Shown here: in pieces, positions 1 to 43,441 of the stretch | Layout: each line of letters starts with the position of its first letter | Numbering within the stretch: position 1 is the stretch's first letter | DNA from: Thermoplasmata archaeon | GTDB lineage: Archaea > Thermoplasmatota > Thermoplasmata > Lutacidiplasmatales > UBA184 | Length of the DNA: 43,441 nucleotides | Direction of reading: 5' to 3' | NCBI GenBank assembly: GCA_049582265.1 | Contig: JBAUTP010000099.1 | Span: forward strand, 1 to 43,441 | Translations under genes and position numbers: made by a program | The notes under the pieces: model-generated | The model's input: the letters and a program-made list of their open reading frames with translations, nothing else | Database searches by the model: none | What the model was told of the DNA's origin: nothing

Positions 1-3000
1 CAAGGGCTCGATCCGGAAGTGATACCTGAGATCCCACGAGCCGAAGACATGGCCATGCGGGTCGAGAAGCTGCTCAGCGACCATCATGTGGCGGGCATCG
101 CCGAGGAGATCCGCGGTCTTGCCCCCCAAATGCCACGGGAAGAAGTGGCCTTGACGATCGCGCGACGCTTAGCCGCGGACGTCCAACGCAACCCGTCCAT
201 CGAACGTCGTCTGGATACGGCGCTCCGGGTGGGACTGGCCGTGCTGACGGAAGGGATCCTCGTGGCTCCACTGGAGGGGCTCGCCGAAGTGCACCTCCGC
301 CCGAGCACCGCGGGAGCTCCCTACGTCGAGCTGTACTACGCAGGACCCATTCGAGCGGCTGGCGGCACCGCGCAGGCGTTGAGCGTCCTCTTCGCGGATG
401 TGGTCCGTCGCGACCTGGGCCTTTCGGCGTACCATCCCGACACCGCCGAAGTAGAGCGGTACAAGGAGGAGATCCCCCTCTACAAGCATATTCAGCACCT
501 CCAGTATGTTCCCGGCCCCACCGAGATCGATCTCATCGTGCGCAATGTTCCGGTGTCGATCTCCGGAGAAGCGACCGAGGGCGACGCCGAAGTGAGTGCG
601 TTCCGGGACCTGGCCCGAGTACCCACGAACGGGGTCCGGGGGGGAGCGTGTCTCGTCATCGCCGAGGGACTCTGTCAGAAAGCGGCCAAGCTTGGCAAGA
701 TCGTCGACAAGTTGGGACTCTCGGGCTGGGAGTTCCTGGGCCAGCTGGGTCAGAACAAGGCCGCCGATTCGGAGGAAGGCCGAGGACCGAAGTACCTCGC
801 CGAAGCCGTGGGAGGTCGGCCCGTGCTGGCCTACCCGAACCGACCGGGAGGCTTTCGTCTCACGTACGGCCGGTCACGCACGACCGGCCTCGCCGCCTAC
901 GCGGTCAATCCCGCGACGATGGTCATCCTTCGGAACTTCGTCGCGATCGGAACGCAGGTCAAGGTGGACTTCCCCGGCAAGGCGACGGCCATGGCGCTCT
1001 GCGATACGATCGAAGGACCGATCGTGGAGCTCGATGACGGTACGATCACGGCGGTCCACGATGCAGCGACGGCGCGGACGCTCGTCCCGCGCGTGCGACG
1101 GATCATCGACCTGGGCCAGCTCTTGGTGGGGTTCGGCGAGTTCCTCGAGAACAATCGCGCCCTCGCCCCCGGAGCCTACACGATGGATTGGCACGCGGAG
1201 GAGCTACGTAACGCCGGAGCTCCCGTCGGCCCGGAGTCCTTTCAGCCGTCGTACGAGGCCGCTGTCGAGACGTCCCGTCGCTACGGAGTCCCCCTGCACC
1301 CGCGCTTCCTCCTCTTTTGGCACGACCTCTCTCCCAGCGAGATCATCGATCTCGCCCAGCGCGTGGAAGCGTCGGGCCGTTGGTCCCTGGACCGCCTCTA
1401 CCTCGCGGATGAACCGAGGACGAGGGAACTGCTCACCAACCTCGGATTCCTGTTCCACCCGGTTCCCGCAGACGAACTCTGCGGCGAGCCGGTGTCCAGC
1501 GCAGCGCTACTCGGAGGTCTTGGGCTTGCGCTGACGGAGGACCAGATCGTCCGACGGGAACCCATCGGACCTCCCGAACGAGATCCCCTGGCCCTCGTGA
1601 GCCGACTGGCGGGGGCGACCGTGGGTGCTCGAGCACCGTCACGCATCGGCGCGCGCGTGGGCCGCCCCGAGAAGGCGCGTCAGCGGAAGATGAGCCCCAA
1701 CGTGCATGCGCTCTTCCCTGTGGGCGAGGCGGGCGGCGCGACTCGCTCGGTAGCGGAGTCGGCCCGGCGGAGCCTTCAGGAGGGGGTCCCCACCTCCCTC
1801 GGTCTTCGAGCATGTCCGGCATGCCAGAAACAGTCCATTTGGCTTCGCTGCGGGTGCGGGGCCCACACCGAGCCGACCGGCGAGATCGTGACCGAGCCTC
1901 TTCCCATCGCGCCGATCTGGGCGGAAGCGCTCCACCGACTCCACCTTCGGCGAGTACCGGAGGTCAAAGGAGTGAAGGGACTCACGTCGCCCGGAAAGGT
2001 TCCCGAGCTCCTCGAAAAAGGGATCCTTCGGGCTTCACACGGGATCTCCGTGTACCAGGATGGCACGGCCCGGTTCGACCTTACGGACCTGCCGCTCACC
2101 CATTTCCGACCACAGGAGGTGGGGCTACTTCCCGAGCAGGCGCGGACGCTCGGATACTTCACTGACTGGTCGGGAACCCCGCTCGTCAGCGACGATCAGC
2201 TCATCGAACTAGAAGCTCAGGACATCATCGTATCGCGCGCGTGCGGCGTCTACCTGTGGCATCTCTCGCAGTTCCTCGACGACGAGCTCGTTCGGCTGTA
2301 CAATCTCGAGCCCTTCTATCGCGCCCGGGGACCCGAGGACCTGCTGGGCCAGATCCTCGTGGCACTCGCGCCCCATACCTCGGGAGGCGTGGCCGCCCGG
2401 TTGGTAGGATTCACGGACGCGGAGGCCTGCTTCGCGCATCCTGTGTTCCACGCAGCGAAACGACGGAACTGTGATGGCGATGAAGATTCCGTCACCCTCC
2501 TCATGGACGCCCTCTTGAACTTCTCCCGCGCGTACCTTCCCGACAGCCGGGGGGCCCTCATGGATAAACCCCTCGTGCTCACGACCCGCCTCCACTTGAG
2601 CGAGGTCGACAAAGAGGCCCACAGCCTCGACATCGCCTCCAGCTACCCGCTTGCGCTGTACCGTGCCGCGCGCGAGGGACGCCCGGCGAAGGAAGTCGAA
2701 TCCGTCGTCGAGACGCTGGGCCAGCGCGTGGACTCCGAGGAGCCGTTCCGCGGGCTCGGGTTCACGCATGACACGTCCAACCTGGCGGACGGCCCCGTCC
2801 GTTCCGCGTATCGCGAAGCTGGGGGAATGAATCGGATCGTGGAGCAGTCCTTGGTCCTCACGACGCAGCTGCGCTCCGTCGTGGTCGCGGACGCGGTAGC
2901 ACTCGTGCTCAACCACCACTTCCTCCCGGACCTGATGGGGAATCTCAAGAGCTATGCCACCCAAAAGTTCCGCTGCAAGGCGTGCGGCACGAGCTATCGA

Positions 3001-3282
3001 CGACCGCCGCTCACGGGCCGGTGCGCCAAACCGACCCCGCGCGGATCCGCGTGCGATGGCGAGCTTCTTCCGACGGTGTACGAAGGGGCCGTGCGGAAGT
3101 ATCTGGGTCTTTCCCAACGACTGGCGGCGACGGGCGGCGTACCGCCCTACCTACGTCAGCGAATCGTTCTCTTGGAGTCATCGCTCGCTACGATGTTCCC
3201 CACGACGCGCGCGCAGACGACCTTGGAGCACTTCCGGAACCCCGGGAGCGAAGCGGCAAAGAGCTCGACGGAGAGCCCCTGA
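1..3282 (+). CDS. polC: DNA polymerase II (PolD) large subunit DP2, 5'-partial (frame stays open to base 1)
   Basis: The 1087-aa ORF starts at an internal GTG, and the frame is open upstream (QGLDPEV...). The N-terminus resembles DP2 ('DMAMRVEKL', 'LAVLTEGILVAPLEG'). Cys clusters are present ('CPACQKQSIWLRCGCG', 'CKACGTSYRRPPLTGRC...CDG'). The length fits DP2 without an intein. Confidence 0.9.
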   Translation, partial: QGLDPEVIPEIPRAEDMAMRVEKLLSDHHVAGIAEEIRGLAPQMPREEVALTIARRLAADVQRNPSIERRLDTALRVGLAVLTEGILVAPLEGLAEVHLRPSTAGAPYVELYYAGPIRAAGGTAQALSVLFADVVRRDLGLSAYHPDTAEVERYKEEIPLYKHIQHLQYVPGPTEIDLIVRNVPVSISGEATEGDAEVSAFRDLARVPTNGVRGGACLVIAEGLCQKAAKLGKIVDKLGLSGWEFLGQLGQNKAADSEEGRGPKYLAEAVGGRPVLAYPNRPGGFRLTYGRSRTTGLAAYAVNPATMVILRNFVAIGTQVKVDFPGKATAMALCDTIEGPIVELDDGTITAVHDAATARTLVPRVRRIIDLGQLLVGFGEFLENNRALAPGAYTMDWHAEELRNAGAPVGPESFQPSYEAAVETSRRYGVPLHPRFLLFWHDLSPSEIIDLAQRVEASGRWSLDRLYLADEPRTRELLTNLGFLFHPVPADELCGEPVSSAALLGGLGLALTEDQIVRREPIGPPERDPLALVSRLAGATVGARAPSRIGARVGRPEKARQRKMSPNVHALFPVGEAGGATRSVAESARRSLQEGVPTSLGLRACPACQKQSIWLRCGCGAHTEPTGEIVTEPLPIAPIWAEALHRLHLRRVPEVKGVKGLTSPGKVPELLEKGILRASHGISVYQDGTARFDLTDLPLTHFRPQEVGLLPEQARTLGYFTDWSGTPLVSDDQLIELEAQDIIVSRACGVYLWHLSQFLDDELVRLYNLEPFYRARGPEDLLGQILVALAPHTSGGVAARLVGFTDAEACFAHPVFHAAKRRNCDGDEDSVTLLMDALLNFSRAYLPDSRGALMDKPLVLTTRLHLSEVDKEAHSLDIASSYPLALYRAAREGRPAKEVESVVETLGQRVDSEEPFRGLGFTHDTSNLADGPVRSAYREAGGMNRIVEQSLVLTTQLRSVVVADAVALVLNHHFLPDLMGNLKSYATQKFRCKACGTSYRRPPLTGRCAKPTPRGSACDGELLPTVYEGAVRKYLGLSQRLAATGGVPPYLRQRIVLLESSLATMFPTTRAQTTLEHFRNPGSEAAKSSTESP

Positions 3283-3320
3283 ATCGAAGCCCGCGTCGCG
3301 TCCCCGCTCCCAGAACCCCC

Positions 3321-3327
3321 AAATAGG
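3321..3327 (+). promoter_or_regulatory. TATA-like box (AAATAGG) about 27 nt upstream of the tRNA 5' end
   Basis: An A/T-rich heptamer in a GC-rich spacer. Its distance to the mature tRNA 5' end (3351) matches the usual archaeal TATA-to-TSS spacing. Confidence 0.3.
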
Positions 3328-3350
3328 CGTCGGCCGCTGGGATTCGGTGC

Positions 3351-3452
3351 GGGCTTGTAGGGTAGTCTGGACTATCCTTTTGGCCTTCGAAGCCAAAGAC
3401 CTGGGTTCGAATCCGCCGGGCCCACCCGGCGGCGGAACTCCCAGCAAGCCCG
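3351..3452 (+). tRNA. tRNA-Arg (anticodon UCG) interrupted by a 27-nt non-canonical intron in the T-loop/T-stem junction
   Basis: Perfect 7-bp acceptor stem (GGGCTTG 3351-3357 / CAAGCCC 3445-3451) with discriminator G at 3452. U8 A9 present. D-arm with A14, G18 G19 and A21. Anticodon stem TTGGC/GCCAA with loop CTTCGAA (U33, anticodon TCG, A37). T-stem CTGGG (3401-3405) pairs perfectly with CCCAG (3440-3444). T-loop TTCGAAT (3406-3412) is followed by the insert 3413-3439, which contains an 8-bp hairpin CCGCCGGG/CCCGGCGG. CCA is not encoded. Confidence 0.8.
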
Positions 3453-3469
3453 TTCGGCGTATCGCTCGG

Positions 3470-3772
3470 TCAGCGGAAGTAACCCTGGCTCACCGAGGCG
3501 TCGGCTCGGTGCTCCTCTTCGGCCTTGGCCGCCTCCAGGATGTCGATCGCAAACACGGCGTTGAGGGGAATGAGTCGGATGCGGCCCCGATCTGGCTCCT
3601 CCGCGAGCTCAAGGGCCAAGGAGTTGTCCCCCCCGACGGAAACCAGACCGCGGAAGATGCCGCTCGACACCAACGCGGTGTCACGGTCCCCGGCGGAGTG
3701 CACGCGGATCTTCGAGTTAGGGACGAGGTTGAGCGCTGGCTTCTTGGGGGTCGCGGTCGCCTGGGCGCTCAT
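3470..3772 (-). CDS. hypothetical protein (100 aa), translationally coupled to the upstream wHTH regulator
   Basis: Its ATG overlaps the stop of the 3769.. gene (ATGA). No family recognised by eye. Beta-rich core with an acidic C-terminal helix. Confidence 0.5.
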   Translation of the reverse strand: MSAQATATPKKPALNLVPNSKIRVHSAGDRDTALVSSGIFRGLVSVGGDNSLALELAEEPDRGRIRLIPLNAVFAIDILEAAKAEEEHRADASVSQGYFR

Positions 3773-4287
3773 GGTTTTGCCCCTCGTTCGCGAATGACCG
3801 TCCGTGCGGTTGAGGCCCTCGGTGCGAGTTCGTTCCGACGTGTCTCCAGTAAGCCTTGCAAGTGATTCACCGTTTCCCGGTACCGCCGAAGAGCATTCTG
3901 GGCATTGGCCTCGGTGAAGTCCCAGGCCCGTGCGAGGTTACCGTACCGTAGTCGGTACCCCTTGCGCCCCTTGCCGTCAGCGACACCGCCTACCTCCTCG
4001 AGTAAATCGAGGGACTTGAGCTTGTTGATGTGACGATACACCGTGGGCTTGGTGGTCTTGAGACCCGCCGCGAGCTGTTCGACGTACCACACTTCCTGAG
4101 GAGCGAGCAAGAAACAATCGCGGAACAGTCGATAGGCGAGGCTCTGCGCTACCGGCCCCTCTCGTCCACGCCCATCCGGCCCTTCGGGTAGATAGCCAAT
4201 CAATCGAAGGAATTCCGTGAGCACCTCGTCAAGATCCGGGATGGGTGACAGCGGGGTGCTGTAGCGCACAAACAGTTCGAAAGGCAT
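3769..4287 (-). CDS. winged-helix (ArsR/TrmB-like) transcriptional regulator
   Basis: HTH segment 'LKTTKPTVYRHINKLKSLDLLEEV'. I prefer the start at M54 of the 225-aa ORF (ATG 4287) because the longer form overlaps the divergent gene that starts at 4383. Confidence 0.6.
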   Translation of the reverse strand: MPFELFVRYSTPLSPIPDLDEVLTEFLRLIGYLPEGPDGRGREGPVAQSLAYRLFRDCFLLAPQEVWYVEQLAAGLKTTKPTVYRHINKLKSLDLLEEVGGVADGKGRKGYRLRYGNLARAWDFTEANAQNALRRYRETVNHLQGLLETRRNELAPRASTARTVIRERGAKP

Positions 4288-4382
4288 GGACGAGACGGGC
4301 CAAGCGGTTCCGTCCCTAAATACAAACGGGGTTGGCCCAGGGAGGTCACCGCTTTTAGCCGAACCTTCTGTGCCTCGATACC

Positions 4383-5246
4383 ATGGCGTTCGTTCTGAAG
4401 ACGCCGAGGTCACCGCGCGAGGCGTTTTCCCTCGCGCGAGCCTCACCGGACGGCGCCTTCGCCGTTCTTGCCGGGGGTACCGACCTCCTGCTCGACATCG
4501 ACGACCGACGGATCTCTCCCTCGGTCGTGCTCTCGCTCCGCAAGATGCCGTGGAAACAGCTCGTGTGGGCGGGTGACCAGCTCACGATAGGGAGCACACT
4601 ACCGCTACGCGAGCTCGAGCTGGACCGTCGGGTCCGAGAGCGATCACCGGGCCTTTGGCAGTCCATCCGCGCCGTGGGGAGCGTCGCGCTTCGCCATCGT
4701 GCCACGTTGGGGGGAAATCTCGGACGCGCTTCGCCCGCCTCTGACCTCATTCCGATCCTGCTCGCCCTCGACGCGTCCGTCGAGCTCGTCGGCCCCAAGG
4801 GCGAGCGCGAACTCCCCCTGGCCGAGTTCATCCAGGGGCCTCGACAGACCGCGCTCCTCTCGGGCGAGCTCATCCGCGCGGTGACGATCCCTGAGGTAGG
4901 TCCGTCCGAATATTCCTGGCAGCGCGTGCGTCCGGCCGGGGACATTTCGCAAGTGGGGGTCGCGGTCACGTGCGCCGCTCGTCCTCCCTACTGGCGGCTC
5001 GCGCTGGGCGGTGTGTGGCCCTGTCCCCAGCGAGTCCCGACCGCGGAACGTATTCTGACCTCTCAACGCCCATCCGAGGTGGAGATCGAGCTCGCCGCCC
5101 AAGAGGCCGCCCAGGTCGCTCCGTTCATTACCGACCGCCGTGCCACGGAGGCATACCGAAGGCGACTGGTCACTACCCTGTTGCGCCGTGCCATCGGAGC
5201 GACCGTACTCCAAGTCCGGCAGCGAAAGGAGAATCCCCGCTCATGA
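4383..5246 (+). CDS. molybdenum hydroxylase (xanthine dehydrogenase/CoxM family) FAD-binding subunit
   Basis: 'LAGGTDLLLDI' FAD-binding motif and a CO dehydrogenase flavoprotein-like C-terminus. It is followed by the 2Fe-2S and Mo subunits with ATGA overlaps. Confidence 0.8.
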   Translation: MAFVLKTPRSPREAFSLARASPDGAFAVLAGGTDLLLDIDDRRISPSVVLSLRKMPWKQLVWAGDQLTIGSTLPLRELELDRRVRERSPGLWQSIRAVGSVALRHRATLGGNLGRASPASDLIPILLALDASVELVGPKGERELPLAEFIQGPRQTALLSGELIRAVTIPEVGPSEYSWQRVRPAGDISQVGVAVTCAARPPYWRLALGGVWPCPQRVPTAERILTSQRPSEVEIELAAQEAAQVAPFITDRRATEAYRRRLVTTLLRRAIGATVLQVRQRKENPRS

Positions 5247-5725
5247 AGCCCCGTGAAATCCGTCTAACCGTCAACGGTCGGCGGCTCCGACGGTCGGGCG
5301 TGCCGGATGCCGAGCGTCTTCTCGACACGCTGCGCTGGCGTCTCGGGCTCCAGGGGACCAAGGAGGGTTGTCGAACGGGAGATTGCGGCGCCTGCACCGT
5401 GCTGGTGAACCGACGCGTCACGCTGTCGTGCCTCGCCTTGACCCATGAGATCGACGGTGCCAAGGTGGTGACGATCGAAGGGGTCGGGCGGGATCCCGTC
5501 GGGCGCCGCGTTCAGGCAGCCTTCTCCGAGGAGCCAGCGCTCCAATGTGGCTACTGCACTCCGGGATTCGTGATGGCACTGACCGGACTTCTTCATGAGA
5601 ACGGCCCGAAGCGGGGCCGCACCGAGGAGATTCTCGCGGACCTTCAGGGGAACCTCTGCCGCTGCACGGGGTACGCATCGATCACGCGGGCGGTCGAACG
5701 CCTCACACCGAAGAGGAAGACATGA
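5243..5725 (+). CDS. molybdenum hydroxylase [2Fe-2S] small subunit (CoxS/XdhC-type iron-sulfur subunit)
   Basis: Starts at the internal ATG 5243 (MKPREIRLTVNG), preceded by AGGAG. Cys motifs 'CRTGDCGACTV', 'QCGYCTPG' and 'CRCTGY'. Confidence 0.85.
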   Translation: MKPREIRLTVNGRRLRRSGVPDAERLLDTLRWRLGLQGTKEGCRTGDCGACTVLVNRRVTLSCLALTHEIDGAKVVTIEGVGRDPVGRRVQAAFSEEPALQCGYCTPGFVMALTGLLHENGPKRGRTEEILADLQGNLCRCTGYASITRAVERLTPKRKT

Positions 5726-7920
5726 CGCGCTCCGACGCGACCACGAAAGTTTCGGGGGAGGCGACCTACGGTGTGGACCTCGAAGCTCCAGGCATGCTGT
5801 GGGGCGCTCTGGTGCTTTCACCCGTGGCCCACGGCCGTCTACGAAACATCGATCTCGCTCCGGCACGCTTGGTCCCGGGGTTCGTTGCCGCGGTGACGGC
5901 GCAGGATGTCCGCGCGCTGGTCGGGGTCCCCGCTACGCAGGGAGAGGTCCCCGTCTTCCCCGACTCCGAAGTCGAGTACATGTACCAACCGATCGCCGCC
6001 GTCGCGGCGGAGACCCGGGAGGCCGCTCGCGAGGCCGCCCGTGCGGTCGTAGCGGAGATCGAACCGTTGCCGGTCGCGTTGGACCTCGATGAGTTATTTC
6101 CCGACTGGCCGGCGATCGAAGCCAAGGAGTCGCCGCACGTCATCGCGCATGTCCACGCCCGCTTCGGGGACGTCGAGTCGGCGTTTCACGACGCCGACCT
6201 GACCCACTCGGAGACCTACCGGACGTCCGGTGTTCAACAAGTTCCGCTCGAACCCCATGCGTGTCTCGCCGAGGTCACTCCGCAGCGTTGGTACGTGCAC
6301 ACCTCGACACAAACGCCCTTCGGTGTTCGTGAGGACGTCGCCGGGAAGCTCGGTCTACCGGTGGACCAGGTCATCGTCGAGGGAACCTGGGTGGGAGGAG
6401 CGTTCGGGGCGAAGGGAGCGGCGTTGCTCGAACCCTACGCTCTCCTGCTTTCGGCCGCGACGCACCGGCCCGTCAAGCTCGTCCTCCGGTACGAGGAAGA
6501 ATTCCAGCTTGGGCGTTCCACACTCCCGAGCGTCGTTCGCATGGACACAGCCGTCAAGGATGGGAAGATCTCCGGTCGGCGTGTCCGATTGCTGCTCGAC
6601 GGCGGAGCGTCTCTACCCGGCCGGGACTTCGCCACCGGCTACGCGATCGGTTTCCTGCTCGGTCCCTATCGGACGCCGACGTACGAGATCGAAGGCTACG
6701 CCGTTCGGACCAACAAGAGCCCGTTCGGGCCCCATCGGGCTCCGCTCGCTCCCCAATCCACGTTCGTCCTGGAATCGCACCTGGACGGCCTCGCTCACCG
6801 TCTCGGTGTCGATCCGATCGCCTTCCGAATCGAGCATGCATGGCGCGAAAAGGACGAGACCGCGTACGGCCAGCCGGTCCGACCTTTCGGATTGGTGGCC
6901 TGTCTCGAAAAGGCTCGGGCGATCACCGCTGACTGGCGGAAGAACGCGAGCGCCGGGGTGGGGGTGGGCGTGAGCGTCGGTTTCTGGTCGACGAACGCAG
7001 GAGCGGGCGGTGAGGCCCGATTGAAACTGACCGCCCGCGGGCTGATCATCGAGGAGGGAGAATGGGAGATCGGAAGTGGAAGTGTCATCCGAGGGATCTC
7101 GGCCGTGGCCGAGAAAGTGTTGGGTCTTCCCCCCGAAGCGGTCCACGTGGTCCCCCTCGACACTTCGAAGGCGCCTTTCGATTCGGGCGTGTTCGGAAGC
7201 CGTACGGTGGCCGCGCTCGGTCAAGCCGTTCAGAAAGCCGCGGACGAGCTACTCGCGGAGGTCCGACGGCGACGTAAAGGACGGAGTCCTGCCACCTTGG
7301 AGTTCTCGCACGGTCGGGTCTATGTTCGCTCGGGTCATCGTCGCCTTCCGTTCGACCGAGTGCTCACTCCGGCGGAGCGTAGAACAGGCGGCATCGTAAC
7401 GGAAGGTAAGCACTATGCCCCCTCCGCGAAGATCGACCTAACGCGAGTTCTCGATGGAGAGTTCTACCCCTACACCGACTTCACGGCAGCCGTGCACGTA
7501 TCCGAGGTCACCGTGGACCGGGAGACGGCCGCGGTGAAGGTACTACGCTATGCCGCCATCCATGATGTGGGCCGATTGATCGACCCGCTGACGGCCCAGG
7601 GCCAAGTGGAGGGGGGCATCGCGATGGGCCTCGGAGCTGCGTTGACCGAGGAAACGACGTGGGACGACCGGGGACGCCTGCTCAATCCCAACCTCCTCGA
7701 CTACCGTATCCCCTCCCTGGGAGAGATCCCGCCCCTTCGCTTCGTCGCCGTCGAAGGATTCCGAGGCGCAGGGCCGTACGGAGCGAAAGGGCTCGGTGAG
7801 CCCCCGATCATCCCGGTGATTGCGGCCGTCGCGAACGCGGTGTTCGATGCGACCGGCGCTCGCGTCACCGAGACGCCTCTGTCCCAAGAGCGCGTGGCGC
7901 GCGCGATGAAGCTGCTCTAG
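5722..7920 (+). CDS. molybdenum hydroxylase large (molybdopterin-binding) subunit, xanthine dehydrogenase family
   Basis: 732 aa. 'GGAFGAKG' (a GGGFGGK-type motif) and the typical aldehyde oxidase/XDH a/b hammerhead plus Mo-binding layout. No CODH 'AYxCSFR' loop seen. Confidence 0.85.
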   Translation: MTRSDATTKVSGEATYGVDLEAPGMLWGALVLSPVAHGRLRNIDLAPARLVPGFVAAVTAQDVRALVGVPATQGEVPVFPDSEVEYMYQPIAAVAAETREAAREAARAVVAEIEPLPVALDLDELFPDWPAIEAKESPHVIAHVHARFGDVESAFHDADLTHSETYRTSGVQQVPLEPHACLAEVTPQRWYVHTSTQTPFGVREDVAGKLGLPVDQVIVEGTWVGGAFGAKGAALLEPYALLLSAATHRPVKLVLRYEEEFQLGRSTLPSVVRMDTAVKDGKISGRRVRLLLDGGASLPGRDFATGYAIGFLLGPYRTPTYEIEGYAVRTNKSPFGPHRAPLAPQSTFVLESHLDGLAHRLGVDPIAFRIEHAWREKDETAYGQPVRPFGLVACLEKARAITADWRKNASAGVGVGVSVGFWSTNAGAGGEARLKLTARGLIIEEGEWEIGSGSVIRGISAVAEKVLGLPPEAVHVVPLDTSKAPFDSGVFGSRTVAALGQAVQKAADELLAEVRRRRKGRSPATLEFSHGRVYVRSGHRRLPFDRVLTPAERRTGGIVTEGKHYAPSAKIDLTRVLDGEFYPYTDFTAAVHVSEVTVDRETAAVKVLRYAAIHDVGRLIDPLTAQGQVEGGIAMGLGAALTEETTWDDRGRLLNPNLLDYRIPSLGEIPPLRFVAVEGFRGAGPYGAKGLGEPPIIPVIAAVANAVFDATGARVTETPLSQERVARAMKLL

Positions 7921-7935
7921 GGGTAGGACCGAGAG

Positions 7936-9090
7936 ATGCTTCCGCGGAGCCAGGCGCAAGAGCTTCTCAACGAGTACAGCTCCGATGTGACCGTCGGCAC
8001 CGTGGGATCCCATTCCGCTCTCGACATCGCGGACGGAGCCGCGACCGAAGGACTACCCACGCTCGTCCTCGCCCAAGCGGGTCGCGAGCGGACCTATGCG
8101 CAGTACTTCCGAGCGATCCGGGACCCCACGGGTCGGCTCATGCGAGGCTGTGTCGATGAGGTTTGGACCTACGCCAAGTTCTCGGAGATCCTCGCCCCGG
8201 CGGAGCAGGAACGACTGCGCCGGAAGAACGTTCTCCTCATTCCCAACCGGGCGTTGAGTTCCTACGTTTCCATCGAGGGCCTCGAGAACGAGCTTCGAGT
8301 CCCCCTCGTCGGATCGCGAGCGCTTCTTCGGATCGAAGAACGGGGGGAGCGAGACAACTACTATACACTCCTCCGGCACGCTAGGATCCCAGCCCCCGAG
8401 CACATTTCGACGCCGCAGGAGATCGACGGTCTCGTTATCGTCAAACTTCCCCACGCCTCTCGCCGCTTGGAACGCGGATTCTTTACCGCCGCGAGCTTCG
8501 ACGAGTACGAGCGCAAGATTGCGCGTCTCAGCGCCGAAGGCGTCATCGACCCGCGGGACCTCGCGGCGGCGCGCATCGAACGCTACATCCTGGGACCCGT
8601 CTTCAATTTCAACTTCTTCGCTTCGCCGATCGCCCCGGCCCCAGAGGCGCTCGAGCTTCTCGGGGTGGATGAGCGACGCGAAAGCTCGTTGGATGGTCTC
8701 GTCCGCCTGCCCGCCGCCCAGCAGATGGAGCTCCCCGAGTCTTCCCGGATCCCTCGATACACGGTCGTGGGTCACGGAACGCTGACCGTCCGCGAATCCT
8801 TGTTGGAGGAGGCGTTCCAGCTCGGCGAGCGGTTCGTTACGGCGGCCCGGGAGCATTATCCGCCCGGCATCCTAGGCCCCTTCTGCCTGCAGACGTGCGT
8901 CGACGCCGACGGACACCTCACGGTGTTCGACGTGGCCGTACGGATCGGAGGCGGCACGAACATTCATCTCGCCCTCGGCCACCCCTACGGGAACGCGCTG
9001 TGGCGAATGCCGATGAGCACAGGTCGCCGTCTCGCGGTCGAGATCCGACGGGCCATGGAAGAAGATCGTCTCAAGGAGCTTGTGACATGA
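7936..9090 (+). CDS. purP: 5-formaminoimidazole-4-carboxamide ribonucleotide (FAICAR) synthetase PurP
   Basis: Collinear by eye with archaeal PurP: 'VGTVGSHSALDI', 'LLIPNRA', 'VIVKLP', 'LLGVDERRESSLDGLVRLPA', 'GPFCLQ', 'VRIGGGTN'. Confidence 0.9.
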   Translation: MLPRSQAQELLNEYSSDVTVGTVGSHSALDIADGAATEGLPTLVLAQAGRERTYAQYFRAIRDPTGRLMRGCVDEVWTYAKFSEILAPAEQERLRRKNVLLIPNRALSSYVSIEGLENELRVPLVGSRALLRIEERGERDNYYTLLRHARIPAPEHISTPQEIDGLVIVKLPHASRRLERGFFTAASFDEYERKIARLSAEGVIDPRDLAAARIERYILGPVFNFNFFASPIAPAPEALELLGVDERRESSLDGLVRLPAAQQMELPESSRIPRYTVVGHGTLTVRESLLEEAFQLGERFVTAAREHYPPGILGPFCLQTCVDADGHLTVFDVAVRIGGGTNIHLALGHPYGNALWRMPMSTGRRLAVEIRRAMEEDRLKELVT

Positions 9091-10283
9091 GAGGCATGCC
9101 GGCCCCGAATCCGGTGGCGGAGGTGGCCCTCCAGCAGACGCCACTCAATACCCTGCATCGGGAGCTCAACGCGCATCTCGTCCCCTTCGCGGGGTGGGAG
9201 ATGCCGCTCTACTATCGCAGCATCCGCGCGGAGCACGAGGCCGTTCGCACGCGCGCCGGCATGTTTGACGTGTCGCACATGGGCATTCTTACGTTAACCG
9301 GCGGCTCGGCCGCCGACCTCCTCTCCCGCCGTACCACGGCCAACGTTCCCCTCCTACGTCCCGGGCAGAGCCGCTACACGTTCCTCTGCGAGTTCTCCGG
9401 GGCCATCGTGGACGACCTGTTGGTCACCCGTCTCGACGCGGGCATCGACCCACCACCTGGGTTCCTTGCCGTACCGAACGCGGGCCAAGCCGAGTTCGTG
9501 TTCGAGCTCCTCCTCCAGCACCGGAAGCCGGACACGCGGATCGAGCGATGGAACCACAAGGTAGCGATCGTCGCTGTCCAGGGGCCGGCCTCTCGCGAGA
9601 TTCTCGAGCAGGAGTTCGGTTGGTCGCTCTCGCCTCTCAAGTTCTATGAGGGCCGTAGATTCCCCTTCACGGCCGACGGCCGCGCGAGAACCGAGGGGGA
9701 CCTCGGGATGGACTTTACCACGGACCTCACCCACTCGGTGTGGGTCGGACGAACCGGATACACCGGTGAGCTCGGCTTCGAGGTGTTCGTGGGGGCGGAC
9801 AACGTGGCTTCGCTGTGGAAACGGCTGCGTGATCGCGAGGTCGTGCCCTGCGGGTTGGGAGCGCGCGATACCCTACGGCTCGAGAAAGGCTACTTGCTCT
9901 CAGGACAGGACTTTCATCGGGACCACACACCCCTCGAGGCTGCGCAGGATCGGTTCGTGAGCTTCGACCACCCCTTCGTGGGTCGTCCTCCGATGGAGGT
10001 CCAACAGCGGGACGGCGTGCCGGTTCGTCTGGTGGGACTTCGTACCGATGTGCCCGGCGCCATCCCGCGCCATGGGACGCCCGTGCGCCAGGGAGAGACC
10101 ACCGTAGGAACGGTCACGAGCGGGACCCAGTCACCGACGCTCGGCGTCGGGATCGCTCTCGCCTATCTCCCTCCCGGCATCGGGGTGGTCGGCAACGAAC
10201 TCGGCCTGGAACTGCACGGGCGGGTCGTACCCGCGAAAGTGGTCGCGTTCCCGTTCCTCCCGGCGCCTTCGGGCCGACGATGA
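9087..10283 (+). CDS. gcvT: glycine cleavage system aminomethyltransferase T
   Basis: 'TPLNTLHRELNAHLVPFAGWEMPLYY...EHEAVRTRAGMFDVSHMG', 'GYTGELGFEV', 'ARDTLRLE'. I chose the ATG at 9087, which overlaps the purP stop (ATGA). The longer ORF from 8895 lies inside purP. Confidence 0.9.
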   Translation: MRGMPAPNPVAEVALQQTPLNTLHRELNAHLVPFAGWEMPLYYRSIRAEHEAVRTRAGMFDVSHMGILTLTGGSAADLLSRRTTANVPLLRPGQSRYTFLCEFSGAIVDDLLVTRLDAGIDPPPGFLAVPNAGQAEFVFELLLQHRKPDTRIERWNHKVAIVAVQGPASREILEQEFGWSLSPLKFYEGRRFPFTADGRARTEGDLGMDFTTDLTHSVWVGRTGYTGELGFEVFVGADNVASLWKRLRDREVVPCGLGARDTLRLEKGYLLSGQDFHRDHTPLEAAQDRFVSFDHPFVGRPPMEVQQRDGVPVRLVGLRTDVPGAIPRHGTPVRQGETTVGTVTSGTQSPTLGVGIALAYLPPGIGVVGNELGLELHGRVVPAKVVAFPFLPAPSGRR

Positions 10284-10310
10284 AATAGCCCTGTCGTCCT
10301 TTCAACCGGG

Positions 10311-12731
10311 ATGACACCCGGCGAAGAAACGGCGCGTGCGTTCGTCGGGAGGCCCGAAGTCCTCGAATCGCTGCGTCGCCACCTCGACCGGTTGCAGGCC
10401 GGCGAAGGAGGGTTCAGCCTTCTTTTGGGGGATGTGGGAGTTGGCAAGAGCACCCTCGTGCAAACCCTTGCACGGGAAGCCAGGGCCCGGGGCGTGGAGG
10501 TCTTGGTCGGCAAGGTGCCGGCGCTGGAGAACCCACCGCCCCTCCACCTGATCCGCCAGGCGATCCAGAGCGTCGTCGCCGAGGACGAGCTTCCGAGCCG
10601 GGCCGGTATGCGACCGCATCCGCTGGCCTTCGTTGTCCCGGCCGATGGCCCCGAGTCGCCTCTTTTCGGGATCCACGGCAACTCCGGGTCGGACGAGACC
10701 GAGACGATGGACGAACGCATTCTCGAGGAAATGGTGGGTCCCTCCGGCGACGAGGCCGGTCACAGCTGGATGTTCGCCCAGTTGGCCGACCGCATCCTCT
10801 CCCGAGCCGAGGTCCAGCCGACCATCCTCTTGCTCGAGGACCTTCATACCGCCGATATCTCGTCGTTGGAGTTCCTGGAGTACCTCGCCCCTCAGATCAG
10901 CGGTCATCGCTTGTGGTTGGTGGGCACCTCCTTGCCTCGGGACTCGCTTTCCGAGCTCCTCAAGATCACCTTTGAGCGGGTCGCACGAGGAACCAAGGCC
11001 GATGAGATCGTTCTCCGTCCGCTCACGGCGTCCGAGCTCGGGGAGTTCGTACGCCTCTACGACGGGCGTGTCGAGCTCAACCCCGAGGAGATCACCCGTT
11101 GGCATTCCCAGACGGGAGGGAATCCGCTCTTCATTGAACAGATCCTTCGCACGCGTAGGGAGCGCGTCGGGGGCGGGAACCTCCTCGATACGCCGGCCCG
11201 CGAACTGGGCGAGTATCTCACCCGCCAGCTCGCTGACCTCGCCGACGAAGAACAACGCGCCTTGAGCGTCGCCGCCGTTCTTGGAAAGGAATTCCCGTTC
11301 CCCTTGTGGCTCCGCGCGAGCGGCGAAGAGGAGGAGCGCCTCGCCGAGATCTCCGAGCAACTCATCGCTCGCGGACTTCTGCGGGAACAACCCGACGAGC
11401 GATTCGAGTTCGCGAGGGAGGACCTGCGCGGGCAGATCTACAGCAGCATGACCGAGAGCCGCCGGCGCGTGCTCCACCGCCATGCGGCCGAGGCGCTCGA
11501 AGCGACGGGATTTGCCGACGTGACCACGATCTATGCCCTCGCCCGGCACTTCTACTTGGGACGGGTCGACGACAAGGCCGTCGTCTACAATCGGGCGGCC
11601 GGTGAGTTCGCCGCCGGCACGTTCGCACATGAGGTGGCCCGCAGCCACTTCGAGCGGGCGCTCGAATGCCTTCGACGCGCCACGCCCTACGACCCCGAGG
11701 CGGAGTTCGAGATCCTGCTGCTGCTCGCCATCCAGCTTGACCGACTGGGTGAGCTCCCTGCGGCCGAGCGCGCCCTTCGCGAGGTCCTCGATCGTCCGAA
11801 ACTGATGGAGGTCGCCCGCCCTCCGCAGCGCTGGCTGTTGCATGTTTCGCTCGCCCGCATCCTCTGCGACGAGGGAAGGATGGACGAGGCGGACCGAATG
11901 ACCGCTCAGCTCGTGAAACAGGTAGGCGACGATGCGGGCTCGGCGCTCCATATCGCCGTCCATCGTATCCGGGGGGAGGCCCTCTACTATCTCGGACGGT
12001 ACGAGGAGTCGCTCCACCATCACGACCAAGCGCTCTCCATCGCGCGTCGCATGCGGGACGAGCGCGAGATCGCCCTCGAGACCCAGCGGCACGCGAACGT
12101 GCTCGGCATGATCCCGGGGCGGTTCGAAGAGGCGGTCAAGTCGTCCCGCATCGCTGGCGAGTCTCTGGAACGGCAGGGCGACCTCGCCGAAGCGGCCTAC
12201 GCGAAGATGTTCCTCGGCGTCCTGCTAAGCCAGCACGGACGGGTTGCTGAGGGACTCCAGGCTCTGGACGATTCGGTCCGGCTCGCGGAGAAAGCGCACG
12301 ACCTCCGGCGTGTGGGGTGGGCGCTCTTCAACATCGCCGACCTCCTTCGGGAGCAGGGACGGCTCGATGAAGCGATGGCCCGGAACCAACGGGCCCGTCA
12401 GATCTTAGAGCAGGTCGGCGACCGGTTCGCGCTCATTCAAACGCAGATCATCGCGGGTAAGATCCTCCTCGACCAGAAGCAGATCGCTCCCGCGGAAGTG
12501 GAGCTCCTCGACGCCTATCGGCTGAGCCGTGAGCTCAACGCCCCGGCCGATGAGGTCGACGTGGTCCTTCGTTTGGCCGAGGTCGCATGGGCCCGGGGGG
12601 ACCGAACGACGACCCAGCGCCGATTATCCGAGCTCGAACGGCGAGAACTGGGACGCTTGCGACCCGACCTCGCTCCGGAACTGAAGCGGCTCAAGGACCA
12701 GGTCGAGGGGGCCGCGCCGAGCCGTGCGTAG
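10311..12731 (+). CDS. AAA_16-type (STAND-like) ATPase with C-terminal TPR repeats, putative regulator
   Basis: N-terminal 'FVGRPEVLESL...LLLGDVGVGKSTL' (Walker A) and 'ILLLEDLHTAD' (Walker B). The C-terminal half is repetitive TPR-like ('EALYYLGRYEESLHHHDQALSIA', 'GDLAEAAYAKMFLGV'). No DNA-binding or effector domain recognised. Confidence 0.75.
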   Translation: MTPGEETARAFVGRPEVLESLRRHLDRLQAGEGGFSLLLGDVGVGKSTLVQTLAREARARGVEVLVGKVPALENPPPLHLIRQAIQSVVAEDELPSRAGMRPHPLAFVVPADGPESPLFGIHGNSGSDETETMDERILEEMVGPSGDEAGHSWMFAQLADRILSRAEVQPTILLLEDLHTADISSLEFLEYLAPQISGHRLWLVGTSLPRDSLSELLKITFERVARGTKADEIVLRPLTASELGEFVRLYDGRVELNPEEITRWHSQTGGNPLFIEQILRTRRERVGGGNLLDTPARELGEYLTRQLADLADEEQRALSVAAVLGKEFPFPLWLRASGEEEERLAEISEQLIARGLLREQPDERFEFAREDLRGQIYSSMTESRRRVLHRHAAEALEATGFADVTTIYALARHFYLGRVDDKAVVYNRAAGEFAAGTFAHEVARSHFERALECLRRATPYDPEAEFEILLLLAIQLDRLGELPAAERALREVLDRPKLMEVARPPQRWLLHVSLARILCDEGRMDEADRMTAQLVKQVGDDAGSALHIAVHRIRGEALYYLGRYEESLHHHDQALSIARRMRDEREIALETQRHANVLGMIPGRFEEAVKSSRIAGESLERQGDLAEAAYAKMFLGVLLSQHGRVAEGLQALDDSVRLAEKAHDLRRVGWALFNIADLLREQGRLDEAMARNQRARQILEQVGDRFALIQTQIIAGKILLDQKQIAPAEVELLDAYRLSRELNAPADEVDVVLRLAEVAWARGDRTTTQRRLSELERRELGRLRPDLAPELKRLKDQVEGAAPSRA

Positions 12732-13635
12732 GTCGCGCCGACCCCCGACCTCCGCGTTCCTGGACCGTCGGGAGCTTCGGTCCCTGGTAGAGCGCGCCCT
12801 CGTCGAGGATCGCGCCGATTCCGACCGTACGACCCGGCTTCTCCTCCCGGGTCCCGTGCCAGCGGTAGGGCTGGTGGAGGCACAGGGGGCGGGAGTCCTC
12901 GCCGGCATGATCGCGGCGAGAGAGGTAGCCCGGGTCATGCGGCTCCGCCAACGAAGCTTCCACGAGGACGGGGACCGAGTGCGAAAGGGCACCCGGGTGC
13001 TAGAGCTCGAGGGCGATGCCCGCCGGATCCTTTCCGCCGAACGGACCCTTCTCAATTTCCTCATGCATCTCTCGGGTGTCGCGACGGTCACGGCGAAGGC
13101 CGTACGGGCCGCCGGCGGTTCGGCCAACGGCCCGTCGCTCGGGATCTACGCGACCCGAAAGACGCTCCCGGGACTACGTGACCTCGAGAAGGCAGCGGTC
13201 ATCGCGGGGGGTGGCCTTCCGCACCGTCGCGATCTGGCAAGCGGCATCCTGATCAAGAACAATCATCTCGCCCTCGTACCCCTCCGGATCGCCGTGGCAC
13301 GGGCACGGAGCGACGTTCCTACGGGCCGTCCGGCGCAGGTAGAGGTCCGCTCGGCCGACCAGGCCGTCGAGGCGGCCAAGCTCGGTGCCCGCGCCCTGCT
13401 GCTCGATAACATGTCACCTAGGGCGGCTCGAACGGCGATTCGGCGGCTTGCCGCGGAGGTCTCGGGCGCACGCCCCTTCGTGGAGATCTCGGGAGGGATC
13501 ACCCCTCAGAACGTAGCCCGGTTCCGCTCGACCGGGGCCGATGCCGTGAGTATAGGCTCGCTGACCCACTCCGCTCCCGCCCTCTCGTTCCATCTCACGC
13601 TGCGACGCCGTCCCGCGCGCTCCCCACGGGCTTAA
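12724..13635 (+). CDS. nadC: nicotinate-nucleotide pyrophosphorylase (quinolinate phosphoribosyltransferase)
   Basis: 'ALVEDRADSDRTT', 'ATRKTLPGLRDLEKAAVIAGGGLPHRRDLASGILIKNNH', 'LDNM'. The GTG at 12724 is the only canonical start before the conserved N-terminal motif. It overlaps the upstream stop by 8 nt. Confidence 0.85.
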   Translation: MRRSRRPPTSAFLDRRELRSLVERALVEDRADSDRTTRLLLPGPVPAVGLVEAQGAGVLAGMIAAREVARVMRLRQRSFHEDGDRVRKGTRVLELEGDARRILSAERTLLNFLMHLSGVATVTAKAVRAAGGSANGPSLGIYATRKTLPGLRDLEKAAVIAGGGLPHRRDLASGILIKNNHLALVPLRIAVARARSDVPTGRPAQVEVRSADQAVEAAKLGARALLLDNMSPRAARTAIRRLAAEVSGARPFVEISGGITPQNVARFRSTGADAVSIGSLTHSAPALSFHLTLRRRPARSPRA

Positions 13636-13669
13636 GAACGAACTCGCCCTCGTTGCGTGGGGGAAGACC

Positions 13670-14575
13670 ATGTCCCTAGAAGCCGAGGTTCAGCGGCTCA
13701 AATCCGAGCGCCGAGCCCTGATCCTGGCGCACAACTATCAGCTGCCGGAAGTCCAGGACGTCGCGGACTACGTCGGGGACTCCCTCTACCTGTCGCGGAA
13801 GGCCGTCGACGCCGAAGACCCCGTGATCTGCTTTGCGGGCGTCCGCTTCATGGCGGAAACCGCGAAGATCCTGAACCCCACGAAGACGGTGCTTCTGCCG
13901 GACCTCAAGGCCGGATGCGGGCTCGCGGACTCGATCACGGCGGAGCAACTGCGAACGTGGAAGTCCGAACACCCCGGCTCCGTCGTCGTCGCGTACATCA
14001 ACACGTCGGCCGACGTGAAGGCCGAGGCTGATTACTGTTGTACGAGCTCGAACGCGGTCAAGATCGTGAGCCAGATCCCGCCGGAGCAAGAGATCCTCTT
14101 CCTTCCGGACATGTTCCTCGGTGATTACGTTCGCCAAAAGACGGGCCGCGCCATGCACCTGTGGACGGGGGACTGCCCGGTGCACGCCAAGCTTCGTCCC
14201 GAGGATCTTGCGCACGCCCGCGCCACGCATCCCGGGGCCGAGGTGATCGCTCACCCCGAATGCGGGTGCTCCACCGCCGCACTTCCCCATGTCGACCGGA
14301 TCCTCTCCACCGACGGTATGGTTCGGTTCGCCGAGGAGACCCGGGCCCCCGAAGTGCTCGTCGCGACCGAGGTCGGGATCCTCCACCGAATGCGTCGGCT
14401 GAACCCGACCACGACGTTCACCGCCTTGTCCGAGGGCGCGGTCTGCCCGTACATGAAGCAGATCGACCTCGCCGATATCCGGGACTCGTTGGCCTTCGGC
14501 CAATTCGTGATCGATGTCCCCTCGGCGACAGCGGCAAAGGCACGTCAGGCGCTCGAGCGGATGATCGCGGCCTAG
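13670..14575 (+). CDS. nadA: quinolinate synthase A
   Basis: 'LILAHNYQLPEVQDVADYVGDS', 'FAGVRFMAETAKILNP', 'CPVH', 'AHPEC'. Typical 301-aa NadA. Confidence 0.9.
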   Translation: MSLEAEVQRLKSERRALILAHNYQLPEVQDVADYVGDSLYLSRKAVDAEDPVICFAGVRFMAETAKILNPTKTVLLPDLKAGCGLADSITAEQLRTWKSEHPGSVVVAYINTSADVKAEADYCCTSSNAVKIVSQIPPEQEILFLPDMFLGDYVRQKTGRAMHLWTGDCPVHAKLRPEDLAHARATHPGAEVIAHPECGCSTAALPHVDRILSTDGMVRFAEETRAPEVLVATEVGILHRMRRLNPTTTFTALSEGAVCPYMKQIDLADIRDSLAFGQFVIDVPSATAAKARQALERMIAA

Positions 14576-14587
14576 CCCTAGCCGTCG

Positions 14588-14959
14588 CTAGGTACCCACG
14601 ACCAGAGTCCTCGGAAGGATGGGGCCAATGCCATTCTTCCAGTAGAGATAGGCTGTACCGATGAGCGCGAGGCCGGTCAACACGAGGACCCCGATCGAGG
14701 CCCAGGACGGCTTGGTGGTGAGATAAAAGCCGATGGAGAAGGGGTTGAGCCTCGCCGAGAGGAACGATACGCTCACGAAGAGGCAGAGCAGGCCCAAGAG
14801 GGCCGGTGCCAGGACCGTCAGGGTGCCGAGGTAGAGCCCCAGGACGAGAACGACGATCGCGACCGGGATCGCCGCGTTCGAGCTCCTCGCCACCGGCGCG
14901 GGATCGTCGAGATCGCCCCGTTGGATACGACGAACCGGGTACTCCTCGCGGTAGGGCAC
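14588..14959 (-). CDS. small integral membrane protein (start uncertain)
   Basis: The C-terminal ~110 aa form 3-4 hydrophobic helices. The 180-aa ORF overlaps the PolX 3' end, so I prefer the in-frame GTG at 14959. Confidence 0.45.
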   Translation of the reverse strand: MPYREEYPVRRIQRGDLDDPAPVARSSNAAIPVAIVVLVLGLYLGTLTVLAPALLGLLCLFVSVSFLSARLNPFSIGFYLTTKPSWASIGVLVLTGLALIGTAYLYWKNGIGPILPRTLVVGT

Positions 14960-15027
14960 ACATCTGCGTTCCCCGAGGGCATAGAAGAACCCCGCCGTCC
15001 AGGAGAAACGAAACGCCGGAGAGATCC

Positions 15028-16668
15028 CTAGGCGGACGGGTCCGTTTCGAGCGGCGGATGCTTTCGCGTATTGAGGACGTGGGGAGCGGTGCACCAAGCG
15101 CGTCGAGCTAGACCGACCACGATCGTCCACCGGGTGGGATCCGCCGGATCGTCCCCACCCGGAGCGAGAGCCACCGAGCCACCCTCGGACACGAACTGCC
15201 GCAAGGCGGTCGTGTCGAGACCCTCGGGAACGACCTCAAGCGCCGACTCTCGTTCGCGCGCGTGGCGGATAGCGGCATGAAAATCATCGCGCAGGCCCGA
15301 GGCCACCGCATGAACGAGCAAGGAGGCGTGGGTCGACGATTCCTCGGAGGGCGACGTGCCCGAAACGGCCCGCGCGTCCTGAACGGTCAGGTCGACCGGT
15401 AGGGCTCGACGACCACCCTTGGGGGGAGAGGAGGTATCGACCTCCTCGACCGCGATGAGTCGGGGCCCATTCCCCGGCGCGTCGCGTAGCTTCGCGAACC
15501 GTTCGCGTGCGGAGGCGCTGAGGACGGACGAGCGAACGCCTTCGCGCAGTTCGCTCACGACGATACCGAGATACTCCCAATGTCGCTCACGGGCGGCTTC
15601 GCGTAAACGGTCGAGACGTTCCGCGGAAGCGTTCTTGGGAAGGTGGCAGTGGACGATCCCCCGTATCTCCTCCGGCGAGATCAACGAGGGCAGGGTCCGA
15701 CCCCGGGCCGCCTCGATCTCTCCCTGATTTTCGCGGATCTCGGGCGGGATCCAGGGGAGCTTGAGGGTTGCGTAGACCTCTTCCTCGGTCGCCCCGGCAA
15801 TACGGGCCTCGCCTTGAAAGACGCCGTACTCGTTGATCTTGAGACCCACATCCCGAGCGATCGACCGCAATCGGATGTTATGGTCCTTGGAACCGGTGAA
15901 GTACTGGAGCGCCGCGCCGAAGGAGGCCGGCTCGAGGACTCGGAGATCCACCTGCAGCCCGCCCCGGTAGGCGACCGTCACTTTCGTCCCCCCCGCGAGC
16001 TTCACGTCCTCGACTCCCGGAAGCTCCTGGAATCGGTGTAGTATGATATCCGGTGTGGAGGTCGTCGCGAGAATATCGATGTCCCCAACGCTCTCCCGGC
16101 ACCGGCGGAAGCTGCCGGCCGCCTCGATTCGTTCGACCCCGCCGCCCGCCCGCAGGGCCGCGACGATCTCCTCCACGATGGGAAACGCCTCGAGGAACGG
16201 TAAGCGTCGGTCGGCTCCCCCCGCGAGGCCGGCCGCGGAGCGGAACAGCTCGATCTTCTTTGCTCCGAAACCCTTCACGTTGCTGAGACGACCCGCCTGG
16301 ATGGCCGCCGCGAGCTCCCGGGGGCCCTCGATCCCGAGTTCGGTCCAGAACCGGCGTGCGGTCTTGGGGCCGATGTTGGGACGTTGCATGAGCTCGATGA
16401 GCCCGGCGGGGAACCCCTGCCGGAGACGGTCGTAGTAGCTGATGTGATGGTCGCTCAGGAATTCTCGGAGCTTCTCCTCGATCGCTTCCCCAACGCCCGG
16501 GATCTCCCCGAGCCCTCCCCGGGCCGCGACCCGACGGAGCGGCTCGGGGAGCGACTCGATCGAACGCGCGGCGCGACGGTACGCCTCGGGCTTGAACTTC
16601 TCGCCGGCGAGGTCGAGAAGGTCGGCGATGCTGTTGAGGATCGCGGCCGCCTCGGCGTTCTCCGTCAT
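15028..16668 (-). CDS. polX: family X DNA polymerase (PolX) with a C-terminal PHP-like domain
   Basis: HhH motifs ('GIGPKTARRF', 'VKGFGAKK'). Pol-beta nucleotidyltransferase motif 'AGSFRRCRESVGDIDIL'. 'FTGSKDHNIRLR', 'INEYG'. The C-terminal region starts 'VHCHLP'. I prefer the start at ATG 16668 (MTENAEAAAIL). Confidence 0.85.
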   Translation of the reverse strand: MTENAEAAAILNSIADLLDLAGEKFKPEAYRRAARSIESLPEPLRRVAARGGLGEIPGVGEAIEEKLREFLSDHHISYYDRLRQGFPAGLIELMQRPNIGPKTARRFWTELGIEGPRELAAAIQAGRLSNVKGFGAKKIELFRSAAGLAGGADRRLPFLEAFPIVEEIVAALRAGGGVERIEAAGSFRRCRESVGDIDILATTSTPDIILHRFQELPGVEDVKLAGGTKVTVAYRGGLQVDLRVLEPASFGAALQYFTGSKDHNIRLRSIARDVGLKINEYGVFQGEARIAGATEEEVYATLKLPWIPPEIRENQGEIEAARGRTLPSLISPEEIRGIVHCHLPKNASAERLDRLREAARERHWEYLGIVVSELREGVRSSVLSASARERFAKLRDAPGNGPRLIAVEEVDTSSPPKGGRRALPVDLTVQDARAVSGTSPSEESSTHASLLVHAVASGLRDDFHAAIRHARERESALEVVPEGLDTTALRQFVSEGGSVALAPGGDDPADPTRWTIVVGLARRAWCTAPHVLNTRKHPPLETDPSA

Positions 16669-16712
16669 GAAGGCCCAAGGCCGAAACGGGACGTAGACTT
16701 GAACCACTCGGC

Positions 16713-17507
16713 CTAGGGTTCCGCATGGGCTCCGGCGTCGAGCCAGTACCGTTCCGAGTGGAATCGATAGCCCACGGTGGCGTAGGCCCGACGCGCGGGC
16801 GCGTTATCGGTCCTCACGTACAACGCCCCGGCCGCACCCTCCGCGTGAGCGGCTCCCGTAAGGGCGGCCGTCACCGCTGTCCCGTGGCCGCGGCCTCGGT
16901 GGTCGGGATGCGTGTAGATCCCGCTCAGGATCCAGACGGCCGGGAGCTCGACCGCGGCACGGCCGACGGCCACGAGGTCGCCTCCCTCGAACGAGCCCAC
17001 CACGTGCGTGGTCGCTAGATCCATGGCGGGGTACGTCGAGAGGAGGAGGTCGTTCGGGGTCCGCACGAAGTCCCGGAGCCGGTTCGCATCCGCCGGTGTC
17101 AGGCGACGGGACGTTCGGGAAGGCTCCGTGGAGACGGGCGTCGAGCGAGGGTGGATGAGGAGCTCGACAGGGTAGGACCGGACCGGACCCCGATGTGCTT
17201 CGACCGCGGCGCGAGCGTGAGGAGGGACCACGGCCACCAAGGGGCGTTCGGGCAGAGCCTCGGCCAGCTCGTCCGAGGCGCGCGGAGCATCGACCCAGTG
17301 GACGACGGGATACGACGTGTTGCCCTGCCAGATGAGAAGGTAGCCCGTCGTCGCATCGCCCTTGCGAAAGGACACGAAGCGAACACGGTCAGGCGCGTGC
17401 AGGAGATCCCACACCGCAAACGCATGCACGACGGGGTCGGTACGCATCCTCCGTTCGAGCCAGGAACGGTCAATCCCGTGCGCCAGGAGCTGGGCCGAAC
17501 CCCACAC
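16713..17507 (-). CDS. GNAT family N-acetyltransferase
   Basis: C-terminal acetyl-CoA motif 'HPDHRGRGHGTAVTAAL' and 'NAPARRAYATVGYRF'. Confidence 0.7.
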   Translation of the reverse strand: MWGSAQLLAHGIDRSWLERRMRTDPVVHAFAVWDLLHAPDRVRFVSFRKGDATTGYLLIWQGNTSYPVVHWVDAPRASDELAEALPERPLVAVVPPHARAAVEAHRGPVRSYPVELLIHPRSTPVSTEPSRTSRRLTPADANRLRDFVRTPNDLLLSTYPAMDLATTHVVGSFEGGDLVAVGRAAVELPAVWILSGIYTHPDHRGRGHGTAVTAALTGAAHAEGAAGALYVRTDNAPARRAYATVGYRFHSERYWLDAGAHAEP

Positions 17508-17585
17508 ACCCTCCTCTAGGGAGTCGAGCTACTTACCCCGGCGGGCCAGCTGCCCACGGGCAATCGTAAAGCCTGTGCATCGGCC

Positions 17586-18482
17586 ATGCGGAGCGTGCCG
17601 CGGCCGCATCGCCCGACCCCCGAGCTTCCGGCGCACATGGCGGAGCTGTATCGACGTTTCCCATTCGACCGGTCGCTCGCCCAGGATCCCCTTTCTTGCG
17701 TTCGACCGTACCGGGACGAGCCGGCCGCTGCCGAGGTCGCGGGCCTCTTCGCCGCGACGTTGGCGATAGGGACGACGACCTCGATCCGTCACGCGTTCAC
17801 ACGCTGGCAGGAAGCCATAGGAACCGACCTCCTTACCTACGTGGATCGGGCCCCTTCGCGCGGGATCCCCGTGGGTCTCCGAACGTTCCGGCACCGGTGG
17901 ATACGGGGGGACCAACTCCATTTCCTCGCCCAGACCGTGGGCGACATACGTTCGGACGAGGGCTCTATCGAGAACGTATTCATGGAAGGATTTCGCGAGG
18001 GAGGGTTCGCGGGAGGGCTCGATGGGCTGGCCCGCCGGTTGCGCGCAGGCCCGGGGTCCACCGAGGCACCACCCCCCGGGTACGCCCGGCTCTTCCCAAG
18101 CCCTCTCGATGACGGTCGGAGCCCCTGCAAGCGTGCCGCGCTCTTCGTTCGCTGGATGGTCAGGACCGACTATCCGGACCTCGGCGTATGGCATCAGGTA
18201 CCGGTAGCCGCTCTACAGGTGCCGCTCGACCACCATGTGTTCTGGATCGCGTATCACCTCGGGCTCACGCAACGAAAAACCCGCGGCTGGGCGGCCGTGG
18301 AAGACGTGACCCAGGCCTTGCAACGGATCGACCCCAACGACCCGATCAAGTACGATTTCGTCCTGTGCCATACCGGCATCTCCGGCGATTGTCCAAAGAC
18401 GCGCGACATCACCGTGTGCGGGCCCTGCGTGGTTCGGCCGGATTGCCTCTTGTGGCGGCGGGCTCCCCGGGCGGGCGGATGA
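17586..18482 (+). CDS. DUF2400 / TIGR02757 family protein with an EndoIII-like Cys cluster
   Basis: 'LFVRWMVRTDYPDLGVW...PLDHHVFWIAYHLGL...DPNDPIKYDFVL' is the family signature as I recall it. The C-terminus carries C-x8-C-x2-C-x5-C ('CPKTRDITVCGPCVVRPDC'). Confidence 0.7.
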   Translation: MRSVPRPHRPTPELPAHMAELYRRFPFDRSLAQDPLSCVRPYRDEPAAAEVAGLFAATLAIGTTTSIRHAFTRWQEAIGTDLLTYVDRAPSRGIPVGLRTFRHRWIRGDQLHFLAQTVGDIRSDEGSIENVFMEGFREGGFAGGLDGLARRLRAGPGSTEAPPPGYARLFPSPLDDGRSPCKRAALFVRWMVRTDYPDLGVWHQVPVAALQVPLDHHVFWIAYHLGLTQRKTRGWAAVEDVTQALQRIDPNDPIKYDFVLCHTGISGDCPKTRDITVCGPCVVRPDCLLWRRAPRAGG

Positions 18483-18898
18483 GCGACGCGGCATGGCCTG
18501 TGGACCCCGGGCTGTTGTCACGATTCCGTCGCGCGGGCTCCGCGATCCAATGGCGCGTTGCGGGAAGGGCCCAACGCACGAAGGGACGATCGTCCCCGAT
18601 GGACGTCGGTACGATCCGTGTAGCCCATTTGAACGACGAGGAGGCGCGGGTCGTGGTGCGATCTGTCGCCGGCGCGAGGGAGGTGATCACGGATTCGGGA
18701 CCCTTGGGAGCGCTCGTGCTCGTTCTCGAGGTCGATGAACGAGGCATCCCGGGGTCCCTCACCCAGCACTCGGCCCGCGACGTCGCAGGGTTCGATGCGG
18801 GCGCGATCCGCGCTCGCTGGTCGCTCGCAGCGAAGGGGGAAAAGGGAGCCGTGCCGTTGTCCGATATCGTAGCCCTCGCCCGGTATGCGCTGGCCTAG
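18479..18898 (+). CDS. hypothetical protein (139 aa), translationally coupled to the DUF2400 gene
   Basis: The ATG at 18479 overlaps the upstream TGA (ATGA). No recognisable motif. Confidence 0.45.
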   Translation: MSDAAWPVDPGLLSRFRRAGSAIQWRVAGRAQRTKGRSSPMDVGTIRVAHLNDEEARVVVRSVAGAREVITDSGPLGALVLVLEVDERGIPGSLTQHSARDVAGFDAGAIRARWSLAAKGEKGAVPLSDIVALARYALA

Positions 18899-18990
18899 GG
18901 TGGACCGAACCCGCCGCTGGCGCCCCGACGTCCCGGGAGAACGAGGGTGTCCAGCTTAGGTTCTTTACCCCGTCCTTCCTCCCGAAGACT

Positions 18991-19542
18991 GTGCCCATCC
19001 GTTCCAAGGTCGAGTTCGACACGTCGCCGATGCGAGCGAGCTGGGCCGTGCTCGGTCGAAAGTGGACGCTTCCCATTCTCTACGAGGTCGCGATCCGTGG
19101 GACGGTTCGCTTCAATCAGGTGTTGAAGAGCCATCCTCGTCTCACGGGACGCGCCCTAACGAAGCGCCTCGGGGAGCTCGTGAACGAAGGGATCTTGGCG
19201 AGGCGACTCGATAGCGAAGGAAATCCCTACTACGTGCTCACGGACGCGGGCCAGGATGTCTGGCCGATCTTGACCGCGCTCATGAACTTCGGGATCCGAC
19301 GCTATCCCCAGAAGGTGTTCGCGGACCACAAGAAACGCGAGCTTACTGATGTGTACCCGGGCCAGCAGGAACTGATGTTGGGCTCGCTCACCAAGTTCGC
19401 GCAAGCGAAGGCGCCGAAGGCCGCTCCTGCGCCGGTTCGACCGTTGGTCGCCAAGACCCGAGCCAGTGCGACCGCTTCGCCGGTCTCCGCGGAGCCCACT
19501 CCGTCGAGCTCGGCCCCGTCGACGTCCGGATCTTCCCGATAG
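18991..19542 (+). CDS. HxlR family transcriptional regulator with a long Pro/Ala/Ser-rich C-terminal tail
   Basis: 'WAVLGRKWTLPILYEVAIRGTVRFNQVLKSHPRLTGRALTKRLGELVNEGILARR' is a typical HxlR wHTH. About 60-70 extra low-complexity residues sit at the C-terminus. Confidence 0.8.
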   Translation: MPIRSKVEFDTSPMRASWAVLGRKWTLPILYEVAIRGTVRFNQVLKSHPRLTGRALTKRLGELVNEGILARRLDSEGNPYYVLTDAGQDVWPILTALMNFGIRRYPQKVFADHKKRELTDVYPGQQELMLGSLTKFAQAKAPKAAPAPVRPLVAKTRASATASPVSAEPTPSSSAPSTSGSSR

Positions 19543-19546
19543 GTGA

Positions 19547-22324
19547 CTACGAGCAACCGCTCGTCGAGCCGCACACGGTGCAGGCGTAACAGGTGCCCGA
19601 ACGGACCATGATGCCGCCGCAGAGGTAACAGCTGGGGGCGTCCTCGCTGATGCCGCCGCCCGTTCCGGACCCCACGAACGCTTCCAAGGAACGCGTGCCG
19701 AAGGTGGAGGGAGCCACCGGGTCCGACTTCGCGGGCGTCGTGCTGCCGTTCTGCCCATTCGTCTCGCTGTTCCCTTCGAGGCCGATGGCCCTGCGCTCCT
19801 CCTCGGTGAGGAATTCCAGCGCCAGCCAGCGCGCCACGTAGTCAGGGATGGATTTGGCGAAGCGGATCTTCGGGTTGTTGGTCGCTCCCGCCGGCTCGAA
19901 ACGCATGTGGGCGAGCTTCCGTACGAGGTCCTTGAGTGGTACACCATGCTGGAGGGCCATGGACATGGAGATCCCTAACGAATCCATGAGTCCGTTGACG
20001 GTGGACCCTTCCTTCGTGACGAGGAAGAACACTTCGCCGGGGCGGCCATCCGGGTAGAGACCCACGGTCACGTACCCTTTGTGACCACCGACCTGGAAGT
20101 GGTGGGTGATCGCCTTCCGGTCATCGGGAAGCTTCTCACGGATTGGCGCGCGAGCCGCACCCGCGACCCCGGACTTTCCCTTCCCTGTCTCGTAGGGTTG
20201 CGAGGCTTTGCAGCCGTCACGATAGAGTGCGACCGACTTGATGCCCATGCGCCAGGCCTCCAGATAGATCTTCTCGATGTCCTCGACCGTCGCTTCGTTG
20301 GGGAGGTTGATCGTCTTGGATGCGCCGCCGGAGAGGAACGGCTGGACCGCCCCCAACATCCGAAGGTGGCCGGTCGGGGAGATCGTGCGGTTCCCGCCCA
20401 TCGGAGCGAGCGCGCAGTCGAACACCGAGAGATGCTCGGAGGCGAGTCCGGGGGCACCCTCGATCGTTCCGGTCGACTCCATGTAGCGGCTGATCTGGGT
20501 GATCTGTTCGGGGGTATAGCCGAGCGTCACGAGGCCGTCCTCCACGCTTCGGTTGACCATGCGCATCGTGCCGCCGCCGACCAGGTTTTTGATCTTGACG
20601 AGCGAGAGCTCGGGTTCGAGACCCAAGGTGTCGCATCCCATGAGAAGGCCGATGGTCCCGGTCGGAGCGATGACCGAGATCTGGGCGTTGCGGTAGCCCC
20701 ACAATTCCCCCGCCTTCACGGTGTCGCGCCAGCGGTCGACGGCGGCTGTAACGTAGCTCGTGAGTCGAGCATCGTCCGTGGGGATGCGTTCCGACGCGGC
20801 GAGGTGTTTTCCCATCACCCGAAGCATCGGGGAACGATTGCGGTCGAACCCCGGGAACGGACCCATCCGCTTCGCGATCTCCGCGGACATGTGGTATCCT
20901 TCGGCGGAGAGGAAGGCCGAGATCGCCGCGGCGAGGGTCCGGCCCGCATCGGAATCGTACGGAAGACCATAATGCATCGCGAGTGCGCCCAGGTTAGCAT
21001 AGCCCAATCCCAACGGTCGGAAGTCGTGCGAGTTCTGAGCAATGGGGGCGGTCGGATAGCTCGAGGCGTCAACCAGGATCTCCATCGCGAGTGCCATCGT
21101 GCGAACCGCATCGCGGAAGAGCTCGAGGTTGAAGCGGTGCTGACCATCCAAGAACTTGAGGAGGTTGATGGAGGCGAGATTGCACGCGGTATCATCGAGG
21201 AAGAGGTACTCGCTGCAGGGGTTCGACGCGTTGATCCGACCCGACATCGGGGACGTGTGCCAGTCGTTGGTGATATCGTCGAACTGCACTCCGGGGTCTC
21301 CGCATCGCCACGCGGCGTAGGCAAGCTTGCGCCAAAGGTCCCGCGCCTGGAACGTCGCCGCGACCGCATGGTCGGTCCGGTGGTAGGTCTTCCAGGTGCC
21401 TCCCTGCAGAACGGCCTCCATGAACGCGTCCGGAATGCGGACGGAATGGTTCGCGTTCTGGTAGGCGATGGAGGCGTAGGCGGAGTCCGCGTCCGTCCCG
21501 TCGAAATTGGAGGAAAAGCCTTCGCGAATGAGCGCTTGGGCCTTGTCTTCCTCGCGGACCTTGCACTCGATGAAGTCGACGATGTCGGGATGGTCGAGGT
21601 TCAGGATGACCATCTTCGCCGCGCGTCGCGTCGTGCCACCGGATTTGATGACACCGGCCATCGCGTCGAACGCACGCATGAACGAGACTGGTCCCGAGGC
21701 GATTCCCCCGCCGCTGAGTCGTTCGTGGCTCCCGCGTAGCGCGGAGAGGTTGGAGCCCGTGCCACTTCCTCCCTTGAAGAGGCGTCCCTCGCTCGTAGCG
21801 AGCTGAAGGATCGAATCCATGTCGTCCTGGACGGACTGGATGAAGCAGGCAGAACACTGCGGAGGGTGGCGGACACCAACGTTGAACCAGACCGGGCTGT
21901 TGAACGCGGCCATCTGCTGGACCATGAGGTAGCTGAGACTCTCCTCGAGCTGGGTTGATTCTTCGGAGGTATCGAAGTAGCCGAGCTCGAGACCCTTTTC
22001 GGCGATCCAGTGGCAGACGCGCCGGATCATCCCGTCGACGGAGTCCTCGCGCCGGCCGCCGATGACGCGGAAGTACTTCGACGCGGCGATGTTGACCGAA
22101 TTCTCGGACCACGTCGTCGGCGCGCGGATGCCCTTCTGCTCGAAGATGACCTTTCCTTCGGCGTTCTTGATGATCGCGTCATGCAGACGCCAGCTGATGG
22201 TGTCGAAGGCGGTCTTTCCGCGCGGCACCAGGCGCGGAACCGGAATCGGTTCACGACCATTCCTAACGCTGGGGCGTGCGGAATCGTCCGGGGTGATCTG
22301 TGGGCGTTTGCGAGCTACTGCCAT
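19547..22324 (-). CDS. nrdJ: adenosylcobalamin-dependent (class II) ribonucleotide reductase
   Basis: 925 aa. 'NPCSEYLFLDDTACNLASINL' active-site region, 'GGTTRRAAKM', 'GLGYANLG'. C-terminal Cys-rich tail 'CYLCGG...CYACTVCGSTSGCS'. No intein-sized insertion. Confidence 0.9.
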   Translation of the reverse strand: MAVARKRPQITPDDSARPSVRNGREPIPVPRLVPRGKTAFDTISWRLHDAIIKNAEGKVIFEQKGIRAPTTWSENSVNIAASKYFRVIGGRREDSVDGMIRRVCHWIAEKGLELGYFDTSEESTQLEESLSYLMVQQMAAFNSPVWFNVGVRHPPQCSACFIQSVQDDMDSILQLATSEGRLFKGGSGTGSNLSALRGSHERLSGGGIASGPVSFMRAFDAMAGVIKSGGTTRRAAKMVILNLDHPDIVDFIECKVREEDKAQALIREGFSSNFDGTDADSAYASIAYQNANHSVRIPDAFMEAVLQGGTWKTYHRTDHAVAATFQARDLWRKLAYAAWRCGDPGVQFDDITNDWHTSPMSGRINASNPCSEYLFLDDTACNLASINLLKFLDGQHRFNLELFRDAVRTMALAMEILVDASSYPTAPIAQNSHDFRPLGLGYANLGALAMHYGLPYDSDAGRTLAAAISAFLSAEGYHMSAEIAKRMGPFPGFDRNRSPMLRVMGKHLAASERIPTDDARLTSYVTAAVDRWRDTVKAGELWGYRNAQISVIAPTGTIGLLMGCDTLGLEPELSLVKIKNLVGGGTMRMVNRSVEDGLVTLGYTPEQITQISRYMESTGTIEGAPGLASEHLSVFDCALAPMGGNRTISPTGHLRMLGAVQPFLSGGASKTINLPNEATVEDIEKIYLEAWRMGIKSVALYRDGCKASQPYETGKGKSGVAGAARAPIREKLPDDRKAITHHFQVGGHKGYVTVGLYPDGRPGEVFFLVTKEGSTVNGLMDSLGISMSMALQHGVPLKDLVRKLAHMRFEPAGATNNPKIRFAKSIPDYVARWLALEFLTEEERRAIGLEGNSETNGQNGSTTPAKSDPVAPSTFGTRSLEAFVGSGTGGGISEDAPSCYLCGGIMVRSGTCYACTVCGSTSGCS

Positions 22325-22532
22325 GGAACGTGATTCTTCGAGATGCCTCGAGGACGTCGTGTCAACGGGGCAGTGACTTAACCATAGCCCCGCGCCGTAT
22401 GAACCCGGTCCCCGAGGCGATGAAACGGTCCAGTCGAAGAGCCGTCACGAGCGAGGGAGTATGGATCTCGTCGCAGGGTCGGTTGCTCCACCACGGATCG
22501 CTGACCCTCCGGGGGGCGCCAACGCCGTCGCA

Positions 22533-22538
22533 TTATAA
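22533..22538 (-). promoter_or_regulatory. TATA-like box (minus strand GCTTATAATGCG) about 210 nt upstream of the nrdJ ATG
   Basis: This is the only clear A/T hexamer in the 320-nt spacer. It implies a leader of roughly 185 nt. Confidence 0.3.
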
Positions 22539-22643
22539 GCAACGTTGGTCCGACTCGAGCGCGAGGCACGTTTTCGTAGCGCCGGAGTTGCGGAAAAAAC
22601 GTCGCGACGCTACAGCACGCGCGACGATGGGAGAGGAACGTTG

Positions 22644-22835
22644 TCAACCCGACGTTCGCTGAGAATGGACATCCCGTCCTTCGACTTTCGCTTCGGTGGG
22701 AGGAGGGAGTAGCCGCATCGTGCAGGGCATCGTGACCCCGCAATCGCCGCAGAAGAGCCCGTCCTCACTGACCCAAAGGAACTCTCCACAGCGTTCGCAT
22801 TTCCGTGGGTCGTCCGGGTCGTTACGGCACACCAT
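22644..22835 (-). CDS. small zinc-ribbon protein (63 aa)
   Basis: Two CxxC pairs ('CERCGEF...CGDCG'). No other support. Confidence 0.35.
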   Translation of the reverse strand: MVCRNDPDDPRKCERCGEFLWVSEDGLFCGDCGVTMPCTMRLLPPPTEAKVEGRDVHSQRTSG

Positions 22836-22891
22836 CGATCGACCGAGCGCGGGAGCTCTACAAAAGTTCGAAGGTGGAAAGAGAAAGTGTG

Positions 22892-22919
22892 CGGCCCCTC
22901 CCAGAGATGGGAGGGGCCG
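22892..22919 (-). terminator. perfect 12-bp GC-rich hairpin followed (minus strand) by T-rich tracts; terminator of the 71-aa gene
   Basis: CGGCCCCTCCCA-GAGA-TGGGAGGGGCCG lies 20 nt past the stop at 22939. On the minus strand it is followed by CTTTCTCTTTCC...CTTTTG. Confidence 0.55.
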
Positions 22920-22938
22920 AGGGGCGCGTACGACCCGT

Positions 22939-23154
22939 TTAGGCGTTCTTCATCCGGGCCCGTGCAACGTAGCCCTTCTTGTCCAGGAAATACATGTAGC
23001 CGTCCTGGCGCGTCACCTTTTCCGTTCCAACCCTACCCTTTCGTCCCGATTTGTTAAGCTTTGTTGGGGTTTTCCACAGGTATCCATCCTTCCCCAAGTA
23101 GTACAGGTATCCTTTCTCTCGTGTAATCTGCTCTTTTCCGACGCGTTCCGCCAT
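22939..23154 (-). CDS. small, highly basic protein (71 aa) built from two tandem ~22-aa repeats
   Basis: Repeats 'ITREKGYLYYLGKDGYLWKTP' and 'VTRQDGYMYFLDKKGYVARAR'. 11 K plus 7 R against 7 D/E. It has its own TATA-like box and a terminator hairpin, and sits in a locally AT-richer patch. Confidence 0.6.
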   Translation of the reverse strand: MAERVGKEQITREKGYLYYLGKDGYLWKTPTKLNKSGRKGRVGTEKVTRQDGYMYFLDKKGYVARARMKNA

Positions 23155-23191
23155 GTGGGTGGCCCTCTACCGGCGAGAAGGAAATCGCTCC

Positions 23192-23204
23192 TATTTGAAT
23201 TTAG
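23192..23204 (-). promoter_or_regulatory. TATA-like element (minus strand TAAATTCAAATA) 40-50 nt upstream of the 71-aa gene
   Basis: A/T-rich block in the 58-nt spacer between the hutI-like stop and the small gene's start. Confidence 0.35.
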
Positions 23205-23212
23205 GGGCGCAT

Positions 23213-24469
23213 TTACCTCGGAGAAATTCGTATTCCCTGACGATAAACTTCGACCGGAACGACGCCCATACGATAGGCGATGTGCTCGACCGACGGGAGT
23301 TCGAACACTGCCAGGTCGGCCTCCCGACCCGCGGAAATCCGCCCGGCGTGCTCCTCTTCTCCGATCGCATGGGCGGCGTTGATCGTCGCGGCGGTCAACG
23401 CTTCCGCCGGCGTGAGTCGCGCGGAGTAGACGGCGTGGGCCATGACCGTCGGCATGGACTCGACCCATGAGTTCGGACAGAGGTCCGAGCCAAGGGCGAC
23501 GGCAACCCCCGCGTCGATCAACGGGCGCCCGGGGCTCGCGTGCTTCGAAAGGGAAGCGAACGGGGTCACCGGGAGCAGCACCGCCGTAACCCCCGCCTTC
23601 GCCAATCCGTCGAAGTCCGCCGGTGGCGTGGCCAAGAGGTGGTCCGCGGACCGGGCTCCCAGTCGTGAGGCCAAGCGAGCCCCTCCGCTCGGTACGAACT
23701 CGTCCGCGTGGATCTTCGCTCCCAGCCCGTTAGCTCCCGCTTCCCGGAGGATCCGTTCGGACTGGGACGCGGAGAAGAACCCCGGTTCGCAGAACACATC
23801 CGCGAATCGTGCGAGACCCCGACGGGCCACCTCAGGGATGGTTCGTTGCACCATCGCACGAACGTACTCTTCGGGGCGATGGGCGAACTCCGGCGGCCGA
23901 GCGTGGGCTCCCAGAAAGGTCGGAACGAGACGCAATCGAGACCGGCGTTCCAGTTGAGGGATCAGCGAAAGGAGCCGGATTTCTCCCGCGTGCGTGAGAG
24001 CATAGCCGCTCTTGACCTCCGCCGTGGTCGTGCCGTAACTCTGCATTCGATGGAGTCGCCCGAGGGCCTGCGTAAGGAGGTCCGAGGACGCCGCGCGGCG
24101 GGTCGCTCGGACGGTCGAGAAGAGCCCTCCCCCCGACCGCGCGATATCGAGGTAGCTCTTTCCGTCGATCTTCTGGCTCACTTCGGAGCTGCGTTCGCCG
24201 GCAAAGAGGAGATGCGTGTGCGCGTCCACGAAGCCCGGAACGATGACGTGCCCCCGCAGCGACCGACGCTGCCCTCCCCGTCGCAGCGAAACACGGCGTC
24301 CGACCCCTCGACTCGGTCCGACGTAGACGACGCGTCCGGCATCCATCCCGATCGCGGCGTCCGGTATTCGACCGAGCTCTCGCATCCGTGCCCCCGTGCG
24401 AGGCACGGGCCCCCGGTCCAGCGTTGCGACCTCTTCGAGGTCGGTGAGGAGAAGCTCGGCCCGGATCAT
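23213..24469 (-). CDS. hutI: imidazolonepropionase-like amidohydrolase (HutI family)
   Basis: 'GFVDAHTHLLFAG', 'GYALT', 'GLGAKIHADEFVPSGGARLASRLGARSADHL', 'ALGSDLCPNS'. Its start overlaps the rnz stop (ATGA). Confidence 0.75.
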   Translation of the reverse strand: MIRAELLLTDLEEVATLDRGPVPRTGARMRELGRIPDAAIGMDAGRVVYVGPSRGVGRRVSLRRGGQRRSLRGHVIVPGFVDAHTHLLFAGERSSEVSQKIDGKSYLDIARSGGGLFSTVRATRRAASSDLLTQALGRLHRMQSYGTTTAEVKSGYALTHAGEIRLLSLIPQLERRSRLRLVPTFLGAHARPPEFAHRPEEYVRAMVQRTIPEVARRGLARFADVFCEPGFFSASQSERILREAGANGLGAKIHADEFVPSGGARLASRLGARSADHLLATPPADFDGLAKAGVTAVLLPVTPFASLSKHASPGRPLIDAGVAVALGSDLCPNSWVESMPTVMAHAVYSARLTPAEALTAATINAAHAIGEEEHAGRISAGREADLAVFELPSVEHIAYRMGVVPVEVYRQGIRISPR

Positions 24470-25368
24470 AGCTGGCGAATGAGATGGTCAGCGAGGTCCC
24501 GAGCGGCTACTGCCGTCGGAAAGAGCTCGCGCGCCTCCTCCTCCAGCACTTGAACGTCCTTGTAGCGGGAGGAGAAGTGGGTGAGGAACAGTTGCTCCAC
24601 TTCGGCCTCCGCTGCCAGCTGGGCCGCCTGACGCGCGGAGGAATGGCCCCACTGGTTCGCTTCGCCCTCCAGGTCTTTCGCGGTGGTGGCCTCGTGGATC
24701 AGAAGGCTCGCTCGATGGGCGAGCTTCCGAATCGGGTCGCTCGGAGCGCTGTCTCCCGAGTAGACGATCGAACGACCGGACCGCGGTGGTCCCATGACAT
24801 CGGAGGGGTGGATTTCCTGGCCCTGCACGCGCACTGATTCCCCTTTCTCGAGGAGGCGAAAATCCGCGCCCTTGAGGCCGAGCGCGCGACCTCGTTCGGC
24901 ATCGAATCGACCCCGCTTGGGATGCTCCTCGATGCGATAGGCGAGCGCCGGAACCGGATGGTCGGCGGGCGCCGAACGAACTGTGTAGCTGTCGAGCTCG
25001 ACGGACGCCCCGGGAGCGAGCGGATGGACCTCGACCGGAAACCGTTGCGTGAAGTAGCCCAGCTCGAGCACCCGCTGAATCATCCCTTTCGCATCGGGAG
25101 GCCCATAGACGTCGAGAGGGTCGGTTCGGTTGTTGAGGCACATGCTCTGAATGAGCCCGGGGAGACCAAGGAAGTGGTCCCCGTGGAAATGCGTGATGAA
25201 GACGCGGCGGACTTTCATGAACGAGACCGAGGAATGGAAGAACTGTCGCTGGGTCCCTTCGCCGCAGTCCAGGAGAACGAGCTCTCGTTCGGTGTCGAGC
25301 GCAATGGCGCTCGCCGAACGGTCCTTGGTGGGCCAGGAACCTGCGGTTCCCAGGAAGGTGATTTGCAT
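24466..25368 (-). CDS. rnz: ribonuclease Z (tRNA 3' endonuclease), metallo-beta-lactamase fold
   Basis: 'MQITFLGTAGSWPT', 'LLDCGEGTQ', 'ITHFHGDHFLGLPGL', 'HSSARQAA', 'LFLTHFSSRY'. I prefer the start at ATG 25368. Confidence 0.85.
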   Translation of the reverse strand: MQITFLGTAGSWPTKDRSASAIALDTERELVLLDCGEGTQRQFFHSSVSFMKVRRVFITHFHGDHFLGLPGLIQSMCLNNRTDPLDVYGPPDAKGMIQRVLELGYFTQRFPVEVHPLAPGASVELDSYTVRSAPADHPVPALAYRIEEHPKRGRFDAERGRALGLKGADFRLLEKGESVRVQGQEIHPSDVMGPPRSGRSIVYSGDSAPSDPIRKLAHRASLLIHEATTAKDLEGEANQWGHSSARQAAQLAAEAEVEQLFLTHFSSRYKDVQVLEEEARELFPTAVAARDLADHLIRQL

Positions 25369-25454
25369 CGGGTCGACGGAGGCGGAGGCCCGTATTAGTC
25401 CGGTGGAACTCGGGGCCGCCAAGGGATTTAGCGCGATGGTGCGGTGAGCCCGTC

Positions 25455-26561
25455 GTGGTCAATTGGGAGTACGTCGAGGAGAGGCGGTCCCAGGGGTGGG
25501 ACTGGGATCGCATCGCCCGCGACCCCCAGGCGAACTTCCGACCGGAACCTCTTCCCGACCAGCCGGGCGCGTCACTTCGGGCGATCTACTACCGTCGCGA
25601 ACGAGATACGAGGAAGGGACCCGGCGCGGAGGGAGCAACCGGTCCGAACCTCTCCCGACCGCGCCGGTGGACCCTCGCACGAATCGGCTACCTTCTGGCC
25701 CCGTTCTTCTCGGCGTGGTTCGTCCTCGCCTACGTTCTGGCCTCGCCCGTCGGGGTCTACGTTCCGGCGATCCCCCTCTTAGGAATCTTGTGGGCGGTCT
25801 CGGTTTTCCTGCTCGCGTTCGGGTTGTTTCGAGTGCACCCCCGCTGGACACGGTCGTACCGAACATCGCTCTTGGTGGGCTCCGTCGCAGGTCTCGTGGT
25901 GGCCGGCACTCTGGGGGCAGCCGCGTTGGCGCAGGGCTGCCCAGTTCTAACACCCAACACCCAGGCCGCGCCCCAGGGCTGGGTCAAGCTCCCCAACGCG
26001 GCCTGGTCCGTCGACGATCGGGCCGTCGCGTTATTCCTGGGGTCGGTCGCGTGCCCGTACTGTTCCGCCTCGAGCTGGGCCATTTTGGCCGCGCTCAGCA
26101 AGGTCGGCAACGTTTCGGGGACGACGCTCGGTCACTCCACGACCTCGGACGTGTACCCGGCCACTCCCGAGGTGGTCCTCGCGGATGCCCAGTTGTCGAG
26201 CCCCTGGGTCGATCTCGACGTGCGCGAATCCACGAACGCCAACACCATCACGGCACCCACCACGGGCTCGTGTACCGAGCAAGCCTACGTGAGCGCCTAT
26301 GACTTGGATTCGGCCATCCCGTTCCTCGTGATCGGCGGGAGCTACGCGCATACGGGCACATTGGTCGCCCCCGCGCCGCTCGCCGGTCTGACCCCTAGCG
26401 TCGTTCTACCCTCGATCCTCAACGAGACCGGTGCCGCGTGGACGGCCGTCGCCCCGGCGGCGTACTTCCTGATGGCACTCCTCTACACGGTCGACGGGGG
26501 AGAGCCGGTGGCGCTCGCCCAGAACCCGAACGTCGCCGCGGACCTGGCCCAACTGCGTTAG
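25455..26561 (+). CDS. membrane-anchored DUF929 family protein (thioredoxin-like CPYC motif)
   Basis: N-terminal cytoplasmic segment, about 4 TM helices, then 'GSVACPYCSASSWAILAALSKVGN...SSPWVDLDV', which is typical of DUF929. Confidence 0.6.
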   Translation: MVNWEYVEERRSQGWDWDRIARDPQANFRPEPLPDQPGASLRAIYYRRERDTRKGPGAEGATGPNLSRPRRWTLARIGYLLAPFFSAWFVLAYVLASPVGVYVPAIPLLGILWAVSVFLLAFGLFRVHPRWTRSYRTSLLVGSVAGLVVAGTLGAAALAQGCPVLTPNTQAAPQGWVKLPNAAWSVDDRAVALFLGSVACPYCSASSWAILAALSKVGNVSGTTLGHSTTSDVYPATPEVVLADAQLSSPWVDLDVRESTNANTITAPTTGSCTEQAYVSAYDLDSAIPFLVIGGSYAHTGTLVAPAPLAGLTPSVVLPSILNETGAAWTAVAPAAYFLMALLYTVDGGEPVALAQNPNVAADLAQLR

Positions 26562-27283
26562 GGAGTCGGCCCCGCGCCCGCCTTCCGCGCCGCTTCCTTG
26601 CGGCGCTCCGTCTCAGCGGCCACGGCAGCGTTGGCGCTTCGGATCGTACGGACCTTGGCGGCGAAGGGCTTGAGATGGTCGCCTCGAACCCCGACGATCA
26701 TCTCGCCGTCTCCCATCTCCGTGTAGATCCTCGAGCCGATGCATCCGGGGGAGATCGCGACCGACGCACCCTGGTTCAAGGTGGGGACGATCGCGCACAT
26801 GGGTCGGCCATTGATGGGGACGGGGCCCGAAGCTGCCTCCATGGCGAGCATCGCGGATTTCGGGGTAGCGAACATTAGGACCGCCGTGGGTTCCATGGGA
26901 AGAGAACCGAGCGGACCATAGGCGACGTACCGTGGAGCCTTCTCGTTCCGTGGAATGCGGCCCTCGTCACCCGGGGCAAGGTAGCCTTCGTTCTGCATCG
27001 TGCCGACCGTCGTCATGAGGCGCTGACCGACGTCCCCCTCGGGAGCGACGCCCAGGACGAACGCCCCGATCTCGCACGCTTGGTGGGCTTCGAGGTCCGC
27101 GTAGAACCCACCGCGGCGCCCCTCCGCAAAGAAGGTACAGACGGAAGGGGAATGCCCGGGATGTTCCGGGATTCCCGGAGGAGCTTGGTCCATGTACGAG
27201 ATCTGGACCGGGACGTGCGAAAGCTCGAGGTCGCGAACGAGATCGTCGGACAGTTGCTGGTATTCTCCGCTCATGGGAATCAC
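26558..27283 (-). CDS. DUF169 (COG2043) family protein
   Basis: 241 aa. The Cys pattern and overall similarity to ArCR/DUF169 proteins are judged by eye ('CTFF', 'ACEIGAFVLG', 'PMCAI', 'SPGCIGSRIY'). Confidence 0.5.
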   Translation of the reverse strand: MIPMSGEYQQLSDDLVRDLELSHVPVQISYMDQAPPGIPEHPGHSPSVCTFFAEGRRGGFYADLEAHQACEIGAFVLGVAPEGDVGQRLMTTVGTMQNEGYLAPGDEGRIPRNEKAPRYVAYGPLGSLPMEPTAVLMFATPKSAMLAMEAASGPVPINGRPMCAIVPTLNQGASVAISPGCIGSRIYTEMGDGEMIVGVRGDHLKPFAAKVRTIRSANAAVAAETERRKEAARKAGAGPTP

Positions 27284-27388
27284 GCATCCGAGCTCGGGAG
27301 CCTATAATTCGTTTATCCGAGATGATTCGGCTAGCGAGCCGCGCCGGACGACCGTCCCGGGGCGAACGCCCCATTCTACGGCTTCGTG

Positions 27389-27395
27389 TTATATA
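27389..27395 (+). promoter_or_regulatory. TATA box (TTATATA) upstream of atpK
   Basis: Located 11 nt before ATG 27406 and 35 nt before ATG 27430. The spacing favours a TSS near 27418 and the second ATG as the start. Confidence 0.4.
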
Positions 27396-27405
27396 GGGGG
27401 CCTCA

Positions 27406-27660
27406 ATGCGCGGCCGGGTAAACGGACCTATGGTCGTCGATGTCGGTTCCGCCATCCTCGCCGTCGGAGCGGGCATCGCCATCGCAGGCGGGCTCATCGG
27501 GACAGGAATGGCCCAGTCCGGGATTGGTGCGGCCGGCATGGGCATCATCGCGGAAAAGCCGGAAAAGTTCGGTCAGGTTCTCTTCTTCTTCGTGATTCCC
27601 GAGACGCTCTGGATCATCGGGTTCGTGCTGGGGATCATCCTCCTCCTCCAGATCCTCTGA
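27406..27660 (+). CDS. atpK: A-type ATP synthase proteolipid subunit K (c)
   Basis: Two-helix hairpin 'GLIGTGMAQSGIGAAGMG' ... 'FFFVIPETLWIIGFV' with the ion-binding Glu. The true start may be ATG 27430. Confidence 0.85.
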   Translation: MRGRVNGPMVVDVGSAILAVGAGIAIAGGLIGTGMAQSGIGAAGMGIIAEKPEKFGQVLFFFVIPETLWIIGFVLGIILLLQIL

Positions 27661-27676
27661 GCCCTGGGTCCGGCGC

Positions 27677-28231
27677 ATGGGCCTCGACCAGCTGGTTCAG
27701 GAAATCCAAGCGAGGGCGCAAGAGGAACTCGCCAAGGAACGCTCCCGGATCGAAGGGGAACGCGCGAACATCGCGACCGACCTTGAACAGCGGTTGGCTC
27801 TGGTTCGCGAAGAGAACGAGCGGATGGCCACCTCCGCCATCGCGCGGGAGCGGGCCCAGAAACTAGCGAGCGCTCGACTCCAGGCACGGAAGCTCATCGA
27901 TGAGGCGAGGGAGCGGGAGATGGAGGACGCGCTCGCCGAAGTGCGTAACCTCCTGGAGCAATATACCCGCACCAAGGAGTATGGCCAGCTTCTGAAGAAA
28001 ATGTACCAGTCCGCCCAAGAGGTCCTCGGCGGGCCGATCCGCATCTCGGGCCGCAAGGAGGACCAGTCGACCCTGGAATCGATCGCCGGAAAGTCCCTCT
28101 CGAAAACGCCCGCTCCGATCATGGGCGGCCTCATCGCCGAGACGCCCAACGGCGATCGCCGGCTCAACCTCTCCTTCGATGAACTGCTCCGTCTCCGCGA
28201 GGACAAGGTTCGTTCCGTCCTGATGGGGTAG
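27677..28231 (+). CDS. atpE: A-type ATP synthase subunit E
   Basis: 184 aa. Long charged N-terminal helix plus a globular C-terminal domain ('GGLIAETPNGDRRLNLSFDELL'). Positioned between K and C. Confidence 0.85.
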   Translation: MGLDQLVQEIQARAQEELAKERSRIEGERANIATDLEQRLALVREENERMATSAIARERAQKLASARLQARKLIDEAREREMEDALAEVRNLLEQYTRTKEYGQLLKKMYQSAQEVLGGPIRISGRKEDQSTLESIAGKSLSKTPAPIMGGLIAETPNGDRRLNLSFDELLRLREDKVRSVLMG

Positions 28232-28247
28232 CCGCCGGGGAGCGCCG

Positions 28248-29330
28248 ATGGCCGGGTCTCCATACGCGAGTGCGTTGGGCCGTCTCAAGGTCCAGTTCCC
28301 GTTGTTCGTGGGGCGTGAGTTTCTCAACGGTCTCTTCAGTGCCAAGGACATTGGCGAGATCACCAAACGGCTCGAGTCCACCCCGTACGGGACCGAGCTG
28401 GTGCAGGCCGCCGCCAGCTACTCCGGCGCGACCCTACTCGAGATCGCCATCAACCGCACCTTTGTCAAACGGAATCGGCTCGCCCTGGACGCGGCCCCGT
28501 TCGCCGGAAAGCCGGCGGTGGCGGCGTACTTGCGGAAGTGGGACATCCAGAACCTCGAACTGATCCTGTCGGCCAAAGCGCAGGGGCGCCCCGTCTCGGA
28601 CGCCGAACCCTTCCTCGTCTCCAGCCGCGACGTCCCCGCGGGCTTCGCCGGAGGCACGATGACGCTCGACGATTTTCGCCTCCTGCTTCAGCAGCCCACG
28701 CTCGAGGCCATCGCCCAGTCCCTCGTGCGCTTCGGGTACGGTGGCGCTCTTCTCCCGCTCATGGACCGGTATGCCCAGAGCCACGACATCTTCCCCCTCC
28801 TGGTCGCGTTGGACCGCGAGTACTACCAGCGCGTGTTCGAAGCGACTCGTTTCTTCCAGGGGGATGAAGGGGTCGTCCGCAAGTTCCTCGAGTCCGAGAT
28901 CGATGTGCGTAACCTCCTCTTGCTCCTGAAAGCGAAGGACGCCGACGTCCCGGCCGAGGAAGTGTCCCACCGGTTCATCGACGGGGGCGAGATCGCGCGC
29001 GCCCAGGTACCCGACCTCTACGGTTCACGGGGGGTTCCCGAGATCGTGAGCCGGTTCACGCCCCGGTACCCGAGCCTCGTCAACGGGAACTCAATGTACG
29101 AGGCCAACCGGTCCCTGACGGGCTACGAGGTCGCCTTGCAACGCGAACGTGCGATCGCCGAGCTCAATCGAATGAAATCCTATCCTCTCTCGCTCGCGAT
29201 CCTCTTTACGTTCCTCCTTCTGTCGGAACTCGAACGAGCGGACCTTCGACGCATCATCTACGGGAAGCTCTACGGCGTGCCCGATGAGGAACTGTCGGCG
29301 ACGCTGGTCTTGACGCAGGTGACGATCTGA
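28248..29330 (+). CDS. atpC: A-type ATP synthase subunit C
   Basis: 360 aa, all-helical, with the typical three-fold repeat ('IDVRNLLLLLKAK', 'ADLRRIIYGK'). Confidence 0.8.
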   Translation: MAGSPYASALGRLKVQFPLFVGREFLNGLFSAKDIGEITKRLESTPYGTELVQAAASYSGATLLEIAINRTFVKRNRLALDAAPFAGKPAVAAYLRKWDIQNLELILSAKAQGRPVSDAEPFLVSSRDVPAGFAGGTMTLDDFRLLLQQPTLEAIAQSLVRFGYGGALLPLMDRYAQSHDIFPLLVALDREYYQRVFEATRFFQGDEGVVRKFLESEIDVRNLLLLLKAKDADVPAEEVSHRFIDGGEIARAQVPDLYGSRGVPEIVSRFTPRYPSLVNGNSMYEANRSLTGYEVALQRERAIAELNRMKSYPLSLAILFTFLLLSELERADLRRIIYGKLYGVPDEELSATLVLTQVTI

Positions 29331-29355
29331 CGCCGTCCCGGCAGGCGCGTTCTCC

Positions 29356-31371
29356 TCAGGAGGGGGGCTTCGCTCCGAGGATCGGGGTCGGCTCCGCATG
29401 GTGCGGAATGGTATACTTCCGCATCGACCCGAACGGCCGGAAGGATCGGCCGTTTCCGGTGTAGAACTTCGAAAAGTACTCGACGAAAATGAGCCGAGCC
29501 CCTTGAATCCCGGGTTCGAACACTCCCAGGATCACGTTGAACGACTGGCCGATCACGAGGATGACCAGGCCGGCCACGAACAATCCGATGCTGCCCGAAT
29601 GGAAGAACCCGAACGAGACCTGGTTGATGACCAGCGCCAAGATCACGGAGGCCAACAGGATCCCGACCAATCGCGTGTACGAGAGGATGTGGCTCAGCAC
29701 TTCGATGAGGCCCATGGTGGCGTTCTGTATCCCTTCCCCGTAGAGCATGACGGCGAGTCCCAACGCCAGCGTGGGATAGACCCCATAGAGCGGGAGGTTG
29801 TGGGTCGGGCTGAGATAGCCGAGCCCCCCGTTCGCCTTCGAACGAAGGAGCGCGAGGCCGACCCACGTGAGTGCGATCGCGAAGGCGATCGCCCCGATCT
29901 TTCCCGCGGCCGCGCGGCGGCGATGGTGGAAGTACTCCTTGAGAGCTCCGAGGGCGAAGCCGAAGACGACCATCCCGACGCCGACGTAGCCGGCGAGGAG
30001 CAGCAGCTCGGCGACGTTGCGCGGGGCGATGAGGTCGATGCCGTGGTAGCCCGGGAACAGGCCGTGGAACACCTGGAAACCGAAGACCTCGTCATAGAAC
30101 ACCCCCAGTCCCATCGCCAGCAAGCACCCGGGAATGAGCGCATAGGCGAGCTTCTGCATCCCCGAGGGGCTCATGATGCGTTTGACGAAGTTCTTGATGC
30201 TCTTCGGGAGAACCTGCCGTCCCGGAAATCCCCGGATCATCCAGAGGCAGATGAGGAGGATCACGAGACCATAGCCGAAGTCCCCCAGCATGAACCCAAA
30301 GAAGATCGTGAACGTGAAGGCAAAGATCCAGGTAGGATCCCACTCCGTGGACTCGGGGAGCGAATAGAACCGGATGAAGAACTCGTACCACCGGATGCCT
30401 CTCGGGTTATCGAGAAGTGTCGGAGGCTCCTCCGCTGTGGGTATAGCGTAGCTGTAGGTCCGACCTTGCGTCGCCTCCGTGACCCGGCGCTCGAGAAGGT
30501 CCCGAGAACGCTGGGGAACCCACGCCTCGAGAGCGAACGTCCTCTCCGTCGCCCCAAATCGGGCGTAGACCTCGAGCTTGCGATTCTCGATCGCCAGCGC
30601 CTCTTCGAGCAGGACGACGGTGGGGTACCATTCCCGCGAGATCTCGGCGAGTCGCGTACGGATCGCGGCGAGGCGGCGGTCGATACCGGCCCTTCGCTCC
30701 TCCAGCTGGGGAAGGACCTCTTGGCGAGTTCCGGTCCACGCGGGAACGGCGATGAGCGTGACTCCGTTCTGCTGGGCGAGACGGCTGGCGGCCTCCGCCT
30801 GATCGCTACGGATCACAACAATGAACCGCACGGTTTCGTCGCTGGGCCGCGCTAGGAATTGGGACTCGCCGAGCTGGGGAACCTCCTCGCGAAGCCTTCG
30901 ATAGACCTCGGGCGATGTCTCCCCGAAGAAGGCAAAGGCGTTCTTCGCATGGAGGTACTCGTAGCGGTCGGAATAGAACGCAAAGCGGTCGAGCAATTCG
31001 AGCTGGTCGCTCACGGATTTGCGCTCGGTCGTGAGTTGGTCCGCCTCCCGGGACAGCTCGCCTACCTCCTGGTCGATCGTGACCCGTTGGGTCACTTCCA
31101 TGACATCCGAGAGCTGCGCGAACGAGCGGGGCGGTCCGGCGGAGCTCGCGGGGAGTGCGCTCCGAAGTCCCCGGAACCGGATCAGTTGCTCTCCCACGGC
31201 GCGCGCCGTTTCGCTAGGACGCTCGGGGGCGAGTACTTCGAGAGCGGCCTTGCTCAAGGGCTCGATCTGGGCGATCCCGAGGTCGTAGAGTACCGAGACA
31301 ACGAGCTCCTGGTCGCTACGGAGCCCGATGAGGCCCACCTTGACCATCGGGACGGGGCGAAGGAACGGCAC
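29356..31371 (-). CDS. atpI: A-type ATP synthase subunit I (a)
   Basis: 671 aa. Soluble coiled N-terminal half and a polytopic C-terminal half with 'LSHILSYTRLVGILLAS' (conserved Arg). Confidence 0.9.
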   Translation of the reverse strand: MPFLRPVPMVKVGLIGLRSDQELVVSVLYDLGIAQIEPLSKAALEVLAPERPSETARAVGEQLIRFRGLRSALPASSAGPPRSFAQLSDVMEVTQRVTIDQEVGELSREADQLTTERKSVSDQLELLDRFAFYSDRYEYLHAKNAFAFFGETSPEVYRRLREEVPQLGESQFLARPSDETVRFIVVIRSDQAEAASRLAQQNGVTLIAVPAWTGTRQEVLPQLEERRAGIDRRLAAIRTRLAEISREWYPTVVLLEEALAIENRKLEVYARFGATERTFALEAWVPQRSRDLLERRVTEATQGRTYSYAIPTAEEPPTLLDNPRGIRWYEFFIRFYSLPESTEWDPTWIFAFTFTIFFGFMLGDFGYGLVILLICLWMIRGFPGRQVLPKSIKNFVKRIMSPSGMQKLAYALIPGCLLAMGLGVFYDEVFGFQVFHGLFPGYHGIDLIAPRNVAELLLLAGYVGVGMVVFGFALGALKEYFHHRRRAAAGKIGAIAFAIALTWVGLALLRSKANGGLGYLSPTHNLPLYGVYPTLALGLAVMLYGEGIQNATMGLIEVLSHILSYTRLVGILLASVILALVINQVSFGFFHSGSIGLFVAGLVILVIGQSFNVILGVFEPGIQGARLIFVEYFSKFYTGNGRSFRPFGSMRKYTIPHHAEPTPILGAKPPS

Positions 31372-31373
31372 CG

Positions 31374-31760
31374 CTAGTCCCCGCTCTTACTCCCTGACCT
31401 GAATTCTCCGAAAAGTTGGTCCCAGATAGGGTCCCGTTGCGCCTCGATGTCCTTGGGGCTGCGGTGAACGATCCGGGAGGCCTCCATGGTCCCTTCGGCG
31501 AGGATGCGAGCGACCTCTGCCTCAGCCTCACGGCGCGCGGCCTCGATGGTCGCGTTTCGCAATTGCTCGGCATCCTGGCGTGCTTTCGCCACCCCGGCCT
31601 CGGCCGCGGCGCGTTGCTCGGCGAGCATGCGTTCCCCCTCCGCGCGGACTTTCTCCAGCTGCTCGTCGACCTCACCTTCGATCTGCTTGAGGCGTTTCAG
31701 TGTCGCGATCGAGCCCTCGTCGGTGGCTCCGGCCGGTACGTCGATCGGCGTCTCGGGCAT
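31374..31760 (-). CDS. atpH: A-type ATP synthase subunit H
   Basis: 128-aa charged helical protein ('EAARREAEAEVARILAEG') immediately upstream of atpI (2-nt spacer). Confidence 0.7.
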   Translation of the reverse strand: MPETPIDVPAGATDEGSIATLKRLKQIEGEVDEQLEKVRAEGERMLAEQRAAAEAGVAKARQDAEQLRNATIEAARREAEAEVARILAEGTMEASRIVHRSPKDIEAQRDPIWDQLFGEFRSGSKSGD

Positions 31761-31763
31761 TCG

Positions 31764-31895
31764 TTAGATCACTCCAAGGAACTTGAGAAGGAACAGAAGA
31801 CCGACCAAGGCTCCTACTTTCACGAAGAACGAGATCCGCATCACCCAGAGGAATCGTCGCTGGGCGGTGTTGAGATTACGCGGGTATGCCAGCAT
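31764..31895 (-). CDS. candidate 43-aa single-pass membrane peptide inside the ATP synthase operon (absent from the ORF track, below its size cut-off)
   Basis: Hand translation: MLAYPRNLNTAQRRFLWVMRISFFVKVGALVGLLFLLKFLGVI*. It fills the only sizeable gap in the operon. Its stop is 3 nt before the atpH ATG, and its ATG overlaps the atpD 3' end by 20 nt. Third codon positions are mostly G/C. Confidence 0.4.
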   Translation of the reverse strand: MLAYPRNLNTAQRRFLWVMRISFFVKVGALVGLLFLLKFLGVI

Positions 31896-32532
31896 GTTGC
31901 GCGGCCTCCTCTTCGCGCTCCATCTTGCGTTTCACGGTCTTCAGCATGGCGAACGCATCCCGTTCGAGTTCGTCGAACCGGAACTTGATGTAGCGTACGG
32001 TGGACTCGAGACGAGGAACGAGCACATTCTCGATGGCGCTCGCGCGGCGCTTCGTCTTCTCGATCTCTTTCAAGAGGCGCCGCAGGGCATTCTCCTTCTC
32101 GGCAATGTCCAGTACGACCTGATAGATCCCCTGAAAGTGGCGAACGGATTCGTTGATCGAGGTGGGTAGGTCGAGGAGCGAGGACACGCTGACGGGAGCG
32201 TAGGCAGCACCGTCGACCCGGGGCGTACGGACCCCCATCACGTTCTTCGTCGAAACCGAGACCGGCCGAATGTCGGGAAGGAGCATGGCGATGTTCTCGA
32301 GACGGGTCGGGCCTTCCATCATCTCCGCTACGCGGATCGCGGCATAGCCGGCGGCGATCCGCTTCTGGAGATTACCGCGGAGCGCCAGCGCCTGCTTCGA
32401 CAGCTGAAAAAACTCAACGATGAGCGCGGAGCGCTTCAGCTTGAGCAGGTCGAGGCCGCGCTTTGCGACTCGGATCCGTCGGCGGGTGCGGATGAGCTCG
32501 AGTCGTGTGGGGCGGATGTTCTCCTGTACCAT
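31876..32532 (-). CDS. atpD: A-type ATP synthase subunit D
   Basis: 'MVQENIRPTRLELIRTRRRIRVAKRGLDLLKLKR' is the canonical N-terminus. The start is ATG 32532, inside a longer 321-aa ORF. Confidence 0.9.
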   Translation of the reverse strand: MVQENIRPTRLELIRTRRRIRVAKRGLDLLKLKRSALIVEFFQLSKQALALRGNLQKRIAAGYAAIRVAEMMEGPTRLENIAMLLPDIRPVSVSTKNVMGVRTPRVDGAAYAPVSVSSLLDLPTSINESVRHFQGIYQVVLDIAEKENALRRLLKEIEKTKRRASAIENVLVPRLESTVRYIKFRFDELERDAFAMLKTVKRKMEREEEAAQHAGIPA

Positions 32533-32560
32533 AGGTGATCCTTCGTCCCTGCGCGCGGCG

Positions 32561-33985
32561 TCAGCCCGAGCGGCCCTTCTTGTATTTCTGAATGAACTCC
32601 GGCTTGATCCGCTTGAGCTCTCCGTCGGGAAGCTCCGACAAAATGGACCAGCCCAGCTCGAGGCTTTCGTCGATCGACCGATCCTCGTCCGGTCGCTGAT
32701 TGATGAACTCGCGCTCAAAACGGTCCGCGATCTTGAGGTAGATTCGGTCCGTGGCGCTGAGCGACTCTTCTCCCACGATAGCGGAGAGGGCGCGTTGGTC
32801 CTTTCCGGTCGCGTAGCTCGCAAAGAGCTGGTCGGCGACACCGCGGTGATCCTCCCGTGTGTGGCCCTTGCCGATACCCAGGTTCATGAGTCGCGAGAGC
32901 GAGAGCAGGACGTCAATGGGCGGGTACACCCCGCGGCGCTGGAGGTCCCGGCTGGCCACGATCTGACCCTCCGTGATGTACCCGGTCAGGTCGGGGATCG
33001 GATGCGTGATGTCGTCAGCGGGCATCGTCAGGATCGGCAGTTGGGTAATCGATCCTTTCCGGCCATGGATCTTACCGGCTCGCTCGTAGATGGTGGCAAG
33101 GTCCGTGTACATGTATCCGGGATAGCCACGCCGACCCGGCACCTCTTCCCGTGCGCTCGCGATCTCACGCAGCGCTTCGCAGTAGTTGGTCATGTCCGTG
33201 AGGACGACCAAGATGTGCATGTCGCGCTCGAAGGCCAGGAACTCCGCTGCGGTGAGTGCCATCCGAGGAGTGATGACACGCTCCATCGAGGGGTCGCTCG
33301 AGAGATTGAGGAAGACGACAGTGCGTTCGAGAGCGCCGGTTGTCTCGAACTCCTTCAGGAAGAAGTTCGCTTCTTCGCTCGTGATCCCCATGGCAGCGAA
33401 GACCACGGCAAAACTGTCGGAGGAGTTTCGCAGCTTTGCCTGGCGCACGATCTGCGCGGCGAGTTGGTTGTGAGGAAGTCCTGCGGCGCTGAAGATCGGA
33501 AGCTTTTGCCCTCGAACGAGGGTGTTCATCACGTCGATGTTCGAGAGCCCGGTCTGGATGAACTCGCTCGGTTCCTCTCGTGAGTACGGATTCATCGCGT
33601 TGCCGACGATCTCGAGCTGGGTGTCGGAGACGATGCGCGGTCCGCCGTCGTGAGGTTCGCCGAGCCCGGTGAACACACGTCCCAGCATCGCGTCCGAAAC
33701 GGGAAGGCGAGCCACCTCGCCCAGGAACTTGACCGAGGTTTCCTCGACGTTCATCCCCATGGTGGGTCCGAACACCTGGACGATGGCGAGCCCCTTGCGG
33801 GAATCGAGCACCTGCCCCTGCCGACGGGTGCCATCGGGCGACGTGATCTCGACGATCTCGCCGTAAGCGGCTCGATCGACGTCACGAACGAAGACGAGAG
33901 GGCCCGAAACGCGATCGATCGTCCGATAATCGATCGGGATGCTGAATCTTCGGTTGGACCGGGTCGCCGCTTTGGCTTGTGCCAT
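32561..33985 (-). CDS. atpB: A-type ATP synthase subunit B
   Basis: 474 aa. '[15 protein letters not shown]', '[15 protein letters not shown]', '[20 protein letters not shown]'. Confidence 0.95.
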
Positions 33986-35743
33986 TTACGTTCCTCCCGT
34001 GGCGAGGCCCTCGACCGCCTTCGTCGTTTCGGAGGCAAGGTCATCGAACGACGTCGCCAGGTCCTTTTCCGGAATCGATTTCATTCGTGAAAGACGCGTG
34101 CGGACCGGAAGTTGCGCGAGCTGGCCCACGCTCGCCCCTTTCTCAATCGCCGCTTGCTCCTCCCGACCGAATTGGAGGATCGTGCGGAGCATGCGATACT
34201 GCTTCTGGATGGACGTGTAGGTATCCACGTCATCGTACGCGCTCTGCTGGAGGTAGTCCTCGCGAAGCATCCGTGCGACGTCGAGGATCGCCTTCTCACG
34301 CTCGGGTAACGCGTCCACGCCAACGAGCTGAACGATCTCTTGCAACTCGGACTCCTTCTGCAGGGTCTCGAGAGCTTGCTGACGCAGTTCGGCCCAGTCC
34401 TTCGCGACCTCGGCGTCGTAGTAGGCATCGAGGTCCGGGCCATAGAGCGAGTAGCTCTGCAACCAGTTGATGGACGGGAAGTGCCGCCTCGATGCGAGCG
34501 CCGCATCCAGCGCCCAGAAAACGCGCGTCACACGGAGCGTGTTCTGCGAAACCGGCTCCGAGAAATCGCCGCCCGGAGGCGACACGGCACCGACCACGGT
34601 GACCGAGCCTTGTCGGCCTTCCGGGGAGCGGGTGATCACTCGGCCGGCCCGCTCGTAGAATTCCGCGATACGACGACCGAGGTAGGCGGGATACCCTTCC
34701 TCCCCCGGCATCTCCTCGAGGCGGCCGGAGATTTCGCGCATCGCTTCGGCCCATCGGGAGGTGGAGTCCGCCATGAGTGCCACATCGTATCCCATGTCCC
34801 TGTAGTACTCGGCGAGAGTAATTCCGGTGTATACGCTGGCTTCTCGTGCCGCGACTGGCATGTTGGATGTGTTCGCGATCAGGATCGTGCGCTCGAGCAG
34901 AGGACGGCCGGTCTTCGGATCCTGAAGATTCGGGAACGTTGCCAACACCTCGGTCATCTCGTTGCCGCGCTCACCGCACCCGACGTACACGACCACATCA
35001 GAGTTCGCCCATTTCGCAAGCTGTTGCTGAGCCACCGTCTTTCCGGATCCGAAGGGTCCCGGAATGCAGGCCGTACCGCCTTTCGCTATGGGGAAGAACG
35101 TGTCGATGACTCGTTGACCGGTGATTAAGGGAATCGTAGGCGCCAGTTTTTGCTTCACCGGGCGCGGAATGCGGACCACCCAACGATGCGCCAGGTAGAG
35201 TGGTTCCGTGCCGCTCGCCGTTTTGACCTCACCAATGGGTTCGCGGATCGTGAAGGCCCCGCTCGCGATGCGCGTGAGGGTTCCCTCGATACCGGGAGGC
35301 ACCATGATCTTGTGCAGAATGAGCGGAGTTTCTTGGACCGTGCCCAGGATCGAACCGCCGCTGACGTCCGTGTCCTGTCGTGCCGTGGCAGTGAAGTCCC
35401 AGCGCGCTTTTTCATTGAGAGCAGGCGCGACGAAGCCACGAGTGATGAAATCGCCCAGGTTCTCCTTGAGGACATTGAGTGGGCGCTGGATCCCATCGTA
35501 GATCGATTTCAAAAGACCCGGTCCCAACTCAACACTCAGGGCCTGACCCGTGTTCTCGACCGGGTCGCCGGGACGAACCCCCGTCGTGTCTTCGTAGACC
35601 TGGACCGTTGCGCTATCGCCGACCAACTTGATGATCTCGCCGAGGAGTCCGAGCTCGCCCACCCGGACGATGTCGAACATCTTCGCTCCGGTCAAGCCTT
35701 CTGCCGTGACCACGGGACCCGATACGCGACCCACGGTTCCCAT
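33986..35743 (-). CDS. atpA: A-type ATP synthase catalytic subunit A
   Basis: 'GPFGSGKTV' Walker A, 'ADSTSRWAEAMREIS', 'PGEEGYPAYL'. Start at ATG 35743 (MGTVGRVSGPVV). 585 aa, so no intein. Confidence 0.95.
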   Translation of the reverse strand: MGTVGRVSGPVVTAEGLTGAKMFDIVRVGELGLLGEIIKLVGDSATVQVYEDTTGVRPGDPVENTGQALSVELGPGLLKSIYDGIQRPLNVLKENLGDFITRGFVAPALNEKARWDFTATARQDTDVSGGSILGTVQETPLILHKIMVPPGIEGTLTRIASGAFTIREPIGEVKTASGTEPLYLAHRWVVRIPRPVKQKLAPTIPLITGQRVIDTFFPIAKGGTACIPGPFGSGKTVAQQQLAKWANSDVVVYVGCGERGNEMTEVLATFPNLQDPKTGRPLLERTILIANTSNMPVAAREASVYTGITLAEYYRDMGYDVALMADSTSRWAEAMREISGRLEEMPGEEGYPAYLGRRIAEFYERAGRVITRSPEGRQGSVTVVGAVSPPGGDFSEPVSQNTLRVTRVFWALDAALASRRHFPSINWLQSYSLYGPDLDAYYDAEVAKDWAELRQQALETLQKESELQEIVQLVGVDALPEREKAILDVARMLREDYLQQSAYDDVDTYTSIQKQYRMLRTILQFGREEQAAIEKGASVGQLAQLPVRTRLSRMKSIPEKDLATSFDDLASETTKAVEGLATGGT

Positions 35744-35750
35744 CGTTACC

Positions 35751-36107
35751 TCAGCTCGGTACCTTGAGGGACACGCCGAGGACGCGCTTCGCAAGCGCCT
35801 CGATGCTCTCGACCTCGGGAGCTCCCGTCGGTCCTGGAACGAAGACCACCAAGGGTCGGAGGGTGGCTTCGGCCAATGCTCGTTGGCCGTCGCTCAATTG
35901 TTGGCGCACGGAATGGCTCGCGATAACGAGATTGAACTCACCGGAACTCATCACGCGCTGGAACTCAGCGGAGGCGGACTGTGGGGTGACTTCCACCACG
36001 TCCTTGAGCCCGATCAGTCGAAACCCGATGGCGAGCTCCCGCTCACCGAGTACGACAGTACGACCAGCGTCGAGCCCGGGGTCCGGCACGGCATGGCCGG
36101 CGGCCAC
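35751..36107 (-). CDS. atpF: A-type ATP synthase subunit F
   Basis: 'VVLGERELAIGFRLIGL' and its position upstream of atpA. The in-frame GTG at 36089 fits a leaderless start better. Confidence 0.8.
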   Translation of the reverse strand: MAAGHAVPDPGLDAGRTVVLGERELAIGFRLIGLKDVVEVTPQSASAEFQRVMSSGEFNLVIASHSVRQQLSDGQRALAEATLRPLVVFVPGPTGAPEVESIEALAKRVLGVSLKVPS

Positions 36108-36113
36108 TTATTC

Positions 36114-36120
36114 TATTTAA
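36114..36120 (-). promoter_or_regulatory. TATA box (minus strand TTAAATA) for the atpFABD-H-I transcription unit
   Basis: Its centre lies about 26-28 nt upstream of GTG 36089. Confidence 0.4.
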
Positions 36121-36182
36121 CACCTGCCCGGCGCTGTCGCGAATTGTACGACGGTGGAGCTGGGAAGGGAGGGTTACGACCT

Positions 36183-36461
36183 TTACTTGTACGTCGAGTG
36201 GTGGACGTTCCCTTCATCGTCGGTGATGAGGATACACTCCCCTTCGCATTCGAAGAGGCAGGCCTCGCACACGATGCACTCCGGACCGTTCACGGCGAGC
36301 GACTTCTCCCCGCGGAACTGGAACTTCGCTCCCACGGCCGCATCATCCACGACATCGGGGAACTGGTCACGGGGCTTGAGCTCGAAAACATTGACCGGAC
36401 ATACATCCCGACAGTGGGCGCATCCGGTGCACTTGCCGAGATCGATGTCGACCTGAACCAT
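36183..36461 (-). CDS. 2x[4Fe-4S] ferredoxin
   Basis: 'CTGCAHCRDVCP' and 'CIVCEACLFECEGEC'. Start at ATG 36461 (MVQVDIDLGKC). Confidence 0.8.
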   Translation of the reverse strand: MVQVDIDLGKCTGCAHCRDVCPVNVFELKPRDQFPDVVDDAAVGAKFQFRGEKSLAVNGPECIVCEACLFECEGECILITDDEGNVHHSTYK

Positions 36462-36655
36462 AGACGGCTCCCGAGGAGATTTCCACTGGTCCAGTCTATT
36501 TAGGCTTTGGCCCGGACGTGTGCGTCGATGGCGTTCCACCCCCCGCAGGAGCCCGTACTTTCGACGTTCGCACGAGGACAGAGCCGCCCCGTCGAATCAC
36601 GGTTGTCGCACGAAGTTCCCGGCGGGGTGATTCTCGCTCGGCGGCTTACGCCCGG

Positions 36656-37477
36656 TCAGAATCGCACGATGCTGCCGGTGGCAAGCGCCCGTCGTTCGAA
36701 GACCTTCCAGAGCCCGATGGCCAGTCCGTAGGAGAAGGCGGCGGCCAACCCGACAGCGAACCAGAGCACGGCGATCGAGTTCAAGGAGCCTCCGGCGACC
36801 GAGGCGCGCACCGCGGCCAATCCCCACGTGAGCGGGAATCCGTATCCCATCCACTGAAGGATCGTCGGCAATTGCGAGGTCGGAAAGTTGACCCCCGAAA
36901 GGAGCAACCCGATGAACAGGAAGATGTTCCCCAGGATGATCGATGTTCTGAGGTAGAGTGCGACACCCCCCAGGAGAAGTCCAAAACCTACCATCGCGAA
37001 GGCCGTGAGCGTGACCGAGACGGCCAACGAGGGTACCGACGAAGGCGCGACGTGGACCCCGAACAGCGCTACCGCGTAGAGGATGCCGACGGTCACCGTG
37101 GCGAGCGAGATCAGGATGGGCAGCAACCCTCGACCAAAGTAGAGCGCAATCCGATTCGTGGGCGTCACGAGAAGGTGCTCCATCGTGCCCTGCTGCTTTT
37201 CGCTGTCCGTCGTCTGGCACACGGAAAAGATGCTCGAGTAGGTCACGGTCGCGACGGCATTGCCGAGAGCCGTGTAAGCCACCTCGGAGGCTCCGCCATC
37301 GCTGACTTTGACGACGAATGCGAAGAAAACCATCTGCATGAGCGGGATAATGAAGATCGTCCCCAGGACGAAGTCGATCCGCATGAAGCCCAATGTTGTT
37401 CGAGGGGCGATGAGGGCATTCGTCCAGAGCGTCCTCCAGAACGAGACGTGATTGCCCGGAAGTGTCACTGATGCCAT
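36656..37477 (-). CDS. ABC-2 type transporter permease
   Basis: 273 aa with about 6 TM helices. Downstream of a second permease and an ABC ATPase. Confidence 0.75.
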   Translation of the reverse strand: MASVTLPGNHVSFWRTLWTNALIAPRTTLGFMRIDFVLGTIFIIPLMQMVFFAFVVKVSDGGASEVAYTALGNAVATVTYSSIFSVCQTTDSEKQQGTMEHLLVTPTNRIALYFGRGLLPILISLATVTVGILYAVALFGVHVAPSSVPSLAVSVTLTAFAMVGFGLLLGGVALYLRTSIILGNIFLFIGLLLSGVNFPTSQLPTILQWMGYGFPLTWGLAAVRASVAGGSLNSIAVLWFAVGLAAAFSYGLAIGLWKVFERRALATGSIVRF

Positions 37478-37498
37478 GGACTGCCCGTTCGTGTCCCC

Positions 37499-38305
37499 TC
37501 AGTACCAGCTCAGGTCCCCGGCAGCGAGAACATGCTGTTCCACCCGTTTGAACACAGTTCCGGCAATGGCCAGGTAGACGCCCATCGACGCAACGGCTCC
37601 CACGATATCGATCCAGAATCCCCATCCGAATCCGACGTAGCCTGGAATCGAAAGGTAGCGAAGAGCATCCAGCGCCCAGGTGGGGGGGAAGATGAGCGCA
37701 ATCGGATTCGTCCAGAACGGGAGGAGGACGACGGGGAACATGCAGCCGGTTCCTACGTAGAACGCGAACTCCCCGACGTTCTGGATGAATCCAGCGTATC
37801 GCGTGTACACCCAAGCTGCGGTGAAGAGGATCCCGACGCTCGCCAGCGTCAGCATGACGAAAACGAACAGCACGATGAACCCGACCGGGTCGGACACGGC
37901 GGGAGGACTTCCCGCGGCGACCACGACGACGAGGTAGACAATCGCCCCGCCCAGCAGCCCCGAGACAACGTTCCACAGGATCCGACCCATCACGATGAAA
38001 ATGTACGGTGTGGGTGACTGCACGGTCGGCTCGAGCGTGCCGAACTCGCGGTCGAGCCCGATCGCCCAACCGCTCCCGTAGAGCGTCTGGCCCCACATGC
38101 TCATCATGCCGGCGCCCAGAATGGCGTACGTGAGGAAGTACGGTCCCGCTCCACGGAACAGCTCGAACGCCACGAGGCCGAAGACCACCGGCGCGATGAG
38201 CGACGGGATCAGCCACTGCGGGTCGGCCATGAACAAGAGCAGGGATAGGCGAAGCGAGGCTGCGGTGGATCGCGAACGAGAGACGTGGGACGGCTCCGCG
38301 AGCAT
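37499..38305 (-). CDS. ABC-2 type transporter permease
   Basis: 268 aa, polytopic. Its start abuts the ATPase stop. Confidence 0.75.
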   Translation of the reverse strand: MLAEPSHVSRSRSTAASLRLSLLLFMADPQWLIPSLIAPVVFGLVAFELFRGAGPYFLTYAILGAGMMSMWGQTLYGSGWAIGLDREFGTLEPTVQSPTPYIFIVMGRILWNVVSGLLGGAIVYLVVVVAAGSPPAVSDPVGFIVLFVFVMLTLASVGILFTAAWVYTRYAGFIQNVGEFAFYVGTGCMFPVVLLPFWTNPIALIFPPTWALDALRYLSIPGYVGFGWGFWIDIVGAVASMGVYLAIAGTVFKRVEQHVLAAGDLSWY

Positions 38306-39289
38306 CTAGGTCGCCTCTTCCTCCACGAGATCGAGATACACGTCTTCGAGCGACGTTCTTCGCTCTCGCACTTGGAGTTCCGCGTGGCCGGGAAGGACCG
38401 TTTGCACATCCTCGGACGTCGTTTCCAACGTTCGCAGTCGCATCGTTAACCGCGTCCGGGGACCGAATTCCTCGCTTACCACCTTCGACACCCCCGGCAG
38501 TCGTCGAAGGGCATCGACCTCGACATCCTCGAACCCGTACGCTTCGGCCTCCAGCGTGCGGTCACCTCCGACGAGATGGCGCAAGCCCGCGACCGTGTCG
38601 CGCGCCACGATCCTCCCTTTCGACATGACGGCAAGCTCGGGACAGAGCTCCTCCGCCTCGAACATGTAATGCGTCGTGAGGAAGATCGTCATTCCCTCGG
38701 TGACCAGCGAACGCACGAGCTTTCGAATCTCGCGCGCGCTCTTCGGGTCGAGACCGATCGTCGGCTCATCGAGGAAAAGCACCTGGGGACGATGGAGAAT
38801 ACCCCGGGCCAGGTGGAGTTTCTGCTTCATCCCGCGGGAATACTCCTCGACGCGACGCGTGGCGGCCCACGTCAGGTCGACTCGCTCGAGGACCCGGGTG
38901 ATGCGCTCCTCCCGCTCGCGGATTGGAATGCCGTAGAGGTCGGCAAAGTAGCGTAGGTTGTCGCGGCCGTTGATCCGATTGTACAACCCCCGTTCACCGC
39001 CGAGCACCAGGCCAATGCGCGGCCGTAGCCACGTGGCGTCCTTGGCGACGTCGTGCCCGAGCACGAACGCCCGACCCGAGGTCGGAAGCAAGAGCGTGGA
39101 GAGGATCTTCACGAAGGTGGTCTTGCCCGCCCCGTTGGGTCCGAGAAGCCCGAAGATCGCGCCAGGCTCCACGGCCAGCTCGACCCCGCGCAGCGCTTCC
39201 GTTCGGGTCACCTCTCGAAAGAGGAAGCCCTTACGACTCTCGAAGACGCGCGTGATGCCACGCGTTTCGATCGCCCATTCTTTCGTCAT
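38306..39289 (-). CDS. ABC transporter ATP-binding protein (DrrA/ABC-2 exporter type)
   Basis: Walker A 'GPNGAGKTT', Q-loop, signature 'YSRGMKQKL', Walker B 'VLFLDEPT', H-loop 'TTHYM'. Confidence 0.9.
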   Translation of the reverse strand: MTKEWAIETRGITRVFESRKGFLFREVTRTEALRGVELAVEPGAIFGLLGPNGAGKTTFVKILSTLLLPTSGRAFVLGHDVAKDATWLRPRIGLVLGGERGLYNRINGRDNLRYFADLYGIPIREREERITRVLERVDLTWAATRRVEEYSRGMKQKLHLARGILHRPQVLFLDEPTIGLDPKSAREIRKLVRSLVTEGMTIFLTTHYMFEAEELCPELAVMSKGRIVARDTVAGLRHLVGGDRTLEAEAYGFEDVEVDALRRLPGVSKVVSEEFGPRTRLTMRLRTLETTSEDVQTVLPGHAELQVRERRTSLEDVYLDLVEEEAT

Positions 39290-39446
39290 GGTGCGGAGGC
39301 GCCCCCCACTCGTGCACTCCTACAAATAGGTCGTTTATCGGAGTGCGGAGAGGTGGCGTAACACTGGGCGATGGGCGCCGTTCGGAGACCCGTTACCGGG
39401 GGACGGGACGCGTTTCGGTTATCGTGGCCCGAGGTATCCCCACGCT

Positions 39447-40214
39447 GTGGCGCAGGTCCTGCTGGGCACGAGCGGTTGGGACTACCCCGAATGGGTTGGC
39501 CGGGTGTACCCTCGCCACGGCGCCAGCGATAAGTTACGGTTCTATACGGGCCTCTTCCCAATCGTGGAGATCGATGCCACCTTCTACCAGCTTCCCCCCG
39601 TGGGCGTTGCCGAATCGTGGGTGAAGCGCACTCCCAAACGGTTCAAGTTCGCCGCCAAGTTTCCGCAGACGATCACGCATCAACGTCGCCTGGTCGGGGC
39701 CGACAGCGAACTCCGGCAGTTTCTCCATGTGCTTCGACCTCTTCGCGAGTCCGGTAAGTTCGTGGCGGCGCTGCTGCAGCTCCCGCCCTCGCTCCCCTTC
39801 GAACCCGCTACCGTGCGCGCGTTCTATGATAGCCTTCCTCCGGAGCTACCGGTGGCGGTCGAGTTCCGGGAGCGGTCGTGGCTCAGCCCCGAGTCGCTCG
39901 ACCTCCTTCGGGAACACCACTTTGCCTACGTAGTTGTGGACGAGCCGCACTTGCCCGTCCAGCTCGACGTGACCGGTCCGTTCGCCTACGTTCGATGGCA
40001 TGGACACGGAAACCCGGTGTGGTACGATTACACCTATTCCGCTGCCGAGATCGCTGCCTGGGTGCCCCGGATCACGGAGCTCTCCGAACGCGCGCCCGCG
40101 ATCTATGGGTTCTTCAACAACCACTTTCGGGGAGACGCATCCCAGAACTGCCAGACCTTGACCGAACTGTTAGGACTCCCGCCCCCGCCTTGGACCTCGA
40201 AGCTCGTTCCGTAG
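39447..40214 (+). CDS. DUF72 family protein
   Basis: 'LLGTSGWDYPEWVGRVYP', 'FPIVEIDATFYQ', 'VEFRERSW', 'YVRWHG', 'FFNNHFRG' form the classic DUF72 pattern. GTG start. Confidence 0.85.
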   Translation: MAQVLLGTSGWDYPEWVGRVYPRHGASDKLRFYTGLFPIVEIDATFYQLPPVGVAESWVKRTPKRFKFAAKFPQTITHQRRLVGADSELRQFLHVLRPLRESGKFVAALLQLPPSLPFEPATVRAFYDSLPPELPVAVEFRERSWLSPESLDLLREHHFAYVVVDEPHLPVQLDVTGPFAYVRWHGHGNPVWYDYTYSAAEIAAWVPRITELSERAPAIYGFFNNHFRGDASQNCQTLTELLGLPPPPWTSKLVP

Positions 40215-40227
40215 GGGACGATCCTGT

Positions 40228-40431
40228 TCAGTACTGCAGGATGAGCGACCGGCATTCCTTGCAACGAAAGCCGGTCAAGTAGACCATTCCGAACGAGTCC
40301 GGCTTGGCGAGCTCTTCGCCACCGAACGCGAGCCGAGTCCGCTCGAGGAACCACTTCGAGCCATGGATGATGCTCTCGGAGCCCAGGTAGCCCGGCGACA
40401 TGGGTTTCTGGCAGTGGGGGCAGTTAGGCAT
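40228..40431 (-). CDS. small zinc-ribbon protein (67 aa)
   Basis: 'MPNCPHCQKPM...FRCKECRSLILQY': CxxC pairs at both termini around a beta-rich core. Start at ATG 40431, inside a longer 208-aa ORF. Confidence 0.55.
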   Translation of the reverse strand: MPNCPHCQKPMSPGYLGSESIIHGSKWFLERTRLAFGGEELAKPDSFGMVYLTGFRCKECRSLILQY

Positions 40432-40618
40432 GGCGACCGTTACGCCCCGTATAGGCGGTACTGGCGGGATAACGGTTCCGGATTCAGGGTCGTCTCCGAG
40501 CGGGGAAGCGTCGGGGGCGACGCCCCACCATGCAACGCCTGGTTCCCAGAGCGTTTCTAGGGCTCCAGTCCGCGGCTTAAGTGCCGTCCGCCCCGTCGAA
40601 CCCGCTCGAGGCATCGCG

Positions 40619-41503
40619 ATGTGGAACGACGATCCCCGGGTCATGGACCTCTCGGCCGAGACCTTGGAGTCCCCGTTCCTGCCCCCGTGGGAGCCCGTCG
40701 ATGAGGTTCGGGAGGACCGAACCGTCCGCTCTCCCCGTTCCGTTCTCCGGATCCCCCGACGCCGCCCTTCAACGACCGGGTCCGGCCGTATCCTACCGGA
40801 GGATCCACCGCTGTTCGATTGGCTCTCCCATCGATTCCATGCTGGCGAAGCCACCCTGTGGGTGGGAACCTCGCGTGCCCTCGACGAGCTACTCGAGATG
40901 CTCTATGCGGCGAGCGCGGGCGTCGGAGGACGTATCTCCCTGCTCGAGAGCGCCAATCGGTTCCAGCCCTACCGTGTCGGGGAACGGGCCCGCGGCCTGG
41001 GGATCGACCCCGGAGAAGCACTCGCGCGTATCCGGCTCGCCCGTGCATTCACCGCATATCAGTTGGTCGCGCTCGTCGATGCCTGGGCCCGCGAGGTCCG
41101 TCGGACCCATCCCACGCTTCTCGTCGCCCACGGCCTGGCGGACCTGCTCGCGAGCGAGGAGGTACCCGAGGTGGAACGTCTTCCGCTGTTCCATCACGTG
41201 GCGGACACGCTCCACGAGCTCGTGCGGTCCGAAGGGCGGCCGTTGCTCCTCACATGCCCCCGAGGTTTCGATGAGTTCCCCGGACTTCGCGAACACGGTC
41301 CTACGCTGTTCGACCTCGTGCAATGCGTGGCCTATCCCCATCACTGGGCGTTGGATGGATTCCGCGACGGATCCCGACTGATGCTGGTGGACCGAACACC
41401 GGGACAGCTCGGGCTCGAACAATTCCTGCCGCATGAACCCACGGAGGTGTTGCAATGGGCCGCACGGTCCCCACGTACCGCCAGGCGCTCGAAGAGCGGA
41501 TGA
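40619..41503 (+). CDS. RecA/RadB-superfamily-like protein with degenerate Walker A and B motifs (predicted pseudo-ATPase)
   Basis: Collinear by eye with RadB/RadA cores. 'GEATLWVGTSRALDELL' stands where 'G..i.G..GsGKT.l' is expected. 'ISLLESANRFQPYRV' corresponds to 'yvDTEg.F.peRl'. 'GIDPGEALARIRLARAFTAYQ' corresponds to 'gld.eeaL..i...r.....q'. 'TLLVAHGLADLL' stands where 'lvvvDSi..l' is expected. I chose the start at ATG 40619 to avoid the antisense gene. Confidence 0.5.
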   Translation: MWNDDPRVMDLSAETLESPFLPPWEPVDEVREDRTVRSPRSVLRIPRRRPSTTGSGRILPEDPPLFDWLSHRFHAGEATLWVGTSRALDELLEMLYAASAGVGGRISLLESANRFQPYRVGERARGLGIDPGEALARIRLARAFTAYQLVALVDAWAREVRRTHPTLLVAHGLADLLASEEVPEVERLPLFHHVADTLHELVRSEGRPLLLTCPRGFDEFPGLREHGPTLFDLVQCVAYPHHWALDGFRDGSRLMLVDRTPGQLGLEQFLPHEPTEVLQWAARSPRTARRSKSG

Positions 41504-41718
41504 AGCGGTGGGAGGCGTTCGGGCGCCTCCTTACCACGCCCGAGGAGCGCGCGGCATTTGAACGTCTCCAGACGGGAGCCCGCCGATATGTGGCGCAGGC
41601 CACGTACGCGGGAAGTCCTGACCTTCTCGAATCGCTCCTCCTTTCGGTCCTGCTCGATTTGACCGTGCGCTCCTCGGCCGACCGCGCTCGAGCGAACCTC
41701 TCTCCTCCCTCCAAGTGA
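41455..41718 (+). CDS. hypothetical helical protein (87 aa) between the RecA-like gene and PolB
   Basis: ORF overlaps the upstream gene by 49 nt and ends 28 nt before the PolB ATG. No motif recognised. Confidence 0.4.
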   Translation: MGRTVPTYRQALEERMKRWEAFGRLLTTPEERAAFERLQTGARRYVAQATYAGSPDLLESLLLSVLLDLTVRSSADRARANLSPPSK

Positions 41719-41746
41719 TCCTCCCGCGGTGGCGCGGCGCCGATCG

Positions 41747-43441
41747 ATGACCCAGGGATGGCTCCTGGACATCACGGATGCGCGCGACGGTCGCGGTGTC
41801 GTCCTGTGGCTGAAATCGGCTAGGACCGGCCGAGTGGAGCCCCGTCGGGAATCGTTCCGTCCACCCTTCTGGGTGGACGGCCCTCGGGAGTTGCTCCACG
41901 AAGTGGCGAAGGAGCTTGCCGTCCATCCCGATGTGGCCGAGGTGACGTGGCGAACGGCCCGACCCTCGCTGTTCGATCATCGCCACCGGCGTCTCTTGGC
42001 GGTGACCGCAGAACGCAACACGCGCCGTCGAACGCTCGCGGGTCAGGTGGACGCGCGAGGGAACTACCATGCGCTCACGCTGTACGATGTGGACCTCGGA
42101 GCCCCCCAGCTCTTCCATCTCACGCACGACCTCTACCCCTTCGCACCGGTGACGATCACCTCCGAGACGGTAACCGCGAACGAGCCGGCCGAAACGATTG
42201 ACTATGCGGCCCCCCCGCTCACCACCGCCAAGCTATCGGTCGAGCTCGACGGCTACACCCGGGGTCGCATCCCCCCGCTTGACGGAAGAATACGGGTGAT
42301 ACGGGTCGGAGGGGCGCGTCTCGAAGGAGGGGAGCGAGACCTTTTAGAAGAGCTCCCCCGAGAGCTCGCTCGCCAGGACCCGGACGTTCTCCTCACGGAC
42401 GGAGGGGATGCCTTCGACCTACCGTGGCTCTACCGGCGTGCCCAGGCCCTGGGCCTTTCCGAGCGGACGTTCTACTTAGGGAGGGAGCCGGTGTCGTTCC
42501 AGGCCGCGCGTCCGGCGCGGTCGTTCGAGACGTACGGCAGGGTGCTCCACGTCGCGGCGACCTTCCCTCTGGCGGGACGATTTCACGTGGACGGGGACAA
42601 TTCCTTTCTCTTTGATGACGCCCGTTTGGACGGGCTCGTCGAAGCTGCACGGCTCGCCCGTCTCTCCCTACAGACCGTCGTGCGGCAATCGCCCGGGACC
42701 TGCTTTACCGCCATGGAAATGGCCCACGCCCTGGCCGACGGCGTTCACATTCCGTGGAAGAAGAACCGTCCCGAGGAGTTCAAATCGGCCCGACAGCTCG
42801 TGGCGGCGGACCGGGGGGGCGTCATCTTCGTTCCGCCCGTCGGGATCTTCGACCGGGTGGACGAGTTTGACTTTGCCAGTCTCTATCCCCACATCATGGT
42901 CCGACGGAACCTCTCGACGGAGACGCTCAATTGCCGGTGTTGTCCGGAAAGCCCGCACGTCGCACCGGGGTTGGGCTATCGCTCCTGCGTGAAACGCGTG
43001 GGCCTCATTCCCCGCACGCTCTCTCCGCTCCTCACCCGGCGGCTCGCGTACAAGCGACGCCTCAAGGAGGCCGGGCTCTCGCCTCGCGAACGTGCCCGGC
43101 TGACCCACCGGGTCAAGATGCTCAAATGGGTGCTCGTGACGGCCTTCGGCTACCAGGGGTACCGGAACGCCCGCTTCGGGCGCATCGAGTGTCACGAAGC
43201 GATCAACGCCTACGCCCGCGAACTGTTGGCTCGGCTCCTTCCGGCGGCGGAAGCGGCCGGATACCGCGTGCTCCATGGTCTCGTGGATTCGTTGTGGCTG
43301 GTTCCCGTAGGACCGGGGGAACCGGACGCCGAAGCGTTCGCGGTCCGGATGAGCGAGCGGTTCGACCTTCCGTTGGGCTACGAAGGACGGTACCGTTGGA
43401 TCGTCTTCCTGCCGGCGGTAACACATGGGCTCGGGGTTCCG
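41747..43441 (+). CDS. polB: family B DNA polymerase, 3'-partial (runs off the window), with substituted exonuclease and polymerase motifs (PolB2-like, possibly inactivated)
   Basis: Hand translation gives an open frame of 565 codons from ATG 41747 to the window end. The ORF track omits it because it has no stop. Motif A 'DFASLYPHIM' (42869-). Motif B 'KWVLVTAFGYQGY' (43124-). Motif C 'GYRVLHGLVDSLWL' (HGLVDS 43274-43291). ExoII-like 'GGDAFDLPWL'. Confidence 0.8.
   Translation, partial: MTQGWLLDITDARDGRGVVLWLKSARTGRVEPRRESFRPPFWVDGPRELLHEVAKELAVHPDVAEVTWRTARPSLFDHRHRRLLAVTAERNTRRRTLAGQVDARGNYHALTLYDVDLGAPQLFHLTHDLYPFAPVTITSETVTANEPAETIDYAAPPLTTAKLSVELDGYTRGRIPPLDGRIRVIRVGGARLEGGERDLLEELPRELARQDPDVLLTDGGDAFDLPWLYRRAQALGLSERTFYLGREPVSFQAARPARSFETYGRVLHVAATFPLAGRFHVDGDNSFLFDDARLDGLVEAARLARLSLQTVVRQSPGTCFTAMEMAHALADGVHIPWKKNRPEEFKSARQLVAADRGGVIFVPPVGIFDRVDEFDFASLYPHIMVRRNLSTETLNCRCCPESPHVAPGLGYRSCVKRVGLIPRTLSPLLTRRLAYKRRLKEAGLSPRERARLTHRVKMLKWVLVTAFGYQGYRNARFGRIECHEAINAYARELLARLLPAAEAAGYRVLHGLVDSLWLVPVGPGEPDAEAFAVRMSERFDLPLGYEGRYRWIVFLPAVTHGLGVP

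Follow-up and report, generated by a model that had tools for sequence, protein, structure and literature searches.

A tRNA-Arg(UCG) gene interrupted in the T-loop in an uncultured soil archaeon of the Lutacidiplasmatales

We analyzed a stretch of 43,441 nt (the window; contig JBAUTP010000099.1 of assembly GCA_049582265.1) from an uncultured soil archaeon of the order Lutacidiplasmatales (Thermoplasmata), formerly known as TMEG (PMC9287336). We could confirm that positions 3351-3452 of its plus strand are a genuine tRNA-Arg(UCG) gene that is interrupted in the T-loop. Read from 3351, the gene runs GGGCTTG-TA-GGGT...TCCT-T-TTGGC-CTTCGAA-GCCAA-AGAC-CTGGG-TTCGAA, followed by 27 inserted bases and then T-CCCAG-CAAGCCC-G. 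When these 27 nt were removed in silico, we obtained a 75-nt tRNA-Arg(UCG) whose 7-bp acceptor stem (GGGCUUG/CAAGCCC) is perfectly paired; its T-stem (CUGGG/CCCAG) has 5 bp, its T-loop reads UUCGAAU, and G3452 is the discriminator. The initial annotation, made by eye, had claimed that the cloverleaf closes only upon removal of 27 nt from the T-arm, leaving a perfect 7-bp acceptor stem, the T-stem CTGGG/CCCAG, and the T-loop TTCGAAT, all of which in-silico splicing bears out. The parts of the gene, and a box upstream of it, are as follows (window positions).

3312-3325, plus strand: promoter-like box, a purine-rich AGAAC and then a TATA-like CAAATA (3320-3325); ends 26 nt before the tRNA
3351-3452, plus strand: tRNA-Arg(UCG) gene, intron included; 102 nt, without encoded CCA
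3351-3411, plus strand: 5' exon, 61 nt; cloverleaf from ARAGORN on the spliced sequence
3351-3357, plus strand: acceptor 5' strand, within the 5' exon; acceptor 100% paired
3360-3378, plus strand: D-arm, within the 5' exon
3380-3396, plus strand: anticodon arm, with the anticodon TCG at 3387-3389; stem with two covarying pairs
3401-3405, plus strand: T-stem 5' strand, CUGGG, within the 5' exon
3406-3411, plus strand: T-loop U54-A59, within the 5' exon
3439-3452, plus strand: 3' exon, 14 nt; U60, the 3' strands of T-stem and acceptor, and the discriminator
3440-3444, plus strand: T-stem 3' strand, CCCAG
3445-3451, plus strand: acceptor 3' strand, CAAGCCC, with the discriminator G3452 next

The upstream box recurs as GGAAC-N3-5-CCAAATA (CCATATA in one case) at a constant upstream distance in 23/23 of the species aligned below, within a spacer that is otherwise variable. 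It fits BRE/TATA elements and is likely to act as an archaeal promoter. Codons that the tRNA would read are common nearby, CGA and CGG making up 48 of the 92 Arg codons (52%) in the adjacent gene for the PolD large subunit. Immediately downstream of the tRNA gene lies an ORF of 100 aa (3470-3772, minus strand) without Pfam match. Most of the 23 relatives have the end of this ORF, stop codon included (AGCGGAAGTA on the plus strand), at the corresponding position, so that we probably have a genuine small gene in conserved synteny. The gene that follows it (3769-4446, minus strand) encodes an ArsR/HTH_20-type regulator.

The initial annotation stated that a strict hBHBh' motif could not be drawn by eye. 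We found instead that the minimum-free-energy fold of the local segment 3400-3445 is a strict 3-4-3 hBHBh', with two 3-nt bulges on opposite strands, a 4-bp helix between them, and both of the flanking helices h and h'. It comprises the following elements, in which a slash marks the predicted cut.

3412-3438, plus strand: BHB intron at tRNA position 59/60; 27 nt, consisting of U, the hairpin CCGCCGGG-CCCA-CCCGGCGG, CGGA, and AC
3401-3405 and 3440-3444, plus strand: outer helix h, CUGGG/CCCAG, which is the T-stem
3406-3409, plus strand: central-helix strand H, UUCG, which is T-loop nt 54-57; its partner is CGGA at 3433-3436
3410-3412, plus strand: 5' bulge AA/U, predicted cut after A3411
3413-3432, plus strand: inner helix h', the 8-bp GC hairpin with a CCCA loop that the initial annotation had also read in the insert; pair probability 0.98
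3413-3420 and 3425-3432, plus strand: the two inner-helix strands, CCGCCGGG and CCCGGCGG
3433-3436, plus strand: central-helix strand H', CGGA, on the intron side
3437-3439, plus strand: 3' bulge AC/U, predicted cut after C3438; U3439 becomes U60

When the whole precursor is folded thermodynamically, a non-tRNA structure (-53.5 kcal/mol) comes out ahead of the cloverleaf plus BHB (-44.5 kcal/mol), and the T-stem and central-helix pairs receive a probability of only 0.15-0.31. Since full-length folding misses the cloverleaf, we based our reading on covariation and the local fold.

The archaeal splicing endonuclease cuts after the second nucleotide of each bulge. Applied to the geometry of the motif, this rule places the intron at 3412-3438, at tRNA position 59/60. 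Within the window, four registers (3412-3438, 3413-3439, 3414-3440, and 3415-3441) lead to the identical 75-nt product, which accounts for the ambiguity of the junction that the initial annotation had correctly ascribed to sequence redundancy. Its insert, given as about 3413-3439, has the right length of 27 nt and leaves the same mature RNA, but the motif puts it one base farther to the left; likewise, its junction at 60/61 has to be replaced by 59/60, which is selected by BHB geometry as well as by comparative data. Across species, the base after A59 can be U, A, C, or G, but behind the 3' cut there is always a U, which fixes the register at 59/60. Since the third base of the 5' bulge (3412) varies among species, it belongs to the intron.

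We searched 40 related genomes by BLAST with the 102-nt gene; full-length matches, with 82-90% identity, came from 22 congeneric genomes besides its own. Base pairs were counted in an alignment of these 23 sequences, using 500 shuffles as a control. In 23/23 orthologues the insert is in the same place, with a length of 23-34 nt and differing hairpin sequences, and in-silico splicing at 59/60 produces a uniform 75-nt tRNA-Arg(UCG). The cloverleaf-plus-BHB structure has 96.9% of cells paired, compared to 89.2% in the shuffles, of which 0/500 reached the observed value. Twelve pairs show changes on both sides, including 8/8 hairpin pairs that covary, and the T-stem, whose pairs form across the intron, shows two compensatory changes (CG to GC and UA to CG). 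When the partners were slid by 1-3 columns, pairing fell to 36-52%. The central helix has 98.9% of cells paired in the 23 species, and the ACU of the 3' bulge is invariant in these BLAST-found orthologues.

A pattern scan of 185,579 species genomes returned at least 119 loci, at least 118 of them in archaeal MAGs. Because ACU was demanded by the scan pattern, this set is uninformative on conservation of the 3' bulge. The archaeal matches listed, from at least 118 species-level MAGs, are titled Thermoplasmata and have soil, peat, and acid-sulfate soil sources. Among them are "Ca. Lutacidiplasma silvani AcS3-62" and one "Ca. Lutacidiplasmatales archaeon", which places the host within or close to the order Lutacidiplasmatales. 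One match, in an "Acidobacteriaceae" MAG (L059), lies inside the 3' end of a bacterial-type tRNA and is a chance hit, not a homologue. Among the 119 loci listed, the central helix has 4/4 pairs in 117, the T-stem has 5/5 pairs in all, and H' is CGGA or CGAA in 114. Introns in this set are 23-38 nt long, with 113 distinct intron cores as against 29 distinct mature sequences. Judged by these alignments, the exons are nearly frozen and the intron is free to vary apart from its shape. In four other families of Thermoplasmata, tRNA-Arg(UCG) is intron-less, and its continuous T-arm (e.g., CGGGG-TTCGAAT-CCCCG) corresponds, position for position, to the predicted splice product.

Two families of the same order carry the gene in other forms. 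In the sister family f3 (L029/G026 and L030/G028; AT-rich), tRNA-Arg(UCG) is interrupted twice, by an intron in the anticodon loop and by an insert of 11-13 nt at 59/60. This insert reads CCGGG UUCA AA/A GUGAAC UGAA AA/U CCCGG and, being without inner helix, is of the loop type (BHL/hBH-like). In family f2 (L170/G029 and L171/G027), the 5' half of tRNA-Arg(UCG) gives way, directly behind the anticodon loop, to >170 nt of sequence with repeats; in L170, GGGTGAGGGTACCGTAGGGA occurs twice there. Such a gene could have a very long intron or could be split.

How else might the locus be explained? ARAGORN reports an intron-less tRNA-Arg(UCG) at 3351-3426 and Rfam reports one at 3351-3424, with 39.2 bits and thus above the gathering score of 29, so that the gene could be an ordinary intron-less tRNA-Arg(UCG) ending at 3424/3426, with only spacer downstream. 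Both programs take CGGGCCC (3417-3423) as the acceptor 3' strand, with which GGGCUUG can indeed pair via two G-U pairs. However, this borrowed segment is half of the intron hairpin and is unconserved, whereas CAAGCCC-G pairs perfectly and is invariant in all 23 orthologues. In an intron-less gene, a 5-bp T-stem and a 7-nt T-loop are directly followed by the acceptor 3' strand, but in the called version the T-stem is gone, CCGC alone faces CUGGG, and several T-arm pairs are non-standard according to Rfam. Its 39 bits compare with 51-72 bits for uninterrupted tRNAs of the same genome, and on unspliced orthologues the ends called by ARAGORN shift between species, with no call in 7/23. We consider an intron-less gene highly improbable. 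The initial annotation had warned that standard callers may mis-call this gene, and the wrong 3' end given by both ARAGORN and Rfam proves it right. We give equally little credence to a decaying pseudogene, i.e., a tRNA-Arg gene disrupted by an insertion and out of use. An incomplete MAG could hide another copy, and this one is 85% complete; in the assembly, no second tRNA-Arg(UCG) was found by ARAGORN, Rfam, or BLAST, which bears on the question of another copy that the initial annotation had raised. BLAST of the gene against its own genome hits, besides itself, just Arg(GCG) on contig C161, and an ARAGORN call of a second Arg(UCG) at C149:839-908 is a false positive that lacks the T-loop consensus, has mismatched stems, and is missing from the Rfam list. 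Moreover, at least 118 species retain the gene, with 29 exon variants, and while the insert changes, the strict BHB is kept by compensation; a dead gene would not keep up the motif. The genome is also rich in CGA/CGG codons, and the promoter-like upstream box is conserved.

A real intron could also be cut in another register, such as 60/61, or be removed by something besides a BHB endonuclease. The four registers give the same mature sequence, and the window DNA alone cannot separate them. Yet only 59/60 has both cuts after the second base of 3-nt bulges around a 4-bp helix. At 60/61, moreover, the base after A59, which is A in 69 of the 119 loci listed, would leave UUCGAAA directly before CCCAG, with loss of the invariant U. 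As for removal of another kind, 27 nt are far too short for self-splicing, since group I and group II introns have a catalytic RNA core of hundreds of nt, and a scan of the window with Rfam at gathering scores gives only the tRNA, with no intron hit. We regard both variants as unlikely, and proceed with a BHB intron at 59/60 of a functional tRNA-Arg(UCG) gene.

We next consider how widespread such introns are. We listed BHB candidates in a SPLITS-like scan of the genome, spliced them out in silico, and ran ARAGORN again, and we built a covariance model, R1, from the interrupted T-arm. Introns at 59/60 were found in at least eight tRNA genes: Arg(UCG), Arg(UCU), Gln(CUG), Asn(GUU), Asp(GUC), Glu(CUC), Lys(UUU), and Leu(UAG). 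Predicted introns also lie in the D-loop/D-arm, those of Pro(UGG), Arg(GCG), Lys(UUU), and Leu(UAG) being in the D-loop.

C31:2070-2103, plus strand: Gln(CUG) 59/60 intron, from scan/R1
C40:449-481, minus strand: Asn(GUU) 59/60 intron, from scan/R1
C257:3541-3570, plus strand: Asp(GUC) 59/60 intron, from scan/R1
C308:1662-1691, minus strand: Glu(CUC) 59/60 intron, from scan/R1
C64:837-874, minus strand: Lys(UUU) 59/60 intron, from scan/R1
C323:2798-2829, plus strand: Arg(UCU) 59/60 intron, 3/4 central-helix pairs
C31:2241-2272, plus strand: Leu(UAG) 59/60 intron, 3/4 central-helix pairs
C121:1504-1539, plus strand: Pro(UGG) BHB-type intron in the D-loop/D-arm
C161:1960-1993, plus strand: Arg(GCG) BHB-type intron in the D-loop/D-arm
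C64: Lys(UUU) intron in the D-loop/D-arm, 33-nt insert
C31: Leu(UAG) intron in the D-loop/D-arm, 27-nt insert
C218:2477-2513: Met intron in the D-loop/D-arm, register doubtful

The seven siblings of the Arg(UCG) intron are 30-38 nt long and share one layout, consisting of T-stem, UUCR, AA/N, hairpin, YGRR, and AY/U. Lys(UUU) and Leu(UAG) have two non-canonical introns apiece. In 201 sampled genomes of the class, R1 finds 4-9 sites per genome in the genus, 2-5 in the other genera of the family, and 0-3, usually one, beyond the family. The 17 outgroup matches inspected, from 12 other families (L152-L168), are all strict 59/60 BHB introns. The Arg(UCG) intron is, on this comparative evidence, part of a genome-wide and lineage-wide set and no one-off. 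Several of the outgroup matches are in a tRNA with CAGGCCC or CGGGCCC as its acceptor 3' strand and apparently one further intron; the ARAGORN isotype calls on these matches are unreliable, and one was called 'Pyl'.

The sibling genes are poorly served by gene finders. For Asn and Arg(UCU) there are no more than partial matches to Rfam with low scores, while Asp, Lys(UUU), and Leu(UAG) are missing from both the ARAGORN and the Rfam lists. Since these programs miss or mis-end such genes, the tRNA sets of soil Thermoplasmata MAGs will look incomplete or mis-coordinated. ARAGORN run with introns allowed did not find the T-loop intron of Arg(UCG), and with unlimited intron length it made many implausible calls. 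One of them, a "tRNA-Gly(GCC)" at 20288-20634 of the window (plus strand) whose intron would span 254 nt, is probably spurious, as it has no Rfam support and disappears when introns are limited to ≤120 nt. Elsewhere, at C265:9257-9342, just upstream of endA, ARAGORN reports a 'tRNA-???' with a 2-base anticodon.

The type of splicing endonuclease, which the initial annotation had listed among the points to check, could be settled from Pfam domains and alignment. The genome has a single endonuclease gene, on contig C265. Residues 21-335 of its 353-aa product align full-length to the alpha'2 enzyme of A. fulgidus (1R0V/2GJW), with an E value of 1e-30. Pfam finds two tRNA_int_endo_N and two tRNA_int_endo domains, and by these features EndA is of the alpha'2 (two-repeat) type, with a predicted homodimeric structure. 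Y291, H299, and K330 are among the columns that are invariant in nine EndA orthologues; from the alignment with A. fulgidus EndA, we take them to be the catalytic Tyr, His, and Lys of the C-terminal repeat. The protein is gap-free relative to native A. fulgidus EndA at the point where 3P1Y, in which a Crenarchaea-specific loop was grafted onto the A. fulgidus enzyme, has ~10 extra residues. The alignment revealed no specificity-loop insert (L1/CSL, L2/ASL, or L3), whether by the catalytic His or at the C-terminus. EndA orthologues of five families, with many 59/60 introns or not, align almost without gaps, and the endonuclease of the sister family f3 is of the same alpha'2 type, without insert. 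RtcB is encoded on contig C41 (562 bits).

These components suggest a pathway in which the intron is very probably removed from a functional tRNA-Arg(UCG) precursor by the alpha'2 endonuclease and RtcB. The gene would be transcribed from its own TATA-like promoter into a 102-nt precursor, in which U54-G57 would not form a T-loop and would pair instead with CGGA of the intron in the 4-bp central helix. With the T-stem as the outer helix and the 8-bp GC hairpin of the intron as the inner helix, the bonds to be cut, after A59 and before U60, would lie exposed in the bulges AA/U and AC/U. Both bulges would be cut by the genome's one alpha'2-type endonuclease, and RtcB would join the exons. As CCA is not encoded in the gene, it would be added post-transcriptionally, presumably after splicing, and the product would be a 75-nt tRNA reading CGA/CGG. 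We infer transcription, cleavage at these bonds, ligation, and the timing relative to T-loop modification from the sequences analyzed here.

According to reviews and primary papers, alpha4 and alpha2 enzymes need a strict hBHBh', and euryarchaeal introns are single and at the canonical position only. Reviews add that the few tRNA introns of alpha4/alpha2 archaea are all at 37/38, and that disrupted tRNA genes go with specificity-loop enzymes of the (alpha-beta)2 or epsilon2 type, intron diversity having co-evolved with broad specificity. Loop-type (BHL/hBH-like) motifs are not cut by alpha'2 enzymes, per the literature. The remark in the initial annotation that such introns are uncommon in PolD-encoding, Euryarchaeota-type genomes agrees with these accounts of canonical-position introns only. 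Our literature search turned up neither a report of T-loop introns in Thermoplasmata or Lutacidiplasmatales nor an in-vitro assay of an alpha'2 enzyme with a strict 59/60 BHB; the paper naming the order gives only tRNAscan-SE counts (PMC9287336). The Arg(UCG) intron is a known kind of element that obeys the strict-motif rule and breaks the canonical-position rule. With its predicted introns, this lineage contradicts the review statement that introns of alpha4/alpha2 archaea are solely at the canonical position. Since an ordinary alpha'2 enzyme goes together with at least eight T-loop-intron genes, the position of an intron has to be considered separately from the strictness of its motif. With half of the motif supplied by the near-universal T-loop UUCGAA, a strict BHB can be carried over to the T-arm.

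It is possible, and we put it forward only tentatively, that the order-level clade of Lutacidiplasmatales and relatives acquired introns at 59/60 and at a D-loop site in numerous tRNA genes while keeping a loop-less alpha'2 enzyme, with some of its introns being non-strict. If the inserts of Arg(UCU), Leu(UAG), and family f3 are spliced, the coupling of endonuclease architecture and loops to intron diversity would be incomplete, and the alpha'2 enzyme would be less narrow than in-vitro work on the A. fulgidus enzyme suggests or would have a helper factor. The clade lends itself to testing which substrates alpha'2 enzymes are able to cut.

One close likeness is to ARMAN-2, in which 59/60 is a known non-canonical site (PMC3239211). 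Its introns have the same insertion point, use the T-loop UUCG as one strand of the central helix, and are excised by proteins, as we predict here. However, the three-unit epsilon2 enzyme of ARMAN-2, a DPANN archaeon, has a specificity loop that tolerates relaxed motifs (PMC3239211), whereas the thermoplasmatal lineage described here combines a strict intron with a two-repeat alpha'2 enzyme without such an insert. The site is also among the known non-canonical ones of Thermoproteales (Sugahara 2008 and Fujishima 2010, as cited in PMC4090602). Thermoproteales and other Crenarchaeota/Thaumarchaeota share with the present genome many genes interrupted non-canonically, 59/60 included, and fast change of intron sequence with retention of the BHB. 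They differ, by the same source, in having (alpha-beta)2 enzymes with a Crenarchaea-specific loop and many relaxed HBh'/hBH motifs, in contrast to the alpha'2 enzyme described here and to an Arg(UCG) motif that 117 of the 119 loci listed have in strict form. With the 37/38 introns of Euryarchaeota (A. fulgidus, EndA 1R0V/2GJW, and H. volcanii), the Arg(UCG) intron shares both the enzyme architecture and the strict 3-4-3 hBHBh' geometry. The difference is one of position: T-stem and T-loop here take the place of the anticodon stem and loop, and since the motif is made from them, the tRNA elbow would be impossible before splicing.
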